A stretch of DNA of 64,000 nt from a virus: positions 32,001 through 96,000 of the IMG/VR virus record IMGVR_UViG_3300031420_000003. One strand, 5' to 3'. A program made the translations under genes and the position numbers. Below are positions 1 to 64,000 of the stretch, piece by piece; within the stretch, counting starts at the first letter, position 1; every line of letters begins with the position of its first letter. The notes under the pieces were generated by a model. It worked only from the letters and a program-made list of their open reading frames with translations. It was not told where the DNA came from and ran no database searches.

Positions 1-3000
1 TTCGGTAACCTCTCCTCGATGTCTAACTCCGCGATTGCCGGGGAAGATATGGGCGCGGCGGGCAGCATCTTCCGTGCACTGCACATGCTGGGGATTATCA
101 ACCCACTGCAACGTGAACAGGGGATGCTGGATGAACGCGAGCCGGGGATGTTGTCCCGGGCGTCCAAGTTCGACCACCGGACGTGGCTGTCGATTAATGA
201 AATCATTCCTGCGTGGCTGAGTGAAATCAACAAATCGATTCGTCGCGGTTACGGCGAACACGCCGACATGGAATACGACATCACCAGTCGTGGCTTCGTT
301 GACCGCAAGGTCATCGGTAACCGTGTGCGTAAATCCGTCGCCAACGATGAAGAGCGTAAACGTCTGCAAGGCAGTATCGGCTCGACGGTGGACTACCTTG
401 ACCACAACAAGAGCCTGACACAGCGTGACCGTCAGAAGCTGGCCGACTTCATCGAAGAACGTGCCTCAACGGGCAAAGCGTTTGACGTGAATGCACTGGC
501 CCGTGACCCACAGGCCCTGCAGCGCTACATGGGCTTTGAAGGGGCGGACAGAATCCAGCAACTGTTGAGTTCCCATCCGGGTCAAGGTGTCGGTGGCGGT
601 TACGAGTTATCTAACGAACTGGCCAACCGCATGGCGATCATTCAGTCGTCTATCAGTCGTCGTCAATCCCGTATTGATGCTGCTGCGGGGCTGTACGGGG
701 AACGTGCCCTGCGTGATGCCGGTATCTTCCACTACGACAACAAGAATGATGTCTTCCACGTTGACCGTGACCTGAGTGACCCGCATACATTGTTCAATGA
801 CTTGGCCATGGGGAAAACCCGTAGCGGACGTGCGTTGACCCGTGAGCAGGAAATTCAGCGTAAGTTACAAAACGGTTCAGCCCTCGGTGACTTACTCCGT
901 CGTCGTGGCATGGGCAGTGAAGGGTCGAAGGAAGAGGAGCGTCGTCGGGGTGCCGGTTTCGGTGGTGGCATGCGGGGTGGCTTGTCTGCCCTGGCCCTCT
1001 CCAACGTGCTGTACGGTGACAAACCGACAACCTTCCCTGAACTCTTCGAAGGTATGCGTTCCACACTGGGCTCGGGTAGTACCTCGTCTAACGAAGACCT
1101 CGTTCGGGCAATTCGTGAAAACAACCAGAGTGAACTGCTGGGCAAAATCTTAGACCACGTCCGTGACATGAATGAGGAAGGGGTGTTTATCCTGAACTCA
1201 CTCAACATGGGGGGCGATGATTTGCACGGCCCAAGTCCGGGTCCCGCTGGCCCGGGCGGAGGTGGTGGTTCTGGTGGCGGCTTGTTCCGTCGTTGGGGCC
1301 GTCTGGGTCGTGACACCGCGGCCGGCGGTTGGCGTCAAGCCCGCCGTGGCTTTAACGGTGCGCGTGCGCGGGGTGGTCGTGTTGCGTCTTGGCTACGCGG
1401 TAAGTTTGCCTCAGGTGGTGCTGCAGGGACAAGCATGTTCCAACGTGTGCTCGGCATGGGCGGTAATGCGCTCTCGGGTGTGCGTTCATTCGGCAAAGGG
1501 TTGCTGGGTGCCCGTGACATTTACAACAGCCAAGGCAGAGTCGTCCTAAACGGTAAACGCTTAGCGGCAGGTGACTACTACCAGATGGGTAGCGGTCAGG
1601 GCAGTCAGATGAAGCAGCTCTTCTCCCTTGGCGATATTCGCATGGGGCGGGACATCATCGATGCGGCGGGGAATGTGATTCTCTCGGCAGCAGACTTAGC
1701 CCAAGGTGGCGAGCTGACATTCTACACCGGCTCAAACTGGAAGAAGCTCTTTGATGTTATCGGCAATAAAGCCGGCGAAGCAGGGCGAGGCATTCTGTCT
1801 CTGCCCGGTCGTCTGGCGAGTAAAATCCAGAACCCACTTCGCACAGTGAAAGACTGGTTTACACAAGCGCCGGATGTCTACGTCAAAGGTGAGCCGAATC
1901 CCCGCCTCTTTGCGAACCGCATGCGTGAAGGTGAGTACCGCCTGAAAGAGGGTGGTCGCATCATCTATAAGGTCAGTGAGATTACGGGCCCCGTGGTGGA
2001 CAAGCAGGGTAATGATGTTATTACCGCGGCTGAACTCGCTAACCCGAACTTCAAACTGGTTGACCGCTTTGGCCGTTCTGTCAAGTCCCCACTGGGTCGT
2101 ATCGTGGGTCGGGTGATGGGGATCGGCAAGTTCGCTTGGAACACCGCAGCCCGCGTCCCGTCTATGGTTAGAGGGGGGATCGACCGTATCAAGGGAATGA
2201 TTAACGACAACCCCTTAACCCGTTGGTGGGGTAACCGTGGCTCGTCCTCCGACAGCAAATGGTTCTCTGGCAACAGCTTCTTTGGGGGTCTTGGCGGAAC
2301 GAAGAAAACCAACCACATCTTACTGCGCATCTATAAGCTCTTAAACCAGCGTTTGGCAGGTGAGCCGGAAGACGAAAGTTGGACGGACAAGATGGATGAG
2401 CAGGTCGGGGGCGGGAAGACCTTTGGCCGGGTGAAAGGTGGACTGTCACGTGCCTTCCGTCGGGGCCGGGTTATGGGCCGTCGTCGTTGGGGTCGTCAGT
2501 TCGGGAATCTGCGTAACCGTATCAGTGGTTGGTTCGGACGGGGTCGCGGTGCGGCCTCTGACATTTACGGTCGGGGTGCGGGTGTCGCCCGTGACTTGGC
2601 AAACCGGTACACGGGTGCGGAACACGACATCGGCTTACGTTATCTGGTTGAGCAACGCTTGGCCGGACGTGATGATGAGTCTGCAGACTTTTATCGTGAC
2701 CGTCTGCACCGTCGTAAAGGCCTGAACGGGAACCGTCTGCGTTCAGACTTGAATGATGCGGCTGAGGAAGCAACCGATGCAGCAGGTCGTGCCATTAACA
2801 CCGGCAAAAAGAAAGTCCAGAGTGTCGGACAAGCCATGCTCGAGAAACTCAACCGCATGGTTGGGCTGCAAGAGATTACGTGGTTTGAGAAGATGCGTTC
2901 TTCAACGTTGGAAGCCGGCGGGTCAGAAGGCTTTATCCGTGGCATGATGAACAAGTTCACCCGACGTAACAAGTTTGGTGAAGCAACCGAGAAGAAAGAC

Positions 3001-6000
3001 TACCTCAACTTCTTCCGTCGTAAACAATCGCATCGCGACAGCGAAGGCGGTCACGGCGGATCGAGTGCAGGTGGGGCACGTGGTGGGGTGATGGGTATCC
3101 TTGACAAACTGACCGGTGTTATCGGTGGGATTGGCGGGGTGCTGAGCACACTTGGCAGTGCGTTGGGCTTTGTCGGTAAATGGGGCCTCCTGAAGCCCGG
3201 TAAGCTCTTGGGACGTGGCGCGTGGGCATTGGCTTCCCGCGCACTGCCATGGGCAGCACGGGCCATTGCAGGGCCGTTAATCACGGGTGCGGCCGCATTG
3301 GTCTCGGCGGTCGGTTGGCCGGCTATCGTTGTCGGAGCAGCCATTGCCGGTGTCGGCTACGCGGCGTATAAAATCGCCACTAACGTTCCGGCGAAATACC
3401 TTGACCGGATGCGACTGGCGCAGTACGGCTTCCGTGACTACGAAAGCTGGAACAGTGATGACGGCGCAAAAGCGAGATACTTGGAAGACCAGCTGAAAGG
3501 GTACATCTCCTACAACAATGACGGGTCGGCCACCCTGCGTGGTCTGTCAGCCAGCGATGTAGAGAAACTTGCAGCCGGCTTTGGTATCGACAAGGATGAG
3601 AAATCCGAACTCGTCTCCTTCCACGCGTTTATGCTACAGCGCTTTATCCCACTTTACCTGCGTTGGATGACTTCTATCCGTCAGCTGGAAAGTGATGTTG
3701 CCTTGAAAGACCTCGGGGATGTGACCAAGGTCAGCAAAGAAGACATGAAGACGCTGTTTGGCAAGAACAAGTTGAGCAAGGACTCGCAATACCTGAAAGC
3801 CATCGAAGACCCGCGTAAAACCAACCAAGGTTTCTTCTCCAAGGCTTGGGATACGATTACCTTCACCTCACCAGACTTACTCGGTGCGGACGATGTGATG
3901 GATGTGCAGAACGAAGTGGAGAAATCCATTAAGTTCCGTGCAGAAGGGGCAGCCGCGGTGCGCAACCACATGGCACCACCGGCCGCTGCTGAGGGCACGA
4001 AAGTCTCAGGTGTGGCGGAATCGGTTAACCGACTGGCCACCTTTGACCAAGACCGTCGTGACCACACCATCAAGAAAGAAGGTTGGGAAGATGGCAACGA
4101 GCAGGTTACGGTTCAGGTGGACTATAACTCTGTTGTCCAGCAGAAAGATGTCGATGCGCTGCAATCGCTGCGTATGAAAGCGTACGGTTTAACCACTCTC
4201 AATCCGGCACAGGTGAAATCCCTGTTACTGATGGAGCGGTTGGTCTACCCGAGCATCGATGTCAAGAACAACACGTACAAAGGGAAATGGCAGGAAGCAA
4301 TCGACGCGTTAGTACCGGGGGGTTCTTCCTCTGAGAAAGCTGACCGGTTGAAATACTGGTTCTACAACCGTTTCCTTCCGGTCTTCATGACCTACGTGGT
4401 TGGGGTGTATCGCTATCAGCCGACAGCGAACCCACTGGACTTGAAACTCTCGGGCGGTTACCTCTACGAAGTCGGTTTGATGACTTCACGGGCGTACTCC
4501 ATGAAGAATGACATTCGCCAATCTGTCTGGGACATTGCCATCAACCCGTTTGGGGGCGATGCCAATACCATTGCAACCTCGGTGAACGCCGAACTGGAAT
4601 CCCTGCACGTCCTTTCGAAAGAAGCGGACTTGGCGGTGCGAAACCTGATGCGTGAAAGCGAGAAGAAGCAAGGTCGGTCTCAGTGGAAGCAGAAGGAACT
4701 GACCAAGGGCCTCTACTCAGGCGACGGCATGAGCGACAACGGTGTGAGTTCTTACGCACCGGGGTCACCAGAGGCCATGCGTGCTGCGGGCTTAAACGGT
4801 CGCAGTGGCTACGATGGCGCAGGCGGGGGTTGGAACGGCAGCAGTGAGATTGCCGCTGCAGGCGGCATTGCAAACTACGCCGCCTTGACCACCGGTAGCA
4901 CCAACGTCTCCTTGGGTCAGATGGGCGATGGCAACTACAAAGAGTTGGCAGAGAAATACCCACGGGCGTCACTGAACAACGTGGCCAACGTGAAAGCGAT
5001 GATTGTGGATGTGGCACAGCGCTTAGGCGTGCCACCGGGTGTAGCACTGGGGATGGCGTACGCGGAATCCAAGTTCAACTACAAAGCATGGAACAAAGAC
5101 TCAGGAGCCGGTGGACTGTTCCAGTTCATCAAATCCACGTGGTCTGGTCGCGGTGGTAAACCGGGTGAATTGCAGAACTACGGCAACAAGTTTGGGATTC
5201 CGAATGGAAGTACCCAGCTCGACCCGTATGCGAATGCGTTACTCGGTGTTAACTTCATCCGTAACAACATCTCCCAAGCCCAGAAAGATTACGGCGGTCA
5301 AGTCCCTCCGGGCGTGGCCTACCTGTATCACTTCTTGGGGGCAGGCGATGCGGCCAAGTTCATGAAAGCCTACAAGCAGAACCCGAATGCACCGGCCAAC
5401 TCTATCCGCTATTCCAGCAGCGGTGTGATTGGTAACAACATGTCGGTCTTTACCTCCGGCGGGCGTATTCGAAGCTTTGCACAGGTGATGCAAGAGTTGA
5501 ACGGGCGTATGGGTTCACAGGTGGCGAACATTGCGACCTCGAACTCCGACTTGGCGAAACAAGCCATGTCCGGCCAGACACCGACTGACCCAGCCCGGGC
5601 AGCCGGTGCGCCAGCGGCGAATGATGCTGACGGCGCTGTACAATCAGCAGACCGCAAAGACACGGCACTCGCGCAGAAAGGGGCACAAGCAGCGAACGAT
5701 GCGGCAACGCAAAGTGCGTCTGTAACGGCACCGAACCCTGCAGGCGTATCAGCAGCGAACTCGCCGTCTGATGTTGCCAAGGATGTCGATAATGTCCAAG
5801 CGGCTGCGGAGGCAGATGGCATGTCTCCAGCGGATGCAGCCAAGGTCGGGGCAGGCTATGCCAATCAGGCAGCAGCACAAACCCGTCCACGTAAAGCGGC
5901 GAATGACATGCCAGCGTCAGCCGGTGATCTTGTCACCGTCAGCCGGATGGACGAACTCATTGATATCGAGGGGCAGAGTCGCGACTACCTCAAGAATATC

Positions 6001-6144
6001 TGGGAGTATCTCCAGAAGGGCGGGACGCTGGGTAATGTCGCGCAAGCGGCACAAGCAGCATCAACAGCACCCGGCGCTGCCAGTCGTAAGACACAAACCA
6101 CAGCACCGGCACCAACGCTTAACCTGAACCGGAAAGCGTCGTAG
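1..6144 (+). CDS. Giant tail (tape-measure-like) virion protein with C-terminal lytic transglycosylase, phiKZ gp181-like; 5' end outside window
   Basis: Frame is open from base 1 (FGNLSSM...), giving >2041 aa. It has G/R-rich segments and a hydrophobic stretch (GPLITGAAALVSAVGWPAIVVGAAIAGVG). SLT motifs: GMAYAESKFN, AGGLFQFIKSTW, AYLYHFLGAG. Confidence 0.85.
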   Translation, partial: FGNLSSMSNSAIAGEDMGAAGSIFRALHMLGIINPLQREQGMLDEREPGMLSRASKFDHRTWLSINEIIPAWLSEINKSIRRGYGEHADMEYDITSRGFVDRKVIGNRVRKSVANDEERKRLQGSIGSTVDYLDHNKSLTQRDRQKLADFIEERASTGKAFDVNALARDPQALQRYMGFEGADRIQQLLSSHPGQGVGGGYELSNELANRMAIIQSSISRRQSRIDAAAGLYGERALRDAGIFHYDNKNDVFHVDRDLSDPHTLFNDLAMGKTRSGRALTREQEIQRKLQNGSALGDLLRRRGMGSEGSKEEERRRGAGFGGGMRGGLSALALSNVLYGDKPTTFPELFEGMRSTLGSGSTSSNEDLVRAIRENNQSELLGKILDHVRDMNEEGVFILNSLNMGGDDLHGPSPGPAGPGGGGGSGGGLFRRWGRLGRDTAAGGWRQARRGFNGARARGGRVASWLRGKFASGGAAGTSMFQRVLGMGGNALSGVRSFGKGLLGARDIYNSQGRVVLNGKRLAAGDYYQMGSGQGSQMKQLFSLGDIRMGRDIIDAAGNVILSAADLAQGGELTFYTGSNWKKLFDVIGNKAGEAGRGILSLPGRLASKIQNPLRTVKDWFTQAPDVYVKGEPNPRLFANRMREGEYRLKEGGRIIYKVSEITGPVVDKQGNDVITAAELANPNFKLVDRFGRSVKSPLGRIVGRVMGIGKFAWNTAARVPSMVRGGIDRIKGMINDNPLTRWWGNRGSSSDSKWFSGNSFFGGLGGTKKTNHILLRIYKLLNQRLAGEPEDESWTDKMDEQVGGGKTFGRVKGGLSRAFRRGRVMGRRRWGRQFGNLRNRISGWFGRGRGAASDIYGRGAGVARDLANRYTGAEHDIGLRYLVEQRLAGRDDESADFYRDRLHRRKGLNGNRLRSDLNDAAEEATDAAGRAINTGKKKVQSVGQAMLEKLNRMVGLQEITWFEKMRSSTLEAGGSEGFIRGMMNKFTRRNKFGEATEKKDYLNFFRRKQSHRDSEGGHGGSSAGGARGGVMGILDKLTGVIGGIGGVLSTLGSALGFVGKWGLLKPGKLLGRGAWALASRALPWAARAIAGPLITGAAALVSAVGWPAIVVGAAIAGVGYAAYKIATNVPAKYLDRMRLAQYGFRDYESWNSDDGAKARYLEDQLKGYISYNNDGSATLRGLSASDVEKLAAGFGIDKDEKSELVSFHAFMLQRFIPLYLRWMTSIRQLESDVALKDLGDVTKVSKEDMKTLFGKNKLSKDSQYLKAIEDPRKTNQGFFSKAWDTITFTSPDLLGADDVMDVQNEVEKSIKFRAEGAAAVRNHMAPPAAAEGTKVSGVAESVNRLATFDQDRRDHTIKKEGWEDGNEQVTVQVDYNSVVQQKDVDALQSLRMKAYGLTTLNPAQVKSLLLMERLVYPSIDVKNNTYKGKWQEAIDALVPGGSSSEKADRLKYWFYNRFLPVFMTYVVGVYRYQPTANPLDLKLSGGYLYEVGLMTSRAYSMKNDIRQSVWDIAINPFGGDANTIATSVNAELESLHVLSKEADLAVRNLMRESEKKQGRSQWKQKELTKGLYSGDGMSDNGVSSYAPGSPEAMRAAGLNGRSGYDGAGGGWNGSSEIAAAGGIANYAALTTGSTNVSLGQMGDGNYKELAEKYPRASLNNVANVKAMIVDVAQRLGVPPGVALGMAYAESKFNYKAWNKDSGAGGLFQFIKSTWSGRGGKPGELQNYGNKFGIPNGSTQLDPYANALLGVNFIRNNISQAQKDYGGQVPPGVAYLYHFLGAGDAAKFMKAYKQNPNAPANSIRYSSSGVIGNNMSVFTSGGRIRSFAQVMQELNGRMGSQVANIATSNSDLAKQAMSGQTPTDPARAAGAPAANDADGAVQSADRKDTALAQKGAQAANDAATQSASVTAPNPAGVSAANSPSDVAKDVDNVQAAAEADGMSPADAAKVGAGYANQAAAQTRPRKAANDMPASAGDLVTVSRMDELIDIEGQSRDYLKNIWEYLQKGGTLGNVAQAAQAASTAPGAASRKTQTTAPAPTLNLNRKAS

Positions 6145-6150
6145 TTAAAC

Positions 6151-6180
6151 GGGGGCGGGCAACTGCCCCCATTCCTTTCA
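6151..6180 (+). terminator. Hairpin after the giant tail gene
   Basis: GGGGGCGG-GCAA-CTGCCCCC followed by a weak T-rich tail. Confidence 0.5.
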
Positions 6181-6193
6181 AGAGAGGTCCACT

Positions 6194-8392
6194 GTGGATG
6201 CGAGAACGATTACCGACACCGGTTGGGTCAGTGCCCTGTTCGGTGGCGCGATAACCCAACGCGACACGCGCTTTACGAATTTGCGTGTGTACAGCGATGC
6301 TCGAATGTCGTTTGCTGATACCACCATGGGTGGTGGGCAGGCGATTAACACCCCACCGGGATTTACCCTGTTTGCCGATCCGCCAGTCGGTGGTGTCTTC
6401 GCGCAGCCCTACGATGAGACCCGTGCTTCATTTCGTAAGTGGCATGACAGCCAAGAGCAACAAGGTTCGTACCGTAACGGTGCGTTCTACTCTGAGGCAA
6501 TTGAGCAAAACAGTTTCTATATCCATTGCCGATTTGGTAAACCCAAATACTTAGGTGTGGCTGCCTTCTTCGCGAACATGTACGACTCCAACCTTGCCTA
6601 CCTCGCCCGTACGGGTGATTACCCGGGCATGGTGCGTACACTCGGAACGTGGGTCACTGCCGCGGCTATCTGGGCAACCTTGGGTACCGTCGCCTTTGGT
6701 GCGCTCCTGATTATCCCGCGTGTGTTGAAAGCCGCACTGAACAAACAGGCTTCGCGCTACTACTACGTGAAGCCCACGATGCACCTGTATCTGCGTGCTG
6801 TGCAGAACATCGTAAACACCCAGCTTATCTACCGCAAACTGGTGCCGACGAATATCCTCGGCTTCTTCGGTGGAAAAGGCTCGGGCGATGTCAACGACCC
6901 GGCAAACAAGTATTACAAGTCCAAAGCGGATTTGTATTCTGCCCTGCCGGATATCTGGAAAGCCAACGGTGAGTTTGACATCTACAAGATGATTAACCGC
7001 TACCAGATACTGGCGAACTATCAGGCGGACACGCTTGAGAAGATTGCCAAAGAGTCGACGTCACCGGAAGACCAAGCGAGTCGCGTGCAGGCGTTTTATA
7101 AAGAAGCACTCTTCACCAACTCAATTGACCCCAACAGCAAAGCCATGGCTGGCATGGAAATCTCACTGGCCGCAATGGAAGCCGCGTTTGCCAAATCCCC
7201 GGGTTACTACGCCGGCTTTACCAACGTCGACAACCAAGAAGATGCGGTGCTGCAAAGTGTGGGCAGTGTGTACTCTGCAGCCGACCAAGGTGGCGGGACA
7301 TCACAGGCCTACGACAACGCCACCGATGTGGAACGTCAGCGCTTGCAGAACCAGATGGCCGCGAATGCACAGGGCGGGGAAGGTGACCAGCCAAACCAAG
7401 CTCAGATTCAGAACTGGATGGATGCGGGTCAGAAGCAGACATTGGGTGACCTCTTCGGAGATTACGCCAAAGAAGCCGAAGGTACCGTGGGGCGCTTTGC
7501 CAACTCCATTGCCACGCAGGCCGAGTCAGAGTTCAAGAACGGTTCCCAGTGGGTGACGTGGAAGATTGATGGGCGGGATACCGTCAGTCGTAACTTCTCT
7601 AACTCCACCAAAGAACCGGAGATTTCCGGTACCGTGAACTCCGCCACCCAGAAAGCCCGTAGCCTCGAGGTGAACCTCTCCGGCGGTAAAACTGGCTTTG
7701 ATGCGGTGGACGGGTTAATCACGGGACTGAAGTCGGCCTTTACGGGTGCCTTGGACTTCTTGCACCTCTCAGGGATTATGTCGCTGTACAACTCCTCGGT
7801 GATTGACTTCCCGGAAGTGTGGGACAGTTCGTCAACCGACGGGGATGACGTCACGCTGAACATTCCCCTGCGTTGTTGGTCAGGTAATGACTTGGATGTG
7901 TTCCAAGACCTTATCGTGCCGCTGTCGTTTTGGATTGCTGCAGCCTGTCCGATTGCCACCGGTAAGCAGTCGTTTACGCACCCCTTCTACGTAGAAGCGT
8001 ACTCACGCGGTCGTCACTCAATTCGTAACGGGATTGTGACCTCCGTGAGCATGAACTTCGGTGTAGGCGGGTTGGGTTGGCGTGTGGACGGTTGTCCGCT
8101 GTCATGTGACATCTCGGTGACCATTCGTGACATGTCGCGTGTGATGTACATGCCGATTGTAACCGACCAGTCAGTTTGGGATGACGATAACAAGTTCACG
8201 GAATTCATGGCGGTGTTAGGTGGAGCTACCCTCCATCAGCGCACCAACGGTATTGACCGTACCATCATGAACGCCCTGAACTGGAAGCAGTCGTGGAAGT
8301 CGGCCTTCTCGGTCGGCTCGGTTGTGAACTCGGTGTTTGACTTGCCACCTGCGCGTGTGCTTGCCAACATCTTCTCGACCCCCGCACGATAG
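6194..8392 (+). CDS. Virion structural/baseplate protein (phiKZ gp182-like by synteny)
   Basis: 732-aa ORF with a GTG start after GAGG, directly downstream of the gp181-like gene. The C-terminal beta-rich segment (GIVTSVSMNFG...PLSCDISVTIRD) is typical of tail-tube/baseplate folds. Confidence 0.65.
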   Translation: MDARTITDTGWVSALFGGAITQRDTRFTNLRVYSDARMSFADTTMGGGQAINTPPGFTLFADPPVGGVFAQPYDETRASFRKWHDSQEQQGSYRNGAFYSEAIEQNSFYIHCRFGKPKYLGVAAFFANMYDSNLAYLARTGDYPGMVRTLGTWVTAAAIWATLGTVAFGALLIIPRVLKAALNKQASRYYYVKPTMHLYLRAVQNIVNTQLIYRKLVPTNILGFFGGKGSGDVNDPANKYYKSKADLYSALPDIWKANGEFDIYKMINRYQILANYQADTLEKIAKESTSPEDQASRVQAFYKEALFTNSIDPNSKAMAGMEISLAAMEAAFAKSPGYYAGFTNVDNQEDAVLQSVGSVYSAADQGGGTSQAYDNATDVERQRLQNQMAANAQGGEGDQPNQAQIQNWMDAGQKQTLGDLFGDYAKEAEGTVGRFANSIATQAESEFKNGSQWVTWKIDGRDTVSRNFSNSTKEPEISGTVNSATQKARSLEVNLSGGKTGFDAVDGLITGLKSAFTGALDFLHLSGIMSLYNSSVIDFPEVWDSSSTDGDDVTLNIPLRCWSGNDLDVFQDLIVPLSFWIAAACPIATGKQSFTHPFYVEAYSRGRHSIRNGIVTSVSMNFGVGGLGWRVDGCPLSCDISVTIRDMSRVMYMPIVTDQSVWDDDNKFTEFMAVLGGATLHQRTNGIDRTIMNALNWKQSWKSAFSVGSVVNSVFDLPPARVLANIFSTPAR

Positions 8393-8394
8393 CA

Positions 8395-8442
8395 AAAAAA
8401 AAGAAGTACCCACTCCTTTACGGGAGTGGGTTACTTTTATTT
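8395..8442. terminator. Bidirectional intrinsic terminator
   Basis: ACCCACTCC/GGAGTGGGT stem flanked by A- and T-tracts between convergent genes. Confidence 0.8.
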
Positions 8443-8444
8443 GT

Positions 8445-8855
8445 TTAGGGTTGGTCACACGTCACGATTTGCCAGACACCGTTGTTGTACCAGACAATCA
8501 TGGCGTTGTGGTCAGCTTCTTTTACCGGGACAGACAGGTAAGGAATTTCCATCCCCAGCGCCTCCGACACCGCGAGGGCATTCTTCCCTTCGGTGCAGTG
8601 GCCCCGGAACTTGCATTCACGCAACAGGAAACCGGCTTGCTGCTCATCGATTTCAAAGAAGCGCGGATTCCCGATACGGGCCCATGGACCAACGTCGTGG
8701 GGTTTATCCACCAACACAATTTCAAACCCGTTCTTCGCCTTCGGTACAAACATATCCCACACCCAATCTGCAATACCGAGATTGAACGGCACAGGCTTGT
8801 TGTTGATGAAGACTCTACTGTTTTCATCCCGATGGATGCGATTAAGTTCGGTCAA
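8445..8855 (-). CDS. Hypothetical protein, paralog family A
   Basis: Fits the packed minus-strand operon; shares the DE..fIN and A..LL...F pattern with 8842-9339 and 12910-13311. Confidence 0.7.
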   Translation of the reverse strand: MTELNRIHRDENSRVFINNKPVPFNLGIADWVWDMFVPKAKNGFEIVLVDKPHDVGPWARIGNPRFFEIDEQQAGFLLRECKFRGHCTEGKNALAVSEALGMEIPYLSVPVKEADHNAMIVWYNNGVWQIVTCDQP

Positions 8856-9339
8856 TGTTGTCTCCTACTTCACGGTCGTCAGGGTGACGCAGAATCAGAT
8901 AGCTGATACAGATAACCGGCAAGTCCAGTTCATCACGGTCAACGTGAATCACCAGAATTGGCGTACACACCGGAATGTTTGCATTGCAATCCAGCCACAT
9001 GGAATTCAGACGAATGGTTTCCACCGAACGCAGACCAATTTCCTTTGGCAGCGAGGGGTCAATTTCATCCCACATTGCATTCGGGTCATTGTCTTCGTTA
9101 CGGTAATCCGCGCAGGCGATTAACTTGCGCAGCATCGACTCTTCAAGCGGAAGGGTAATCTGCTCAGTCGGGGTTTCATCAAACGTCAGGCTGACATCTT
9201 CAATGATAAAGATTTGTTCAGCGTTCGAGAAGTACCGCCACAGTAATGCATGGCGGTCATTCACGGAGCCAATCACCTTACCGTTGATTTCAATGTCATT
9301 CTCATCGGGGATGACACTGATAACTTTGATACGGTTCAT
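8842..9339 (-). CDS. Hypothetical protein, paralog family A
   Basis: AAGGGA RBS, overlaps the next gene; motifs DENDIEING and LRKLIACADY. Confidence 0.7.
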   Translation of the reverse strand: MNRIKVISVIPDENDIEINGKVIGSVNDRHALLWRYFSNAEQIFIIEDVSLTFDETPTEQITLPLEESMLRKLIACADYRNEDNDPNAMWDEIDPSLPKEIGLRSVETIRLNSMWLDCNANIPVCTPILVIHVDRDELDLPVICISYLILRHPDDREVGDNIDRT

Positions 9340-9347
9340 GGCGTCCC

Positions 9348-10751
9348 TTATTCGGATACGGTCTCTTTCACGATGTAAGACGCCGCATCGTCTGCGAACT
9401 GCCAGTAATCGATCTTCTCAACCGGCTGATGACGAGTTCCGTCTTTGCCGTCGAGGGTGAACTCGAACAGGACGTGAGGGCGCGGATAGAAGGTGTCGCC
9501 ACCGTAGTAAACGCCGACGCGGACAAACTGCACGTGACTGCCGCCCAGCGTGGCGCGAATGGCATCAGCCGCAGCATTCAACTGCTCTTGAGTAGGCACA
9601 ACCGGGAAGTAAGACACTTCTACGGTTTTCTTTTCAACGAAGCCCAGCTCATCAACCGGCGTGAAGTGCGTCGTTAAACCACGTGCACTACCGCTCTGCA
9701 CGTCGCCGTCATAATCTTTCAGCTGTTCGGTTGGCGACATCTCAGCTTGGATGCTTGGGCCGTTGTCGCCGTCGAAATCGCCAGCCTTTTCGGTGTCTTT
9801 CAGGGCACGTTGGATACGATCGTTATCAGACATATCAGACTCCTTCACAAACACACCATCTGCATTCAGGAAACCGGTGCGGTCTTTGATTTCATCCCAC
9901 GCCATGGACAGGGCTTGCTCCAGCGTGAATTCGTACGCATTAGCCAGCGCGTTGGCAAAGTAGATAGCTTCGGCCAAGTAACCGACAGCACACTGGATCT
10001 GCGTTTCGTCGAACAGGTCTGCGGTCAGCTTCTTCGGTGAATCAACACCGGCTACATCCCACAGGTAGTCAACCGCGACGGTGTTGGACAGACGCAGTTT
10101 GTGATACAGGTAATGCGCGTTACCCAGCGGGCCGTTTTCTTTACGGGACGCTTCAACCATTGGCAGAATAGAAACAGCGTTAAAGCCGCTCAGTTCCATC
10201 AGGTTAACCATCACCACGATCATGTCACCGACACCGTCGATAATCATGTTGCGTTTGGACTTGGCGACACCCGGTGCAATCTCACCGTCTTCTTCGTACA
10301 TCTTGGTCGCTTGGGTGAACCAGACGCCGTTGTCCAGAATGCCGCGCGCCTGTGACCAACCTTTGATGTTATCAATCAGTTCAGCCATGCGGAACAGACG
10401 GATATAGCGCGGGTGTGTCACGATGTTCTTTTTGTCGTGATACAGCGGAACCAGCAGTTCCAGCTCCAGACCCGGCAGGGTCAGTTCGCAGTCGTAAATC
10501 TCTTCACCGCGTTGACGGTTAGCGACCAGCTCTGGATCGTTTTCAACATCGCCGTCTTCAGGTGCCAGCAGACCTTCGATAAACCACTTACCGGTTTCGA
10601 CGTTGCGATCCAGTGAGGAGATAGCACGGAAGAGGATGTTTGCCCGGCCTTCTTTTTTCAGCTCTTCCAGCTGTGCATTAACCTGCGCCAGATACTGGTT
10701 CGGATTCAGCAGTGCAACGTATGGCACTTGGATTACAAATTGATCGCCCAT
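9348..10751 (-). CDS. MazG-like NTP pyrophosphohydrolase with extra N- and C-terminal domains
   Basis: Core IKGWSQARGI...QATKMYEEDGEIA...IIDGVGDMIV and AWDEIKDRTG...GVFVKES match the MazG-like all-alpha NTP-PPase pattern (EExGE, DxxGD). Confidence 0.8.
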   Translation of the reverse strand: MGDQFVIQVPYVALLNPNQYLAQVNAQLEELKKEGRANILFRAISSLDRNVETGKWFIEGLLAPEDGDVENDPELVANRQRGEEIYDCELTLPGLELELLVPLYHDKKNIVTHPRYIRLFRMAELIDNIKGWSQARGILDNGVWFTQATKMYEEDGEIAPGVAKSKRNMIIDGVGDMIVVMVNLMELSGFNAVSILPMVEASRKENGPLGNAHYLYHKLRLSNTVAVDYLWDVAGVDSPKKLTADLFDETQIQCAVGYLAEAIYFANALANAYEFTLEQALSMAWDEIKDRTGFLNADGVFVKESDMSDNDRIQRALKDTEKAGDFDGDNGPSIQAEMSPTEQLKDYDGDVQSGSARGLTTHFTPVDELGFVEKKTVEVSYFPVVPTQEQLNAAADAIRATLGGSHVQFVRVGVYYGGDTFYPRPHVLFEFTLDGKDGTRHQPVEKIDYWQFADDAASYIVKETVSE

Positions 10752-10796
10752 TTGATGTCAGTCCTTAAAATTAATCGATGTTTATATTGGTTAAGA

Positions 10797-10822
10797 AAAG
10801 AATACCCCGTCGAAAGACGGGG
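10797..10822 (-). terminator. Intrinsic terminator after the 62-aa gene
   Basis: CCCCGTC-TTTC-GACGGGG then TATTCTTTT on the minus strand. Confidence 0.75.
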
Positions 10823-10832
10823 CAGGCACTAC

Positions 10833-11021
10833 TTAGATTTTGCAGCCATCGCAATCTGCTTCATCAGAAATGTCATCCTGATTCTCTTCAGCAGAACGCT
10901 TCTCGGCTACACGCGCTTCTGCGTCGTCCAAACCCGGCAGGTCAAAACCGTCTGCGTCATCCGCAACCATTTTGTTGTGCTCGTCGATAGTGGACTGCAT
11001 TGCGCCTTCTTTCTGGGACAT
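10833..11021 (-). CDS. Small acidic protein ending in DCDGCKI (RNR-alpha C-tail-like)
   Basis: AAGGA RBS; lies between a promoter-like motif (11059-11083) and a terminator. Confidence 0.75.
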   Translation of the reverse strand: MSQKEGAMQSTIDEHNKMVADDADGFDLPGLDDAEARVAEKRSAEENQDDISDEADCDGCKI

Positions 11022-11081
11022 CGTCTTTTCCTTCTTTGGTCAGTATAGAGTGTTTCAGCATAGAACTGCTAACACACGTTT

Positions 11082-11318
11082 TTAATCCGCGTGGTATTTT
11101 GCTTGACAGTGAGGACAATCGAAGGAGTCTTTATTGCGCGCCCACGTTATCCGTTTACCACAGCTCACACAGCGGTAGTTGTCGGGCTTGTACTTGATAT
11201 CCACCCGTGCACCGCACTTGCAGTCGTAGCCGGCGATAGAGACAAAGCCTTCTTTATCGTGCATCACCCGTGGTACGAGTGTGTGCTCGCCACACTTGAA
11301 ACAGAGGTTGTGTTTCAT
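11082..11318 (-). CDS. Double zinc-ribbon protein
   Basis: CFKC, CKC, CVSC and CPHC Cys pairs in 78 aa. Confidence 0.75.
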   Translation of the reverse strand: MKHNLCFKCGEHTLVPRVMHDKEGFVSIAGYDCKCGARVDIKYKPDNYRCVSCGKRITWARNKDSFDCPHCQAKYHAD

Positions 11319-11327
11319 GGCCCACCT

Positions 11328-12335
11328 TTAAATGGCGACCGGCGCTTTAATAGCCGGATGCGATTCGTAACCTTCGATTTCGAAATCGTCGAACTGGTAG
11401 TCGAAGATGGAATCCGGCTTGCGTTTGATTTTCAGACGTGGTAACGGGTGTGGGTCACGGGTAAGCTGCAGCTTCGCCTGTTCCAGATGGTTGGAGTACA
11501 GGTGCGTGTCACCACCAGTCCAGATGAACTCTTCAGCCACCATGTTCACCTGCTGAGCAACCATTTCCGTCAGTAGCGCGTAAGAGGCGATGTTAAACGG
11601 CACGCCTAAGAACACATCGGCGCTACGCTGATACAACTGGCAGGACAGACCGCGGCGGGGAATATCCAACTCATCAAGTTCATCATGTAACTGTTCTTGA
11701 TGCTTCTCGTTGAGGTTCTGATAATACCCGCCTGTCCCCTTCAGGTTGGCAAACTGGCCACGTTCTTCGAGAGTCAACTCACGGGTGTAGAACTGGAAGA
11801 ACGCATGGCAGGGCGCTAAGGCCATGTCGTCGAGTTCGCCGACGTTCCACGCACTGACGACGATGCGACGGTTATCCGGGTCGTTACGCAGCTGGTCAAT
11901 GACTTTAGAAATTTGATCGATGTCCTTAGTAAGGAGCATAGTCGCTTCCCGCCACCCGGCCTCTTCCCAACCGTCAGCTTCCATTTCATCGATGGTTTTG
12001 CGGTTAGAGTGATGCACTTCATCGTGTGCTGTCCAAGACCGCCACTGTTTACCGTAGACCGGGCCTAAGTCACCGTTCTCATCCGCCCACTCATCCCAGA
12101 TAGAGACGTTGTTCTCTTTCAGGTAACCGATGTTGGTATCCCCTTTGAGGAACCACAGCAGTTCGTGAATGATGGAACGCAGATGGCACTTCTTGGTGGT
12201 GACCAGCGGAAAGCCTTCGGTCAGGTCAAAGCGCATCTGACCACCGAACATGGAGAGTGTGCCCGTGCCGGTACGGTCTTTCTTTTCACGACCAAAGTTG
12301 AGTACGGTTTCCATCAGTTGAAGATACTGGCGCAT
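11328..12335 (-). CDS. thyA: Thymidylate synthase
   Basis: [36 protein letters not shown] (catalytic Cys), [18 protein letters not shown]. Confidence 0.97.
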
Positions 12336-12910
12336 TATTTGTTTCCTGTCACGGTTTTGACAAACTGACCGAGTTCGTTCATGACGCCCTCAGTCGCTTC
12401 AAGTTTATTCACCGCATTCAAAATGCTGCGGGTCACGACGATGTCTTTCGCGGTGGCAATCGATAACAGTAAGGCTAACGCTTCGGCAAGCTTGGAATAG
12501 AACACGATGTCCTGACGCTGCTTCTCCTGCTCGTTTTCCAGCAGGGCATCAAACAACTGCGTAATCGCTTTGTTGTGCTCAAACAGAATCGTGTTGTAGT
12601 CGTTGCCGAATTTCATCCCCGGTGGAATGTTGTTCAGAGCAGAGTGCAGCACGACCTCTGTAACGGCTTCTACGGGGATGTCCGTTTTACGGGAGTAGAA
12701 CCCGAGAACACCGATAAAAGTCGTCACAGCCTGTCCCACGCCCGCTGAGACCAGAAGACTGTCCATCTTCTGCACACCTTCTGCAACCATGCCCAACATG
12801 CGGTAATATTTGGTGATTTGCTGACGGATGTTACCAAACTGATACACCAGTGCCCGGTCATTCCACTGTTCGACTTGACGGACAACTGCAATTGGATCGA
12901 AATCGGCCAT
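12335..12910 (-). CDS. Degenerate MazG-like paralog lacking catalytic acidic residues
   Basis: Gap-free alignment to the 9348-10751 core ([18 protein letters not shown]...AGVGQ; GQFVK). TAATG coupling with neighbours on both sides. Confidence 0.7.
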
Positions 12911-13311
12911 TAGATACCCCAAATGACGTTAAAGCCCAACATCTCTTCACGGTCGCTGAAATAGCTGACCAGCACGATAGAGTTCGGCTTGAAAGTGGAC
13001 GGCGGATGTCCCTGTGCGACGTGCTTACCGGACAGGGTGCGTAAAATCCCCAATTGACGATAGGCGAACATGCCGCTTGTGAAGTCAGCGTTCTGCAAGA
13101 GCGCGGCAGCGGTGTCGGTTCCAATGCGGAAGCAACCCCCTTTGGCAATGGCGTCCAGCGAGTTGTTCAGTGACAGCTCGTTGGTGATGGTCATGTTAAA
13201 CCCTTTAGCCAGTGCAAAAGCTGTGTCTTTCCAATGGCCGTTCTTCGAGCCCGGAATCAATACGCCGTTAATAAAAGCGCCTTCGTCTTCTTTAAATTCA
13301 ATCGTGTTCAT
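12910..13311 (-). CDS. Hypothetical protein, paralog family A
   Basis: Start moved to MNTIEF (GGA RBS); motifs EDEGAFING and AAALLQNADF. Confidence 0.7.
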   Translation of the reverse strand: MNTIEFKEDEGAFINGVLIPGSKNGHWKDTAFALAKGFNMTITNELSLNNSLDAIAKGGCFRIGTDTAAALLQNADFTSGMFAYRQLGILRTLSGKHVAQGHPPSTFKPNSIVLVSYFSDREEMLGFNVIWGI

Positions 13312-13344
13312 TATAAAGTCCGTTCTTAAAATGGGGGATTTCGA

Positions 13345-13370
13345 CATAACAGGAGACTCATTTGTAAAAA
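13345..13370 (-). promoter_or_regulatory. Phage middle/late-type promoter TTTTTAC-N15-TATG
   Basis: Same spacing recurs at about 8 intergenic sites. Confidence 0.6.
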
Positions 13371-13407
13371 TAAAAAAAAGAAGGCCACCCAAAGGCAGCC
13401 TGTCTTT

Positions 13408-13713
13408 TTACTCGATAACGGTAAGCTGGGATTTTTCATCCCCGTGCTCAGCCAGAAACATCCCGAGGGCGTTGGCCAACAGGGTAGTGCAGACCCGCGG
13501 TACCCGGTCTTTGGCAATGTAGACCATGACCCGCAATGCGCTGCGGTCGGGTAACATAAACACCGCATGGTGTTGACGCGCACAGTGCAGTTCACACTGC
13601 AGCTCTTTATGCCAGCCTTGCCATCCGTCATCGATTTCGACGAAGACGTTTTTACGCGTAACTGGACATACCACCTCAATGCCGTTCGTTGTTGCATGGA
13701 CTTCGACTTTCAT
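13408..13713 (-). CDS. Hypothetical protein
   Basis: AGGA RBS; fills the space between two hairpins. Confidence 0.7.
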   Translation of the reverse strand: MKVEVHATTNGIEVVCPVTRKNVFVEIDDGWQGWHKELQCELHCARQHHAVFMLPDRSALRVMVYIAKDRVPRVCTTLLANALGMFLAEHGDEKSQLTVIE

Positions 13714-13732
13714 GATTAATTCCTGGTGTGAA

Positions 13733-13767
13733 TAAAATAAAAGGATTCCCCTACCGAAGTAGGGGAA
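13733..13767 (-). terminator. Intrinsic terminator (UUCG loop)
   Basis: TTCCCCTAC-TTCG-GTAGGGGAA then a T-rich tract on the minus strand. Confidence 0.8.
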
Positions 13768-13772
13768 CTATC

Positions 13773-14435
13773 TTAAAGCCGGGTTTCGTTATCCCAGTAG
13801 TTACGCAGGAACTCCTGCATATCGGGCGAACTCGGCTTGGACGGTACAGCTTCGGCAATCGCAAACGGGATAACGTCTGCAATGCTTTCCATCTCAAACC
13901 GCTCAACTTCGAGTTCAACTTTTACCCAGTCACCAAACGAGGTGCCCTGTGCCACTGTGTCAAACAGCGCTTTCAGTGCGTCCACGTCGGGGATGTCAGG
14001 ATGGCCTTGACTCACATAGAAGACATCAATGTCCCAATGTTTGCCACCGCTCGCTTTGACCTCATCAGTTGGATCAATTGTCACGCGTTTCACGAGATGC
14101 GTTAAGTAATCATCCCCGTAAAACGACAGGGCGCTTTTCATCCCGATGTCAGAGTTCTCTTCTTCACGCTCTTGGCCTTGGAAGGTCTTCACCGTCAGTT
14201 CCGCTTTATCCGCATGGATACGCGCACGACGACGACCGCCTAACATCGGCATCATCACGTCAAGATGATACTCCCCTTGTTGCGCTTGCAGCCACGCCCA
14301 ACCTTCTTCCGTTGGACGCACCCACATGCAATACTCCCGCTCTTTTTCCACAGAGATGGATTCGCGTGCGACTCTGAGAACACCGTCCTCTTTCTCGCGA
14401 TCCATCTGCTGAAGGATATTACCCAATCGGCTCAT
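13773..14435 (-). CDS. CYTH/triphosphate-tunnel-like protein
   Basis: EKEREY (ExE), RARI, LTVK, REEEN, KRV, WDIDVF and VELEV follow the CYTH motif order. Confidence 0.65.
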   Translation of the reverse strand: MSRLGNILQQMDREKEDGVLRVARESISVEKEREYCMWVRPTEEGWAWLQAQQGEYHLDVMMPMLGGRRRARIHADKAELTVKTFQGQEREEENSDIGMKSALSFYGDDYLTHLVKRVTIDPTDEVKASGGKHWDIDVFYVSQGHPDIPDVDALKALFDTVAQGTSFGDWVKVELEVERFEMESIADVIPFAIAEAVPSKPSSPDMQEFLRNYWDNETRL

Positions 14436-15459
14436 ATTCGCTCAGTACCTTCTGCTGTAAAGCCGCCACGTCAAAGTCGTTATCGAACGGGTCGATATTC
14501 TCCCCTAACCACTGGCAGATGTTTGGCAACCATTCTGCAAACGCCGGCGTTTTAGGGCCGTCGTGTTTCACATAATAGTGCAGCAGAGGCACATGGGCTT
14601 GCACGAGTTCAGCAACCCGCACACCACACGGTGTCCCGTCGTCCATTCTGACTTGGTGGAACTTGCCCGCCATCGCCCAAACAAAGCACCGTTCAATGTG
14701 CAGTGAGAAGGCTCCCGGTTTATACGCCGTGCCGCCGTACACATCGGACTTCATCTTACGCCCGTAGGCAATCGCCTCCAGTCCGTCCATGTGAATCAGA
14801 CGCTGGATGGCCGGGTAGCGACGAATCAACACGTCCAACAGGTACAGGTCGCTTTCCACGCTGTACTCAAGGTCGTGTTGCGTGTAGGCGTAGTCAATCA
14901 ACCGCAGGACGTGGTAATAGCCTTCGAGGGTGGCGAAGTCCCCGTGCAGGGTTCTAAACGGTTGGTCGTCACGCCAGAAGTTACTGATTCTACGGCCCAG
15001 CACCACCCGACTGCGGGAATAGATGTTGAGATGATTCACCCCATCCATTGCAACCGTAATCTCTTGGTTCTTTGGCACGCCTCCGATGTTACGCAGATAA
15101 CGAACAAAGTCATCGCGTTCTTCACCGATGAGATCCAGACGTAAGTCGCCCGGGTATTTCATGACATCATAACGGTGTGCAGCTTCCGGCCCTAAAGAGA
15201 AGCCGTAGCGGTTTGCCATTGCAATACCAAAACGTACATCGTTCGCACCAATCAGGTACGCCCCAACACGTTCAGCCAAATGCAGGTGGGTCTCAAACAC
15301 CGCTGGATTCACACCACAGAGCTGGTCGTGGTACAACCGCTTCAGCATCCGTGGTACGCTATCGTCCCCAGTGAGATTCTGCATGGCACTTATCTCAAGG
15401 ATAAGGTCGCGCAAGATTTCTTTTGCCTGAGGGTCGTCGAAGTCTACAGGTTTGGTCAT
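14419..15459 (-). CDS. NADAR-domain protein with N-terminal extension
   Basis: ISNFW...PF...GDFATLEGYYH and AIAYGR match NADAR/YbiA/T4 gp30.3-type motifs. Confidence 0.6.
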   Translation of the reverse strand: MTKPVDFDDPQAKEILRDLILEISAMQNLTGDDSVPRMLKRLYHDQLCGVNPAVFETHLHLAERVGAYLIGANDVRFGIAMANRYGFSLGPEAAHRYDVMKYPGDLRLDLIGEERDDFVRYLRNIGGVPKNQEITVAMDGVNHLNIYSRSRVVLGRRISNFWRDDQPFRTLHGDFATLEGYYHVLRLIDYAYTQHDLEYSVESDLYLLDVLIRRYPAIQRLIHMDGLEAIAYGRKMKSDVYGGTAYKPGAFSLHIERCFVWAMAGKFHQVRMDDGTPCGVRVAELVQAHVPLLHYYVKHDGPKTPAFAEWLPNICQWLGENIDPFDNDFDVAALQQKVLSEYEPIG

Positions 15460-15468
15460 CTACGTATC

Positions 15469-16830
15469 CTAGGTAACGGGGAAGAACTGGTTCACTAACG
15501 TGTCGGCGCGTTGATAACTGAGGTCACCGGCAGCACACACAAACGGACGCTTCTCAGTCGTTAACAAAGACTGAATCGCATTCACGTTACAGAAGGTGTA
15601 CGGGTAAAGCTCAATCTCATCCGTTTGGCCAACTACATCAGATTTATCCCAGCGGCTATCCAACGCAGTGAATAGGGACAGTAACCGCGCACCGTAATCC
15701 TTAAACGGCGGGTTGGTTTCTGTCTGTAGATTCATCAGTAAGTTCACAATCACCTCTGCCGAGATTAACGCCTTGTCACTCTCGGTGAGTTTGGTGAGGT
15801 AGAACTCCACGGACTTCAGGCTACCCAATGCTGATGCTTGCACCGTAAGCTCACGGTACATCTGCGCTTGAACAACCGGGTCAACAATGGACTCCACCAA
15901 CGGGGTGATCTTCTGCGGTAGGTCGTAGGTTGCCAACTTACTGGACAGACCGTAAACCAACGCCGAGGTGGTACCCACATCCATGACGCGGTACTCATCC
16001 CCGTAACTGCCCTCGTTACCCGGACTGCGAAAACTGCTGATGAAGTTATTGATGGAGAGGTAGTCATCCAAATCCTTGTAGGAGTTGAACGTCTGCTTGG
16101 CCCCATCGACAACCGACTGCACCTGATACTTGGCCTGATTGAAGTCACTTACGTAGCCGTTAATCTCTTGTTGCACTTCGCCCGGCAGGCGAGAGATTTG
16201 ACCGGCCATGTCCATGGTTTGTTCAATGCGGGATTTCACCGACGCGTAGTCAGTGCCTACGGCCGCCAGACCTTTATCACGCAAAGAGGTGAGGGTGCTG
16301 AAGCCTTCGCCAAGCAAGCCGGATATCTTGCTCGGTTTAAGGTAATCCAAAGCACTCTTCGCCTGGCTATTCGCCGCCTCAAACGGTTTTTCGACTTCAC
16401 GCTTTAACGGGTCAATGCTTGGGAGGACTTTCTTAGGGTCAGTAGCCAGTCCGGGTATTTTATTACCGGGAGATGCACCACTGGCTCCAGACCCGGCGGT
16501 CTTAGTCCCGCCAGTGCTAGCGATGTCCCCACCGCCAAAGAGATTGCCGATTTTTGACCCAAGCGATGATGCTCCACCCTTAAGTTTATCGACTGTCGCC
16601 CCTGCTTTGTTGAACGTTTCGCCTGCTTTGTCATAGAGACCTGTCGCTGTATCCACCGCGTTCTTCACGCCACGCTCGGCGCTGTCCACGGTATTGGTGA
16701 CGCGGGAGACCGCTTGCTGAGCACCCTGTTGGACGCGGTCCACAGTGTTACCCACCTGATTGACACGATCGGTCGCTGCGGACTGCACCTTGGTGATGCG
16801 TCCCGTTAAACTCGAATCACTCGGGTTCAT
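15469..16830 (-). CDS. Probable virion structural protein with low-complexity helical N-terminus
   Basis: Start at MNPSD (CAGGAG RBS); N-terminal amphipathic quasi-repeats. Confidence 0.6.
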   Translation of the reverse strand: MNPSDSSLTGRITKVQSAATDRVNQVGNTVDRVQQGAQQAVSRVTNTVDSAERGVKNAVDTATGLYDKAGETFNKAGATVDKLKGGASSLGSKIGNLFGGGDIASTGGTKTAGSGASGASPGNKIPGLATDPKKVLPSIDPLKREVEKPFEAANSQAKSALDYLKPSKISGLLGEGFSTLTSLRDKGLAAVGTDYASVKSRIEQTMDMAGQISRLPGEVQQEINGYVSDFNQAKYQVQSVVDGAKQTFNSYKDLDDYLSINNFISSFRSPGNEGSYGDEYRVMDVGTTSALVYGLSSKLATYDLPQKITPLVESIVDPVVQAQMYRELTVQASALGSLKSVEFYLTKLTESDKALISAEVIVNLLMNLQTETNPPFKDYGARLLSLFTALDSRWDKSDVVGQTDEIELYPYTFCNVNAIQSLLTTEKRPFVCAAGDLSYQRADTLVNQFFPVT

Positions 16831-17644
16831 TCTTATTACTCCTGAAAGACAATGTGGTGATGTCAACCTCGAAGTAAACCTCGACATCCGGTTGTCCCGG
16901 AACGTGAGTTAAGAATGTGCATTCGAACTTCCGCACATCGATAGCTTTCAGCGCTTCTAAGAAACGTTTCCAGCTGAGCTTCTTGGTGTGGCGAATAGAC
17001 TGTTGCAGGTTATGTCGCCGGTCACTACGACGGCTGGTAATCTGTGGACAGTTCTGTGGGTTGTTCACGTACTTGGCAACCAGTTGTCGCCACTGCGACT
17101 CCGTTATCCCGTACGCCGCAAACAACGACCACAACACCTTTAACAGAATATGCTCCATGACCTGCTCAGCAGTCTGTTGCGTGTTCTGAAAGTAAAGGTT
17201 CAACGCATCAGAAGCACTGCCACGCAAGTCCTCATCATCTTCACCGTTCAGGGTGCGTAATAAGTCACGTTGCGGATGACAATAGCCCTTAGCCATACGG
17301 TGGTCTTCAAAGCGCCCTCGGTAAGTTTTGATGGACATGGTCAACGTCTCCACATTCACCAACACCAACCCTTCGATAAATCGCTTCCACGTAAAGTCCA
17401 CACTGAGCCCTTTGACGTTACCGCCCGACAAGGCATTCGCCAGTCGACCTAAACGTTCACGAGGTTCTGCTGTGGACTTCCCAACGTACTGGGGATTCTC
17501 GACGTACTGCTGCGCGAGTATCTTCCAGTCCGAGTGGGAGATTGGCATAAGGTTAACAAGCTTCCAGTAAGCCGACCGGAGTTCAACACCTGCTGGGGTA
17601 TCCTCTGGTGGCCCGTTAAGGATGAAGTCTGATATCTTTCCCAT
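16817..17644 (-). CDS. Hypothetical protein with a tandem internal domain duplication
   Basis: Two copies of W..L...YV.NPQ...R...L......WKRF.E.L. Confidence 0.75.
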   Translation of the reverse strand: MGKISDFILNGPPEDTPAGVELRSAYWKLVNLMPISHSDWKILAQQYVENPQYVGKSTAEPRERLGRLANALSGGNVKGLSVDFTWKRFIEGLVLVNVETLTMSIKTYRGRFEDHRMAKGYCHPQRDLLRTLNGEDDEDLRGSASDALNLYFQNTQQTAEQVMEHILLKVLWSLFAAYGITESQWRQLVAKYVNNPQNCPQITSRRSDRRHNLQQSIRHTKKLSWKRFLEALKAIDVRKFECTFLTHVPGQPDVEVYFEVDITTLSFRSNKNEPE

Positions 17645-17678
17645 TTTACACCTTGTTCCAAGGAGCGGATGGATTAAG

Positions 17679-18203
17679 TTAGAGATAGTGTTCCACTATG
17701 GTTTCTAACTCGCGCAGGATGTGTGCTGTTTGGTTTAAGAACACATCCCGTTCTGGGCTGTCACTTTCATTCTCTTTGAACGACGTGAACACTGCCCACG
17801 CCCGAACGAGCTTTCCGCGCACCACGTCTTCACGTGAGGTCTGGAAATAATCGTCAAGCCATTTCTGTTCGTCGGTGTCTAATTTCTTAGACAGGGTCGA
17901 CGGTAACACAGACCATTCCGGGTAATTCCCCGGGGAGGCCAACACACGGTTATACTCCATGAACAAGAACTCAAGACGAGCGATGAGGATATCCATGGTT
18001 TGAGTACGCATGGCGATCGTTCCCTGCAACGACAGCGGCAGGTAGTTTTCACTATTATACTCAAGCGGTGCTGTAAGCAATTCTAAGCCTACGAGCACAC
18101 GGTTCAGCCTGTTAGGGGTATTCTTATGGTACTCGGCCTCTAACATGCTTCTGCGGCGTTTAAATGCCTTTGATTTAATAACACGCGAAAGCCAGTTTAA
18201 CAT
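17679..18203 (-). CDS. Hypothetical protein
   Basis: AGGA RBS; downstream of the early-type promoter motif at 18253-18266. Confidence 0.7.
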   Translation of the reverse strand: MLNWLSRVIKSKAFKRRRSMLEAEYHKNTPNRLNRVLVGLELLTAPLEYNSENYLPLSLQGTIAMRTQTMDILIARLEFLFMEYNRVLASPGNYPEWSVLPSTLSKKLDTDEQKWLDDYFQTSREDVVRGKLVRAWAVFTSFKENESDSPERDVFLNQTAHILRELETIVEHYL

Positions 18204-18252
18204 GGTCGATTTTCCTAAAACATAATTACCTCAGTGTGATATATCTCACTTT

Positions 18253-18266
18253 GATAACATCTATCT
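18253..18266 (-). promoter_or_regulatory. Early-type phage promoter AGATAGATGTTATC
   Basis: One of five near-identical intergenic copies. Confidence 0.6.
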
Positions 18267-18290
18267 GAAACCTGATTGAAGAGGTACGCG

Positions 18291-18764
18291 ATGAGCGGAG
18301 AAGAAATTCCAGCCGAGGTGATTGTCGGCTTTAATGGTGACATTACTAACGAGGACGATGCGCTCCGCTTTACACAACTGGCGCGTATGTTTGCGTTAAA
18401 TCAGGTGTTGGGCATCAAGGACATGGGCACCGACCCTAAAGCCGTCTCGTCACTGGCGAAACTTGCCGACGGCATGGATAAACAAATCCTGACCCTGCGT
18501 CGTATCGCTACGGCACAGAAGGCAAATGAAATCAGCAGCGATGTGGCAAACACCCTGAACCAATGGGTGACTGGCAAGGCGGGTGCAAAAATACAGCGCC
18601 ACGACGCCCCCAGTAGCGACACCGGTTACCGACCCGTCATTCCCGTGTTACCCAGTAAGGTACACAAAGAAGGGGAACTGGCACCGGTGGGCACACAAGT
18701 GGACGTCGAAGCTATCATGCGGACGGCGTTTTCTCAGCGTCCGATTGATGAGGACGACGACTAA
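18291..18764 (+). CDS. Hypothetical protein
   Basis: GAGGT RBS before ATG at 18291. Confidence 0.7.
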   Translation: MSGEEIPAEVIVGFNGDITNEDDALRFTQLARMFALNQVLGIKDMGTDPKAVSSLAKLADGMDKQILTLRRIATAQKANEISSDVANTLNQWVTGKAGAKIQRHDAPSSDTGYRPVIPVLPSKVHKEGELAPVGTQVDVEAIMRTAFSQRPIDEDDD

Positions 18765-19443
18765 ACAGCGCTGTATCAAATACGTCTAACGTGACGTATT
18801 CCGCCATAAACCGGGTCGACTCCACAAAGGGGTTGGCTCGGTCTTTTTTTATTGTTGCCACCGTCTCTTCGGTGAGCTCATCGGTTAAGAGGCTCGGACG
18901 GTTAATCACGAAATCAGGAATACGCGTTTTGTTAAAGTGGTTGACGTTTTGTCGAATCCACAAAAACCAATCGTAGGTATACCACGCATCCCATGCGGCA
19001 CGTAAGCGTCCCGGTGTGAGGTAGGTATAGCTTTCACACACGACATTCACCTTGACGTTGTCAAAGAAACGACGGAACATCTCCAAGAAAGTCTGACGTT
19101 CTTGCTCGGTTAAGTCCGTGTACGGCCAAAGGTTAATCGTGAGTTCTGGTTTTTCAATCGGCGAGGAGAGCGCAATGGTCAACAGCTCCTGCTCGATATA
19201 CCCCTTCATTACTTGTAGCAACGGGGTGGGCTCTGCATTCATCAAAGCCAGTTTTGTGCGTGACCGATAAGAACGTGGCCAGTCTTCAATACCAATAACC
19301 GCCGCCCATGCTTCCGTAAAACGTTTCACGTAAGCTTGCTCATCCAAGAGCGCGAGCTTTTCAGGCTGAGTGGCCTTGACATGTCCCAGTCGTGTATCAA
19401 AGAACACATCAATGTCCGCTAAGATGCGGCGAGTTAATTTCAT
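18715..19443 (-). CDS. Conserved jumbo-phage protein, HAD-like N-terminus
   Basis: ILADIDVFFDTR (DxD); ATGA overlap with the RNAP gene. Confidence 0.6.
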   Translation of the reverse strand: MKLTRRILADIDVFFDTRLGHVKATQPEKLALLDEQAYVKRFTEAWAAVIGIEDWPRSYRSRTKLALMNAEPTPLLQVMKGYIEQELLTIALSSPIEKPELTINLWPYTDLTEQERQTFLEMFRRFFDNVKVNVVCESYTYLTPGRLRAAWDAWYTYDWFLWIRQNVNHFNKTRIPDFVINRPSLLTDELTEETVATIKKDRANPFVESTRFMAEYVTLDVFDTALFSRRPHQSDAEKTPSA

Positions 19444-20111
19444 TGGGGTCGTCCGAGGTTGTTGCCAATGTGCATCTGTTTGTAGTAGGCACTCCACGTT
19501 CGGGTGCTCTTCGCACTCGTCCGCTCAGCCCCTTCAATGTGGATACGACCTTGGCCGGTTTGACGAATGGATTGGTAGAACGCACGTTGAAGTGCATCGT
19601 TACCACCACGCGCGTGCAGGAACTCTTGCAGGGTCTCATCGAGACCGTCGGCAAACATCACGTACGCTTCGGGGAAAGAGACCCCGGAGGCTTTAGAAGG
19701 TCCAACCACCTGACCGGAAAGCTTGTCACGCACTTTATCGTTCTTCGCCACAGCCATCTTCTTCTCTTGCATCTGCGTCTGACGACGAGCAGGTACCGGG
19801 AAGTAAAGGTGTGGGTGTCGGGTACGGTGCTTAAGCCCAGTCTTCGAGTCGGTGAACCACATACGCTGGTTCATGTCCAAGCCCAATGCTTTGGCAATCT
19901 CCACGTTACGCATGTGGTCGATGCTTACCTTGCTACCCGCTGGGTTATAAATCGGGATACCATTTTTCGGGATGGTCGCAAAGTCTTCATCAGACATACG
20001 CGTAAACGCTTTGGCCATGGCATTGCCATTGATGCCGGAGGTGTCAATCAGATTCAGCAGGTCCAGTATGAATTTCTCCGCCGCCTTGCGACGTACCGGA
20101 TTGAGCTTCAT
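19440..20111 (-). CDS. Split multisubunit (virion) RNA polymerase beta C-terminal subunit, phiKZ gp149-like
   Basis: EKKMAV...DKLSGQVVGPSKASGVSFPEAYVMFADGLDETLQEFLHARGG parallels the RpoB C-terminal DKxHAR...TQQP.GG...EME...YG...TLQE region. Confidence 0.8.
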   Translation of the reverse strand: MKLNPVRRKAAEKFILDLLNLIDTSGINGNAMAKAFTRMSDEDFATIPKNGIPIYNPAGSKVSIDHMRNVEIAKALGLDMNQRMWFTDSKTGLKHRTRHPHLYFPVPARRQTQMQEKKMAVAKNDKVRDKLSGQVVGPSKASGVSFPEAYVMFADGLDETLQEFLHARGGNDALQRAFYQSIRQTGQGRIHIEGAERTSAKSTRTWSAYYKQMHIGNNLGRPQ

Positions 20112-20416
20112 GACGCAGTCCGAAACTGAATGGCGACACGCAGGTGAGGCAGAGTGGCGTTCTCCAAGTCCTCAATCCAATACGCAATCGCTTCGTTGTT
20201 TTCGGGCACAGACGGATAGCCCCAGACATCCGGGATACCGCTGGTGCGCAGCAACTCCTGATAAAAAGAAACCACCTGAGGACAAAAGGTCCCAAGTGAT
20301 TCCGCTGGTGCGGCAAAGCGCGCGACCAGAGCATCGGCAGCATTCGGATCAATGCTACGCAAGCCCTGTTCAAGGCGCTGAATAATGACTCGTTGATACT
20401 GCATCGTTTCCTCCAA
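20108..20416 (-). CDS. Hypothetical protein
   Basis: ATGA overlap with the RNAP gene; true start may be a few codons later. Confidence 0.65.
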   Translation of the reverse strand: MEETMQYQRVIIQRLEQGLRSIDPNAADALVARFAAPAESLGTFCPQVVSFYQELLRTSGIPDVWGYPSVPENNEAIAYWIEDLENATLPHLRVAIQFRTAS

Positions 20417-20449
20417 TACGGGGCGGCTTTATTACCGCCCCGCGTAGGG

Positions 20450-21940
20450 TTACTTTTTGCGAGTCAGGAATTTAGGAACACAGTCATCGTCAACTGCCAT
20501 GGCCAGTAAGCTCATAGCTGTCAGCGTGCGTTTCCCGCCCTTCTCTTCTTGGTCTTTGAACATCCAGTATTCCACTGTGTTGTCCATGATTTCATCCCAG
20601 TCCCATCCTTTATCAGCGATGGCTTTGTACAGCATGTCCGGGGCGACGTCGGCGTATTTGATTTCCAGCTTGTGGAAGTTGTTACGCATGTACGCCATTG
20701 CGGCTGTGATTTCCAACGCACGACGCAGGCGTGGGTTTTCATCGATCATGTCGCGAATGGTGGTACGCATGAACTTGACACCCGGTAACAGGTGGAGCTC
20801 ATAGTTAGCGCCTGAACGGGTGTAGCCGTAGTCACTGCTCAGCGTTTTAGAGATGTAATGCCACAACGATAAATGATAGAAGAAGCCCAGTGACTGAGAG
20901 AAGATAAGCTCAAACTTAACACCGGTTGGACCACCCTTGGCACGGAACTGCGTGTAGCGAACCAGTTTCAAGTCATTGGCTGACGAGTTCATGGTACGTG
21001 AACGTGCCGTTGGGTACATCGGTTCGTTCGTGGCCGTCTTCGCATCGTAAGAACTGTCGGCTTTCAGCTCACCGGTTTTGGTGGCGACAATCAGACTGTT
21101 CGTTAAGAAGGAAATCGCACGACGTGGTACGTTTGAGAACTTCAACTCACCGGAGATATCATCCAGCAGTTTATCCGCAGACGGCTTACCGCCGTTCTTC
21201 ATTGCCCCACCCATGTCGTCAGCTAAGTGTACGACAAAGCCCATGTACATGTGACCGCGCGCCAGACCTGCCGGCCAACGTCCCATCATGTTCGACTTCT
21301 GCAGTGAGTCGTGGGCGTTCAGGATGTTCTGATCAGAATCACCCACATCGGTCTTGGCGTGTTTGCCTTCGATATCGGAGGTGTGGAATTCTGACAGGGA
21401 GTCGATGGTATAGAACCACGGGTCAAGCATCATTTTGTTCTGACGACGAACCGGGTCTGGGAATGGCGACTCACGGACGTCTTTCTTCTTGACGTAATCG
21501 GAGAACCGCTTTTCAATTTCTTTGCGAATGTAGTCCGAGTAATACTGCTCGCCCGGTAACATATCGGATGCCACGAAGTTATAACGCCCTTCGTCAATCA
21601 TGGACAGTACGCTGGTACCGTCTTCGATTCCCGACGCTCGTTGAGCTGACAGGTAACCGGTTTCTAAACGGTCTAAGGCCGCGGACACTTCGGTGTCGTA
21701 CTTCGAACCCCACGCCGCACGGTAGCGCAGCATTATTTGGAATATGCAGAAGTCAAGCAGCGTACTCTTAAAGCTATTACCACGTCCTGAGAAGCCCATG
21801 ATGTGTGCAAAGCCGCCGTTGAGGTAATACAGACCGTCTGCGCCACGCTCATAACCACCCAAAGCGTGGTCCATGATTGTATAGACGTTAAAGCGAGGGC
21901 GAATTACCTCACCCACTACTTGGTTAGCTGGACCTGCCAT
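20450..21940 (-). CDS. UvsX/RecA-like recombinase (phiKZ gp152-like)
   Basis: Walker A GRGNSFKST, YDTE, Walker B FYTIDSLS. Confidence 0.85.
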   Translation of the reverse strand: MAGPANQVVGEVIRPRFNVYTIMDHALGGYERGADGLYYLNGGFAHIMGFSGRGNSFKSTLLDFCIFQIMLRYRAAWGSKYDTEVSAALDRLETGYLSAQRASGIEDGTSVLSMIDEGRYNFVASDMLPGEQYYSDYIRKEIEKRFSDYVKKKDVRESPFPDPVRRQNKMMLDPWFYTIDSLSEFHTSDIEGKHAKTDVGDSDQNILNAHDSLQKSNMMGRWPAGLARGHMYMGFVVHLADDMGGAMKNGGKPSADKLLDDISGELKFSNVPRRAISFLTNSLIVATKTGELKADSSYDAKTATNEPMYPTARSRTMNSSANDLKLVRYTQFRAKGGPTGVKFELIFSQSLGFFYHLSLWHYISKTLSSDYGYTRSGANYELHLLPGVKFMRTTIRDMIDENPRLRRALEITAAMAYMRNNFHKLEIKYADVAPDMLYKAIADKGWDWDEIMDNTVEYWMFKDQEEKGGKRTLTAMSLLAMAVDDDCVPKFLTRKK

Positions 21941-21973
21941 CGAAAGCTCCGTGTTTATTAGGTTTGTGTTCTA

Positions 21974-21999
21974 CATAAAGACACAGCGACACGTAAAAA
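21974..21999 (-). promoter_or_regulatory. Promoter TTTTTAC-N15-TATG upstream of the UvsX-like gene
   Basis: Exact motif and spacing. Confidence 0.6.
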
Positions 22000-22042
22000 G
22001 ACTTACTATGTAGCCCCATTCCCCCGTCTCCGAGGAAGTATA

Positions 22043-22798
22043 ATGACACTGAATCCCATCGCCGCGCTCCAAGCATTTGCTTCCAAAGCGTCGGTTATCT
22101 TACCCAAAGGTTTTACCAATAACGACCAAGAGCTGGCGCTGACTACGTACGACGATATGTCGAACATGGCCAACTGGATGCAAAAGGAAAAGTTCCTGAA
22201 CTTCCAAGGGATGCTGGTTCCGGTACCACCGGGCTTCAACGCCTACGTCATGGACCACCTGCAACGACTGGAATCTGTGTGGGATGTGCTGCAAGACATT
22301 CTGCCGGGTGTGCTGCAGCCGGTTGACAAACTGCTGTCTGGTCTGACACACCAGAAAGGGATGATGACCCTGCCTGTGGGCTTTCGCTACAAAGACTTCA
22401 AATACCCACTGAAGAACATTGACCCGCAGGACTTGGTGAACAAGCTCGCCCAGTCGTACACCAACAACGTGATTGACCAGCGTGCGATTGAGAAGACTTA
22501 CCACAGTGCCAGTGAAGTCGACGCCACCTTTAACCGTGCCCGTTCACTGCGTGCGGACATCAGTAAGAAGTTGCGTAAAGATGTCTCTCGCCTGATTGAG
22601 TCCATCTCGGCCTCGGCTGAAGCACTGGTTGACCAAGAAGCCCATCCGCAGGTCGTCGAGCAACTCACCCTTGCCCTTGACATGGCGTCAAGCTGGGTTG
22701 AACTGTTTGGCCTGTTCATGAAGCAGACCAACGAAATGCTGGAAGCACTGAACGCCACGGCCGATCGCCTGAAAGCATTGCGCGAAGGCAAAAAATAA
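22043..22798 (+). CDS. Probable virion (head) protein
   Basis: GAGGA RBS with TATG upstream; divergent from the UvsX-like gene as recalled for phiKZ-like phages. Confidence 0.6.
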   Translation: MTLNPIAALQAFASKASVILPKGFTNNDQELALTTYDDMSNMANWMQKEKFLNFQGMLVPVPPGFNAYVMDHLQRLESVWDVLQDILPGVLQPVDKLLSGLTHQKGMMTLPVGFRYKDFKYPLKNIDPQDLVNKLAQSYTNNVIDQRAIEKTYHSASEVDATFNRARSLRADISKKLRKDVSRLIESISASAEALVDQEAHPQVVEQLTLALDMASSWVELFGLFMKQTNEMLEALNATADRLKALREGKK

Positions 22799-22849
22799 AA
22801 AAGTAAAAAGAAGTACCCTACTCCAAGCGGAGTAGGGTGACTTTTATTT
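22797..22849. terminator. Bidirectional terminator
   Basis: ACCCTACTCC-AAGC-GGAGTAGGGT flanked by A- and T-tracts. Confidence 0.8.
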
Positions 22850-23338
22850 GTTTGTTGCAATGACAATTGCCGCTTTTAGCGCGTCGTTGATTTCAGCGTT
22901 GACTGCACGGATTAACTCATCGCGGAACGATTCCAGCTCCACGTAGAGGTCATCCATTACTTTCTCGTCAAACAGCGCGTACTCAAGCTCGGTCTTTTCA
23001 TCGAAGTCAACCAACTCCCGCACCACATCCATGCTACAGGTGTTCATCAACCGCGTGACCGGGTCTTCCTGATGCGCTCGTAACAACTCCGTGTTAAAGC
23101 AGGCTAGCTGAGAATTAATGAGGGTGTGAAAATGCCCAAACGCATTCATCAGTATCCCACTCAGATGGGCTTCGTACGTCTTCGAGTTGAAGTAGTCGGC
23201 ATTGTCTCTGACTACCGAACGCTCATGCGACTTCACCAACAACCGATGGTACGCCAGTGTCCTTTCCAGCACACCTTCGAAACCGATACTGAAGGTGTCG
23301 TAGATGTTGGTGGTGTTCATGTCTACGTAGATACGCAT
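22844..23338 (-). CDS. Hypothetical protein, paralog array B
   Basis: N-terminus MRIYVDMNT. Confidence 0.75.
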   Translation of the reverse strand: MRIYVDMNTTNIYDTFSIGFEGVLERTLAYHRLLVKSHERSVVRDNADYFNSKTYEAHLSGILMNAFGHFHTLINSQLACFNTELLRAHQEDPVTRLMNTCSMDVVRELVDFDEKTELEYALFDEKVMDDLYVELESFRDELIRAVNAEINDALKAAIVIATNK

Positions 23339-23341
23339 GTG

Positions 23342-23830
23342 TTATCCTTTCACAAGCCGAAGCGACGATTGAACAGCACGCGTCACTTCGCCCTCCAGTA
23401 GTGCTTGCATTCTCGTCTGGGCCTGCTTCACCGTTGCGATAAACTGCTGCTTCTCTTTCTCGTTAAACATGGTTGAGACGTTGAGCTTACCTTCCCGAAC
23501 CTCGTATAGGATTCTTTCCAACGCGAGTTCGTTCAGTCCCCAAAACGCCATCCAGAGTTTATCGAGTCTGTACGACAGATCATCTTGCTTTTCCACCACC
23601 AACGGTTTTCCGCAGAATACCTGACGGTACGGCTCTGCTAAAATCCGCGCCCAACGGTATGCGGCATTGGCGATACGTTTGTGGGGTTTACCTTTTGCAA
23701 ACTCCTCAAAGGTCATCGCCTTTTGCAGCATAGTCTCGAACTCAGCGCAAAGTCCAAACAGTTCCCTGTTGATTTTATTCTTCAGTTTCGGTGAAGCACA
23801 GCTAACATGGATAGCCATAACCCTCCTCAC
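23342..23830 (-). CDS. Hypothetical protein, paralog array B
   Basis: Coupled ORF; N-terminus MAIHVSC. Confidence 0.7.
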   Translation of the reverse strand: MRRVMAIHVSCASPKLKNKINRELFGLCAEFETMLQKAMTFEEFAKGKPHKRIANAAYRWARILAEPYRQVFCGKPLVVEKQDDLSYRLDKLWMAFWGLNELALERILYEVREGKLNVSTMFNEKEKQQFIATVKQAQTRMQALLEGEVTRAVQSSLRLVKG

Positions 23831-24300
23831 TTCTTAAAGAGTGTCCACGCTTTCTCAAAGACATTCTCGAGCTCGGCCGTGAGGGTCTGGAGCAAACCTC
23901 GATAACCCGCCTCCGCCCGCTCGGTAAGCAACTCCATAACCATGGGGTCGTATACCGGGCAGTTCAGCTCTAAGACGTTTCGACGCATGGTAGCCGGGGT
24001 CACCTCAAAGAGGGGCGTAAACTCTTTCACGCACCAGTCTAAGCTGTCCCCACTATCAAGCGTCTTTTCATCGAGTAGCCACAGCTTGTGTTGCACCGAG
24101 TTCAGAAACTCTGTCCAACCCGACGCCAAAGCGTCGGACAGCTTGTTGACGAAGTCGTAGTTATCGAACTCCTTAACTCTATCCGGCTCCTCTTGCATGG
24201 CGTCAATCAGAAACTGACGACCGAACACCACGATATCCCGACGCTGCTCACCGATGGTCTTTAAGACGTCGTCGGTATCAAACGAGACATAGATGCGCAT
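23827..24300 (-). CDS. Hypothetical protein, paralog array B
   Basis: N-terminus MRIYVSFDTD. Confidence 0.75.
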   Translation of the reverse strand: MRIYVSFDTDDVLKTIGEQRRDIVVFGRQFLIDAMQEEPDRVKEFDNYDFVNKLSDALASGWTEFLNSVQHKLWLLDEKTLDSGDSLDWCVKEFTPLFEVTPATMRRNVLELNCPVYDPMVMELLTERAEAGYRGLLQTLTAELENVFEKAWTLFKK

Positions 24301-24938
24301 CAGTCGTCCTTATTCAGCGTCTCTTTCAGCTCTTCGATCGCATCCGCGGCAGGCGGTGTCAGTTCGAGGTCAACGTTGGACTCATCCAGATGGATATCGG
24401 CTTTAGGCTCCGCAGGGACAATGGGCTTCCCATTGACGTCAAAGGTGAAACGCAAAGTGACCGATTTGATTTCTTCGGCCACTGCACCCCACAGCTCACC
24501 CGTGATTTCTTTTACGCGCGTGTCGGCCATTTCGATGAAGTTCTCAATCTCTTCTTCTTTAAGATTGATAACATGCGAATCGCCGGCCGAATCTTCGAAC
24601 TGTACGGTTGGACGTGCCCGCATGTCCTTGGCCCATTTGTCGCGAACGTTTGCCGCATTACCATCGACGGCGAAGATGTCAACGGTTTCGTCAATGACGC
24701 CGTTAAGCTGATCGCTTTTGTCGAAGTGGAACTCCAGCAGGGTGTCTTGCAGCTTCGACATCCCTTCCATGATCGGCATCAGTACGGCAACAGCCGCCTG
24801 ACGGATAACCGGGCCTTTGTCAGGCTGGGAGGCGTAGTGATGGGCAATGATGTGCTCGACATCGTCGTACATCGACATCATCAGCGCTGGCCACATTTTA
24901 CGGTTTTCATCGGTAGTCAGATTCAGATACAATTTCAT
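24300..24938 (-). CDS. Hypothetical protein, paralog array B
   Basis: N-terminus MKLYLNLTTD. Confidence 0.75.
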   Translation of the reverse strand: MKLYLNLTTDENRKMWPALMMSMYDDVEHIIAHHYASQPDKGPVIRQAAVAVLMPIMEGMSKLQDTLLEFHFDKSDQLNGVIDETVDIFAVDGNAANVRDKWAKDMRARPTVQFEDSAGDSHVINLKEEEIENFIEMADTRVKEITGELWGAVAEEIKSVTLRFTFDVNGKPIVPAEPKADIHLDESNVDLELTPPAADAIEELKETLNKDD

Positions 24939-24947
24939 GATTAATCC

Positions 24948-25442
24948 TTAACGGTTAAAGTAGATGATCAGTTGCTCACTACGTGCGGCAGTGGTCCGGT
25001 AACAACGCATGATGAACTCATGCAAAAGCTGCTCGAGATACCGGGTCAGTTTGCGACAGCGGCCGATTTCAAAGAATTCACGGGTATTGAAATCAGCTTC
25101 GCCGATCGTCATGCGAAACGGCGATGGGAACTCGCCGTCCACATCGCATTCTTCTAACAGTTCGTTTACGCGTTCAGTGATGTCGGTTGGACACACCGCG
25201 ACGGTCAGGCTAAACCCCACGTCAATCACGACGACTTTGTTGACCAGCATCGTTAACGCACGGTGATAGGGAGCCAGCATCATCGTAGCTTCAGCCACAA
25301 AGGAAGCCCCCTCTGGCAGTTCGATGCCGCGGTTTTCTAACTCATCTTCGATGGCTTGGACAACGGTTTTCTCCCACGCCTCCGAAAGCTCCTTTACCAC
25401 ACTTTGACTTTCGGTATCAACGAGATCAATGACTAATCGCAT
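24948..25442 (-). CDS. Hypothetical protein, paralog array B
   Basis: N-terminus MRLVIDLVD. Confidence 0.75.
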   Translation of the reverse strand: MRLVIDLVDTESQSVVKELSEAWEKTVVQAIEDELENRGIELPEGASFVAEATMMLAPYHRALTMLVNKVVVIDVGFSLTVAVCPTDITERVNELLEECDVDGEFPSPFRMTIGEADFNTREFFEIGRCRKLTRYLEQLLHEFIMRCYRTTAARSEQLIIYFNR

Positions 25443-25453
25443 GTTACTTCCCC

Positions 25454-26056
25454 TTAGAAACGACTGACGGTCATTTCACCCCGGCCCATCTCATGAACAC
25501 CATCCACTTGCTCTGGTGTCAGTTTGTACAGTTGAAGCTTGCTCAGGAGGGTTTCCATTTCCTGACGGGCGAGGATGCCAACCTTCTCCTTGGCTTTCAT
25601 CACGATGCTTTCTACCTTCATGGTATCCACCGCACCGAACAAGTCGTTCAGGGATTCCATTTGGAAGGTCAGGGTGCGCTCACCGTTCTCCCCACAGGCC
25701 ACAAAGGTTTCGTGAGCATTCAGGTGCACGTAGCTTTCCAAGTCCGCCACACCCTTTACAAACGCCTCTTCAACCCGCAGGGCCAGTTCATCCACCGTGT
25801 CCCAGCCATTGACGCCAATCGTGAACGTCTTTTGCAGCACGTCCTTGGCTTGGTCGACCACGAGCGAGGTCAGCTCATCGACAATCTTCGAAGCTTCGAC
25901 CACGTGGTGAACCTTGTCAGTGTCTTTGCGCAAATCGCGTTCGTACTTACTGATAATGTCGTGGAGCTCGAAGTTCAGGTCTTTACGCAGGTCAACCATC
26001 AGCTCACTGATTTTCCCTGCCTGTTCACCGAGTGCCATATTCAAAATGACTTGCAT
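25454..26056 (-). CDS. Hypothetical protein, paralog array B
   Basis: AAGGAG RBS; N-terminus MQVILNM. Confidence 0.75.
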   Translation of the reverse strand: MQVILNMALGEQAGKISELMVDLRKDLNFELHDIISKYERDLRKDTDKVHHVVEASKIVDELTSLVVDQAKDVLQKTFTIGVNGWDTVDELALRVEEAFVKGVADLESYVHLNAHETFVACGENGERTLTFQMESLNDLFGAVDTMKVESIVMKAKEKVGILARQEMETLLSKLQLYKLTPEQVDGVHEMGRGEMTVSRF

Positions 26057-26058
26057 GG

Positions 26059-26691
26059 TTACTCCTTAAAGAGCGCAAAGAAACGATCGCGCTCTGCTTC
26101 AACATCGAGAATCATAACGTGCTTGTGACGCATCGCATCAGCACGTGGGACAAAGGCATCCCAATCCGCCCGCCACATGTAGGGGCCGTGTGGGTACTTC
26201 ACAATTAGGTTGCCCCACTCTTGCTCGCTTTGGATTATCTCCCGCTCCTCAACATAGCAGGGACTCTCCATGGAGCCTGCAAACCACAGGGTGTGATTCA
26301 ACAGGTCTTCATCACGAGCAAACACCAATGGCATGTCGAGCGCGGCCTTTACCTCACTGACACTGCCGAGGTAGCTGCGGTTCACATCCATCGAGTGGCG
26401 TGGAAAGTTATCAAAGTCCCCCATCAAAGCTAAGAGAACCTGACGTACTTTTTTCATCATTCGGGGGTCAACAAACTCATCCGCGAGGGCGAGTTCCAAT
26501 CCACCTTCGTGCACGATAAAGCGTAACGCAGACCACATGCCGGATAGGGGTGCCCAGTCAGCGATGTAATCCTGTCTGGCAATCTCCCGTGCCACGAGAA
26601 GGTAGGCTGTCTTGACTGCCTCCTCATGGAAGGTGAGCCGTTTAAGATAATCCTCAAGCGAGAAGAGGATGTGCATTTTAACTTGCTGCAT
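26059..26691 (-). CDS. Hypothetical protein
   Basis: GGAG RBS before MQQVKMHILF. Confidence 0.7.
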   Translation of the reverse strand: MQQVKMHILFSLEDYLKRLTFHEEAVKTAYLLVAREIARQDYIADWAPLSGMWSALRFIVHEGGLELALADEFVDPRMMKKVRQVLLALMGDFDNFPRHSMDVNRSYLGSVSEVKAALDMPLVFARDEDLLNHTLWFAGSMESPCYVEEREIIQSEQEWGNLIVKYPHGPYMWRADWDAFVPRADAMRHKHVMILDVEAERDRFFALFKE

Positions 26692-27118
26692 TGAAAGGCT
26701 CCAATAAAGCATGGGACATCAACAAGTCGACGGCGCGAATCACCTGATACTGATTGAACACCAAGTGCGTCGCGTTGTACTGTATCTCCACGTAGTTGTG
26801 CTCGAGCATCCGTTGTATCTCGTTGCTGAGATGGTGAACCGGGTGACGTGAGAAACCCTCTAGATAGAGCAGGAACTGGTGAACACGTCGCCACTCTATC
26901 TCGGGCATTTTGTTCGCTACCCAGTCGGCACGTAGATCCAGAATCGCTTTGAGCAAGTCTTCGCCGATGATATCCCTGTTACTGTTCGCGGCCCGCATTA
27001 AAAAATATTTAACCGCCGTGCGGGTCCAATTAAGGCTCTCGCTGGCGGGTAAATCTTGATACTTCTGGAGAAAGAGCCTATCCACGTACATCAGCGATTC
27101 ACTTTGTACGGTTAACAT
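26678..27118 (-). CDS. Hypothetical protein
   Basis: AAGGAG RBS, packed operon. Confidence 0.7.
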   Translation of the reverse strand: MLTVQSESLMYVDRLFLQKYQDLPASESLNWTRTAVKYFLMRAANSNRDIIGEDLLKAILDLRADWVANKMPEIEWRRVHQFLLYLEGFSRHPVHHLSNEIQRMLEHNYVEIQYNATHLVFNQYQVIRAVDLLMSHALLEPFNAAS

Positions 27119-27120
27119 TG

Positions 27121-27483
27121 CTACTCCTTAAGAGTAATCTCCTTTCCCACTGGCCAGTTCAGTCGCATCTGCTGTGATGCCCGTACCAGTTTGATAATCA
27201 AGTCACGCTTCTCGTTACGATAGAGCGACAAGGCCATCGTGGGCAAGAACGCTGCCCGGTGGAGTCTTGACGGACAGCCCATGCACGCAATCACCTTGGT
27301 CTGCGACTTGATAGACTCATGTTGCAGCGCCGCGAGTTGCTGTGAATAGACTTCGTTATCGATCATCTGCACATCGGGAAGAGCATGCCTAACAAGTGGG
27401 ATAAGGTGGCGCGGTGTGAGAATAAGGATGGCACCACTGGGGGATTTCTCCGCCCAGCTGTTCACCTGTTCGGCTAGTTTCAC
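27121..27483 (-). CDS. Hypothetical protein (paralog of 27480-27857)
   Basis: GAILILTPRH...VRHALPD. Confidence 0.7.
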   Translation of the reverse strand: MKLAEQVNSWAEKSPSGAILILTPRHLIPLVRHALPDVQMIDNEVYSQQLAALQHESIKSQTKVIACMGCPSRLHRAAFLPTMALSLYRNEKRDLIIKLVRASQQMRLNWPVGKEITLKE

Positions 27484-27857
27484 GCCGGGACCTCTTGAAT
27501 GAACGCCCAGATATCACTTGGACGTTGTTCCAGACTGCGGAACTTCTCACAGCGGACATTGATGTTATCGCCATCTTGCCAGACGTGCAGCGAGATGTCT
27601 GCTTCGCTAGTGAGCATGATGTGCGGGTTGTGGCACTCGACCACCACACATGGCCAGTCAGTTCTGTCTTTGACGCTATCTACCCGCATGTCGCGAATCA
27701 CATCACGCGCCAGCACATCGAAATGCCCTTCCGGCAGTTCACTACGCACCCACGCCATTGCTTTGTGTTCGACAGTCAGCAAGAACAGGCCGCCTTCAAC
27801 ACTGGTGTTCTTGCGGCTTTCTTTAATCAGACGTGCAATCAGGCCATTCAGTTTCAT
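27480..27857 (-). CDS. Hypothetical protein (paralog of 27121-27483)
   Basis: GGLFLLTVEH...VRSELPE. Confidence 0.7.
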   Translation of the reverse strand: MKLNGLIARLIKESRKNTSVEGGLFLLTVEHKAMAWVRSELPEGHFDVLARDVIRDMRVDSVKDRTDWPCVVVECHNPHIMLTSEADISLHVWQDGDNINVRCEKFRSLEQRPSDIWAFIQEVPA

Positions 27858-27881
27858 TGTATTAATCCTTGCAGTAATGTA

Positions 27882-28601
27882 TTAGACCGGTTCCATAAAG
27901 GCGACTGCCTCTGGAGTTAAATGACACAACGTCACAGGCTCACCCTGTGGGATCGTAATACGTGGGGATTCCGCCACCATGCATCCTGTCCACAGGTAAA
28001 ACTCCATGCCGTCATCTTTCGAGATTTCGTAGAGCACACTGCCAAACCCGTTGACATAGGGGCCATGCCACTGCGGTTCATAATCGCCTTCTTGGATTGC
28101 AAACACCGAGGGGTTATCTTCCCAGATGCGCAAATCCATGGCATACGTATCCAGCCAAAATCCGGTGATGTTGTGCTGTCGACGCAACGCCAGTAAGTCC
28201 TGGTACGGCTTAGCCAAACGTTCAGCCAGCTCATCCAGAAACTTGTCCCCCTCACCCAGCACCGCCTCAACGAATTCCATGAAGAGCAACACTTCCCCTT
28301 CAATCACATCGTCTTGGTCTTCGTGGGTGTAATCGTTGTAAATATCCTCGAGACTGAACTCGAGTTCATGAATGTTAAAATCGCGGCCAAGATTGACCGC
28401 ATCCAACATACCCGTAATCGCGATTGCAAACGTCTTAACAAACATCGGGAACGAGCCGAGAAAGAAATCATCTCGGCGCACCCACAGTTCAGGTCGAGCA
28501 GCAAGCTTCTCCGGGCAGTAGCGTTCCCAAATCTTATCAAATAACTTAATCGCCGCAGGCGTTGTATAATGAAAGAGTTCGGGGATAACCACACGTAACA
28601 T
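27882..28601 (-). CDS. Hypothetical acidic early protein
   Basis: AGGAG RBS; directly downstream of the early promoter motif. Confidence 0.75.
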   Translation of the reverse strand: MLRVVIPELFHYTTPAAIKLFDKIWERYCPEKLAARPELWVRRDDFFLGSFPMFVKTFAIAITGMLDAVNLGRDFNIHELEFSLEDIYNDYTHEDQDDVIEGEVLLFMEFVEAVLGEGDKFLDELAERLAKPYQDLLALRRQHNITGFWLDTYAMDLRIWEDNPSVFAIQEGDYEPQWHGPYVNGFGSVLYEISKDDGMEFYLWTGCMVAESPRITIPQGEPVTLCHLTPEAVAFMEPV

Positions 28602-28628
28602 AAGTGACTCCTAACGATTTACCACGGA

Positions 28629-28642
28629 GATAATATCTATCT
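28629..28642 (-). promoter_or_regulatory. Early-type promoter AGATAGATATTATC
   Basis: Consensus copy 27 nt upstream of the ATG at 28601. Confidence 0.7.
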
Positions 28643-29379
28643 TAAAGCTTTTTCAGCTCTTCAACGATACGGGGCAGAAGCTCGTAAACTTCCACGTCCT
28701 CACCCGGTTTAGGGGCAAGCATGGTCGGGAAGGTTTCGGGCAGGATAAACGCATCGCCTTGAACCACGAACGCATGGTCTAATCCCAACACCGCATCCTT
28801 GGCATCTTCGCATTTGACGATGGCAATGAACGTCCACTCCAGCGGTTCAATAAACGGCAGGATAACCTTGTTGTTTTCCATCTGCTTGATAAGCATGTCA
28901 CGGGTCATGTAAATCCCCGTGTAGTTATCAATCATGAAGGAGTCTTTCCCCAACAGGTTATACACCTCGTCCATGAACTGCTCGACGAACCACTGCATCG
29001 CCCCTTCCAGTAACGCAGACAGCGGACGGGTGCTGACGATGTGGGCAAAGAACTCCCCGACAGTGACATTGGGTGACAGGTGATTCTCCAGCGCCGGGTC
29101 AGTGAAATACTCGGCCATGGCATCGCCGTAGACATCAAAGCTTGTCAGCGACGGCGTCAGCATCGTACGGGCATTGGCCAGCGCTATCCCTTCCAGCAGG
29201 ATGTTGGCAACCATCCACCGCGCAGCCGCAGTGGTGGTCTCATCAATCGCCTTCTGCTCGGTCGGGGTCAGCTTCATGGCTTTGCCGTAGCGATAAAACG
29301 CCATGCCGTAATACTCAGCCAACGCCTCAACGAGTTTGCCACTGTGCATGGTCAGAACATGACTAAAAACACGCAACAT
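28642..29379 (-). CDS. Hypothetical protein (possible paralog of 27882-28601)
   Basis: Both start MLRV, have similar length and share a C-terminal ..GE.V....L.P pattern. Confidence 0.7.
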   Translation of the reverse strand: MLRVFSHVLTMHSGKLVEALAEYYGMAFYRYGKAMKLTPTEQKAIDETTTAAARWMVANILLEGIALANARTMLTPSLTSFDVYGDAMAEYFTDPALENHLSPNVTVGEFFAHIVSTRPLSALLEGAMQWFVEQFMDEVYNLLGKDSFMIDNYTGIYMTRDMLIKQMENNKVILPFIEPLEWTFIAIVKCEDAKDAVLGLDHAFVVQGDAFILPETFPTMLAPKPGEDVEVYELLPRIVEELKKL

Positions 29380-29386
29380 AAAAGCC

Positions 29387-30907
29387 TCACTTAATCTCAG
29401 TCGGCAGGATGCGGTTTGCAGCGTAGTAGGCCATCCATAACCCGTTATACTCCTCCCCGAGATAAATCACTGCATAACGCACATAACGCTCCTCAGGACG
29501 CCAGCAAGCCACGTAGAAGCGACCAGTGGGTTCTTTGATGCGGTTGATGTCCGTACGTTGGGGTAAGTCGATACCTCGCGTCAGGATAATGGGAATGGTT
29601 TGCGTGTCGTTGTTTGGGATCTTTGCCTGAATCTCAAACGCCTTGTCGACGTTACGGTAAATGTCTTTCGACGGTTTACCTTTCTCATCGAACAAGATGT
29701 CCGTGATGTCGTTTAAGACAATGTGCTGTTCCTTTTGCATCACTGACTTTAACATCTGGGCTAACTCATCGCGAAAACCGATCGCACGATAAGAGAGCAG
29801 CGCCGGACGCAGAATACGACTGATGGCCAAGTCCTCAAAGAACCACACGTTGCGGTCTTCTGAGAATGTCATGCGCTCAATCGGGATACCTTCTTTACAC
29901 GCCACTTGGAACTTCTTACGCTTTAAGAAATCCCCGGTGATAATGGAGATAGGGTCAAAGCGCTTCAGTGGCGGGGTTTCCTGCCATGCATTGTTCGCAT
30001 GGGCATTGGCCAAGAAGTAGAGATTCTCCCACGGTTTCTTGGCAAACGTCACCGAGAACATCGCATCGGGAATCATCTTACCCAGCAGCACAATATCATC
30101 TTTGTCTTTGGCGTGGTTGCCAGAGAAAAGGTAATACCACTGCTCGCCGTTCACCGTACACATCGGATGCGGTTCGTTGACCTGCACGTAGTGGAACTTC
30201 TGCGTGTTGATGGCAGGCAACAGGGAAAGGTTAATGCCAACGTCAATCGCCTCTTCCTTTTCCGCTTTCTGAGGCAATTCCTCAATCGTCCAGAACGGGC
30301 GGTACTCCACGTTCTCAAACGTTGCGGTCATGGTCGAGCCAAGACGGGCCATCTTATCCGCCTGATCGTTGCCGTAGCGGTCAGAGTGACCTTTAATCTT
30401 CACGACCTTAACGGAGATGCCGTCTTTCTTAAAGCCCTGCTTGAGCTCCCAGATACGCTGCATCAGCTTGAGGTTCGCCACCGGCGTACCGTCTGCCCGT
30501 GTCCAGCCACGACTGGCCCAACCTTCGAGCCACTTGTTAAAAGAGTTCAACACGTAGGTCGCGTCGACGTGAATAATGTAGCTCTTTGCCTTAAACGGTG
30601 CACCATCGAAAGCCGAAATAAAGGCCACGAGTTCACCCACATCCGAGAATTGTTCTTTGGGTACTGGTATCGTACAGTTAACCCATTCGACTAAGCCCTC
30701 AGGCATCGTAGGCAACTTTTCCGCCTGCGAAATAATTTTGTACTCTTCCGGGGCGATTGCCTCCGGAACCCCGTCGGCGAAGTAGCCACGCTCTGATTTA
30801 AAATCAGCTTTGTTATACAGGTAGCCATGAATCCCCGCCCCCGAACCTAAGGGGGCAGTGGTGTGACTCCCGTCCGTGTATAGCACGGCGACGTCGTACT
30901 GTTTCAT
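29387..30907 (-). CDS. Ribonuclease HI with C-terminal extension (phiKZ gp155-like)
   Basis: LYTDGS, GELVA, IHVDATYV, GW.RADGTPVAN, KGHS...GNDQAD. Confidence 0.9.
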   Translation of the reverse strand: MKQYDVAVLYTDGSHTTAPLGSGAGIHGYLYNKADFKSERGYFADGVPEAIAPEEYKIISQAEKLPTMPEGLVEWVNCTIPVPKEQFSDVGELVAFISAFDGAPFKAKSYIIHVDATYVLNSFNKWLEGWASRGWTRADGTPVANLKLMQRIWELKQGFKKDGISVKVVKIKGHSDRYGNDQADKMARLGSTMTATFENVEYRPFWTIEELPQKAEKEEAIDVGINLSLLPAINTQKFHYVQVNEPHPMCTVNGEQWYYLFSGNHAKDKDDIVLLGKMIPDAMFSVTFAKKPWENLYFLANAHANNAWQETPPLKRFDPISIITGDFLKRKKFQVACKEGIPIERMTFSEDRNVWFFEDLAISRILRPALLSYRAIGFRDELAQMLKSVMQKEQHIVLNDITDILFDEKGKPSKDIYRNVDKAFEIQAKIPNNDTQTIPIILTRGIDLPQRTDINRIKEPTGRFYVACWRPEERYVRYAVIYLGEEYNGLWMAYYAANRILPTEIK

Positions 30908-31614
30908 TAACCCTCTCTCAGGAAATCTGTCGCAATGTATTCACCGGTGCGCATCTGCTCGTGAGCTTCCAGCATACGCGGGAAACCGTGGGTACGGGCA
31001 ATCAGTGCCAAGTGGTAGAAACGTGCGGTCAGATACCCTTCTTTAGCCGCATCGAAACCGGCATGATGCTCGGTGTAATCTTTGCCGCGTGTCCAGTTGT
31101 GTGCTTCTGCATCCATGTCCGGCTGCAGACCGAATGCGTGGGCCAGTCGCTCTGCCGTACGGTCAGAGTCCAACATTGAGAACTTACGGAACTTGCCCGG
31201 GTTAACATCACACTGGGCAAAAGCGTTCATCAGAATCGGTGAATCAAAGTCGGGGCCACGCATAGTCAACACGAGCGGCTTGTTCCCTAAATCTTCAAGG
31301 AACTTACGGGCCGTCCAAAGTGCATCTTTGATGTTGGTGGTGCCTGAGAACGCTTCTTTACGAGCGGCTTCAGACGGGGCGTAATCCGGGTTGTCTTTGC
31401 CTTCCCACCACCCAATGGTCGCCGGGTCAGTATGGAAGACACGGCTGGCCTCCTCATCGTTCGGATTGATGGCCTGATACGAAGCGCCAATTAAGCGCAG
31501 GGTCGCGATATCAAACGCTGCCAGACCGATACTGAGAATATACGCATCCGGTCGCAGGGATTTGGTTTCGACGTCTGTGCCTACTACAATTGAGGGGATA
31601 ACTACGTTTTGCAT
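30907..31614 (-). CDS. DEDDh 3'-5' exonuclease
   Basis: TDVET, GPDFDSPIL, HHAGFDA; start at MQNVV after GGAG. Confidence 0.85.
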   Translation of the reverse strand: MQNVVIPSIVVGTDVETKSLRPDAYILSIGLAAFDIATLRLIGASYQAINPNDEEASRVFHTDPATIGWWEGKDNPDYAPSEAARKEAFSGTTNIKDALWTARKFLEDLGNKPLVLTMRGPDFDSPILMNAFAQCDVNPGKFRKFSMLDSDRTAERLAHAFGLQPDMDAEAHNWTRGKDYTEHHAGFDAAKEGYLTARFYHLALIARTHGFPRMLEAHEQMRTGEYIATDFLREG

Positions 31615-31637
31615 TATATTGCGCTCCATTGGATATA

Positions 31638-31662
31638 CATTAGAAATGTTGATGACGTAAAA
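31638..31662 (-). promoter_or_regulatory. Promoter TTTTAC-N15-AATG
   Basis: Same spacing as the other copies; preceded by a hairpin at about 31672-31698. Confidence 0.5.
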
Positions 31663-31704
31663 TAAAAGATACCCTCCACCGCCCGAAGGAGGTGGAGGAT
31701 ACAC

Positions 31705-32175
31705 TTAGTTTAAACAGGTCTTCTCGTGTTCAGAAAAGTTATGCCGGAACGCCTTACGGTCAGACCGGTAGTTCTCAAGAATTTGGCGAAACTGATTAGC
31801 GATGTCCTGACTAATCTGTTCTGCACTGCGAGAGTTACGGTCAAGCGTAATGCGGTCTGGAATCGGATGGAGGTCCGGTGTTTCAAACTCTTCGCACAAA
31901 GGTGCGACCCGAGGTGGATGCCAACCACGCGCTGCGACATATTCGTTGAGATCTCGTGCGTACTTATAGACATAATACGCATAGATGTTCACGTCGATAA
32001 CATATGTCTCAAACGCTTTCTGATCGTCGTTACCCAAAGGATATCTAGCGGCCACTGGTGGATTGTCCATCTGCCTCGTAGGCCAAGCCCGCACCGGTTC
32101 CGGCGGGGTACCTTTGTACTGGGGGGTACAGCCCGCCAAGAGCAGCAGGATAACCCCCAGACAGAAAGGTTTCAT
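31705..32175 (-). CDS. Lipoprotein, candidate o-spanin
   Basis: Lipobox LLLLAGC; Pro-rich segment after the Cys; further Cys residues; overlaps the upstream membrane gene. Confidence 0.6.
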   Translation of the reverse strand: MKPFCLGVILLLLAGCTPQYKGTPPEPVRAWPTRQMDNPPVAARYPLGNDDQKAFETYVIDVNIYAYYVYKYARDLNEYVAARGWHPPRVAPLCEEFETPDLHPIPDRITLDRNSRSAEQISQDIANQFRQILENYRSDRKAFRHNFSEHEKTCLN

Positions 32176-32672
32176 TTTAATTCCCCATTGAGATGGTCGA
32201 TTATGGATTGACGAAATGAGTTGGTCTCAGCCACCCCAACGGGACGTTTGGCTGCTTCGCGCTTCTTTACGGGAGCCGGGTCTGAGTGAACCGGCACTTC
32301 GGGCGCAACCACCGGAGGCGGGGGCATGGTAGCTAACGTCGTTGGTGCGTTCTTCGAACTATCATATGGCTCCTTGCCTAAGCAGACAAACAGTTGCTTA
32401 TAAAGGTCTCTTATGTCATCGGCCTGCTTGTCTGCGAGGCCTTTTTTCTCGTCATACCCGGTCGCCATGTAGCGGTCATGTTCACGCACCTGCACCAGTA
32501 GATGATACTGCTGGAAGTAAAGGTACGAGACAAAGCCGGAGTAGACCAAGATTAACGTCATTGCAAGTGAAGTAATTTTTGCTGTGCGGGTAACTTTCTC
32601 ACCATCACCCGGCCTAAAAACTTCCATCAGTAATTGCAAGATAGGAAGTAATTTTAACAGTGATGCTAACAT
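32172..32672 (-). CDS. Inner-membrane protein, candidate i-spanin
   Basis: TM segment ITSLAMTLILVYSGFVSYLYF, then a helix, a Cys and a Pro-rich linker. Confidence 0.55.
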   Translation of the reverse strand: MLASLLKLLPILQLLMEVFRPGDGEKVTRTAKITSLAMTLILVYSGFVSYLYFQQYHLLVQVREHDRYMATGYDEKKGLADKQADDIRDLYKQLFVCLGKEPYDSSKNAPTTLATMPPPPVVAPEVPVHSDPAPVKKREAAKRPVGVAETNSFRQSIIDHLNGELK

Positions 32673-32696
32673 TGCTCACCTCGAGGTATTTTTATA

Positions 32697-34076
32697 ATGA
32701 GTTTAGATATACAAGGCTTTATCCAAATCGGGGCGCTAATCAACAACGAACCCGGTCAGACAGCGGTCGTGGGCGAGCTGTCAGAACTGTCACAGTCCTT
32801 CGCGCGCAGCAAACAATACTTCACCAAAGCAGGCCTTCAGGTGGAGTTAGTTTCCTTCACATCGAAGCGTGACAAAACAACGATCACTGTTCCTTCGGTC
32901 TTTTCAGACCACATCTTAACGTTGAGTCAATGGATTTACACCCAGTCCATTAATGGTAACTTCAAAAATGATGAAGTTGAATTCCAGCGTCTCCTGTTAG
33001 GCCAGTTCAGTACCACGATTGGCGATGTCCAGTCGGGTTCCATGATTGCCTCGGGTTCGAACTGGTTCCCACGTTGGGTCAGCTGGAAGTTGGAAGTAAC
33101 AGCATCTGGTGTTGAAGATCCAAGCGATGTGGACAACACCATCATCGTCTGGTTCGACGATGCTGACTTCAGTCAGAACTACACCGGTTGTGAGATTTAT
33201 CCCCAAATGCCCATCTCACCGGTGGATGTGTTCATGGGTGTCAAATCTGTGGTGGCGAAAGCGATGGAGGCGTTCAACTTGCCCGACCATCATGCTGCCA
33301 TCAATACCCGTGCGGCCGGTTACCCGTACACCGCACTGGTGACCCATAATTATACATGGCACGATCGTGAGGACTACGATGCAACGTTGTTGGTCCCCAT
33401 CTCCCTACTCATCTATGGTCGTGCGGGGCTAAATCCAACCAAGCAGAAAGAGGCGCTTCGAGATTACATCCTCGAAAACTCTGACTACCCGGTATCGGAT
33501 TGGGTGAAAGTGTATCCGGAAATCTTCACCACGACCAAGTTCACGTTCGTGCCGGGTTGGACCATCCGAGGAGTGCCCAACGAAGAAGACATTGCAGCGT
33601 TGTACTCGCCTATGCTCCCATATGATTTTCTTGCGGACGCTGTTACGGTGTTTGGCGAGTGGGGCGCACAAACCGTCGCACAAAAAAATTCCAACGAGTT
33701 GCCAAAGCCAACCACCGATGTGCAATTCTTCCCGAGCATTTATAAATCGCTGTCTTGTGCAGTGATTGCCGGTTCTGAGAATGCGATTGACAAGGATACC
33801 CTGAATAAGGTGCTCCCTGACTACGCGCTTATCTCAACCCAGAATGCGGATATCGCTCGGATCTCGAAGAACACAACAGAGTGGCTGAAGCTGTTCTTCC
33901 AAGCGCTGGTTGCAGCAGAAGAATACCACCCGTACGACACCCCGTTGGACGTGGTGAAACTCGTGGACGACAAAGACCCGGCGTTGTACTTCTTTGTGTT
34001 TGAGTATCAAAACGTGGAGTACCGCATCGTGGCTCGCAAGGCCGTGTGGGCTGCCCCGGCACCCGCTGCAAGCTAA
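32697..34076 (+). CDS. Virion structural protein (phiKZ-like)
   Basis: 459-aa plus-strand ORF with GAGG RBS. Confidence 0.6.
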   Translation: MSLDIQGFIQIGALINNEPGQTAVVGELSELSQSFARSKQYFTKAGLQVELVSFTSKRDKTTITVPSVFSDHILTLSQWIYTQSINGNFKNDEVEFQRLLLGQFSTTIGDVQSGSMIASGSNWFPRWVSWKLEVTASGVEDPSDVDNTIIVWFDDADFSQNYTGCEIYPQMPISPVDVFMGVKSVVAKAMEAFNLPDHHAAINTRAAGYPYTALVTHNYTWHDREDYDATLLVPISLLIYGRAGLNPTKQKEALRDYILENSDYPVSDWVKVYPEIFTTTKFTFVPGWTIRGVPNEEDIAALYSPMLPYDFLADAVTVFGEWGAQTVAQKNSNELPKPTTDVQFFPSIYKSLSCAVIAGSENAIDKDTLNKVLPDYALISTQNADIARISKNTTEWLKLFFQALVAAEEYHPYDTPLDVVKLVDDKDPALYFFVFEYQNVEYRIVARKAVWAAPAPAAS

Positions 34077-34085
34077 GGGGTCTAA

Positions 34086-34721
34086 ATGGTACGTATCCCG
34101 TTAACGCCCCCGGTGAATACCGAGGGTGTCTTTAAAGTCAACAGCCCGTTTAGTTTACCGCAGGATGTGTTGTTTCGCGTGGATGCTATCGCGAACTTCG
34201 CCGATGTGGCACGACGCGGGGATGACCCTTACGCCAAGTATTACGCCCCGCTGAATATCAGCAACAGCGATTACTTGGACGATGCGAAAGTCGGTGCCTC
34301 GATAATCACCTTCAAGTCCAGTGACGGACAGTTGGTGTTTATCCCTGACACGTACATCGAAACCTACCCCGGTGCTGCTGGGGTCAGTTACGTGCGTAAT
34401 GTGTTGGTGTGGGACTGTGGCCCGGTGCCCGACTACGTGGATATCAATGCACTGAATGCAGATGCCGTGGCTGTACTGACCAAAGGGTTGGGTGTCACGG
34501 TAACCGCCAGTGTCACCACGCTTGCCTTTGAGGGGGTTATCAGTGATGAGAACCATGTGCGGATGGAAGCAGAACGCAAAGCACGGATTCGTGAAACGAC
34601 GCCGTTGTCCGAGCAGCTTGCCCTCGCACTGTCTCGTAATGCTGAACTGCAAAAGCTCAACGACAGCCTGATGGCGATAGTGGCGGCCAATGCGGTTCCA
34701 ACGCCCGAGGCAAAAAAATAA
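34086..34721 (+). CDS. Probable virion protein
   Basis: Co-oriented with the previous gene; C-terminal coiled-coil. Confidence 0.6.
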   Translation: MVRIPLTPPVNTEGVFKVNSPFSLPQDVLFRVDAIANFADVARRGDDPYAKYYAPLNISNSDYLDDAKVGASIITFKSSDGQLVFIPDTYIETYPGAAGVSYVRNVLVWDCGPVPDYVDINALNADAVAVLTKGLGVTVTASVTTLAFEGVISDENHVRMEAERKARIRETTPLSEQLALALSRNAELQKLNDSLMAIVAANAVPTPEAKK

Positions 34722-34766
34722 AAGGCAGTGCCCACTCCCGAAGGAGTGGGCCACCTTATTTTATTT
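34711..34766. terminator. Bidirectional terminator
   Basis: GCCCACTCC-CGAA-GGAGTGGGC between convergent genes. Confidence 0.8.
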
Positions 34767-35711
34767 GTTCAGGTTCCACTTCGCAACGAAGTGTTCTTTG
34801 AACGCGCGACGCAGTTTGATATCGGAGACATTGCCTTCGATACGGCCCAGCAACTTACGGAAGTCTGCACTGTAAAGTTCATACAGACGACCCACCAGTT
34901 TATCAATCGCTTCTTCTTTCTCATCCGCCGGCGCGGAGTTTTTCGCGAGGAAGGATTCGATGAGGAGGCGAATCTGACCTTTCTGCTCTTCGGTAACGTC
35001 ATCCGGTAACAGGATACCCTGCGGCAATGGTTTACCGTCCAGAATGGCCACACCGTTTGCTTTCACATCAGAACCGGCCATGGTCAGTGAGTCACTGGTG
35101 TGTGGCAGTTCACCCGGCTTCGGCTGTGCGTTAACTGGGGTAGGGAGTTCCACTTCCATGTCGATGGTGAACTCATTGTTGATGCGCGGGTTGTAAACGC
35201 CGTTCAGGACAACCGCAACGTCTTCCCAGCTTTTGATGGCATAGACCGCCAGCCCGTGGGACAGCAGCAGGTTGTTGTACTTCACCGGCTGGTCTTCTTC
35301 GATAAGCGCGAGGTCAAACGGACGAACCACTTCACCCAACTCAAAGAAGTGTGGGTCTGCTGCTGCAATGGCATAATCGCCTTCAATGCCACGGGCAACA
35401 ACGATCCAGTTCATGTTACGGTTAGAGAAACCACGCGTTGCGTTCTGATTGCCTGCTTCGACACGCAGGTTGTCGAACACCACATGGCTGTAATCGGATG
35501 CGAAGTTATGCTCAGCAAACGGCAGTGGCAGCGCGTCCGCAAGCTGACCGGCGTAGACTTCCATGGCTTCTGCCGCGGTAAAGCCACCTGCACCGAGCAG
35601 CGCCTTACGCGCAATGCGTGAATAAGCATCCAGCGTGTTGAGTGTAACGGTGGTTTCACGGTTACGCAGAGTACGCGCCAGTTGTTCGATAACGACTAAA
35701 GGTAATGACAT
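34761..35711 (-). CDS. Hypothetical protein
   Basis: 316 aa, AAGGA RBS. Confidence 0.75.
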   Translation of the reverse strand: MSLPLVVIEQLARTLRNRETTVTLNTLDAYSRIARKALLGAGGFTAAEAMEVYAGQLADALPLPFAEHNFASDYSHVVFDNLRVEAGNQNATRGFSNRNMNWIVVARGIEGDYAIAAADPHFFELGEVVRPFDLALIEEDQPVKYNNLLLSHGLAVYAIKSWEDVAVVLNGVYNPRINNEFTIDMEVELPTPVNAQPKPGELPHTSDSLTMAGSDVKANGVAILDGKPLPQGILLPDDVTEEQKGQIRLLIESFLAKNSAPADEKEEAIDKLVGRLYELYSADFRKLLGRIEGNVSDIKLRRAFKEHFVAKWNLNK

Positions 35712-35741
35712 GAGAAATGTTCCTTAAAGGTAGATTAGGGT

Positions 35742-36008
35742 TTACTGCTTGATGTCTCCCACACGACGACCGTAGTGGGAGCGTTCTTCGAGTGTGGTGA
35801 CGTAGTCAACCACGTATGCGGTGATTAAAGGAAGACCAATACCTAAATAGGTAAACCACCACGTTAGTAAATCATCAAGATCAACTTTTGTGAAATGGTA
35901 CAGTACCAGAACAGCGATTGACGTATACGCCAACTGTCCGAATACACATGCCAGTGCGAGGAGCAAATCACGGGCGACCGCAGCTTCTAACGTGGTGGGG
36001 GTTTTCAT
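35742..36008 (-). CDS. Small two-TM membrane protein
   Basis: Two hydrophobic helices and a charged C-terminus. Confidence 0.65.
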   Translation of the reverse strand: MKTPTTLEAAVARDLLLALACVFGQLAYTSIAVLVLYHFTKVDLDDLLTWWFTYLGIGLPLITAYVVDYVTTLEERSHYGRRVGDIKQ

Positions 36009-36326
36009 TTACTTAATCCTGGTGCGTCGCCAGAGTGTAAACGGTTCAAGGACGGCTTTCGTGACCGGTAACATGAGAGTTAACCAAATCGAGTAAATGG
36101 CCATCCGACAGATTTCGGCGACGGGTGATAAGGTAAAGAGCCATCCTACAATGAGGAACGGCGTGGTAAGAAACACAAGCCAGAGTGTGGCATAAACCAA
36201 CCACACGGACTTCTTCGGAATGTGACGTTCCACTTTTTCAAGAAAGGGAACCAGCCACGCTTCATGGCGATTAAGCCACGACCACACTAAACCGGAAAGA
36301 ATGTTTAAGATATAGCTCACGGCCAC
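36009..36326 (-). CDS. Membrane protein
   Basis: 2-3 hydrophobic helices and a basic C-terminus. Confidence 0.65.
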   Translation of the reverse strand: MAVSYILNILSGLVWSWLNRHEAWLVPFLEKVERHIPKKSVWLVYATLWLVFLTTPFLIVGWLFTLSPVAEICRMAIYSIWLTLMLPVTKAVLEPFTLWRRTRIK

Positions 36327-36371
36327 TCCTTAAAATAAAAGCCCGGCAGACCGAAGTCCACCGGGTAAAGA

Positions 36372-36893
36372 TTAGTCTTGCAGCAGTGGCTGGTTTGGCA
36401 CCACTTGGTACTCCAGCACGAACTGGTGATTCGCCGCGTCGTCGGAGCGCCACAGTTTGTGGGTACGGGCCAGCTTTTCCAGAATGGTCAGGAAACTGCG
36501 CTGGGCGTATTCACTAGCACCAAAGAACAGTTTCTGCAGTTCAACCGTTGCATCCATGTACGCCTGACGGAAGATGAGTTCTTGGTTGTAGCCTGCTTTG
36601 GGCAGCCACAGCAGAACCTTACCGGCTTCGGTGTCTTCCACAACCGGGCGCAGACCGCAGATCCACAGGAGCGCTAAGTTCGCATTCCAGTCGAACTCAA
36701 TCATCTCTTCTTCGTCGTCACCAAATGCACTTGGGAACGCATCAAAGAAGTCGTGAAGTTCGGCAAAGTTCTCATCGAACTGCTCAGAGTCTTCGGCTGA
36801 GACATTGCCCTTCACCAACTGGTAGACGTCGCGTGCCGTTTCTTGGGCAGCGAAAACCAGTTTAGGATACCACGGTTGTTCTACGATGTTCAT
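36372..36893 (-). CDS. Hypothetical acidic protein
   Basis: AAGGA RBS; followed by a hairpin at about 36342-36365. Confidence 0.7.
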   Translation of the reverse strand: MNIVEQPWYPKLVFAAQETARDVYQLVKGNVSAEDSEQFDENFAELHDFFDAFPSAFGDDEEEMIEFDWNANLALLWICGLRPVVEDTEAGKVLLWLPKAGYNQELIFRQAYMDATVELQKLFFGASEYAQRSFLTILEKLARTHKLWRSDDAANHQFVLEYQVVPNQPLLQD

Positions 36894-36904
36894 ATTGATC
36901 CTTA

Positions 36905-37612
36905 TTAAAAGAGATTGCGGTTTGAGGCTAATACAGTATCAGGGTTGGGCTTCGTCACGGCGTTGCCGTAGAGTGATGACCAGACCCCTTGGAGTTCTTT
37001 CAGGTCGTTATCCTTTGTCTTCGCAAAAGCCAACCGCACGGACTTCCCAGCCTTCTTCTTCGGGGCTGCGGGAGTAAGGTCTGCGTAGAACGCAGCTGCG
37101 CGTCTGAATTGCGCCATGGTGCCGTTGCGTTTGCGGTGTTTACCGGATTTAATCAATGAAGCTGCTGTACCGGGGCCGTATTTGTAGCCGAGGTAGATTT
37201 CGCCATTACTGGCTTGCCGCTTGAGACGACCGTTCAACTCTTGTTCGATATCTTTGAGATAGGCAGCGGATAGCTTCAATGCCACACGCGGGTTGTTGAG
37301 GTTCGCGCCGTGCGGGATACCTAACTCCTTACCGTGTTTGCTAATCATGGCCTTTGCCGTGCCGCGTAGCATTTGCATGCCACCGCGTGCGGTGCTTTTG
37401 GGGTTCTTGGCTTTGACGTCAAAGCGCGACTCTTTATACATTGCGGTGGTGAGTAACACCGGGTCAACATTTTGCTGACGGGCCACTTCTAAGATGAGTG
37501 GCTGTACTTTTTCAAAACGGTCTTGCAAGTGGTCCTGGTATTCTGCCTGATAAGAAGCCTGTGCGGTAAACGCAACCAAGCTCAACAGGGAAAGGGCTAG
37601 AAACTTAAACAT
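36905..37612 (-). CDS. Secreted SLT-type lytic transglycosylase
   Basis: Signal peptide MFKFLALSLLSLVAFTAQA; YKESRF (catalytic E), ARGGMQ, IYLGYKYGPG. Confidence 0.85.
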   Translation of the reverse strand: MFKFLALSLLSLVAFTAQASYQAEYQDHLQDRFEKVQPLILEVARQQNVDPVLLTTAMYKESRFDVKAKNPKSTARGGMQMLRGTAKAMISKHGKELGIPHGANLNNPRVALKLSAAYLKDIEQELNGRLKRQASNGEIYLGYKYGPGTAASLIKSGKHRKRNGTMAQFRRAAAFYADLTPAAPKKKAGKSVRLAFAKTKDNDLKELQGVWSSLYGNAVTKPNPDTVLASNRNLF

Positions 37613-37722
37613 GGATTCTTCTCCGGCTGGATGTATTTCTTTTCCGTCTCGAACTATTCTTAACGGCGCGGTCAGCTAATTCACTCCTCTGTGATAGTTC
37701 AAGCTGATAAAATATGTCTCAT

Positions 37723-38214
37723 TTATTTTTCACTGAAAATCTGCTGTGCTTCTTGAAGGAGCCGTGTAGGTAAGTACATGTCAACCTTCGCGTCAAGTGG
37801 TACAATGATATCCTGAAGTGCTTTCCAAACCTCCACCCGTTGATAATATTTAAGCCAACCATTTGCCATGCCGAGCGGCGGCAGTGCGATACCACCCTCG
37901 AGCCTCTCTGCAAGTTCTGCTAAGCGGTGCAAAGCAGGCGTTACATAAGACACCAGTGTAGGGTCTTTAAAATGCACTTTCGTCGGGAAGAGTATTACGT
38001 TTTCGTCTTGATAAACCGTTAGTTCACCAACGACAATTTCACCCGCGCGACAACGTGCGCGATAATCATTGTAGAGCTGTGTGTAGCGTTCACGGCATTC
38101 GAGAGCGATGCCTTTGCCCATTGCTCCGACACAATTGACCGTCACAACCTTATAGCGCTCAGGCGCATTAAACAGATTCTGACGTATGGTCAGTTCATCG
38201 TGCAATGTTAACAT
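37723..38214 (-). CDS. Macrodomain protein, DarG-like ADP-ribose hydrolase
   Basis: NLF...TVNCVGAMGKGIALE...LFPTKVHF...IALPPLGMANG. Confidence 0.85.
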   Translation of the reverse strand: MLTLHDELTIRQNLFNAPERYKVVTVNCVGAMGKGIALECRERYTQLYNDYRARCRAGEIVVGELTVYQDENVILFPTKVHFKDPTLVSYVTPALHRLAELAERLEGGIALPPLGMANGWLKYYQRVEVWKALQDIIVPLDAKVDMYLPTRLLQEAQQIFSEK

Positions 38215-38222
38215 AGCGATAC

Positions 38223-38735
38223 CTATTCGAGTTCTTTGTTACGGCTGCGATAGAATGTCACCAGTGGGTCGTTTCGGAATGCTGTCCAAATAGCGGATGG
38301 GTTTCCAACAACGTCGTTACCGGTTGTCCGGATGTGTGCGTCACCTAAGATAACAGCAACGTTACCAAGCTTGCGGTATTTGCGGATGGTGGCGAGCATC
38401 GCAGTTTCGCGCAGTCGAAAACTTCTGCGGACATCAACTGCCCAACCTTTCTCATCCTTCACATCGTCTTTAAATACATCGTCGGCCCAGAGGTCGATGC
38501 CAATAGCAGGGATATCAAGTTCCAACGCGAGCTCCAAACCGAGCGGACCGTTTGAGTACATCTCGTCACGAATGGCTTTCTTCTTGTCGTGCTCAGTCAG
38601 CCAGCTGTGCGGCCCAAGCTCTTCCAACAACAGATAGCCGTACGGTTCCTTTTTGTGCTGCTTCCTTATCTCGGACTCAATGTGCCGACGCTCACCCGTG
38701 GAGTGGTCTTCACCGTAGATATCAACCCTGTACAT
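38223..38735 (-). CDS. TIKI/TraB/EreA/ChaN-like fold protein
   Basis: IYGEDH, LLLEEL, RETAM, VILGDAH. Confidence 0.5.
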   Translation of the reverse strand: MYRVDIYGEDHSTGERRHIESEIRKQHKKEPYGYLLLEELGPHSWLTEHDKKKAIRDEMYSNGPLGLELALELDIPAIGIDLWADDVFKDDVKDEKGWAVDVRRSFRLRETAMLATIRKYRKLGNVAVILGDAHIRTTGNDVVGNPSAIWTAFRNDPLVTFYRSRNKELE

Positions 38736-38824
38736 GCATCTATTCCTTTTCTTTTTCTTGCATCTTTTTGAGGAGGCGGTTGGCATACCGAGCAACAATC
38801 ACTCGAAGCTGCTTCCGCTGTTCA

Positions 38825-39070
38825 TCATCCACAACGCATCCCCGCCAACATCACCTGTGCCATCTTCACCGTTACCGGTGAGTTGTAGGTCATCGTCTGA
38901 CCCCAATGCAGGTGGTTGGTGACAGGCTCGGCAGGAATTAACCACGCCTTCATTGCCTCGCGATGTTCTTTCGAGGGTTCAAATGCAAACCCAAACAAGG
39001 TGCCGTCTTCGTTGAGCAGCTCCATGAAGCCTGTGTTGTCCGGCATCGGCTTGATACTCCGAATTTTCAT
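38825..39070 (-). CDS. Hypothetical protein
   Basis: GGAGG RBS, ATGA coupling. Confidence 0.65.
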   Translation of the reverse strand: MKIRSIKPMPDNTGFMELLNEDGTLFGFAFEPSKEHREAMKAWLIPAEPVTNHLHWGQTMTYNSPVTVKMAQVMLAGMRCG

Positions 39071-39345
39071 ATCCCCTCCCCTACCTTGATAGTGACTGTG
39101 ATGGGAGCCCGTCTTTCGTCTCCCGCAAAGTACAATGTGGTTGTGTTGGCATTGACCCGCACAAACGAACGGCCGTAGCCCTGTTCTGCCAGTGAACGCT
39201 CAACGTCTAATTCAAGGGATGCCATGGCGGCGTATGCCAAGTCTGGCTCTTTTTTCTCCACGGTTTTCTTCGAATGGAAAGGCCGGAATAAACGCTCCAA
39301 CCAATCCCCTCTATCGTCTACCACTATCTGTTCCTTTTTTGCCAA
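39067..39345 (-). CDS. Hypothetical protein
   Basis: Packed operon. Confidence 0.6.
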   Translation of the reverse strand: MAKKEQIVVDDRGDWLERLFRPFHSKKTVEKKEPDLAYAAMASLELDVERSLAEQGYGRSFVRVNANTTTLYFAGDERRAPITVTIKVGEGI

Positions 39346-39710
39346 CTCGCAAAAACGGCGTCCAAGCCCTCATGCGGAACCGTCTTGCGATTGATAAGTT
39401 CAATCACGTGCATGACTTGGGCTTTCTGGCGGTCATCCACGAAGGAATCCCATACTTTCTCGATATCCACACGCGCCCACTGTAACGTGTACGCCTCACG
39501 CCACAGGGCGGTGTTTATCCAAGACTCTCTCAGGTACTCAGCATCGAATAACCGAAAGTCTGAACCGACCAAACGAGAAAGGCGCGTCTCAACCGTTTTC
39601 CCAAGGCGAAGACGCGATGACTCAATAAGTGCCAATTGATTCAGTAACGCAGCGAAATCAGAGTCGTCCAACTGCGGCTCTCCGAAGACGTGGTAAATGG
39701 GTAGGTCCAT
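39324..39710 (-). CDS. Hypothetical protein
   Basis: Packed operon, AGGT RBS. Confidence 0.65.
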   Translation of the reverse strand: MDLPIYHVFGEPQLDDSDFAALLNQLALIESSRLRLGKTVETRLSRLVGSDFRLFDAEYLRESWINTALWREAYTLQWARVDIEKVWDSFVDDRQKAQVMHVIELINRKTVPHEGLDAVFASWQKRNR

Positions 39711-39721
39711 GCTACTACCTG

Positions 39722-40009
39722 CTAAAAAACTTGTGCGTGTGTAATGGGCGTCTGGTCTAACAGCCAGTCGCGTGTTCTTTTTAGTTTGTGCCGTACCGCA
39801 GGGAGATTATAAATGATGGCCGCAGTTAAAGGCGACATCCCCCAATCAACATGACCAATCGTGCCGACGTTACAATACGTTCGGCCATTTCGGTCAAAAA
39901 AAGAAAGCATTGCTTTGTTTCGTGCTGGGGTCTCAGGCGGCTGCCAGAACAATCTCACCGGCTGGCACCCCGTTTGCGGGTTCGGCATCGGTTTTTGGTT
40001 TGCGTCCAT
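39722..40009 (-). CDS. Hypothetical protein
   Basis: AGGAG RBS before MDANQ. Confidence 0.6.
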   Translation of the reverse strand: MDANQKPMPNPQTGCQPVRLFWQPPETPARNKAMLSFFDRNGRTYCNVGTIGHVDWGMSPLTAAIIYNLPAVRHKLKRTRDWLLDQTPITHAQVF

Positions 40010-40112
40010 TGAGAAACTCCTGTAAGAATGGTGCAGCGCGTTCGTACTCAGCCAGACACACCTCAGTATGGATTCTTGAGGATTTTGTGTTGGCGGCAAT
40101 GAGGCGTTTTAA

Positions 40113-40138
40113 CATAAAAAGCTTCCCCTACGTAAAAA
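40113..40138 (-). promoter_or_regulatory. Promoter TTTTTAC-N15-TATG
   Basis: Exact motif and spacing. Confidence 0.6.
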
Positions 40139-40200
40139 GAGCGAAATTACTCTCAGAGTAATAGGCTCAATACGTAAGGGAAGCTGAGTAGGTTTGTTAC

Positions 40201-40683
40201 TTAGGCAGACTGCAAGGCATTGGGTTGGGCAATACCTGCTTTGACTTTGAGGTTAAAGTCAAGCCAACCGTTGCGTTCTTCATCAACAAAACCGAGTGCT
40301 TTAAACATCTGCACACCCAGGTAGTTGTCTTTGAAGACGGTGGCCGAAATAGACTCGTGGTTCGAACTTTCTGACACGGCAGAAAGGAGCGCAGTCATTA
40401 CATACTTACGACGATGTGCCTCAGAAACAAACAGGCAACGCAGGCCTATCTGGACAGCATTCGAGCGGAAGAAGCAATAACCGATGACGGTCTGGTTGTC
40501 ATCAAATGCAACAGCGCACTGGTTACCCGCAGCGATCGCGGCCAGTGTGACATCCGGTACAACATGATCTACTTTCAAAACCATACGTTGATAGTTAAGA
40601 AATTTATAGTGTAATGCCAACAACTGCTTTTGCTGTGAATCTGATAACGAATGAATGTCTGCCAAGATTGTAACAGTGGTCAT
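40201..40683 (-). CDS. GNAT acetyltransferase
   Basis: VIGYC, LFVSEAHRRKYVMTALL, N..GVQMFKALGF. Confidence 0.8.
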   Translation of the reverse strand: MTTVTILADIHSLSDSQQKQLLALHYKFLNYQRMVLKVDHVVPDVTLAAIAAGNQCAVAFDDNQTVIGYCFFRSNAVQIGLRCLFVSEAHRRKYVMTALLSAVSESSNHESISATVFKDNYLGVQMFKALGFVDEERNGWLDFNLKVKAGIAQPNALQSA

Positions 40684-41135
40684 GGATACGGATTTCCTAT
40701 TTCTCGTACTGCACTAGCCCAGCCGGTGCAAGTAACGAAAGTAAAATAATGTTTCGTGAACAAACGTAAGGCGGGTTGGTTACGCTGGTAGACGTCCGCT
40801 ACCATTCTTTTTCCCGGATGCTGTCTGCATATTTCAGCCAACAGTGCAGACGCAACCCCCTTCCTTCGATGTCCCCGTAACGCATAGACAACGTGCAACG
40901 CTATACTGCGTGTTTCCGTCATGCTGAACGTCACAAAACCGATTAACTCGCCCATCCATCGGGCAACAACAAGGCGCATGTCGCTATCCATCAACGCACA
41001 CACTCTTGGTTTTACTACGTCTGCACCTTGCACCATTCTGCCGTGTTCTTCCAGAAAGTGCTGATACATAGCTAAGAGCGTAGTGTGGTCTGCTTGAGCT
41101 AACTGATGCTCGTCCGCCACATGTTCTACACCCAT
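40680..41135 (-). CDS. GNAT acetyltransferase
   Basis: LIGFV, HRRKGVASALL, NQPALRLFTKHYF. Confidence 0.85.
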   Translation of the reverse strand: MGVEHVADEHQLAQADHTTLLAMYQHFLEEHGRMVQGADVVKPRVCALMDSDMRLVVARWMGELIGFVTFSMTETRSIALHVVYALRGHRRKGVASALLAEICRQHPGKRMVADVYQRNQPALRLFTKHYFTFVTCTGWASAVREIGNPYP

Positions 41136-41152
41136 ATCCGAAAGCTTCAGAT

Positions 41153-41371
41153 CTACCTCCGATACTTACGGTTCGCCTGATGGCGTCGCTGAGTCCCTCT
41201 CCAGTCTTCACCGGATTCGTAGCGTGCTAGTTTGCGGGTTCCAATAACCTCCACTTCCTGTGCAAAAGGGAACTCGCTGGCGGGGTCAGGCTGCAGTCTG
41301 GAACCGACCAGACCGATATAGCCCACACCCACCACTACCACTTCACGTTCGTCTAACGGTTCGTCAGTCAC
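41153..41371 (-). CDS. Hypothetical protein
   Basis: GAGG RBS, GTG start. Confidence 0.55.
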   Translation of the reverse strand: MTDEPLDEREVVVVGVGYIGLVGSRLQPDPASEFPFAQEVEVIGTRKLARYESGEDWRGTQRRHQANRKYRR

Positions 41372-41380
41372 GTCGCCTCG

Positions 41381-41536
41381 CTACCGGGTAGGTAAACCCA
41401 GACCGTGTCGTTTGAAGTTGCCTTCGTCCATCACCCCGCATTCGTTCGGGGTTCGCTTTCGGTTGTTCCTCCACGTCGCGTACCGAGCGTCGAGAAGCCC
41501 AACCCGTCTTAAATTGTCCTTCAGATTTGTCCACAC
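41381..41536 (-). CDS. Small basic protein (51 aa, not in ORF track)
   Basis: GAGGAG RBS, GTG start, MWTNLKDNLRR...LPTR. Confidence 0.55.
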   Translation of the reverse strand: MWTNLKDNLRRVGLLDARYATWRNNRKRTPNECGVMDEGNFKRHGLGLPTR

Positions 41537-41551
41537 CTTACTCCTCTGAAA

Positions 41552-41659
41552 TTAGAACCAGCCCTGTGTGAGTGCTAAGACTGCACCGGTTACGGTGGCC
41601 ACGCCAGCAACGCCGACGAAGAACACCATCTTAACACACCACACCATCAAGTTTATCAT
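41552..41659 (-). CDS. 35-aa membrane peptide (not in ORF track)
   Basis: MINLMVWCVKMVFFVGVAGVATVTGAVLALTQGWF, abutting the upstream stop. Confidence 0.55.
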   Translation of the reverse strand: MINLMVWCVKMVFFVGVAGVATVTGAVLALTQGWF

Positions 41660-41959
41660 TTAGAAAGACCCACGCTTTGCATCAACATTCTTTTCCCAAC
41701 GCCACATTGTGCGGCCCATGAACACCGTACTGACCAGCAACGTCAGGGGCATGATGCCGCTCAAGTTAGCGCAGACCATGGCGATTGTCACCCCGACAGT
41801 GTCGATGGCAATCAGCCAAGCAATCGGGCGCAGGTTTGCTGTACAGGGACAAACCCAGTTACAACGATCCCGCACCAACACCAACAGCGCCAGCTCTGCG
41901 AATAATGCAAAGAACACGACACTGTTGCAGATTACTCTAAAAGTGGTCATCTCTTCCAT
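41660..41959 (-). CDS. Three-TM membrane protein
   Basis: GGAG RBS before MEEMTT; three hydrophobic helices. Confidence 0.65.
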   Translation of the reverse strand: MEEMTTFRVICNSVVFFALFAELALLVLVRDRCNWVCPCTANLRPIAWLIAIDTVGVTIAMVCANLSGIMPLTLLVSTVFMGRTMWRWEKNVDAKRGSF

Positions 41960-42077
41960 GACGTTTTCTCCGTTTGTATTGATCAACTGCAACTGCTACA
42001 CCAAACAAGGTGGCAACCACGCCACCCACGACCAACTCACCACGGGTGAGTAGGCTAAACCACAAGTCACCCTTCAC
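41937..42077 (-). CDS. 46-aa membrane peptide (not in ORF track)
   Basis: AGGAGG RBS, GTG start; one TM then a KRRKR tail. Confidence 0.6.
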   Translation of the reverse strand: MKGDLWFSLLTRGELVVGGVVATLFGVAVAVDQYKRRKRHGRDDHF

Positions 42078-42174
42078 GGAAGGCCTCCTTGCGTTGTACG
42101 TCCTTTAAGACGTAATTGAATGCCTTGGCGATAATCCAAAGACATACTCCCGATAACACGAGTCCAGTAATCAT
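42067..42174 (-). CDS. 35-aa membrane peptide (not in ORF track)
   Basis: ATGA coupling; MITGLVLSGVCLWIIAKAF. Confidence 0.55.
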   Translation of the reverse strand: MITGLVLSGVCLWIIAKAFNYVLKDVQRKEAFREG

Positions 42175-42557
42175 CTCTTCTTCCTTTTTGCCTTACGATG
42201 AGGCTTAACAAAATCGGTTATTTCTTGGGCTATCCAACCAACCAAATACGCCAACGCTTCTTGGTTGTCGACAGTGACCGTAATCCCAACCCATTGCAAA
42301 CACCGCCACGCCGCGTGTACGGCTTCGTGGGCGACGGTATTGGCATCCGCTGCTTCCACGTTCTCAAACACAACCCCAATGTAGGCGAGCCGGCTAGGAC
42401 CGTGATTGAACACATAGACCTCACCAGAACAATCCGGGTGCAAGTCCATGTAGGGGTCAAACTCACGGGCAGCGTCAGGACAGGCCGACACCAGTAAGTT
42501 GATACCGTACAGCGGGATGGGAATGTCTAACAGTTTGCTTAACGTTTCTTTAGGCAT
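42171..42557 (-). CDS. HExxH zincin-like phage protein
   Basis: TVAHEAVHAA...EALAY. Confidence 0.7.
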   Translation of the reverse strand: MPKETLSKLLDIPIPLYGINLLVSACPDAAREFDPYMDLHPDCSGEVYVFNHGPSRLAYIGVVFENVEAADANTVAHEAVHAAWRCLQWVGITVTVDNQEALAYLVGWIAQEITDFVKPHRKAKRKKR

Positions 42558-42718
42558 GGCTCCACACCCTGTTCAGTCCAGCCGATGACGCGGCCGGGCA
42601 TGACGAACACCACTGGCACGATGTAATACAAAAACGTGGCCAGCGCAACAGTGATAATTAACCCTGCTGCTAAGAGGAAACCAAAAACCCAAATGATTGC
42701 TGTGAGTAAAGTGCGCAT
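42539..42718 (-). CDS. 59-aa membrane protein (not in ORF track)
   Basis: MRTLLTAIIWVFGFLLAAGLIITVALATFLYYIVPVVFV. Confidence 0.55.
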   Translation of the reverse strand: MRTLLTAIIWVFGFLLAAGLIITVALATFLYYIVPVVFVMPGRVIGWTEQGVEPCLKKR

Positions 42719-42721
42719 TAT

Positions 42722-45235
42722 CTATTCCGCGTATTGAATCTTAACATGTTCATTATACACGTCCGGCAACGTCACGCCTTCTGGTTCGACCACGCAATAC
42801 GAGGCTTCGTTCAGTTTGGAATGCACATCCGAATCGTGCGATACAACGATCAACTGAGAAAACTCACCGCTTGACGATAACCGTTTGATAAAATCAACCA
42901 AACGATGACGGTGGGCTTCATCCATGCCCTCAGAAGGCTCATCTAATAACAAGGGGAAGTTCTGTAAACCCAGTCCCTTGTAACTCGTTAAGCGGTATGC
43001 TAAGTCAAACATTGCTTTCTGGGCTTTCGAACCTTTACCGACATCCGGCACGGGTTCGTCTTTGTCCTTGAGCTTAAACGGGAACAGGTAATCCAATTCG
43101 CCATCGGTCATGTCACAGGGCATCACCCGCATCGGGTACGTCCAGACCAAGTCGATATAGTGGTTCATCATCTCGGTGATACGCACAATGGCTTTGTAGT
43201 AATACTTACGCAAGACACCTTGCTCCGGTGACCATGCGGTAATCATCTGTCGCGCTTCATGGCGTTCGGCTTGCAGTGCAGCCAAATCTTTTTCCATGTT
43301 CGCTAACTGGTCGAGCTCCGTGGTCATCTGACGGTAACGGTCACGCGCGGTGGCATACGCATCCAACTTGCTTTCCCGTGCCTGATTCAGGTGATCCACA
43401 ACTGCGGTGTTCTGCGCAACAACCAAATTGCGCTGGAAGTCCTCGTAGAACGCTTTGAATGCCACTACAGAGGTACTTAACACGCTAAGCCGACTCACAC
43501 TCTGGTTTTTCTCTTGCGCGTACTGACGGTGCTCTGAGAGCGCCTGTGTGGTGGCTTGGATTTGTTCCTCTAAGCGACGGATTTTCTCCGGCAACACCGC
43601 ATCGACATTTCCCACGGTCATCGCCGCTTCCTGCCACTCCCGTTTGGCTTTATCCAACTGGTCAACCAGACGGTGAAAGTGCTGGGCTTCACGAATCTCA
43701 TCGAAGAACGCCATCACCAGCCCACCAAAACGCGAACGGTTGGTTGTAAACGCTTCCTCTTCCTGCAGACGCTTAAAGAGAATCGACAACACCGGGTCAC
43801 GGGAGTAGGTCATGATAATCCCACGGATGTTACGCAGGGTTAACACTTCTTCCTCTACCTCACCGCGCTCACGCATCAACGTTTCCATATCCGCTTTGAG
43901 CTGGGCGAGATAGGTCTCGTTTTGGTTGTACTCACCGGTTAGTGCTTCGAGGCTTCGGGTCACACCCGGACGAAAATGAAACTGGCACTGGGGGCAATCC
44001 ACTTCACTGGTGTCGTGGTAATGCTTTAAGTCGTGTTGCAAGTTACGCAGCACATTCTCACAGCGACCAATCTTCTCGTTCTGGTAGGAACACTTCACAT
44101 CGAACTGCTGCAGCTCCTCTTCCATCTCTTTCAGACGACGGTTGGTTTGCAGACGGTCAATTAACCGGGTAAGTGTCGAGGTGAATTCCCCGGCATGGCT
44201 TTCAGCATCAACCAACACCGGCACCACAAAGCGCTCAGTGTCAAACAAATCCGCAAAGACCCGTTGCTGGGTTTGCAGATTCGCAAGCTCCCCGCTCAAC
44301 CGATCAATGGTCGTTTGCAGACCGCTGTGGTTCCGCATCAAATAAGACTGACGGTTTTGCTCATCGGTTAACTGTGACAATTCACGGTTATAGGCCTTGA
44401 GCGTAGCTTCTGAGGAGGCGACCCATTCACGGGCTTCCAGCAGCAGTCGTTGTTCTTCATCAATCATCTCCTGCGTCGGGATAACGGTGTCACCGTCCAG
44501 AATCATGTCGGTGATTTTGCGCATCTTCTCCATCTGGTCTTTCAACGCAGCAGGTGTTAATGCACGGTCGGTGGACGGGCGTTTTTCCAGTACACGGTTG
44601 AGTTGGCTAATCTCCAACTGCATCTCTTCCATGCGGCTCTCTAAACGCTCCCGGGCTTCTTGGTCTTCGATGACGCGAACACGTGAATCCGAGATTTTGC
44701 CACTGACGTAATCAATCTGGTTACCGAGCGCGTTGTAGTGTTTACGCAGTCGGGTATAAAAGCCTAAGGCATGCGCCAAGTCCGAGGTGGACATCTTACT
44801 GAACCACGCTTTACGCAGCGGGGTATTGGCACGGGTCAAATGCAGCTCACCATTAATAAGTTCTTTGATTTCTTTGGTAAGGCCGGTCATGGACTCGACG
44901 TGCGTGTTGTACACTTTCGGGTTAACGTCAGTGACAACATTCTCACCGGTGGTGAGGTTATCAATACAGCAGATAAGACTGCTGCCTTTACGACGGACAT
45001 GGAATTTAAAGCGTTGGATACCAACAAGAGAGAAATTGGTGTACTCACCTCCATCGGCGAGATCGGATTTTGCAGGGCATAACGGCAGGTATACGGAGAG
45101 GAGACTGCTTTTCCCTGAGCCATTGCCACCGAGGATGATGGTCACAGGGGTGGTCACAGTGAAGTCGAACTTTGCAATGTCATGCAAGCCCATTCCAGTG
45201 AAACCTTTGAGAATAATACGCTCGACTTTTAACAT
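42722..45235 (-). CDS. SbcC/Rad50-like SMC ATPase (phiKZ gp165-like)
   Basis: Walker A GGNGSGKS, long coiled-coil, zinc hook CPQC, signature-like GSKAQ, Walker B LLLDEP, VSHD. Confidence 0.9.
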   Translation of the reverse strand: MLKVERIILKGFTGMGLHDIAKFDFTVTTPVTIILGGNGSGKSSLLSVYLPLCPAKSDLADGGEYTNFSLVGIQRFKFHVRRKGSSLICCIDNLTTGENVVTDVNPKVYNTHVESMTGLTKEIKELINGELHLTRANTPLRKAWFSKMSTSDLAHALGFYTRLRKHYNALGNQIDYVSGKISDSRVRVIEDQEARERLESRMEEMQLEISQLNRVLEKRPSTDRALTPAALKDQMEKMRKITDMILDGDTVIPTQEMIDEEQRLLLEAREWVASSEATLKAYNRELSQLTDEQNRQSYLMRNHSGLQTTIDRLSGELANLQTQQRVFADLFDTERFVVPVLVDAESHAGEFTSTLTRLIDRLQTNRRLKEMEEELQQFDVKCSYQNEKIGRCENVLRNLQHDLKHYHDTSEVDCPQCQFHFRPGVTRSLEALTGEYNQNETYLAQLKADMETLMRERGEVEEEVLTLRNIRGIIMTYSRDPVLSILFKRLQEEEAFTTNRSRFGGLVMAFFDEIREAQHFHRLVDQLDKAKREWQEAAMTVGNVDAVLPEKIRRLEEQIQATTQALSEHRQYAQEKNQSVSRLSVLSTSVVAFKAFYEDFQRNLVVAQNTAVVDHLNQARESKLDAYATARDRYRQMTTELDQLANMEKDLAALQAERHEARQMITAWSPEQGVLRKYYYKAIVRITEMMNHYIDLVWTYPMRVMPCDMTDGELDYLFPFKLKDKDEPVPDVGKGSKAQKAMFDLAYRLTSYKGLGLQNFPLLLDEPSEGMDEAHRHRLVDFIKRLSSSGEFSQLIVVSHDSDVHSKLNEASYCVVEPEGVTLPDVYNEHVKIQYAE

Positions 45236-45270
45236 TTGCAAGGGTTCCAAAAATGAAACAAAACATCTTC

Positions 45271-45298
45271 CATATCCAAGAACCTTGCTGTAAAAAAA
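45271..45298 (-). promoter_or_regulatory. Promoter TTTTTTTAC-N15-TATG upstream of the SbcC-like gene
   Basis: Exact spacing; its T-run also serves the hairpin at 45308-45329. Confidence 0.6.
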
Positions 45299-45334
45299 TT
45301 AGTGCCACGGGAATCCCGAAGGATTCCCGATAGA

Positions 45335-45886
45335 TCAATAGTTCTCTAACTCATCACCCCATTGATAACCTTCTGATGAACGCATGACGTTCAGGCCTTG
45401 CTCGGTCTGCCAGATGGCCAGCTCATGATAATACGGCGGCACCACACCATCAACGAACACCGGGTTCAAGTAACCGGTTGACGGGTTGTTGTACGGGTAC
45501 AGGGCACCCGGGAACGACGCCTGTGCACACTCCGTGACAGGACAGATATCGATATCCGCATCCGGGGAGTTCCAGCCAACAATCTTACCTTTCAGGCGCT
45601 CACCGTCTTTGTAATACCACACCACACGCTGTGGCATACGCCCAATCAGGTTACGTGGCCAGAACGGTTTCTGACTGGCATCGCGCAGATTGGTCGGTGT
45701 CGCCACCCAGGTGTCCAGAACTTTGATTTGGGCCGGGAAGGTTTTGTCGAGGTAGGCTTTGATGAAGGTGTTCTTCACCAATGCTTTATATTCGTCTTCA
45801 GAAATCTCCACACGAACTTTCATGTAGCTGTTGGACTTGAGGCTGGTCAGGGTTTCCAGCATGGCAATCAGTTTGGTGTCGGTCAT
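45335..45886 (-). CDS. Hypothetical protein
   Basis: 183 aa with phage-like codon usage. Confidence 0.75.
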   Translation of the reverse strand: MTDTKLIAMLETLTSLKSNSYMKVRVEISEDEYKALVKNTFIKAYLDKTFPAQIKVLDTWVATPTNLRDASQKPFWPRNLIGRMPQRVVWYYKDGERLKGKIVGWNSPDADIDICPVTECAQASFPGALYPYNNPSTGYLNPVFVDGVVPPYYHELAIWQTEQGLNVMRSSEGYQWGDELENY

Positions 45887-45934
45887 AATCTCTTCTCATC
45901 AAACAAAAAGAAAGGGCCCCCGCGGGGGCCACTG

Positions 45935-46444
45935 TTAGAGGAAGCGGGCATCTGGAGAACTGTTCCAGACTCGCTCCTCTCGGTGATTAATTGTTGCCTT
46001 ACCAGAAGACAACGCACCATTGGTGGTGAAGGCCGCGACAGCAGGCAGACGTTCGCCAGATTCGAAATCCAGAATCTCCATCCCATTGGCGGTCGGGTCA
46101 GCGATAACCATGTAGCGGGTGGTGTCGTCGTGCGGGTAGTTGCGTGAGGTGTCCTGCAGTTCGATATCGAGTGCATGGAGCTGACGCTTCACGTAGAAGA
46201 AGCTCTGCGTGTGTTTATTGAAAAGGGGATGGCGGAAAGCATGGTTAAACCACGTTGCGCTGATTTTGGTAGCGGCTTGCGCGATTACCCCGACGTTTTC
46301 ATTCCGGTGCATCATCTGCTGGAGTTCCAGCACTTTGGTGGTTGTCGACACCATACTGCGCAGGGTGTCCCCGTCGACATTAAACGCTGTCATCAGATTA
46401 ACGAAATACTTCGCATGGTCGTGGATATTTTTAACTTCTAACAT
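45935..46444 (-). CDS. Hypothetical protein
   Basis: AGGAG RBS. Confidence 0.75.
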   Translation of the reverse strand: MLEVKNIHDHAKYFVNLMTAFNVDGDTLRSMVSTTTKVLELQQMMHRNENVGVIAQAATKISATWFNHAFRHPLFNKHTQSFFYVKRQLHALDIELQDTSRNYPHDDTTRYMVIADPTANGMEILDFESGERLPAVAAFTTNGALSSGKATINHREERVWNSSPDARFL

Positions 46445-46572
46445 GATGGGCTCCTAGGGTGTAACAAAAGTCGATTAAGTTAAAAAGGGCCCTGTAGCCA
46501 ATAATACTCTGGGGGTTGAACTACAGGGCCAACAGACTACCAACGTGAGAGAGTAACGTGTTCTCTCACCAA

Positions 46573-46586
46573 GGTAATATCTATCT
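46573..46586 (-). promoter_or_regulatory. Early-type promoter AGATAGATATTACC
   Basis: Consensus copy. Confidence 0.65.
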
Positions 46587-46966
46587 CAAATCGCTTTGGA
46601 TAGACAACGGTAACCCACCACGGCGGTGATGGGCTCGTTTCGGATAATAGCCGTAGCTACTCGGTGGTGTCCGTCCCAGAGTCGGTACTGGCCATTGACA
46701 CAGGTGGCGATGACGGCGTGCTTAACACCGTGACGCAACATATCTACAAAGTCGGCGTGGGGAAGTTCATCTTTCACTCGCATGCGGATTTCGGCTTCCA
46801 GATACGCCCTCGCGTCTGCCGAAGTGGACCACAAATCAGAAAAGTCGGATGGTTGTAAGACCCGTTCCTCCCAATGCCCTTCATGAGCGGGAAAGAAGAA
46901 TTCACTGCCGTCACTGTTATCGGTGCGATACGACTCGGCATACTCTGCCAGTTCTCTCTGAGACAT
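46586..46966 (-). CDS. ParB/Srx-like domain protein
   Basis: AVIAT...YRLWDGHHRVATA. Confidence 0.7.
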   Translation of the reverse strand: MSQRELAEYAESYRTDNSDGSEFFFPAHEGHWEERVLQPSDFSDLWSTSADARAYLEAEIRMRVKDELPHADFVDMLRHGVKHAVIATCVNGQYRLWDGHHRVATAIIRNEPITAVVGYRCLSKAI

Positions 46967-46975
46967 ACACTACCC

Positions 46976-47383
46976 TCAGTTCAAGTAGAAGGTTTGAATC
47001 TGTTGGTTATTGGCAAAAAATGAAATAACCGGTTGCGTCTCACCTTCTTTATCCGTTGATTCACCAAAGCGAGGCACGGGCATTTCGCCACAGTGCTCGC
47101 CGGTGATGTTCAGCGGGGTAACCAGTTTAGAGCGGGTATTCACCAAGACATACCCGTAGTCTTCTGGTCGTTTAAGTTTACAGGGCCCGAGCTCGAAAGC
47201 CAGAATAACGAGGTTGCCCTGTTCGGCAACCTCGAAGCAGCGCCCATCTTTGAATGCTTCTACTGTGCAGCGTTTCATCGGGTTACCGTTGTTCACACGG
47301 TAATGGGGAATTTGCTCCCCATCGAACTCCGCGTGTGCGGCTCCCGCAATTAAAAATCCGAGTAAAGCAATCAGTCTGAACAT
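46976..47383 (-). CDS. Secreted Cys-containing protein, paralog array C
   Basis: Signal peptide ending AHA; C-x9-C plus two more Cys. Confidence 0.75.
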   Translation of the reverse strand: MFRLIALLGFLIAGAAHAEFDGEQIPHYRVNNGNPMKRCTVEAFKDGRCFEVAEQGNLVILAFELGPCKLKRPEDYGYVLVNTRSKLVTPLNITGEHCGEMPVPRFGESTDKEGETQPVISFFANNQQIQTFYLN

Positions 47384-47395
47384 GCGACCTACCTT

Positions 47396-47794
47396 TTATT
47401 GTATCGTGAACCTCGACACTGGCGCTCCATGCAGTGACATGACAATGAAGACCTGATTATTCGTGGGGTTCTTCACAAAATTAAGCACAACTGACGGGTC
47501 GCATTCCTCAGTAGGCAGGTTTGACGCGGCTTTCTCTTTATCGTCGAGTAAGTAATAGTAGCCCGCAGGGCAGGTTTCCCCGCCCGGCTGGTGCAGGATA
47601 GTGAACTGCTCCATCTTCTCCGTTTCCCGGCAACTGTCCGTCACCAGTGGGTTACTGTTACACTTGTCAAAACCGATAGGCTGGTATTTGTAAGGCTTAA
47701 TTAGCACGCCATCAAACGACGGTTCAGCACGCACAACAGCGATATTGAAAGCAGCGACAATAAAAGCAACAGTTAACAGAATGGCACGAAACAT
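47396..47794 (-). CDS. Secreted Cys-containing protein, paralog array C
   Basis: Signal peptide; C-x9-C, HQPGGETCPAG. Confidence 0.75.
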   Translation of the reverse strand: MFRAILLTVAFIVAAFNIAVVRAEPSFDGVLIKPYKYQPIGFDKCNSNPLVTDSCRETEKMEQFTILHQPGGETCPAGYYYLLDDKEKAASNLPTEECDPSVVLNFVKNPTNNQVFIVMSLHGAPVSRFTIQ

Positions 47795-47811
47795 GGACTT
47801 CTCCTAAAAGA

Positions 47812-48207
47812 TTATTTGATATAAACGATTTCAACAGGCGTCACGTCTTGACTGAACACGACTGCCATTTTATTATCCACGGTGAATAACCGCGCGTAGA
47901 TGTTTCCTTGACAGGTATCCTTTTTGGTGTGTAACCGATAACCCGTCGAGGTGTTGATGTTGATATAACCCCACCGACCTGCGGGACATTGTTCTGTCCC
48001 CGGCTGGTGAACCAAGATGTAGGTAAAGCTGTCGTCCACTTGCACAGTTTCACACTGGCCCGCGGCGACAGACTTTGTATTACACCAGAATTGTGCGTGT
48101 GATTTAGGAGCGTCCCCATCCTTTACAACATCGGGTACATCCAATGTCAGTGCCTGTGCGGCGAATGCGCTCATGAGTAGCGCTAGGGCAATTAAGACTC
48201 GTTTCAT
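47812..48207 (-). CDS. Secreted Cys-containing protein, paralog array C
   Basis: MKRVLIALALLMSAFAAQA; C-x9-C, HQPGTEQCPAG. Confidence 0.75.
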   Translation of the reverse strand: MKRVLIALALLMSAFAAQALTLDVPDVVKDGDAPKSHAQFWCNTKSVAAGQCETVQVDDSFTYILVHQPGTEQCPAGRWGYININTSTGYRLHTKKDTCQGNIYARLFTVDNKMAVVFSQDVTPVEIVYIK

Positions 48208-48276
48208 TTTGCTTTCCTTATAGGAAAATAAATAAAGGAATCCCCACCCTATAAAGGATGAGGTGAACACGTAAAA

Positions 48277-48642
48277 TTAACGCTTAACAGTCAACCGACC
48301 GATAAGCTCTGACTCATTGAAGAAGTCCACCGCGTACACCCCGCCTTGACGCAGTGGGATGATGTGCGCTGCTGTCACACCATCGTCACACGAGATATCT
48401 CGCAGGCGCTGGAAGTAGTGGGTACGGGTATTCGCAAGCACCAAACCCGTACAACGGTTGGTGACGGTGGCCAGACGGTAAACCGTCCATTCACTCTTGC
48501 TGGCGAGTTCAACAACAACTTCATCCGGGTCAACCGGCATGGAGTCCTCGGTAGGCTTAAACACCGCCGGTAACACACCCGGGGCGGACACTGCTGTGGT
48601 AGCGGCGACCAAAAGGAACGCCAAGAGAACTGCTTTGCGCAT
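48277..48642 (-). CDS. Secreted protein, divergent member of array C
   Basis: MRKAVLLAFLLVAATTAVSA; LVLANTRT...C, similar to 46976-47383. Confidence 0.65.
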   Translation of the reverse strand: MRKAVLLAFLLVAATTAVSAPGVLPAVFKPTEDSMPVDPDEVVVELASKSEWTVYRLATVTNRCTGLVLANTRTHYFQRLRDISCDDGVTAAHIIPLRQGGVYAVDFFNESELIGRLTVKR

Positions 48643-48684
48643 TACGGTATTTCCCAAAAGAGGGGACATCTGTCCCCGATAAAG

Positions 48685-48930
48685 TTAGTGTGCGTGCACG
48701 CGGCTATCCACGACATTCACACGGTGGTAGGCATTGCTGGTTCCTAGGTCAACCGCATAGAGGCTGAAATCCGACATGTTCGGAACACTGAGTCCGTTGG
48801 CCTGTAGAAGCGCCACTTTCCCGCTGGCTGTGATCAACACCTCAGTCACATCCCCTAGGTTTTTGCTACAAGAAATCACCCGACAACGTTTGGTGACTTC
48901 GTGATTCTTATCGGTATAAACCAGTTCCAT
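48685..48930 (-). CDS. Hypothetical protein
   Basis: AAGGAG RBS. Confidence 0.65.
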   Translation of the reverse strand: MELVYTDKNHEVTKRCRVISCSKNLGDVTEVLITASGKVALLQANGLSVPNMSDFSLYAVDLGTSNAYHRVNVVDSRVHAH

Positions 48931-48982
48931 TGATTACTCCTTGCCATGAAAAAGGGCAGCCCGAAGACTGCCCGTGTCGATA

Positions 48983-50518
48983 TTAAAACTCGCGTGGGAT
49001 AAAGAAGGTCGGTGCGTCCGGATGCCAATCCAGACCGGCTTTAATCTGCCCGTCTAAATCGGCGTAGGTGAACAGCACGGTTTCGGTCCGACCCGTTGAC
49101 CAGTCGGTGAAGATGACTTCAATAGCGAACGACGTTGGGGTCACTTCCATGCCAAAGTCATGACTCTCCAGCATCATCAGCTCTCTGCCACGGCTGCCAA
49201 GCCACTGGGCAAAGTCGGCAATGATGGCACTGACCATACGGAACGGGGCTTGAAAGCCTAACTGCGCATTGCCGTGGTTCTCAATCACTGAACCCCACAG
49301 TGTCGCGATGTTCGCTTTCAGACGCGGCACAAAGACCGAACCTTTGCCGAACTGACCACCGAGCTTCTCAACCATGTCTGTCACATGGTCTTCCAACCGG
49401 TTGCGATCGTTACGCGGTACTGGAGCCGGTGTTGCCACCTCGCGCAGCGACGCCTCCACCCAGAGCGGCAGGTGTGGGTTATTGGTGTTCACGTCAAATG
49501 AAGCCGACGCGCGCATCATACCGACAATAGGACTGGACCATGCTTTGGTGATCCCTTTCTCATCGGTAACCCGAACCATGATGTGGGTTGCGATGTGAAT
49601 CGGATCGCGAACGTGCTTCATGAACTTCGCGCGTAGTTCTGGCTCATTTCCAATCTTACGCTCAATGAGGTTAATGACCGCATCCGTTTCAGCAATCAAC
49701 CCCAGCTCACTGTCGCCAATCAGTTCCAGAACCGGCTTAGTCAGATTGTCCGTGGCCGTTGCCCACAACACTTGATAGGTGAACGGAAAGGCTTCACGGT
49801 AATAATCCCGCAGGTGTCTCAGGTAGGTCTTGGTTGCAATGAAGAGGCTTTCCGGTGCGCGCTGTATCCCACCTAAGCCCCGCAGCTCAAGCGGCGGTGT
49901 CAACTTGTCCAAGATGCTGTCCACGGTTAGGCGTTCGGCCGTTTGCTTATTTTCATCTTCTTTCGAGAATAAATAAGGCACATACCCTGATAAATCCCAA
50001 GACCCCAAGAGCGTCACATTCTTTCCAGAGTCAACGGCATAAAGAACCAGGTCGCGGCCTGTCCCGATAAAACCGAATACATGGGCGCTGAGTTCAATTG
50101 CAAGCCGGTCGGTGACATGCTCCACGTATTGTGGCACAGAAAATGCGGCCGCTTTACCCGCGTGTAAAATAGTTCCGACGCGGCCTTGAAAGGCGACTAT
50201 GCTCAATGAACCGCCTTGCCACGAATTATTCGCGTTACAGAGAACGGACTCCGCAGGTAACAACACTGTAATCGGATTACCTGCTGCAATGACTTCGAAC
50301 GCCCACAGGCGGTCCACACCACTGCTGGGTAACTCCGTGCGCATCACGACATTATTGGTGCTGTAGTGCTCACGGCACATGGCGGTGACTTTCTCTTCGA
50401 TAACGCGACACAGTTCAAGAAGTCTCAGCTCTTTACCGCGACACGAGGTCAGCGCCTGACGAACAAATTCACCGACGATTTCACTATCTTGGTTGCGAGC
50501 GTTATTTTGGTTTACCAT
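48983..50518 (-). CDS. Large hypothetical early protein
   Basis: Start moved to MVNQNN because the longer ORF begins inside the promoter motif. Confidence 0.7.
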   Translation of the reverse strand: MVNQNNARNQDSEIVGEFVRQALTSCRGKELRLLELCRVIEEKVTAMCREHYSTNNVVMRTELPSSGVDRLWAFEVIAAGNPITVLLPAESVLCNANNSWQGGSLSIVAFQGRVGTILHAGKAAAFSVPQYVEHVTDRLAIELSAHVFGFIGTGRDLVLYAVDSGKNVTLLGSWDLSGYVPYLFSKEDENKQTAERLTVDSILDKLTPPLELRGLGGIQRAPESLFIATKTYLRHLRDYYREAFPFTYQVLWATATDNLTKPVLELIGDSELGLIAETDAVINLIERKIGNEPELRAKFMKHVRDPIHIATHIMVRVTDEKGITKAWSSPIVGMMRASASFDVNTNNPHLPLWVEASLREVATPAPVPRNDRNRLEDHVTDMVEKLGGQFGKGSVFVPRLKANIATLWGSVIENHGNAQLGFQAPFRMVSAIIADFAQWLGSRGRELMMLESHDFGMEVTPTSFAIEVIFTDWSTGRTETVLFTYADLDGQIKAGLDWHPDAPTFFIPREF

Positions 50519-50640
50519 TTTACATTTACCTTCAAGTGTCGGATTCGAAGCAGGCACACGGAACCAGAGGCCATGTGTTAAGTCCTGTCGATAGCGACGA
50601 GTTAAGTTAGGATGAAAGGAGTAATGCACAACTCCACGAG

Positions 50641-50654
50641 AATAATATCTATCT
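50641..50654 (-). promoter_or_regulatory. Early-type promoter AGATAGATATTATT
   Basis: Consensus copy. Confidence 0.65.
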
Positions 50655-50701
50655 GAAATCATTTCCGTTCAAACATACCCCAAAAGAAAAAAATGTGACG
50701 T

Positions 50702-50738
50702 AAAAAATAAAAGCAGGTTACACCCGAAGGTGTAACCT
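50702..50738 (-). terminator. Intrinsic terminator (UUCG loop)
   Basis: AGGTTACACC-TTCG-GGTGTAACCT plus a T-tract. Confidence 0.8.
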
Positions 50739-50744
50739 TGACTC

Positions 50745-51281
50745 TTACACCGTGTGGGTGCGTTTGACTTTCAGCTGCTCTGCATTAAAGACAAAGTATT
50801 GCGGGATGCCATCGGCGTTCAGCACGCTGGCACCGTCGTAGCCTTCTTTAATCAGGCGCTCAACAATGGTCTTGTTCGCGAACACGGTACCGGGCAGCAT
50901 GTCCACATCCGGCAGGACCGGCACGGTATCTTTCAGCAGACTGCGCAGGGTCACACCCGGGTTCAGCTCACGCACTTTTTTGTAGTGCGGGGTTTTCTGC
51001 ACTTCGTGTTCGTTACGGATGGCGAAGGAGATGGCAAAATCACGCCCCATCAAATCTTCGATAGCCTGCAACTTCACGTACGTGCCTTTGCGATCGTTGA
51101 CGAAGAAACGGTTGATGTTCACTTCGGTTTCGAACAGGGTGTACGGCTCACTTGACTCACCCCGGGTACGCTCGATTGCCGCCTTCAGGGCATTGGAGTC
51201 GCGAACCAGTGTGTAGCTTGGCGTGAGTTCCGGCAGGGAATCAGCTTTACCGGGAACTGCCAGAAATGCGGTGACCTTCAT
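50745..51281 (-). CDS. Hypothetical protein, possibly a degenerate ADP-ribosyltransferase-like fold
   Basis: C-terminus LIKEGYDGASV...QYFVFNAEQLK. Confidence 0.45.
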   Translation of the reverse strand: MKVTAFLAVPGKADSLPELTPSYTLVRDSNALKAAIERTRGESSEPYTLFETEVNINRFFVNDRKGTYVKLQAIEDLMGRDFAISFAIRNEHEVQKTPHYKKVRELNPGVTLRSLLKDTVPVLPDVDMLPGTVFANKTIVERLIKEGYDGASVLNADGIPQYFVFNAEQLKVKRTHTV

Positions 51282-51298
51282 TGGTGTGCCTCTTATCT

Positions 51299-51850
51299 TT
51301 AGTTAATCGCGTACTGATGCCGTACGGGCTCATAAGACAGCGCAGACAGGTGCGGACGGCTCTGCTCGACCTGTTCCGGTGTCCAACCCATGATTTGGAT
51401 TTGGTAGTCGTACGGTTGGTTACTGTTGCGAATGTGACGCAGACGCTTACGCAGGTTGTCTTGGTCTTTGACCTCAAACTGCTCGAGTGTGCGACCCATT
51501 GTTGCGCGGGTGCTGCGACAAATCACAGACAGGGGTTCTAAGCCACTGACGTTTAACCACGTCGGGACATCCACCACCACAAAGCCGAGTTTGTTATCGT
51601 TGCCGTATTTGGCAAAGGTGGCGTGTGGGATAACCGGGGCGAAGTTCGCCACACAACTTAAAAAGGTGACCATCGGATTGGGGTGGATTTCCGCGAAGAT
51701 GGAAACAATGGTCTCTTCTTCGACCGCGACGGCCAAGCGGCCCCCGCTTTTCAGAATCTGGTCTTCGATGCTGGAAAAGTCTAACTGCTCTAATTGCTCT
51801 GGAAAGTCTGCTTTGAATTCTTCTACTTTTTTATAGCGACGTAACAGCAT
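51299..51850 (-). CDS. Hypothetical protein
   Basis: AAGGAG RBS. Confidence 0.75.
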   Translation of the reverse strand: MLLRRYKKVEEFKADFPEQLEQLDFSSIEDQILKSGGRLAVAVEEETIVSIFAEIHPNPMVTFLSCVANFAPVIPHATFAKYGNDNKLGFVVVDVPTWLNVSGLEPLSVICRSTRATMGRTLEQFEVKDQDNLRKRLRHIRNSNQPYDYQIQIMGWTPEQVEQSRPHLSALSYEPVRHQYAIN

Positions 51851-51905
51851 GATTACTCCTTAGAGGTAAGAAAAAAAGAGGGCCGAGACCCTCTTGTACT
51901 GAATG

Positions 51906-52571
51906 TTACTGCCCTTTCTTAATAACCAGCGCAACTGTTAATAATAACTGTTGGCCTAACACCTGATACGCTGACCAGCCGTTCTCCACGCAATACTGCC
52001 CCATCATGTCAAGGCGCATCGCTGGCGGAAACTCCGGGTGCCCGTTCAGCCGCGTCCGGTTTGAAGCAATCAGCCACGCCGGGTCGTTGATGGTACGGTC
52101 ATTCGGGTCAGGACAATCCATGATGTCCCAGTGGTTTCGGTTCTGGAAGTTGATGAAGCACTCAAAGTCACGCCCCAGCGGCAAACCCACTGTGGTCAAC
52201 TGAGTAATGTTCACCATCGCACCAAACGACACGATGTCATTCACCTTGACTTTGCAATACGCTGCCGAGACCGTCACCTTGGAATTCTCGTTCAGCAGCT
52301 TGTTGAGCTTCTCTTCCAACTGACTAGCAACGAAACGTTGAGCTTCGGCCAATTCTTCGTACTGGTGGAGAATCTCGACATTGTTGCGCGACAACAGTTT
52401 GCCGTACATCAGCGTCTTCAACCAGTCTGGGAGCAGCACCTGCAAACAGCGTGAGGCTTTGTCCCAGTTCGTCCCCATGGCCGGGAAGAACTCCATGGCG
52501 TCGTATTTCCCACCGTACGGGCCGTGAACGATTTGTGAAGTAACATCTGCGTTTGCGTCATTTCGAAACAT
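51906..52571 (-). CDS. Hypothetical early protein
   Basis: AAGGA RBS before MFRND. Confidence 0.7.
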   Translation of the reverse strand: MFRNDANADVTSQIVHGPYGGKYDAMEFFPAMGTNWDKASRCLQVLLPDWLKTLMYGKLLSRNNVEILHQYEELAEAQRFVASQLEEKLNKLLNENSKVTVSAAYCKVKVNDIVSFGAMVNITQLTTVGLPLGRDFECFINFQNRNHWDIMDCPDPNDRTINDPAWLIASNRTRLNGHPEFPPAMRLDMMGQYCVENGWSAYQVLGQQLLLTVALVIKKGQ

Positions 52572-52645
52572 GATAATATCCTTTATTGGCAACTAACCTC
52601 CAACCCAACTCAGTGTGAGGGGTTTAGGAAACGTTAGTGCACAAA

Positions 52646-52659
52646 GATGATATCTATCT
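52646..52659 (-). promoter_or_regulatory. Early-type promoter AGATAGATATCATC
   Basis: Near-consensus copy. Confidence 0.6.
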
Positions 52660-52662
52660 GTT

Positions 52663-53079
52663 TTATTTTAGGGGCCGACGTAACGACACCACCGCCTGAA
52701 TCCGCAGCGGGTGTTTCTCTGGGTGGTCTATCGGTTGTTGAATCACCGCCAGCTCCACCCGAACGGCGTGCTTAAACTGCGGGTGGTCAGCCAAGCGTAC
52801 CGAGGCCAGTCCCCGACAGCGCATCCCGTAGTGCAGTATCCCAACGCGGGCCATCTCCTCTTGCAACAACCCCAATAAGCGGTCACTGACCGTTATCAGG
52901 GGAGCCTGCGTCTCCCACATCATCATGTGGGTGTAGGGGTAAACCAACTTCCCCTGAATGTAAGTTTCGATGTTCCCCACCACCCACTCCGGGAGAATCC
53001 CCGGCAGCACATCTCTGACAAACCCCTCGAGCATCTCTATCGGGTCGTCGTGTCGAATCCCGGTTAATACCGCTTCCAC
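52663..53079 (-). CDS. Hypothetical protein
   Basis: GAGGAG RBS, GTG start. Confidence 0.7.
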   Translation of the reverse strand: MEAVLTGIRHDDPIEMLEGFVRDVLPGILPEWVVGNIETYIQGKLVYPYTHMMMWETQAPLITVSDRLLGLLQEEMARVGILHYGMRCRGLASVRLADHPQFKHAVRVELAVIQQPIDHPEKHPLRIQAVVSLRRPLK

Positions 53080-53261
53080 TGTTGCTCTCCTCGCTTAAAC
53101 CCAAACCCAAGATAAAGGAAGTCGTCTTCGTGCCTCAGACTCCGCTTCCTGTCAAAGGGTATCACATAGTCCCCCTACCCCCGTGTGTTCTCTTTCAGAC
53201 ACAATAGATCGCCGATATGTAAAAACTGAGGTACCTGTTTGTATGATAACAGGAGACCGAC

Positions 53262-54188
53262 ATGATCAACTCACAGGTGAAGTTTTACTCGATCGGTATT
53301 GTGGCGAAAGACAAGCCACAGGGTACCGATTATATCGACGCTATCGCCATTGAGGTGAACTTTGTCGATCCGACCACCGTCGACGCCCAAACGTCGGAGG
53401 ATGAATTTACTCATATCAGTAACGGGTCACAGGATAACCTGAAAATCAAACAGGGTAACTCCATACGGGCCCGTTGGTGGAAATGGAACACCAACCGTGT
53501 GTCCTCGCCGGATGTCTGTAAAGAAGACTCGGTGATGATATTCCAGTTGGGCGATACCGACATGTATTTCTGGATGGACTTTAACATCTCGAACGTGAAG
53601 AAACTTGAGAACGTCATTTACGCGTGGGCAGCAGACCCCGAGAACCAAATGGCGGATGACTTCTCGAATGCGTACCTGTTAAACGTCTCCCCCAAAGAGG
53701 GACACATTACCTTGCGTACGTGTATGGTCAATGGCGAGAAAGCCGCGTTCATGCACCAATTTAATACACGCGACGGTACATGGATATGTCAAGACCACAA
53801 GGGAAACAAGTATTGGATTAATTCCGTGGAGGACGATGTGGGGTTTGAGAACGCCATGCTCTCCAAAGTGAATGCCAATAAAGAGAACATTTTCATGTAC
53901 TCAAAGAGCGGCATCTATCTTGAAACCAAGCTCATCAGTGAGAAGTGCGAGAAACGTATTAGTAATGCCTCCGCCTCCATGCAGTGGACAACCAAAGACT
54001 GGCTCACCACTTCTGCCAAGTCGATGTTCAAAGGCCCACTCGAAGTCAGCGAAGACTTCAAGTACGGCGGCAAGGGTACCGGCATCGGGACGTTCACCGT
54101 CAGCGAAGCCATCATTGCCAATATCACGTTCTCGAAACACGTCCACAAAGAGCAGGGCGATGGTAATGATGTCTCAACGCCACATTAA
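53262..54188 (+). CDS. Baseplate central spike (P2 gpV / phiKZ gp164-like)
   Basis: AGGAG RBS with TATG upstream; beta-strand-rich body and C-terminal ITFSKHVHKE (HxH apex metal site). Confidence 0.8.
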   Translation: MINSQVKFYSIGIVAKDKPQGTDYIDAIAIEVNFVDPTTVDAQTSEDEFTHISNGSQDNLKIKQGNSIRARWWKWNTNRVSSPDVCKEDSVMIFQLGDTDMYFWMDFNISNVKKLENVIYAWAADPENQMADDFSNAYLLNVSPKEGHITLRTCMVNGEKAAFMHQFNTRDGTWICQDHKGNKYWINSVEDDVGFENAMLSKVNANKENIFMYSKSGIYLETKLISEKCEKRISNASASMQWTTKDWLTTSAKSMFKGPLEVSEDFKYGGKGTGIGTFTVSEAIIANITFSKHVHKEQGDGNDVSTPH

Positions 54189-54205
54189 CCTCTGGAGAAC
54201 AGCTC

Positions 54206-54364
54206 ATGGACGCCAAGGCGCTACATAAGGCCCGTGTCGATAAGTTGTGTAAGCAACTGCCACACCGAACCCGTCGGGGTATTGAAATCGCACTGAAGAA
54301 CCCAACACGTTACTGGCAACTGATGCGGCAGATTCGTGCGTGTGAAATGCCGATGGTGCAATAG
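54206..54364 (+). CDS. 52-aa basic protein (not in ORF track)
   Basis: GGAG RBS; MDAKALHKARVDKLCKQLPHRTRRGIEIALKNP... Confidence 0.6.
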   Translation: MDAKALHKARVDKLCKQLPHRTRRGIEIALKNPTRYWQLMRQIRACEMPMVQ

Positions 54365-54592
54365 ACTACAAAAAAACAGATGGCTTCTGTATTGTGACGA
54401 TACTGTCGATGGCTACACTTGTAGCACTACACACAACCCGTCGCTTGCAAAGCCACTTTTTTCAGCAAAAAAAGATTGCAGGCGTTCCTACTTCTTCGGG
54501 GGTAGGAACTCTCTTTTTTTACGAGGTCTTAGTATTTGTATGTAGGATATGTTAGCTACCCCACTGTAGTTCAACCGATAATGGAGAGTAAA

Positions 54593-54814
54593 ATGAAAGA
54601 GTTTCAATCATCTGATACCATTCCTGCGGACTTCGAAGAAATTGGCCATGTGTCTGTTTCAGGCTTAAGCACGCTGGATGAAGTAACTGAAGCCCTGTCA
54701 AAAAAGGCTGAAGAAGAAGGTGCTGATGCTTTCAAAGTCATCTCTGCTGGCGGCAACAACAAGCAGCACGGTTCTGCCATCATCTACAAACACTCAGGCG
54801 CTGTGTCTGAGTAA
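54593..54814 (+). CDS. DUF1471 (YdgH/BhsA/McbA) domain protein without signal peptide
   Basis: IGHVSVSG.STLDE....LSKKAEEEGADAFKVISAGGNNKQHGSAIIYK; GGAG RBS. Confidence 0.85.
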   Translation: MKEFQSSDTIPADFEEIGHVSVSGLSTLDEVTEALSKKAEEEGADAFKVISAGGNNKQHGSAIIYKHSGAVSE

Positions 54815-54878
54815 AACTTAACCCCGCTCGTCTTGGGCGGGGAAAGTTGTTTTTCAACTAAACGTTCTGGAGGACGAA

Positions 54879-55442
54879 ATGGAAGTATTCAAATCACCTA
54901 GCGACGTTAATCTGGACGAGTGGAAAGAGTATCATCGTGTTCAGGCCGCAGCGGACAGCCCAGACGGCGTTGAAAACCTGCTTGCTAAGCAAGCGGAAGA
55001 CAACGGTGCTGAAGGTTACGCGATTGTCGGTTATACCGGCAAAGACCGTATCGCTGGCGAAGCCATCCTGTATCGTCGTGACCGTACCAAAAAGTACGAA
55101 CACGCGACAAAGGAAGACGCAGCCGCAGCTATCGCTTTACGGCGAGAAGAAGTGGCGGGTATGGAAAACGTTAACCGTGGTGAAGCGTTAGTTGAACGTG
55201 ATACCGCGCAGACCGTGTTCCCGGGCAATGACAACATTGACCCAAATGCCAAGTCGGACATCGCTCGTGCTAACCAAGCGTCAACGGGTGCCGATCCAAC
55301 TGCGGGTAAAACCGAGCATCATGCTGTAGAGCCTGATCCGGTTGCGCAGAACACCGACGTTGAAAAAGGTGACGCTCCACAGCAGAATACCGGTGCCGCT
55401 CCTGAGAGCACACTGGATTCCGAGCAGGACACCAAAAAGTAA
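54879..55442 (+). CDS. DUF1471-like domain plus disordered acidic tail, no signal peptide
   Basis: SPDGVENLLAKQAEDNGAEGYAIV...AGEAILYR; GGAGG RBS. Confidence 0.7.
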   Translation: MEVFKSPSDVNLDEWKEYHRVQAAADSPDGVENLLAKQAEDNGAEGYAIVGYTGKDRIAGEAILYRRDRTKKYEHATKEDAAAAIALRREEVAGMENVNRGEALVERDTAQTVFPGNDNIDPNAKSDIARANQASTGADPTAGKTEHHAVEPDPVAQNTDVEKGDAPQQNTGAAPESTLDSEQDTKK

Positions 55443-55481
55443 AAAGGTCCCCACTCTTCGGAGTGGGGTACTCTTTCTTTT
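55441..55481 (+). terminator. Intrinsic terminator
   Basis: CCCCACTC-TTCG-GAGTGGGG plus a T-rich tail. Confidence 0.8.
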
Positions 55482-55609
55482 ATTCACCTCAAAAATAACG
55501 TACCGGTGAGTGAATATGTGGGGATATGTGTTGCATTGGATGACGCCAATTAGACCTACCCCCTATAACACGCGTTCAGTATACGAGTATCGACTTTGTC
55601 CTTTGGACA

Positions 55610-55646
55610 GCTCCACCCTCCGAGGGGTGGAGCGCTTTTTCTTTTA
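55610..55646 (+). terminator. Intrinsic terminator (T-tract on +)
   Basis: GCTCCACCCT-CCGA-GGGGTGGAGC then GCTTTTTCTTTT. Confidence 0.7.
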
Positions 55647-56900
55647 TTTGCGTGCCTTGAGTCTGCGCATCCAGACTTGGGTATCGCGCCACGCCCGACC
55701 GGTTGCTATCGGTTGTGCATCGTTCACCACCGACTGCTGTTTCCAGCGCGCATGGGTGGCCACCAAGTTCGGACGGTCAAGCTCTTGAGTGTGGAATGTC
55801 CACTCACCTTCTTCCCACGTCGGCCAGTAGTTCACACATTTCCCAAAGTCGTTGACAAGCATCCCCAGCGGGAGTTTACCGTCAATGTCATTTGGGTCGC
55901 GGTGATGGAACCGACCGTAGGAGCTGGCTAAGTTCACTGGCACTTCATCCACTTCCAACCACGGGGTGTCAATCACCACCATAAACGACGACTCATGTTT
56001 AAGCAGTGCTTGTAACGTGGCCGAACTCAGGATACGGTACGTGGAACTCGGTACCGACAAGTCTTCCACCCCGATGTCATCCCAGTGGTAATACTCCCGG
56101 GTTTCATGAATCAGTTTGAGCAGACTTAAGTTTGGCAGTGACAGCATGACGGCACGTTGACTGAAATACATCGACGCCGGTAACCAGTGTAAAATCCCCC
56201 CGATAACATACGCCACCGTTTTACCCGTTAGGTCTTCTGGCAGCGACACCATCAGTCGGCTGTAGTAGTCACGGGTCTCATCCAATCGCGTGACCGTTAA
56301 GCCACTCAGTGGATAGGTACGCAACTCCCCCACACCGTTTAACACCAAGCATCCCATGCCCGGTTCGTGAGACTTCTGAACAATCCGCCCCGCCCCATTT
56401 AACCGTACCCCCACCGAATCGTTCTGGTGGGAGACCCATTGGCCATCAACATTAAACAGCACGTTGTGACGGTACTGGTCTTTGTACTCATCCGGCAACT
56501 CCAAGACCACATCTGTTGCATCTTCTAAGGCAAAGTCCTGCGAGAAGTGATAACCCGGCGGACACAGATGCGGTTTTGGTTGGAAGTCACAGAACAGGGA
56601 CTGGTAGTGCGCAAAGTTATACTCAAGAACCGGATAGCCTTCTTTGAGTGTCGGAATCGCAACGCCGGCTTGTTCGTTCAGCCAACCTTGCAGGGTGTCA
56701 ATTCGGTTTTGTAACGCAGCCAGATGGTACTGACTGAAAAACGTGTATTGGCGATCTAATGACTCCAGACCCACTTCGAAGGTTTGGTAGTCGCTCACCA
56801 GTTGATTGAGCGGGCGTGAAACGTCGACGGCTTCCCATCTGCGGGTAGAACGATTAAAGCCGTACGCACGGTCAGCCTGCACTTGATATACAGCGGCCAC
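55644..56900 (-). CDS. Virion structural protein (phiKZ-like)
   Basis: 418 aa, divergent from the tail-fibre genes as recalled for related jumbo phages. Confidence 0.6.
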   Translation of the reverse strand: MAAVYQVQADRAYGFNRSTRRWEAVDVSRPLNQLVSDYQTFEVGLESLDRQYTFFSQYHLAALQNRIDTLQGWLNEQAGVAIPTLKEGYPVLEYNFAHYQSLFCDFQPKPHLCPPGYHFSQDFALEDATDVVLELPDEYKDQYRHNVLFNVDGQWVSHQNDSVGVRLNGAGRIVQKSHEPGMGCLVLNGVGELRTYPLSGLTVTRLDETRDYYSRLMVSLPEDLTGKTVAYVIGGILHWLPASMYFSQRAVMLSLPNLSLLKLIHETREYYHWDDIGVEDLSVPSSTYRILSSATLQALLKHESSFMVVIDTPWLEVDEVPVNLASSYGRFHHRDPNDIDGKLPLGMLVNDFGKCVNYWPTWEEGEWTFHTQELDRPNLVATHARWKQQSVVNDAQPIATGRAWRDTQVWMRRLKARK

Positions 56901-56968
56901 AGGCGAATTCCTCTAAGGGTAAAGGTCATAGTATGAACTCGACGACCTTGTGATAAGAGGAGTGTATA

Positions 56969-59900
56969 ATGGCAGTCGTCTTTGACCCACATCAGAAAGA
57001 AAGTGGGAATTTAATTCCCCAAGAGGCGGTAACGCCTATCGGTTCGAAGCACCGAGTGCTCATTCCTGCAAACGCCCCTTTTTACACCGGCTCTGTCGTG
57101 GTTACCTCTAACGGTAAAACACTGAAATTCGGTCGTGACTACGTGTTTGGGCATCGCTTCATGACCGGCATCCAACGTACCGGCAGAAACATCCATGCCA
57201 GCATCTGGATAACCAACGAAGATTACGTCAATAACTTTGCCGTGGACTACCATGCAGTTGGTAGCGGCATCGCCACCCCAGCACAAATCGCAGCGGAACG
57301 TCAGGCAAACGCCGACAAGTACCCGGTTGATTGCCAGTGGGAAGAAGTGATTGGTGAAGTCTATTTCCCGCCGGTCGATATCCAATTCGACAAAGCCAAC
57401 TGGCAAGGTGAGTTAGAACTGATGCAGGCCATCGCGGCCATCGGTAAGAAGATTACCGAGAAGCCTCCAATGCCCGATCCCTACACCACCTCGTCTGTAC
57501 CCACAACCAACCACGAAGGTTTTTTCAGTCGCGGCGAAGTGGTTTACCAGAACGACCTCAGTTATTTGGTTAAGAAGAAACCCACCGGGCCGTTTTATAC
57601 CATTACCGGGTATAACCCACACGGGATGGGTGACTACCGACTGATTGTCAATTTCAATCTGAAGTCGTTGTATAACCAAGTGACACCGCCCAATTTCGCG
57701 ATGCTCTTGCGCAATTATTGGAGTGGGGGTTTTGCGGGGCTGCAACTGCGGTACATGGACGGCGATTTGAAACTGGTGCTCTTCGCCGATGGTAATACGC
57801 CCTCCTATTATCCTATCGCTGCCGCTGGAAAAGGGTTGGCCATCTTTAATAAGCCCTTTACGGTTACGGTCATTAACAGCAAGACGCACGACACGGTGTC
57901 GGTGGTTGTGACGCAGGAAGGACAAACCGTCCTTAACTACACGGTGGATATTCAAAACCCACCGACGTCAGTTTCTGCAGAATGGACACTGTTTAATGTC
58001 CGCTCGAAACTCAGCAACCGCACGACCGATTTGCGTCTGCAGTTCGATGTTGGTGTTAATGACACATTCTCGTTTAATGACTTCCCGGGTTACGGGTATA
58101 GCGCAGATGATAACGCCCCGGTCTTAGCATTACTGAAAGACTACGCGGAGATTGTCAACGAGTTGTACCGTGGCGCACCTGCTCACGACCACATCGGTGA
58201 CAAGAACGACCCGCACGAGGATACGCCAGGGTCAATTGGTGCGTTGCCGCTGAATGACATTGCTTTCGATTCTGCACTGGCGTTCGGTCGTACACAAGCC
58301 GCCCTTGCGGTGTACATCAATAACCTGCTCCCGAAAGCAACCGACCTTAACAATCGGATTCTGCGCGTCGGGAACAACACGCCGGTACCGGGTGCCTTTA
58401 CCATGCAACCGGGTCTGGGTCAGATTAGCTCCACGTCTGCAGCGACTGAAGCCGCCGGGGTTGAAACACTGGGTACCGTTGATGACAAGATGATTCGCTT
58501 GTTGTCAAAAACCTTCCAGCGGCACGTCACCACGCAAAACGCCTCGGCGAAATCCGGTGCCAATGAACTCGTGCTCTACAGCGACAGTCGCAAACTCCAG
58601 TGGAACGGTAAGCCGTTACTCGACCCGACCACGGTGATTCCGTACTTGCCGGGCGTGAGTGGAAGTGGCGATGGACTGTTCTACGGTGAGAACACGGCGA
58701 GCTTCACCATCAACGGAAACGGGATTCAAACCGTGCCGTTTAAAGTGGTGTGGTCACCGGCAAGCAATGCCAACCGGGATACCCCAGCCTTGCGTCGCCT
58801 GACCACGGACTTTGGTGCCAGTGATGACTTAATGGTGACACCGCTCTTGCTGAAAAAGCTTGATGCGTTGTTCACCGGCAAGTTACTGCTGAATAAGGCG
58901 AACATCAATGGCATGGCGTTGTCCACGTCGGTCACGATTGACAAGCTGACCTTTAACTTGGGCGCGGTGGCAAACACCCCGGATACCCAGTTACCGGTCT
59001 CCACCGCACAACAGGCGGAGCTTGACAAATACGCCGACACGACACACACCCACACCCCCGCGCAGTTGGGGATTGTGGCGGCAACCGACAAAGTGAAGGG
59101 CCTTGTCAAAACCGGGAAACTGGTTGACGATGCCACCGTCGCGTTGGATGCCGGTGCCGTCAGTGCGTTGGTGAGCCGTTCCGATGCACTGTCAACCACT
59201 GCCGGGAATGTGGACTCCGGTGCCGTTATCGACATCGTGCGTTACGGGACGCCGGGTGCCTCAAGCATCGCCAATGCCCTGACCTCAACCGGTTGGATGG
59301 TGAGCATCAAAGCCAACGTCTATTTTGCACGCTTGCGCTACGATGTGCCACTGGGAAGCTTTAACCTGACCCAGCTGACTTCCTCACCCAGCAACAAAAC
59401 GTTCTTTGTCTACGTGGATGTGGTGAACAACGCAGGTCAGTACCGTATAAGCCTTACCAAACTGCCGGAGTCAGATACCCTGACCGAGATTGGTAGCTTT
59501 ACCACGGACGACAGCGGTGTCTCCGATTCCACCATTCGCAACGTCACCCGCTTGGGGGATTTCCGTGAGCTGGTTGAACATGTGGCGTCGAAAAACGACC
59601 ACAGTCACCGGGCGATGACGCAGGCCGAGTTTGGCTTCACCTTTAACAAGCAAGGTGAGGAGTGGACAGGCGGTGTCAAAGGGACGTTGCGTCGGGATGC
59701 GGATTGGCGGGCACGCGGTGTAGACGGTTGGCGCAGTCGTGAGAATGTGCGTTGGGGTGCGTTGAACAGTGCCTACGACGGCTTTGTGTTCTCACCGGGC
59801 GGGGTTAACTCAACTGACCACCTTGTGATGCAGTGTATCTCACCGTACTACACGTTGAGTGGCACACCCGTGACCTTTATCCCAACCGACGTCACCGTTA

Positions 59901-60631
59901 ACGATGACACGCTGTTTGAGGTGATGGGCCTCGGTTACACTGACAGCAAGGGGAACTTCAATCGCCTCTCGGTGCTCATCAGTCGCTCGAACTACATCTC
60001 GGATGCGCAGGGCAATCTGTGCCACCTGGGCTTTGCTATCAACTACGGCAGTCCACGTCAGATTATCATTGGGGGCTCGGACTTCCCGGTCAACAATGCG
60101 AATACGTGGGCGAGTCTGGTTGCGTCGGTTTCGGTACTGGCAGATGCCAACACGGTGAACTTCACGGTGGCCTTGCCAACGACCACCACGGTAAGCCTGA
60201 ACCTGAAAACCGGTGTGCTGTCTTTGGGGTCGCAAACCATCGACCTCAACGCCCGTCTACAGGCCGCAGGGATTGACCTGACCGAAACTACGTCGGCTAC
60301 CCTTAAACGTCACTACGGCGTCGGAGGGAGCTTCAGTAGCGTCTTCCGTTGCAGAGCGTCAACACCGGCGAGTGTTGCTGACGACAACGTTTACAACACC
60401 CTCGTTTCTTTTGTAGAAAACTACTCGGGTCTGGAACGTGCACGGTACATCGAAGGTGTGCTGACAACCGAGATGCTGGCCATGACTGACACCCAACTGC
60501 GTACGGCGATTGTGAAAGCAAACACCGATAAGCACTACAGTGGCATTCCGCGCTTTATCTCGACGTCTGACCTCATCCTTTACACCGACAAAGTGAATAA
60601 ACGATACACCGGTGTGGTGCTTCGTGATTAA
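56969..60631 (+). CDS. Tail-fibre/baseplate-fibre-like virion protein
   Basis: GAGGAG RBS; N-terminal APFY...GRDY domain, H..DKNDPH, LGAVANTPD, THTHTPAQLG, ATDKVKGLV motifs. Confidence 0.75.
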   Translation: MAVVFDPHQKESGNLIPQEAVTPIGSKHRVLIPANAPFYTGSVVVTSNGKTLKFGRDYVFGHRFMTGIQRTGRNIHASIWITNEDYVNNFAVDYHAVGSGIATPAQIAAERQANADKYPVDCQWEEVIGEVYFPPVDIQFDKANWQGELELMQAIAAIGKKITEKPPMPDPYTTSSVPTTNHEGFFSRGEVVYQNDLSYLVKKKPTGPFYTITGYNPHGMGDYRLIVNFNLKSLYNQVTPPNFAMLLRNYWSGGFAGLQLRYMDGDLKLVLFADGNTPSYYPIAAAGKGLAIFNKPFTVTVINSKTHDTVSVVVTQEGQTVLNYTVDIQNPPTSVSAEWTLFNVRSKLSNRTTDLRLQFDVGVNDTFSFNDFPGYGYSADDNAPVLALLKDYAEIVNELYRGAPAHDHIGDKNDPHEDTPGSIGALPLNDIAFDSALAFGRTQAALAVYINNLLPKATDLNNRILRVGNNTPVPGAFTMQPGLGQISSTSAATEAAGVETLGTVDDKMIRLLSKTFQRHVTTQNASAKSGANELVLYSDSRKLQWNGKPLLDPTTVIPYLPGVSGSGDGLFYGENTASFTINGNGIQTVPFKVVWSPASNANRDTPALRRLTTDFGASDDLMVTPLLLKKLDALFTGKLLLNKANINGMALSTSVTIDKLTFNLGAVANTPDTQLPVSTAQQAELDKYADTTHTHTPAQLGIVAATDKVKGLVKTGKLVDDATVALDAGAVSALVSRSDALSTTAGNVDSGAVIDIVRYGTPGASSIANALTSTGWMVSIKANVYFARLRYDVPLGSFNLTQLTSSPSNKTFFVYVDVVNNAGQYRISLTKLPESDTLTEIGSFTTDDSGVSDSTIRNVTRLGDFRELVEHVASKNDHSHRAMTQAEFGFTFNKQGEEWTGGVKGTLRRDADWRARGVDGWRSRENVRWGALNSAYDGFVFSPGGVNSTDHLVMQCISPYYTLSGTPVTFIPTDVTVNDDTLFEVMGLGYTDSKGNFNRLSVLISRSNYISDAQGNLCHLGFAINYGSPRQIIIGGSDFPVNNANTWASLVASVSVLADANTVNFTVALPTTTTVSLNLKTGVLSLGSQTIDLNARLQAAGIDLTETTSATLKRHYGVGGSFSSVFRCRASTPASVADDNVYNTLVSFVENYSGLERARYIEGVLTTEMLAMTDTQLRTAIVKANTDKHYSGIPRFISTSDLILYTDKVNKRYTGVVLRD

Positions 60632-60641
60632 GGAGAACTAA

Positions 60642-63600
60642 ATGAGTGCGATTCCTTACGATTGGAAAGGCACCGCCAAGACCAATCAGTTTACTGAGGA
60701 GCGTATTCTCGAATCGGACATCGCCTCGGAACGTGTGCTGGTTCTCCAGCACCGTCCGTTCTTCCAGTCTGGGTTTTCCGTGAGGCAGGCAACTGCCTCT
60801 AACCCCCTGACTCAGGGCGTCGATTACGAGTTGGCTTATCAGCTAACAGAGCTGGACGACTCAATGGCGAGTCCGGTGTTCTGTGGGGTGAACATTATCA
60901 ACCCGGCCATCAAGGGTTCGTTAATCTTTACCGGTAACCACGTAGGCGGAACGTACTACGACGGTCTGTTGGAATCCTTTGACACACTGGTGAAGTATTT
61001 AAACAACCCAACCAGTGCCCGTTGGTTAAATGTCAACAACCGTCCGTCCTTGTATCCGGTGATGCCGGCTGCAACCTCGTGGCATGATTTGCTGAACAAG
61101 AAATACGTGGCGTCGGCCATTCATGACGTGGAACTCGATGCCGGGTCGGCCAACGATGAAATCAAAGCCAAGCTCGACCAGCTGAAAGTCACGGTGGAAA
61201 GTCTGCACGCAGAGATTGAAGCCTTCGATTACCCGTCGCACGTGAATGCCAAGAACCCCCACGGCACCACAGCCACCCAGATTGGGGCACACCCGATTTC
61301 CCTGAAAGCCGCTGACACCTTCCTGACCTACGGGAAGACGTTACGCCAGCTGACAGCCGAAGTGCGGGCGCTGGGCTTGCAACAGTCGGATATCGACAAG
61401 TACATTGAGACGTGGGCGTTTAAAGACATCCAAGGAACCTTTGTGCAGTTGGTGCAAGCGAACCGTCCTATCTTTAAGTCCAAGAACGGGGCGTCGAGTA
61501 TCCTCTTTACCGACACCGGTTTTGACCTCACCTCCACCGGTGGAATTGCCTTGCGTGCCGGCTATAAAGGTGATGCGGCGTACTTCGAATGGGTGGCAGG
61601 CGGTAACGTCATGCGTATCGAGTCGTCGGGTAATGCACTGGGCATGGACAAACTCTCCGTAAACGGCGTGACGCTACTGACCACCACCTCCCTGATGGAT
61701 TATCAGGCTGAGGACAATGGCGGGGGCACTGACCCAGACGACTCCAAGTTGTACGTGCAGTCGGACACCGTGGGCTTAACCCCCACCGGGAAAGGGTCAA
61801 AAGCCGATCCGGTGAAATGGAACTTAACGGTGCCTGATGCCACAACGACGGCTGACGGGGCTGTGACATTGGTGACGCAGAAAAGCGATATCGCCAGTGG
61901 ACAGGCCGTCACCCCCAATGCAGTTGCTGCGTATGACACCAACCTTGGCCAGTTCGTGCCTAAGGCTACCCGTCTGAACTCGGTTGCCATGGATGACGGC
62001 TCACGTGTCCTTGGGAAGTCAGACATTGGTTTGGGGTCTGCGGATAACACGGCGGATGTGGATAAAGCCTTGTCAACCGATTTGCAAACGGCGTTGGCCA
62101 GCAAGTCCGACAAAGGCCACAAACATGCGTGGGCGTCGTTGAACATTCCCAACGCCACTGAAGCGGACGCCGGGGTGATTCGTATTGCGCCCTCAGAAGC
62201 GGCATTGGCTGATGGCCGGGGAACGGCTCCCAATGTGCTCTATCAGCTGCAACTGCAATTAGCAGACATTGCTGAGAAGCTCAAAGGGGCAAACCCGAAA
62301 GCCGTGACCGACTACGCGGTGATTGGCGGGGCGACGTGGAATGTGGCAAGTTCGAAACTGGCATTGTCAGTGCAAGACTTGAAATACTTCTACATGGCCA
62401 ACGGTGGACGTAAAGAGGGGCGGGTCACAGGGTCTGTAAACCTTGAAACTACACCGATGTTCAACTGGTATCAGCCAACGAACGTCATCGAGCGTAACTG
62501 GGCAAAAGGTGTTCTGCACAATACTCAGTTGGCATTAACCTCGAGTGTCGCCACCCTTCCTTTATACGCTCGCACAATTGGCCTGAGCGCTGCGCAGATG
62601 GGTGACCTGTCCATTATCTCAGTTCTGGCCAAAGAACGTGTAGCGTGCGTTTCAGGGCGTCTGAGGGTGATCGCCTCCGGGGGTGGAAACATCAGTGTGT
62701 ACATCAACGGAGACCTTGTGGCATCGGGTTCGCCGACGGTTGATGGGGTGTTCTCCGTCGACACGGCATCGTCGGTGCACACGGTGGCCTTACGGGCGGA
62801 TTGTAATGACAGCAGCAAACCTGCGGCCATTGCGTTTGAGATTTGGGATAACAACTATCCTATCGTGGCATCATCGCCTGACACGAAGCTGGTGCAGTTA
62901 AGCGAGTTCATCAACCCGCGTAACAATCGCCACTTTGTGTATCTCAACATGAGCACCAATTCGCTGTTTGGTCGTGCGGAACCTATCCCGTCGAACGACA
63001 TCAGTATCACACAAGCCTACGTCGGTTACGTGGACTGCGGTCCTGCGGGAATGGCGACCACCACAGTGACCTTTGACACGGTGGCAGACTTTGGACAGTT
63101 CCAAGAGTTGGGGACGCACCAGACCCTGATTCCGGCACACGTTCCTGAGAGCAGCGACTGGTACCTGTCAGATAACCCGAACATGAAACGCTTGCCGATT
63201 GCCTCCGATAAACCGGACTATATTGCGGCCGGTGTCGCAGGTTCAGCCAGTCTGGCAGCCGGGGTGTTGTCACTGCAACCGTCGGTCAATGGCACAGGGT
63301 TACTCACCATGTGGTTGGACACCCGTTACAGCGGGCCACAACAGTGGATGACACCGGCAAACCCGTATGAGAACAACCTGCTCACCTACGAGGGGTCACT
63401 GGCGCTCTACATTCCGATTCGGGCGACGTTAAGCGCAAGCGCAAACGACTTGTGGTTAACCTTTGCGCAAAAGGCAAAGAACGGCCAGCACAAGTTCTTC
63501 CACGTCAACGTCTTCACGGACGAAGCCGAATACGGGTACATGCCAGAGATGGGCGTTAACCCAGCGAACTTGGCTAACCGTGCACCGTCTGATGCCACAC

Positions 63601-64000
63601 CGCTTGCAGTGCATCCGTACGACATCAGTACCGCCACGGCAACTGACCCGCATGTCTGGGGTGAGGATAATGCCGGGGCTGCTGAGTCACGGTATATCGT
63701 GCGTTACCGTTTCGTGCCTAAGACCAACACTTTGCGTGTGGAATTGGTGTCGTTTGAAAGCGATCGGTCAACGCCGACGATTCGTAAGGTGACCTACGAG
63801 ATGCCGTTCGATGTGCGGGACTGCATGGGGGGCTTTGTGGGCTTTAACCGTAAAGGGTTGGGGTCAACGAGTTTCCATCGTTTGCATGCGGGTATCTACC
63901 AGTCTGTTGATTACCACAACTACAGTTACTTCCGCAGTCTTTTCGAAGCCTACGTCCGCGCCAACGATTATGCCGTACAAGGCAGTGGTCGTGGTGTGGT
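60642..64000 (+). CDS. Second tail-fibre-like paralog, 3' end outside window
   Basis: AAGGAG RBS; starts MSAIPYDWKGTAKTNQ; RPFF...GVDY, HVNAKNPHGTTATQIGA, DIGLGSADNTAD, GHKH motifs; no stop seen (hence absent from the ORF track). Confidence 0.75.
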   Translation, partial: MSAIPYDWKGTAKTNQFTEERILESDIASERVLVLQHRPFFQSGFSVRQATASNPLTQGVDYELAYQLTELDDSMASPVFCGVNIINPAIKGSLIFTGNHVGGTYYDGLLESFDTLVKYLNNPTSARWLNVNNRPSLYPVMPAATSWHDLLNKKYVASAIHDVELDAGSANDEIKAKLDQLKVTVESLHAEIEAFDYPSHVNAKNPHGTTATQIGAHPISLKAADTFLTYGKTLRQLTAEVRALGLQQSDIDKYIETWAFKDIQGTFVQLVQANRPIFKSKNGASSILFTDTGFDLTSTGGIALRAGYKGDAAYFEWVAGGNVMRIESSGNALGMDKLSVNGVTLLTTTSLMDYQAEDNGGGTDPDDSKLYVQSDTVGLTPTGKGSKADPVKWNLTVPDATTTADGAVTLVTQKSDIASGQAVTPNAVAAYDTNLGQFVPKATRLNSVAMDDGSRVLGKSDIGLGSADNTADVDKALSTDLQTALASKSDKGHKHAWASLNIPNATEADAGVIRIAPSEAALADGRGTAPNVLYQLQLQLADIAEKLKGANPKAVTDYAVIGGATWNVASSKLALSVQDLKYFYMANGGRKEGRVTGSVNLETTPMFNWYQPTNVIERNWAKGVLHNTQLALTSSVATLPLYARTIGLSAAQMGDLSIISVLAKERVACVSGRLRVIASGGGNISVYINGDLVASGSPTVDGVFSVDTASSVHTVALRADCNDSSKPAAIAFEIWDNNYPIVASSPDTKLVQLSEFINPRNNRHFVYLNMSTNSLFGRAEPIPSNDISITQAYVGYVDCGPAGMATTTVTFDTVADFGQFQELGTHQTLIPAHVPESSDWYLSDNPNMKRLPIASDKPDYIAAGVAGSASLAAGVLSLQPSVNGTGLLTMWLDTRYSGPQQWMTPANPYENNLLTYEGSLALYIPIRATLSASANDLWLTFAQKAKNGQHKFFHVNVFTDEAEYGYMPEMGVNPANLANRAPSDATPLAVHPYDISTATATDPHVWGEDNAGAAESRYIVRYRFVPKTNTLRVELVSFESDRSTPTIRKVTYEMPFDVRDCMGGFVGFNRKGLGSTSFHRLHAGIYQSVDYHNYSYFRSLFEAYVRANDYAVQGSGRGV

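Follow-up and report, generated by a model that had tools for sequence, protein, structure and literature searches.

Lee et al. are said to have found in 2008 that the two tandem MazG domains of E. coli MazG do not matter equally for catalysis. The locus described here likewise holds a degenerate MazG module and one predicted to be active side by side, but each is a gene of its own, and thyA, the thymidylate synthase gene, is coupled to the degenerate one. In cyanophage S-2L, the MazG-like pyrophosphatase MazZ supplies the NMP substrate of PurZ. The grouping of such a pyrophosphatase with the gene of a nucleotide-converting enzyme, as given in excerpts of PMC8342488, is paralleled here, and by analogy a MazG-like enzyme would supply dUMP to ThyA; the S-2L module as described there has no dead paralog, and the substrate of the present enzyme is putative.

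The best structural matches of the degenerate protein (hereafter the paralog) are dimeric dUTPases, namely those of C. jejuni (1w2y) and staphylococcal phage phiDI (Dut, 5myd), over 143-159 residues at Z-scores that chance may reach. The phiDI Dut protomer has eight helices (extract of PMC5608427), as does the paralog model, and the paralog gene adjoins the gene of a dUMP-using enzyme. The paralog differs from the dimeric dUTPases in having no sequence-level match to them (PF08761, PDB profiles) and no metal-binding acids; phiDI Dut combines enzyme activity with signaling, whereas the paralog, judged from its residues, could not use the canonical mechanism. With the phage MazG-like NTP pyrophosphatases (PHROGs 7855, 1992 and 715, including the 467-aa protein of this locus, cyanophage MazG and Atd1) it shares homology and a W/Q/K/K/Gly scaffold, but it lacks their EExxE, DxxxD and ExxD sets and forms its own family, PHROG 10269. 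A conserved dead paralog beside an active enzyme is also found in trypanosomatid deoxyhypusine synthase (the "prozyme"; partial text of PMC3663545), which belongs to an unrelated family and for which the heteromer, here only a candidate, is established.

Organization of the thyA locus and its MazG-like enzyme

The window (the whole 64,000-nucleotide stretch analyzed) belongs to the 248-kb genome of a jumbo phage close to Erwinia phages Kwan and Wellington. Features of the locus are collected in Table 1. The paralog start was set at the ATG at 12910 in preference to the TTG at 12922, where a mechanically called ORF of 195 aa begins, because orthologs are 191 aa long.

Table 1. Features of the thyA locus, in window positions
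Feature	Position	Strand	Evidence or remark
136-aa gene	8445..8855	minus	PHROG 9256, E 1.3e-48
467-aa MazG-like ORF	9348-10751	minus	PHROG 7855
C-terminal extension of MazG-like protein, aa 306-467 + stop codon	9348..9836	minus	Wellingtonvirus relatives only
Core all-alpha NTP-PPase domain of MazG-like protein, aa 119-305	9837..10397	minus	all acidic motifs intact
N-terminal alpha/beta domain of MazG-like protein, aa 1-118	10398..10751	minus	AF2 secondary structure
Terminator-like hairpin, 62-aa ORF/MazG interval	10803..10824	minus	9-bp stem, 6 G-C pairs, T-rich tail; pattern match only
62-aa ORF	10833..11021	minus	PHROG 10239, E 1.8e-5
78-aa zinc-ribbon-like ORF, thyA-MazG interval	11082..11318	minus	sub-threshold Pfam zinc-ribbon matches only
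thyA, 335-aa thymidylate synthase	11328..12335	minus	Pfam PF00303, E 2e-116
TAATG stop/start overlap, paralog/thyA	12333..12337	minus	direct sequence reading
191-aa catalytically disabled MazG/dimeric-dUTPase-like paralog	12335..12910	minus	PHROG 10269
TAATG stop/start overlap, 133-aa gene/paralog	12908..12912	minus	direct sequence reading
133-aa gene	12910..13311	minus	PHROG 9744, E 1.5e-50
Terminator-like hairpin 5' of 133-aa gene	13382..13401	minus	8-bp stem, then TCTTTTTTTT; pattern match only

An earlier note on this DNA, made from the letters alone, had placed an active MazG and its dead paralog on either side of thyA, with the paralog translationally coupled to thyA. The coupling is supported by the TAATG overlap. 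The MazG gene, on the other hand, is no immediate neighbor of thyA, from which it is parted by a terminator-like hairpin and two small ORFs of 78 and 62 aa; the paralog and MazG are separate genes ~1.6 kb apart. By pattern matching, terminator-like hairpins enclose a unit whose first gene is the 133-aa gene and whose last is the 62-aa ORF, and set MazG apart, and the hairpin upstream of the 133-aa gene is, on its sequence, a possible 5' boundary of the paralog-thyA unit; such hairpins are not enriched in number, with 11 found against 7.6 +/- 3.1 expected from shuffles. The content of the slot holding the 78-aa ORF differs among relatives, and the 62-aa ORF has orthologs in 5 loci. The 133-aa family shows distant kinship with the 136-aa gene (hhalign 91.7%, E 7.8e-7), and these two genes are the sole members of their family in the genome. 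ThyA aligned with a solved 264-aa ThyA in blocks 1-106, 138-185 and 230-335, with insertions at residues 107-137 and 186-229 relative to this E. coli-type enzyme.

The 467-aa protein matched PHROG 7855 ("mazG nucleotide pyrophosphohydrolase") with an E-value of 1.9e-112, and scored 13.7 bits against Pfam MazG (PF03819), below the 22-bit curated cut-off. Residues E153, E154, E157, D172, D176, E287 and D290 are unchanged in 9/9 aligned orthologs, so that the earlier description of an active MazG stands as regards intact motifs, from which activity itself is predicted. The best solved matches of its core model were 5myd (Z 8.3), 1w2y (Z 8.2) and 2yay (Z 7.2). Its N-terminal alpha/beta domain is found in most SPN3US-like orthologs, while the C-terminal extension, modeled by AF2 as a disordered linker followed by an alpha/beta domain (aa 376-464), is confined to the window, Kwan, Wellington and pEa_SNUABM_11. 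No PF00692 dUTPase and no PF00383 deaminase were found in the 248-kb genome, which does encode a DHFR; with neither a trimeric dUTPase nor a dCMP deaminase present, the active MazG-like enzyme probably supplies dUMP.

Homology, fold and active-site residues of the paralog

Profile comparison shows the 191-aa protein and the phage's own 467-aa MazG-like protein to be genuine, if distant, paralogs, and the homology proposed earlier proved real by BLASTP, hhalign and PHROG searches. Comparison of the paralog family (21 sequences) with the MazG family (9 sequences) gave an hhalign probability of 97.4% (E 1.1e-11, 182 columns), pairing paralog residues 4-191 with MazG 120-312. The gapless alignment described previously holds for an N-terminal (~80 aa) and a C-terminal (~55 aa) block, and the middle contains indels; BLASTP gave a 61-residue match without gaps at 23% identity (E 0.001). 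A paralog profile searched against its own genome matched only itself (2e-63) and MazG (1.1e-13). The paralog matched PHROG 10269 with an E-value of 3.1e-35 (residues 11-190 against profile positions 9-182 of 299); the window's copy is without the C-terminal ~110 aa of that profile, which in most family members form an additional domain. Matches to MazG PHROGs were weak (7855, 7.9e-6; 715, 6.2e-5), and the nearest ESM-Atlas clusters were viral MazG-like proteins (0.91). Pfam MazG (PF03819) gave no match to the paralog at E<=1, PDB profile searches returned nothing relevant, and PF08761 (dUTPase_2) gave no match in the genome at E<=10, in a search of low sensitivity that passed the cut-off in 0/14 control genomes.

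The AF2 model of the paralog (pLDDT 87.6, pTM 0.86) is all-alpha with eight helices, and in this model the protein takes the all-alpha NTP-PPase fold with its four-helix core, in line with the fold that the earlier note expected. Paralog and MazG core models have a common helix order, and the top three solved matches of both are dimeric dUTPases. VIA aligned the paralog model to 1w2y (Z 10.3, 159 aligned, rmsd 4.0), 5myd (Z 9.8, 143/160) and 2yay (Z 8.3), where scores of 8-10 lie in a range that helical bundles may attain by chance, and to MazG 1vmg (Z 6.9, rmsd 1.6). In BFVD, the model matched Wellington MazG (E 4.3e-7, TM 0.78), with viral NTP-PPases at TM 0.64-0.78. A Foldseek search of the model against PDB returned no match, and Tad1, Tad2 and Acb2-type sponges were absent among the fold matches listed.

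In Mtb MazG, four acidic residues bind the Mg2+ ion, which excerpts of PMC10014863 describe as indispensable. Every acidic ligand listed in the earlier note is replaced in the paralog (E153 to R37, E154 to M38, E157 to M41, D172 to A56 and D176 to Q60, by hhalign), as is a third pair that the note had missed (E287 to K169, D290 to A172); all seven invariant MazG acidic positions are therefore non-acidic in the window's paralog. Across the family, the E153 position is Arg in 19/21 members, the E154, D172, E287 and D290 positions are acidic in none of the 21, and the D176 and E157 positions are acidic in 2/21 and 10/21, respectively; five of the seven positions are never acidic among the 21 members. 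Without these metal ligands, the protein would not carry out the canonical Mg-dependent conversion of NTP to NMP and PPi, and given their loss it probably binds instead of cutting.

The scaffold is kept. Paralog and MazG-like families have in common W, Q, K, K and Gly residues and a C-terminal G-x-x-N-x-x-G-x-F hairpin, and their LAEA and G-x-F-V-K motifs align. Of 18 paralog positions conserved at >=90%, 14 align with invariant MazG positions and 11 have the same residue. W16, Q31, K34 and K48 are retained from the former active-site helix face, K48 being the Lys at the loop that, in enzymes of this fold, reaches the neighboring protomer, and Y23, R37 (replacing the first Glu), E44, R161 and N165 form a conserved polar set of the paralog's own. 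Other invariant MazG residues are also lost (R136, N141, W144, K166, N183, W285, K289, R291 and D298), and for this reason the pocket may bind neither the enzyme's substrate nor any nucleotide; a ligand, if there is one, need not be the enzyme's substrate, as far as these replacements indicate. According to an extract of PMC5608427, the helix of a phage dimeric dUTPase that matches the paralog's conserved helix also mediates dimerization, so that conservation of the latter could reflect an interface instead of a pocket.

The conserved polar constellation on the old catalytic face (Y23, Q31, K34, R37, E44, K48, R161 and N165), under very strong purifying selection, might alternatively turn over a nucleotide or similar substrate without metal. 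To our knowledge, the all-alpha NTP-PPase superfamily offers no precedent for metal-independent catalysis, and the disappearance of five to seven acidic residues together is what typically marks a pseudo-enzyme. The acid at the E157 position in 10/21 members and E44 as a new conserved acid mean that residual or altered catalysis may persist, but we regard a new chemistry as distinctly improbable.

Selection, linkage and distribution

Against Kwan and Wellington, the paralog gave dN/dS values of 0.022-0.031 (dS 0.55-0.67), lower than those of ThyA (0.08-0.10) and MazG (0.22); identity to Kwan is 97% for the paralog and 73% for MazG. Loss of every catalytic residue could also mark a functionless duplicate in decay, the outcome against which the earlier note had weighed its pseudo-enzyme reading. 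We rejected this explanation, whose probability is negligible: besides these dN/dS values, the ORF is intact in 16/16 related loci at 29-97% identity, and 9 invariant and 10 near-invariant columns persist across 21 sequences. With neither decay nor another fold found, the pseudo-enzyme reading stands, supported by homology, fold, ligand loss and purifying selection.

The paralog lies immediately 5' of thyA in 7/7 annotated phages and 9/9 IMG/VR loci, at identities down to 29%, and the stop/start overlap between the two is present in most related loci. MazG lies 3' of the paralog in 15/16 loci, the sixteenth being a 5.5-kb fragment that ends short of that position. This constancy, together with the common ancestry and fold of the two proteins, would suit a "prozyme"-type subunit, in which the dead paralog heterodimerizes with the MazG-like enzyme and composite sites alter activity or specificity. 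Same-fold enzymes dimerize, and a loop from one protomer enters the active site of its neighbor (extract of PMC5608427), and the paralog family keeps the loop Lys K48 in 20/21 members; the dead paralog of trypanosomatid deoxyhypusine synthase activates its enzyme (partial text of PMC3663545). However, the paralog is coupled to thyA and parted from MazG by a terminator-like hairpin, the two genes have evolved at widely different rates, and MazG exists without the paralog in Erwinia phage Phobos, so that we consider such a subunit unlikely. Matches to the active MazG family were found by tblastn in 83 records; among these are small temperate phages, CR5 and Derbicus-type phages, three groups that do not figure in the paralog's match list.

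Phobos has an insertion-bearing ThyA as well as MazG and no paralog, which indicates that ThyA has no need of the paralog. This argues against a protein-protein adaptor without a small-molecule ligand, whose conserved surface would bind ThyA, the 133-aa protein or a host protein and whose fold would serve as scaffold only. The stop/start overlaps on both sides of the paralog, the position of 133-aa gene orthologs 5' of it in 16/16 loci and the extra ~110-aa C-terminal domain of most family members are in keeping with an adaptor, as is the moonlighting of phage dimeric dUTPases as protein-binding signals via Stl (extract of PMC5608427). Since Q31, K34 and K48 are common to the enzyme family, ligand contacts explain them more easily, and an adaptor seems to us quite improbable.

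PHROG 10269 had 17 representatives at E<=1e-3 among 1.84 billion, and by tblastn the family is limited to SPN3US-like jumbo phages (53/53 records), with hosts in Erwinia, Salmonella, E. coli and Proteus; the SPN3US ortholog is gp228. The thyA linkage is fixed across genera, as is typical of core metabolism and not of mobile anti-defense islands. Both this and the very low dN/dS, unlike that of an arms race, speak against an anti-defense sponge whose remodeled basic pocket would hold, uncleaved, a nucleotide of host immunity or stress signaling, such as (p)ppGpp or a cyclic nucleotide. Conserved basic residues K34, R37, K48 and R161 do occupy the former metal-triphosphate site, and phage MazG-like Atd1 depletes (p)ppGpp and thereby counteracts TIR-STING toxicity (excerpts of bioRxiv 10.1101/2022.06.09.495361), but alarmones are not substrates of cyanophage MazG according to part of PMC6850273. 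A sponge is in our view very unlikely. Outside the supplements of PMC7824862, a jumbo-phage survey in which MazG-like proteins are listed, literature searches returned no paper on the PHROG 10269 family.

Proposed role and significance

We propose that the product of the 191-aa gene descends from the phage's own nucleotide pyrophosphatase of MazG type (dimeric-dUTPase-like), is maintained by selection, no longer hydrolyzes, and keeps the predicted eight-helix fold and C-terminal hairpin. It would be co-produced with thymidylate synthase from one apparent transcription unit with a stop/start overlap, and would act by binding, its remodeled, metal-free pocket most likely taking up an anion, for example a pyrimidine deoxynucleotide. 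In this role it may be a dimeric accessory or regulator of the phage dUMP-to-dTMP branch, both its oligomeric state and its connection with dTMP supply being conjectural. We give this reading, of a non-hydrolytic binder of an anionic ligand serving that branch, a probability of about 0.4; Phobos, whose insertion-bearing ThyA occurs without the paralog, speaks against it.

A more specific scheme, which we hold to be rather improbable, would make the paralog a metal-free nucleotide sensor that pairs with the MazG/dUTPase-like enzyme, or with ThyA via the 133-aa neighbor, and gates dUMP by the level of pyrimidine nucleotides; alternatively, it would sequester a host signaling nucleotide. If true, the sensor would be a phage-encoded "prozyme"-type regulator of dTMP synthesis, and either role would be the first non-catalytic function described for a viral all-alpha NTP-PPase fold.

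Through these results an unnamed family, PHROG 10269 (SPN3US gp228), gains an identity in structure and evolution; it is carried by 53 sequenced SPN3US-like jumbo phages, which are studied for biocontrol and therapy. In this clade, the paralog is under tighter constraint than the ThyA that accompanies it and hence does something that the phage needs. As a viral pseudo-enzyme of nucleotide metabolism it lends itself to clean tests, and it could reveal how the supply of dUMP and dTMP is controlled in jumbo phages without a classical dUTPase and dCMP deaminase.

Gene order and linkage to thyA

The virus record is a 248,416-bp genome with direct terminal repeats, of which the window is 32001-96000. 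At the DNA level this region matches Wellingtonvirus (Erwinia jumbo phages); Kwan comes first (82.5% identity over 68% of the query length), and Wellington and pEa_SNUABM_11 come next. The genes discussed here all lie on the minus strand, and their order of transcription starts with a 133-aa gene, the 191-aa MazG-like gene (the paralog) and thyA, continuing through ORFs of 78 and 62 aa to the gene for the 467-aa MazG-like protein (MazG), a 165-aa gene and a 136-aa gene. The paralog has a TAATG stop/start overlap at each end; a 1-nt overlap also occurs in several relatives.

Features around thyA in the window
Feature	Position	Strand	Match or remark
133-aa gene	12910-13311	-	PHROG 9744
Paralog, 191 aa	12335-12910	-	PHROG 10269
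thyA	11328-12335	-	Pfam, 2e-116
78-aa ORF, zinc-ribbon-like	between thyA and 62-aa ORF	-	
62-aa ORF	between 78-aa ORF and MazG	-	
MazG-like gene, 467 aa	9348-10751	-	PHROG 7855, E 1.9e-112
165-aa gene	between MazG and 136-aa gene	-	
136-aa gene	8445-8855	-	PHROG 9256
Terminator-like hairpin	13382-13401		pattern match only
Terminator-like hairpin	10803-10824		pattern match only

The two tabulated hairpins, which are pattern matches unenriched relative to shuffled sequences, enclose the genes running from the 133-aa gene through the 62-aa ORF and would put MazG in the next unit. A strong hairpin at 8408-8431, terminator-like when read on either strand, marks the junction at which the minus-strand block ending with the 136-aa gene meets a plus-strand 732-aa gene ending at 8392. 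Positions 13773-14435 and 14419-15459 matched only the unnamed PHROG families 7768 (E 3.9e-104) and 652 (E 3.9e-100), respectively; neither had a Pfam match at E ≤ 0.1, and the former had none in NCBIfam. Many phyllosphere metagenome runs contained DNA near-identical to 9348-13400 (in 10 of these, several of which may be the source, the share was 0.87-1.00), and root metagenomes contained part of it; no RNA run was among the sequencing runs listed.

The paralog was directly upstream of thyA in all seven annotated phages (Kwan, pEa_SNUABM_11, SPN3US, Asesino, Machina, ChrisDB and Lh1B) and in 9/9 IMG/VR loci, five of which overlap the annotated set. At 15 of the 16 loci MazG was 3-5 genes downstream; the remaining locus is a 5.5-kb fragment. 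A tblastn search with the paralog returned 53 phage records, all SPN3US-like (Erwinia, Salmonella, E. coli, Proteus), and the active MazG family was found in 83 records, small temperate phages included; Phobos (Derbicusvirus) carries MazG and an insertion-bearing ThyA and has no paralog. Scans of viral contigs with three family members (P0018, P0010 and P0008) gave no loci, and a search for fusions in longer proteins (575-2000 aa), which is weak evidence, gave none. The paralog, ThyA and MazG correspond to gp228, gp229 and gp235 of SPN3US, for which a literature search found no relevant paper. The paralog family is undescribed in the literature searched; a jumbo-phage survey (PMC7824862) mentions MazG-like triphosphatases in its text, in general terms only, and lists them in its supplements.

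The 133-aa protein and the 136-aa protein encoded two genes after MazG are distant homologs (hhalign probability 91.7%, E 7.8e-7, 119 columns) and are the only two members of their family in the genome; therefore, each MazG-like gene has a member of this family nearby. The 165-aa protein was not supported as a third member (hhalign 20.5% and 1.2%; no match to profile A4), and pairwise BLASTP among the three proteins was non-significant for all three pairs. No solved relative was found by sequence, and the ESM Atlas gave nothing for the 133-aa protein. Phobos has one copy of the family, far from thyA.

Homology to MazG and predicted fold

Searching 1.84 billion representatives for the paralog family returned 17 hits with E ≤ 1e-3, of which 10 reached E ≤ 1e-10 and one reached E ≤ 1e-30, and a word-index search gave 6; the 21 sequences of alignment A1 were drawn from both searches. 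Alignment A2 contains nine MazG sequences from the window and IMG/VR loci. BLASTP aligned the paralog to MazG in a 61-residue ungapped match (23% identity, E 0.001), and hhalign of A1 against A2 extended this to 182 columns (97.4% probability, E 1.1e-11), placing paralog residues 4-191 on MazG 120-312. The earlier note had described an alignment to the MazG core free of gaps, which is correct for ~80 residues at the N terminus and ~55 at the C terminus and incorrect for the middle, where there are indels. Neither Pfam nor NCBIfam had a meaningful match to the paralog, and sequence and profile searches of the PDB returned nothing relevant for the paralog or MazG.

Seven acidic residues of MazG (E153, E154, E157, D172, D176, E287 and D290) are invariant in the nine orthologs of A2. 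The window paralog has R37, M38, M41, A56, Q60, K169 and A172 at these positions. This confirms the replacement of the acidic ligands of EExGE and DxxGD reported in the earlier note, to which the E287 and D290 positions add a third acidic pair. Across the 21 family members, the E153 position is Arg in 19, the E154, D172, E287 and D290 positions are acidic in none, and the D176 and E157 positions are acidic in 2 and 10, respectively; therefore, the loss is ancestral to the paralog family, with one position still variable. In Mycobacterium tuberculosis MazG, Mg2+ bound by four such residues is described as indispensable for catalysis (PMC10014863).

An AlphaFold2 model of the paralog computed from A1 (pLDDT 87.6, pTM 0.86) consists of eight helices with a small hairpin at the C terminus. 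Foldseek against the PDB found nothing at E ≤ 0.001 (best, gp41 helix bundles at E 0.05). In an exhaustive VIA-align search, three dimeric dUTPases ranked first (1w2y, Z 10.3, rmsd 4.0, 159 aligned; 5myd, Z 9.8, 143 of 160; 2yay, Z 8.3), and short MazG proteins came after them (1vmg, Z 6.9, 78 residues at rmsd 1.6; 2yxh, Z 6.4); Z-scores of this size can be reached by chance among helical proteins. BFVD matched the paralog model to Wellington MazG (E 4.3e-7, TM 0.78) and to other viral NTP-PPases. The MazG model was weaker (pLDDT 67.8), with its acidic-motif loop (aa 153-165) at pLDDT <50; its core (122-303) has the elements in the same order as the paralog, and the same three dimeric dUTPases were its top matches (Z 8.3, 8.2 and 7.2). 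The fold is assigned to the paralog because of the VIA-align and BFVD matches, and the argument is that the sequence profiles agree with two independent models. The models predict the all-alpha NTP-PPase fold for the paralog, and the description that best suits both proteins, as modelled, is "long" all-alpha NTP-PPases similar in type to the dimeric dUTPases; Pfam dUTPase_2 matched neither of them. The Dut of phage phiDI is described as an eight-helix dimer with a moonlighting role (PMC5608427). That the paralog is a protein adaptor is quite improbable.

In the MazG model, an alpha/beta domain (aa 1-118) precedes the NTP-PPase core, and a disordered linker joins the core to a third part, a C-terminal alpha/beta domain (aa 376-464). 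The C-terminal part is found in Wellingtonvirus relatives only and has weak matches to cystatin-like folds (Z 5.3-5.7). Thirteen of the 21 A1 members (P0006-P0012, P0015-P0017, P0019, P0021 and P0022) are 286-328 aa long and have a C-terminal domain of ~110 aa that the window paralog lacks; Pfam scans of three of them gave nothing above the cut-off and one sub-threshold match (Rep3_N, E 0.0092). A domain swap, in which the C-terminal extension of MazG would be the C-terminal domain of the long paralogs, was rejected: BLASTP and phmmer gave only E 0.04-0.1 in a tiny database, hhalign probabilities were ≤1%, with no relation found between the long-paralog domain and either accessory domain of MazG, the related locus L005 from a 239-kb IMG/VR phage carries both proteins in short form, and the A1 profile found no standalone copy of the long-form domain in the genome.

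Selection and remodelling of the site

Compared with Kwan and Wellington, dN/dS (NG86) of the paralog was 0.022-0.031 at dS 0.55-0.67, and in the same genomes it was 0.08-0.10 for ThyA and 0.22 for MazG; identities were 96-97%, 80-85% and 73-74%, respectively. The paralog ORF was intact in 16/16 related loci (29-97% identity). Decay, raised in the earlier note as a condition to be checked across relatives, is contradicted by both results, and the likelihood that the paralog is a decaying gene is negligible.

Nine columns of A1 are invariant and 10 near-invariant. In the N- and C-terminal blocks that align without gaps, conservation is 90% or higher at 18 positions, 14 of which pair with MazG-invariant positions, 11 with the same residue (W16, G26, Q31, K34, G40, G45, K48, G59, G175, G181 and F183). 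Y23, R37, L39, E44, L52, R161 and N165 are specific to the paralog family, and further MazG-invariant residues (R136, N141, W144, K166, N183, W285, K289, R291 and D298) are gone from the paralog. Judged from these alignments, the site is remodelled beyond mere metal loss. An enzyme with a new chemistry is a further reading of the paralog, and a very doubtful one.

ThyA, MazG and the role of the paralog

ThyA of the window is very near the E. coli enzyme, with two added insertions (residues 107-137 and 186-229). Similarly enlarged ThyA proteins (300-406 aa) are common among jumbo phages of 224-250 kb, some without the paralog, and those of Kwan (372 aa) and ChrisDB (385 aa) are longer still. 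The idea that the insertions are a docking site for the paralog was unsupported: Phobos, CR5 and relatives have ThyA of 337-339 aa, an insertion-bearing size, Phobos was shown to be without the paralog, and CR5 is absent from the tblastn records of the paralog. At L005:6576-8444, thyA is interrupted after ...CQLYQR by ~825 bp holding ORFs of 98 and 66 aa and a full-model, sub-threshold match to the group I intron family RF00028 (7858-8097; 31.4 bits against a gathering score of 50, E 1.2e-5); the insert is possibly an intron that includes an ORF of the homing-endonuclease type, comparable to that of T4 td.

A three-chain complex prediction of ThyA, MazG 100-320 and the paralog as partner scored 0.85, 0.85 and 0.85; controls gave 0.00 and 0.00 with the partner replaced and 0.83 with ThyA replaced, and the score may reflect the chain that was kept. 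These scores speak neither for nor against binding of any kind. That the paralog is a heterodimeric regulator of MazG we consider unlikely. The phage MazG-like enzyme Atd1 is reported to deplete (p)ppGpp (bioRxiv 10.1101/2022.06.09.495361). A role of the paralog as an anti-defence sponge is highly improbable. Overall, the observation of the earlier note was confirmed, and its interpretation, a pseudo-enzyme acting as a regulatory subunit or a nucleotide sponge, was partly supported.

The 248,416-bp genome encodes DHFR and has no trimeric dUTPase and no member of the dCMP deaminase family. We infer that the MazG-like enzyme, whose modelled fold resembles that of dimeric dUTPases, is a plausible source of dUMP for the phage. 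For the paralog, the reading that we put first, at a probability of roughly 0.4, is that it would act in the thymidylate branch by binding or regulation, using no metal and carrying out no hydrolysis.

Follow-up and report, generated by a model that had tools for sequence, protein, structure and literature searches.

A 62-residue acidic microprotein encoded by a 248-kb phage genome is, judging by its sequence, built like a detached C-terminal tail of the class Ia ribonucleotide reductase (RNR) subunit NrdA, combining an acidic-hydrophobic motif with an acidic linker and a flexible C-x-G-C-K-I end. Its family probably acts on the host supply of DNA building blocks, and the best reading, which we favour tentatively, is that of a diffusible NrdA-tail-like dithiol working with host NrdA and thioredoxin (Trx) or glutaredoxin (Grx). 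The gene lies in the window, the whole 64,000-nt stretch analysed here (positions 32,001–96,000 of IMGVR_UViG_3300031420_000003), where the following features were located:

9348..10751 (-), MazG-like ORF of 467 residues, downstream of the terminator (Pfam MazG E 0.075, below cut-off)
10793..10824 (-), intrinsic terminator-like hairpin and T-run, 8 nt past the stop codon (terminator scan)
10833..11021 (-), CDS of the acidic microprotein, 62 residues plus stop, ending DEADCDGCKI (ORF translation and homologues)
10836..10856 (-), codons 56–62, DCDGCKI, NrdA-type C-terminal cysteine pair (identical ending on 13 phage NrdA)
10911..10949 (-), residues 25–37, GFDLPGLDDAEAR, conserved acidic-hydrophobic motif (conserved across phage members)
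11029..11033 (-), ribosome-binding site (RBS) AAGGA, ATG 8 nt downstream (sequence inspection)
11059..11082 (-), AAAAC-N15-TATG, promoter-like site of the initial annotation, not supported (pattern count)
11082..11318 (-), 78-residue zinc-ribbon ORF directly upstream of the peptide gene (sub-threshold zinc-ribbon matches only)
11328..12335 (-), thymidylate synthase gene thyA, 335 residues (PF00303, E 2e-116)

The RBS, the terminator and the conserved family indicate that ORF 10833..11021, whose translation is MSQKEGAMQSTIDEHNKMVADDADGFDLPGLDDAEARVAEKRSAEENQDDISDEADCDGCKI, is a real gene. With 19 acidic and six basic residues the product has a net charge of -13, in keeping with the strongly acidic 62-residue peptide of the initial annotation. 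The terminator placed straight after the gene was recovered as well, as a hairpin at 10824–10803 (-) with a 9-bp stem containing six G-C pairs, followed by a T-run; the scan of the region found one terminator against 1.1 expected from shuffles, a count that is not significant, and the hairpin is counted as meaningful because of its position. The gene had also been given its own promoter, which did not hold up: AAAAC-N15-TATG is present, with two matches in the window against 0.4 expected, but 7 of 100 shuffles reach two, and no sigma-70-like site was called. The gene probably shares a transcript with thyA and the zinc-ribbon ORF. Its placement between thyA and MazG is right as to the flanks, but the zinc-ribbon ORF intervenes on the thyA side and the MazG match is sub-threshold; the Wellington homologue of the 467-residue ORF is annotated as a putative MazG pyrophosphohydrolase. 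The statement that the window holds no RNR gene extends to the full phage, the Pfam search having found no PF02867, PF00268 or PF13597 in either.

RNR is re-reduced through the tail of its alpha subunit, which is textbook chemistry, and the tail cysteines of E. coli NrdA are Cys754 and Cys759. Among 109 viral loci, 13 full-length phage NrdA proteins of 750–785 residues have DC[DE]GCKI-stop as their genuine C-terminus, and the same ending is found on about 26 short acidic phage proteins and on nine proteins of the Acb4 family (PF13876). Two of the 13 NrdA proteins were checked by Pfam and contain ATP-cone, all-alpha and barrel domains, the barrel ending about 25–30 residues short of the C-terminus in both. 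The resemblance to the tail of RNR alpha is real, and stronger than could be seen when it was first proposed. The peptide end ...AEENQDDISDEADCDGCKI, set against the E. coli NrdA tail ...AEDAQDDLVPSIQDDGCESGACKI, resembles the form ...QDDL...DDGCESGACKI of E. coli, Erwinia and Pantoea NrdA: each is an acidic flexible segment with a QDD[LI] stretch and a C...G.CKI ending, in which two cysteines are followed by K-I. The peptide differs from the class Ia tail in being a separate product, without the barrel, of a genome without nrdA, in an extra N-terminal helix in its model, and in cysteine spacing, which is CxxC as against CxxxxC in the host NrdA enzymes. The similarity to NrdA is confined to about 20 residues, and there was no NrdA among the 38 profile matches at E <= 0.001, which thus give no statistically supported homology to the NrdA segment. 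An AlphaFold2 model of one phage NrdA (L031, alignment of seven sequences) had a mean pLDDT of 65.6, with the tail (residues 724–755) below 50, and is uninformative on tail docking.

The motif at residues 25–37, possibly a docking element, corresponds to the invariant F-D-I-D-A-x-L of a 43-residue bacterial form described below, and similar I-D-L-D-D-I-L stretches stand upstream of the cysteines in some phage NrdA tails. The AlphaFold2 model of the 62-residue peptide (mean pLDDT 68.5) comprises two helices, residues 3–23 and 31–46, and a coil tail, the last 16 residues being modelled as coil with a pLDDT of 57–59. The peptide matches no Pfam family (hence neither the barrel PF02867 nor PF13876) and no NCBIfam model, and phmmer against PDB sequences gave no match at E <= 10. 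It has no thioredoxin/glutaredoxin fold, since there is no domain match and the model consists of two helices and coil, and a single chain cannot form a Cys4 or zinc-ribbon site with only two cysteines in 62 residues. What it does have is the layout of a redox tail, a cysteine pair near the C-terminus after an acidic flexible stretch. Compared with glutaredoxin, thioredoxin and NrdH, the peptide would share the RNR electron path, and a Grx gene is adjacent in AH04-like phages, but it lacks the thioredoxin fold and resembles the acceptor (the tail) rather than the donor.

Homologues of the peptide were found at 98–71% identity, those of Erwinia phages Wellington, Kwan and pEa_SNUABM_11 at 84–75%; a near-identity DNA search of phages gave no match, and the relatives came from protein-level searches. 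Conservation of the peptide extends over at least five jumbo-phage genera as well as Chaseviridae and Autographiviridae. The terminal CxxCKI, whose conservation the initial annotation had proposed to check, is kept in 7/7 translated tblastn matches, and a profile search of 1.84 billion proteins returned 38 matches (clusters) at E <= 0.001, every one with C[DE][GS]CK[IL]. The DCDGCKI-type ending is also invariant in family alignment A1, which was gathered by tblastn and homologue search with no use of the motif. With bacterial-type members as tblastn queries, P0023 gave no match and P0022 only Pantoea phage AAM37; a low-complexity filter probably hides members from these searches. Every named member is annotated “hypothetical protein”, the ESM Atlas returned only clusters so labelled (all <0.9), and the family has neither a Pfam or NCBIfam model nor a name. 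In the literature searched we found no earlier description of a free, gene-encoded RNR tail, and the motif strings were absent from the papers of that library. Among the 109 viral pattern matches, 57 are one ORF antisense to what we take, from sequence and memory, to be a KilA-N-like prophage gene, and were set aside as chance; the matches at loci L050, L058/L099 and L183 likewise look fortuitous.

The initial annotation had also asked whether carriers lack nrdA. Viral records carrying the tail on a protein other than NrdA number 37, and 36 of them lack the RNR large subunit, a count taken over the carriers alone; among those records at least 90% complete, PF02867 is absent from 25/26. Phages Wellington, AH04, Y3 and Yoloswag have no PF02867, and NrdD is absent in all five genomes checked. 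An orphan host-like NrdB is encoded in 6/27 peptide-bearing records, as well as in AH04, and the C-termini of these proteins (...SSYLVGQIDS.V...DF.[DN]F[QE]L) agree with the tail by which E. coli NrdB binds alpha. In AH04 a glutaredoxin gene lies directly beside the peptide gene, 5 nt apart, and a Grx gene also adjoins it in four further jumbo contigs. Genes for ThyA, dCMP deaminase, Tmk or TK were found inside the fetched locus in 11/26 further loci (nine thyA, one of them with only 26% identity, one dCMP deaminase alone, and TK).

The chromosomes of Pantoea, Erwinia, Serratia, Sodalis and relatives contain a conserved gene for a 43-residue version of the protein; this gene is present in 109/120 bacterial loci, and the bacterial copies have a median dN/dS of 0.087 over codons 2–36, which lay outside the search pattern. 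The gene directly follows yedI (a DUF808 membrane protein) on the same strand in 72/120 loci; this linkage is not seen in the other 48, including all Serratia and Sodalis loci, and the Serratia gene is free-standing, with an RBS and a terminator of its own. NrdA and NrdB each occur in 2/120 bacterial loci, probably the two where the motif ends an NrdA-type frame, and the AH04 Grx in 0/120. Upstream of the 43-residue gene, the best match to an NrdR box had at least three mismatches in 116/116 loci, no better than shuffles, as against two mismatches for the E. coli nrdA control. A chromosomal gene unlinked to nrd or grx genes and lacking an NrdR box counts against a shuttle role. In 5/5 peptide-bearing genomes (Pantoea, Erwinia, Budvicia, Sodalis and Serratia) NrdA has an intact tail, D[GD]CESGACKI; such a host tail, moreover of a different cysteine spacing, counts against a shuttle role, since the need for a free tail is then not evident. 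E. coli K-12 has no C-x-G-C-K-I-stop, and YodC, in the syntenic place after yedI in E. coli, is unrelated to the 43-residue protein. The pattern was present in 4/301 genomes sampled from the GTDB order. A RiPP precursor was considered and rejected: the family is conserved, and there was no rSAM or maturase in the ORFs scanned at one Erwinia and one Serratia locus.

The tail is also found on larger proteins. Phage N4 depends on host RNR, and in nine N4-size contigs the tail is fused to PF13876, the proteins ending ...DL[VI].[GS]L..[DE].DCEGCKI. In Salmonella phage KKP 3828 it is borne by a Cys-rich domain, and elsewhere by other, unrelated domains. At the level of tblastn alignments, matches extend through the tail in N4-like phages that infect Escherichia, Pantoea, Erwinia and Pectobacterium. 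A search for longer forms returned only phage proteins without Pfam domains, and no fusion to Grx, Trx or NrdA was present among the 8000 word-sharing candidates scored, which is weak evidence. PF13876 is the Acb4 anti-CBASS sponge family (bioRxiv 10.1101/2024.12.30.630793). The N4-size members of this nucleotide-sponge family (N4 Gp49, Sf6 gene 66) share the peptide's tail, but the 62-residue protein of the window has no PF13876 domain. The occurrence of one tail on the Acb4 family and on unrelated domains counts against a shuttle role.

In a predicted complex, the peptide (alignment A2) and residues 1–737 of E. coli NrdA, a stand-in for the enzyme of the phage host, scored 0.50 (runs 0.51, 0.47 and 0.50), graded as weak support, whereas the best of three controls scored 0.00. 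The mark applied is passed by 58/80 solved complexes and 2/110 mismatched pairs, but passes at or below 0.60 comprise only seven of the 80 solved complexes and both passing mismatches. At least 81% of contacts are shared between runs, the partner pLDDT is at least 57, and the pass may reflect resemblance to already solved complexes of the alpha or beta tail. A similarity of about 20 residues and a weak complex score likewise count against a shuttle role.

In the mechanism that we propose, the reduced peptide would be a diffusible dithiol that docks on host NrdA and passes electrons on to the disulfide of the active site, as the tail of NrdA itself does, and host or phage glutaredoxin or thioredoxin would recharge it. 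Phages dependent on host NrdA would carry the peptide to sustain RNR turnover in the infected host, and some add a host-compatible NrdB and Grx. The initial interpretation is upheld in part: the tail likeness stands, and the orphan host-like NrdB, the adjacent Grx, the nucleotide-metabolism neighbours and the weak complex are circumstantial points for the in-trans RNR shuttle, but host NrdA retains its tail and the module also occurs fused to other domains. On a wider and more doubtful view, enterobacteria and their phages may use a diffusible RNR “recharging arm” of 40–60 residues that links Grx/Trx to NrdA in trans; phages lacking RNR would bring the arm, sometimes with a host-fitting NrdB and Grx, and the arm would also be a portable tag, for example on Acb4-like sponges.

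GrcA (YfiD) is a stand-alone glycyl-radical “spare part” for pyruvate formate-lyase (PFL) and, like the peptide, is a small free protein reproducing a functional stretch at the C-terminus of a large radical enzyme whose own copy is retained, as the intact NrdA tails of the five bacterial genomes illustrate. GrcA, however, is a folded domain with clear PFL homology, whereas the likeness of the peptide covers about 20 residues and any replacement role is putative. Sml1, Spd1 and Hug1, small disordered proteins that inhibit eukaryotic RNR, have no cysteine pair, and Zhang et al. 2007 reportedly found that such regulators compete with the C-terminal CxxC tail of the large subunit. The peptide as proposed would also be a small protein acting on the large subunit in relation to its CxxC tail, but it has the cysteine pair and no Pfam match of any kind, and the phage context argues for activation, unlike the inhibition exerted by those proteins.

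The initial annotation had also considered a Trx/Grx decoy. As a decoy or brake, a free tail could compete with the NrdA tail for Trx/Grx or for the active site, lowering RNR re-reduction or diverting reducing power, in a logic like that of Sml1, Spd1 and Hug1; we regard this as rather unlikely. The ending is identical to that of real NrdA tails and should therefore meet the same partners, the chromosomal host copy could be a regulator, and the complex result (0.50 against 0.00) would suit an inhibitor no less than an activator. Tail and substrate occupancy of the active site are mutually exclusive in B. subtilis RNR (PMC11903788), which is a further point for a competitor. The phage carriers speak against it, however: they lack NrdA and therefore depend on host RNR, and the host-compatible NrdB and Grx that some of them add point to boosting the host enzyme, not blocking it. 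Also unlikely is a microprotein with a thiol or metal role that has nothing to do with RNR (it might bind Zn, Fe or Cu, or be a YedI partner) and whose NrdA-like ending is convergent. The CxxC within a very acidic peptide, the position directly after yedI, and the lack of nrd linkage, of an NrdR box and of any NrdA from the profile search would all fit such a protein, but each chain has just two cysteines, seven residues match 13 real NrdA proteins exactly and at the extreme C-terminus, the phage copies have Grx and genes of nucleotide metabolism as neighbours, and the yedI linkage is missing from 48 loci, with Serratia having a self-contained gene.

It is very unlikely that the tail is mainly a portable targeting or anti-defence module, which would hold cargo on host NrdA or Trx/Grx, or itself counter a host defence, with the stand-alone peptide as its minimal version. 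The nine PF13876 fusions, the tblastn alignments through the tail in N4-like phages and the fusions in KKP 3828 and on other domains are what such a module predicts, but a syntenic host gene under strong purifying selection is unexpected for phage counter-defence, and we know of no defence system that involves the NrdA tail. Fusions among anti-defence proteins have served as a discovery lead (bioRxiv 10.1101/2025.07.12.664507), which is a further point for this reading. That the gene is a non-functional remnant of a lost nrdA, or a chance ORF, has next to no probability; the only part of NrdA that it resembles is the very end, but the gene has its own RBS and terminator, is conserved over the phage groups and the 38 profile clusters given above, is under purifying selection in bacteria (dN/dS 0.087), and no nrdA fragments were found in the 248-kb genome. 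The remnant reading was rejected as contradicted by this conservation.

If the in-trans action of the NrdA-tail-like dithiol is true, the peptide would be an extra component in the dNTP supply of plant-associated Enterobacterales and a new route by which phages lacking RNR exploit the host enzyme, and it would account for the orphan phage NrdB genes. It would also be a minimal, synthesisable probe for the chemistry between tail and active site and between tail and Trx/Grx. Were it an inhibitor or a tag instead, bacteria and phages would have their own equivalent of the small RNR regulators of eukaryotes. Whichever holds, these microproteins constitute a conserved family, and the hypothesis about them is open to sharp tests.

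The peptide gene lies on the minus strand, as do two genes upstream of it:

10833–11021, minus strand: peptide coding sequence from ORF reading, 62 aa, ending DEADCDGCKI
11082–11318, minus strand: 78-aa zinc-ribbon ORF between thyA and the peptide, with four CxxC pairs
11328–12335, minus strand: thyA, thymidylate synthase, upstream of the peptide (PF00303, E 2e-116)

The peptide contains 19 acidic and 6 basic residues, and its ATG is preceded by AAGGA at a distance of 8 nt. Starting 8 nt past the stop is a G+C-rich hairpin of 9 bp, accompanied by a T-run, which bears out the terminator that the initial annotation had placed right after the gene. The peptide is flanked by thyA and, beyond the terminator, by a 467-aa MazG-like ORF, as had been described, except that the 78-aa ORF, whose Pfam zinc-ribbon matches are all under cut-off, separates it from thyA. 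The promoter formerly assigned to the gene was not upheld: AAAAC-N15-TATG is present at a frequency no better than chance (2 occurrences versus 0.4 expected; at least 2 in 7 of 100 shuffles), and no sigma-70-like site was called for this gene. For these reasons, and because thyA and the 78-aa ORF lie upstream on the same strand and a terminator follows, the gene is read as the final cistron of a thyA operon. The AlphaFold2 model of the peptide (23-row alignment, mean pLDDT 68.5) contains two helices, residues 3–23 and 31–46, followed by a coil tail. The thymidylate synthase, at 335 aa, aligns end to end with a 266-position Pfam profile and must therefore contain about 70 residues of insertion.

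The source phage is complete (248 kb, with terminal repeats). DNA runs containing this stretch come from metagenomes of the phyllosphere, roots and plants, and no RNA run was among those listed. The absence of RNR genes, initially remarked for the window, extends to the whole 248-kb phage, in which no PF02867 (class I/II large subunit), NrdB, NrdD, glutaredoxin (Grx) or thioredoxin (Trx) was found. Erwinia phages Wellington, Kwan and pEa_SNUABM_11 encode hypothetical proteins with 84–75% identity to the peptide. In Wellington, a 131-aa ORF occupies the position of the 78-aa ORF and an additional 152-aa ORF follows the peptide gene, so the neighbours seem to vary between phages while the peptide stays.

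A tblastn search with the peptide (E ≤ 10) matched 58 phage records (55 Erwinia, 2 Pantoea, 1 Salmonella). Conservation of the terminal CxxCKI, which the initial annotation had proposed to check, was found in all seven translated matches, from Wellingtonvirus, Meadowvirus, Sasquatchvirus, Yoloswagvirus, Chaseviridae and Autographiviridae.

Translated family members, each ending [AGS]DC[DE]GCKI
Wellington gp259
AH04_15, 45 aa
Y3_038, 51 aa
Yoloswag gp34, 146 aa, with an extra N-terminal part
Aioli_00021, 39 aa
Y2 ORF, unannotated
Salmonella phage KKP 3828 protein, 94 aa (locus L259:2354-2638)

The KKP 3828 protein, in which a Cys-rich N-terminal part is joined to the acidic module and tail, extends the family to Autographiviridae and a Salmonella host. 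A 23-member profile searched against 1.84 billion representatives (E ≤ 0.001) gave 38 matches, all carrying C[DE][GS]CK[IL], which does not prove the absence of tail-less relatives because the profile rows were motif-selected. The motif is the extreme C-terminus in 36 of them; the two that continue beyond it are probably miscalled stops. Every member whose source is named carries the annotation “hypothetical protein”, including Proteus phage Myduc gp32, and no Pfam or NCBIfam model matches the family. Seven members of the Erwinia phage pEa_SNUABM_5 type (P0040, P0076–P0081; 127–233 aa) have a conserved N-terminal domain (MPDNKQPIEYYV...), then a hyper-acidic linker of variable length and the peptide module.

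The tail of E. coli NrdA is ...NTRDGAEDAQDDLVPSIQDDGCESGACKI, and the window peptide reads ...AEENQDDISDEADCDGCKI. IMG/VR was scanned for DC[DE]GCKI-stop and 109 loci were read. Thirteen are NrdA proteins, full or partial, of 750–785 aa with exactly this ending (ATP-cone, all-alpha and barrel domains confirmed by Pfam for two), nine belong to PF13876 and are about 120 aa long, and 30 are mostly acidic peptides of 37–63 aa, with a few fusions and three chance-looking cases. The other 57 (L024:8791-9192 and 56 more viral loci) are a single ORF, rich in Cys, Ser and Arg and with LDCEGCKI as its ending, which lies antisense to the beginning of a prophage gene that looks KilA-N-like; they were rejected as family members and taken as a chance motif copy multiplied by one common prophage. 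Some phage NrdA tails hold an I-D-L-D-D-I-L-type stretch before the cysteines, which resembles the free peptides' F-D-L motif; given this and the shared ending, the free peptide looks like the entire alpha tail. Since the similarity covers about 20 residues and no NrdA was significant in the 23-member profile search, we only infer that it descended from that tail.

The same pattern matched at least 120 loci in one-genome-per-species bacterial contigs, and 109 of the 120 listed hold a 43-aa gene, M-x-DD-[IM]-F-[ED]-FDIDA-x-L...K....VP....DEADCEGCKI, in genera including Pantoea, Erwinia, Tatumella, Mixta, Izhakiella, Serratia, Rouxiella, Sodalis, Hafnia and Budvicia. F6, F8, D9, I10, D11, L14 and K24 are invariant, and median dN/dS over codons 2–36 is 0.087 (255 usable pairs of 600 drawn). 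The gene follows yedI, which encodes a DUF808 inner-membrane protein, on the same strand in 72 of the 120 loci listed, closely in 65 of these (about 37 nt in Erwinia rhapontici). Its place just past yedI in Erwiniaceae (L176:5079-6159 and 71 other loci listed) is taken in E. coli by the unrelated yodC; the Serratia gene is a separate unit with an RBS and a terminator of its own. The pattern was not found in E. coli K-12, and of 301 genomes drawn from the GTDB order 4 contain it. NrdA of five peptide-bearing bacterial genomes retains the D[GD]CESGACKI ending, and no NrdR-box-like site was found upstream of the gene at the listed loci tested.

The initial annotation had proposed to check whether related phages lack nrdA: 36 of 37 records with the tail on a non-NrdA protein lack PF02867, as do 25 of the 26 that are at least 90% complete. 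The count covers tail-bearing records, and the contrast is suggestive only. The exception, record G012, has an odd tail match, probably due to chance. NrdB without NrdA occurs in 6 of 27 peptide-bearing records, plus phage AH04, and its C-termini are nearly those of the alpha-binding part of E. coli NrdB; such a beta subunit can function only together with the alpha subunit of the host. Of the 27, 4–5 have Grx, its gene directly adjoining the peptide gene in AH04 and at loci L030, L032, L065 and L068, and many fetched loci contain thyA, dCMP deaminase, Tmk or TK. Two records have their orphan phage NrdB in two separate open frames (G005:C1:5894-7090 and G017:C1:75890-77781; profile positions 7–190 and 189–281) roughly 0.3–1 kb apart, which suggests an intron or homing-endonuclease insertion.

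In class Ia RNR, Trx or Grx reduces the cysteines of the alpha tail, which in turn reduce the disulfide in the active site. A B. subtilis study describes an alpha tail that enters the substrate pocket and can also bind TrxA (PMC11903788). Literature searches on motif strings and on phage mimicry of the RNR tail turned up no account of a free RNR tail. Complex prediction for the peptide with tail-less E. coli NrdA, a substitute for the real host's enzyme, scored 0.50 (runs 0.51, 0.47 and 0.50; best of three controls 0.00), with agreement between runs in at least 81% of contacts and partner pLDDT of at least 57. Of 80 solved complexes, 58 pass the same mark, as do 2 of 110 mismatched pairs; at 0.60 or under, it is passed by only seven of the 80 and by both of those mismatches. 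The prediction lends the complex weak support, and the pass may stem from likeness to solved tail complexes.

A decoy or brake is an unlikely role for such a peptide, and a thiol or metal function unrelated to RNR somewhat more so. The least probable of these readings is a targeting or anti-defence module, retained because the same tail is fused to PF13876, which a preprint identified as the Acb4 anti-CBASS sponge family (bioRxiv 10.1101/2024.12.30.630793). At nine loci (L087:1164-1517, L123:8801-9235 and seven more) these proteins end ...DL[VI].[GS]L..[DE].DCEGCKI, none with Grx, thyA, dCMP deaminase, Tmk or TK neighbours, and untranslated tblastn hits span the tail in Escherichia, Pantoea, Erwinia and Pectobacterium phages. 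In N4-size phages their tail, ...NDLVAGLSDEGDCEGCKI, closely follows that of host NrdA, ...DDLVPSIQDDGCESGACKI. We tentatively favour a trans-acting dithiol shuttle, because the peptide keeps every sequence feature of the NrdA alpha tail, accompanies NrdB and Grx in phages obliged to use host NrdA, and has the weak complex support.
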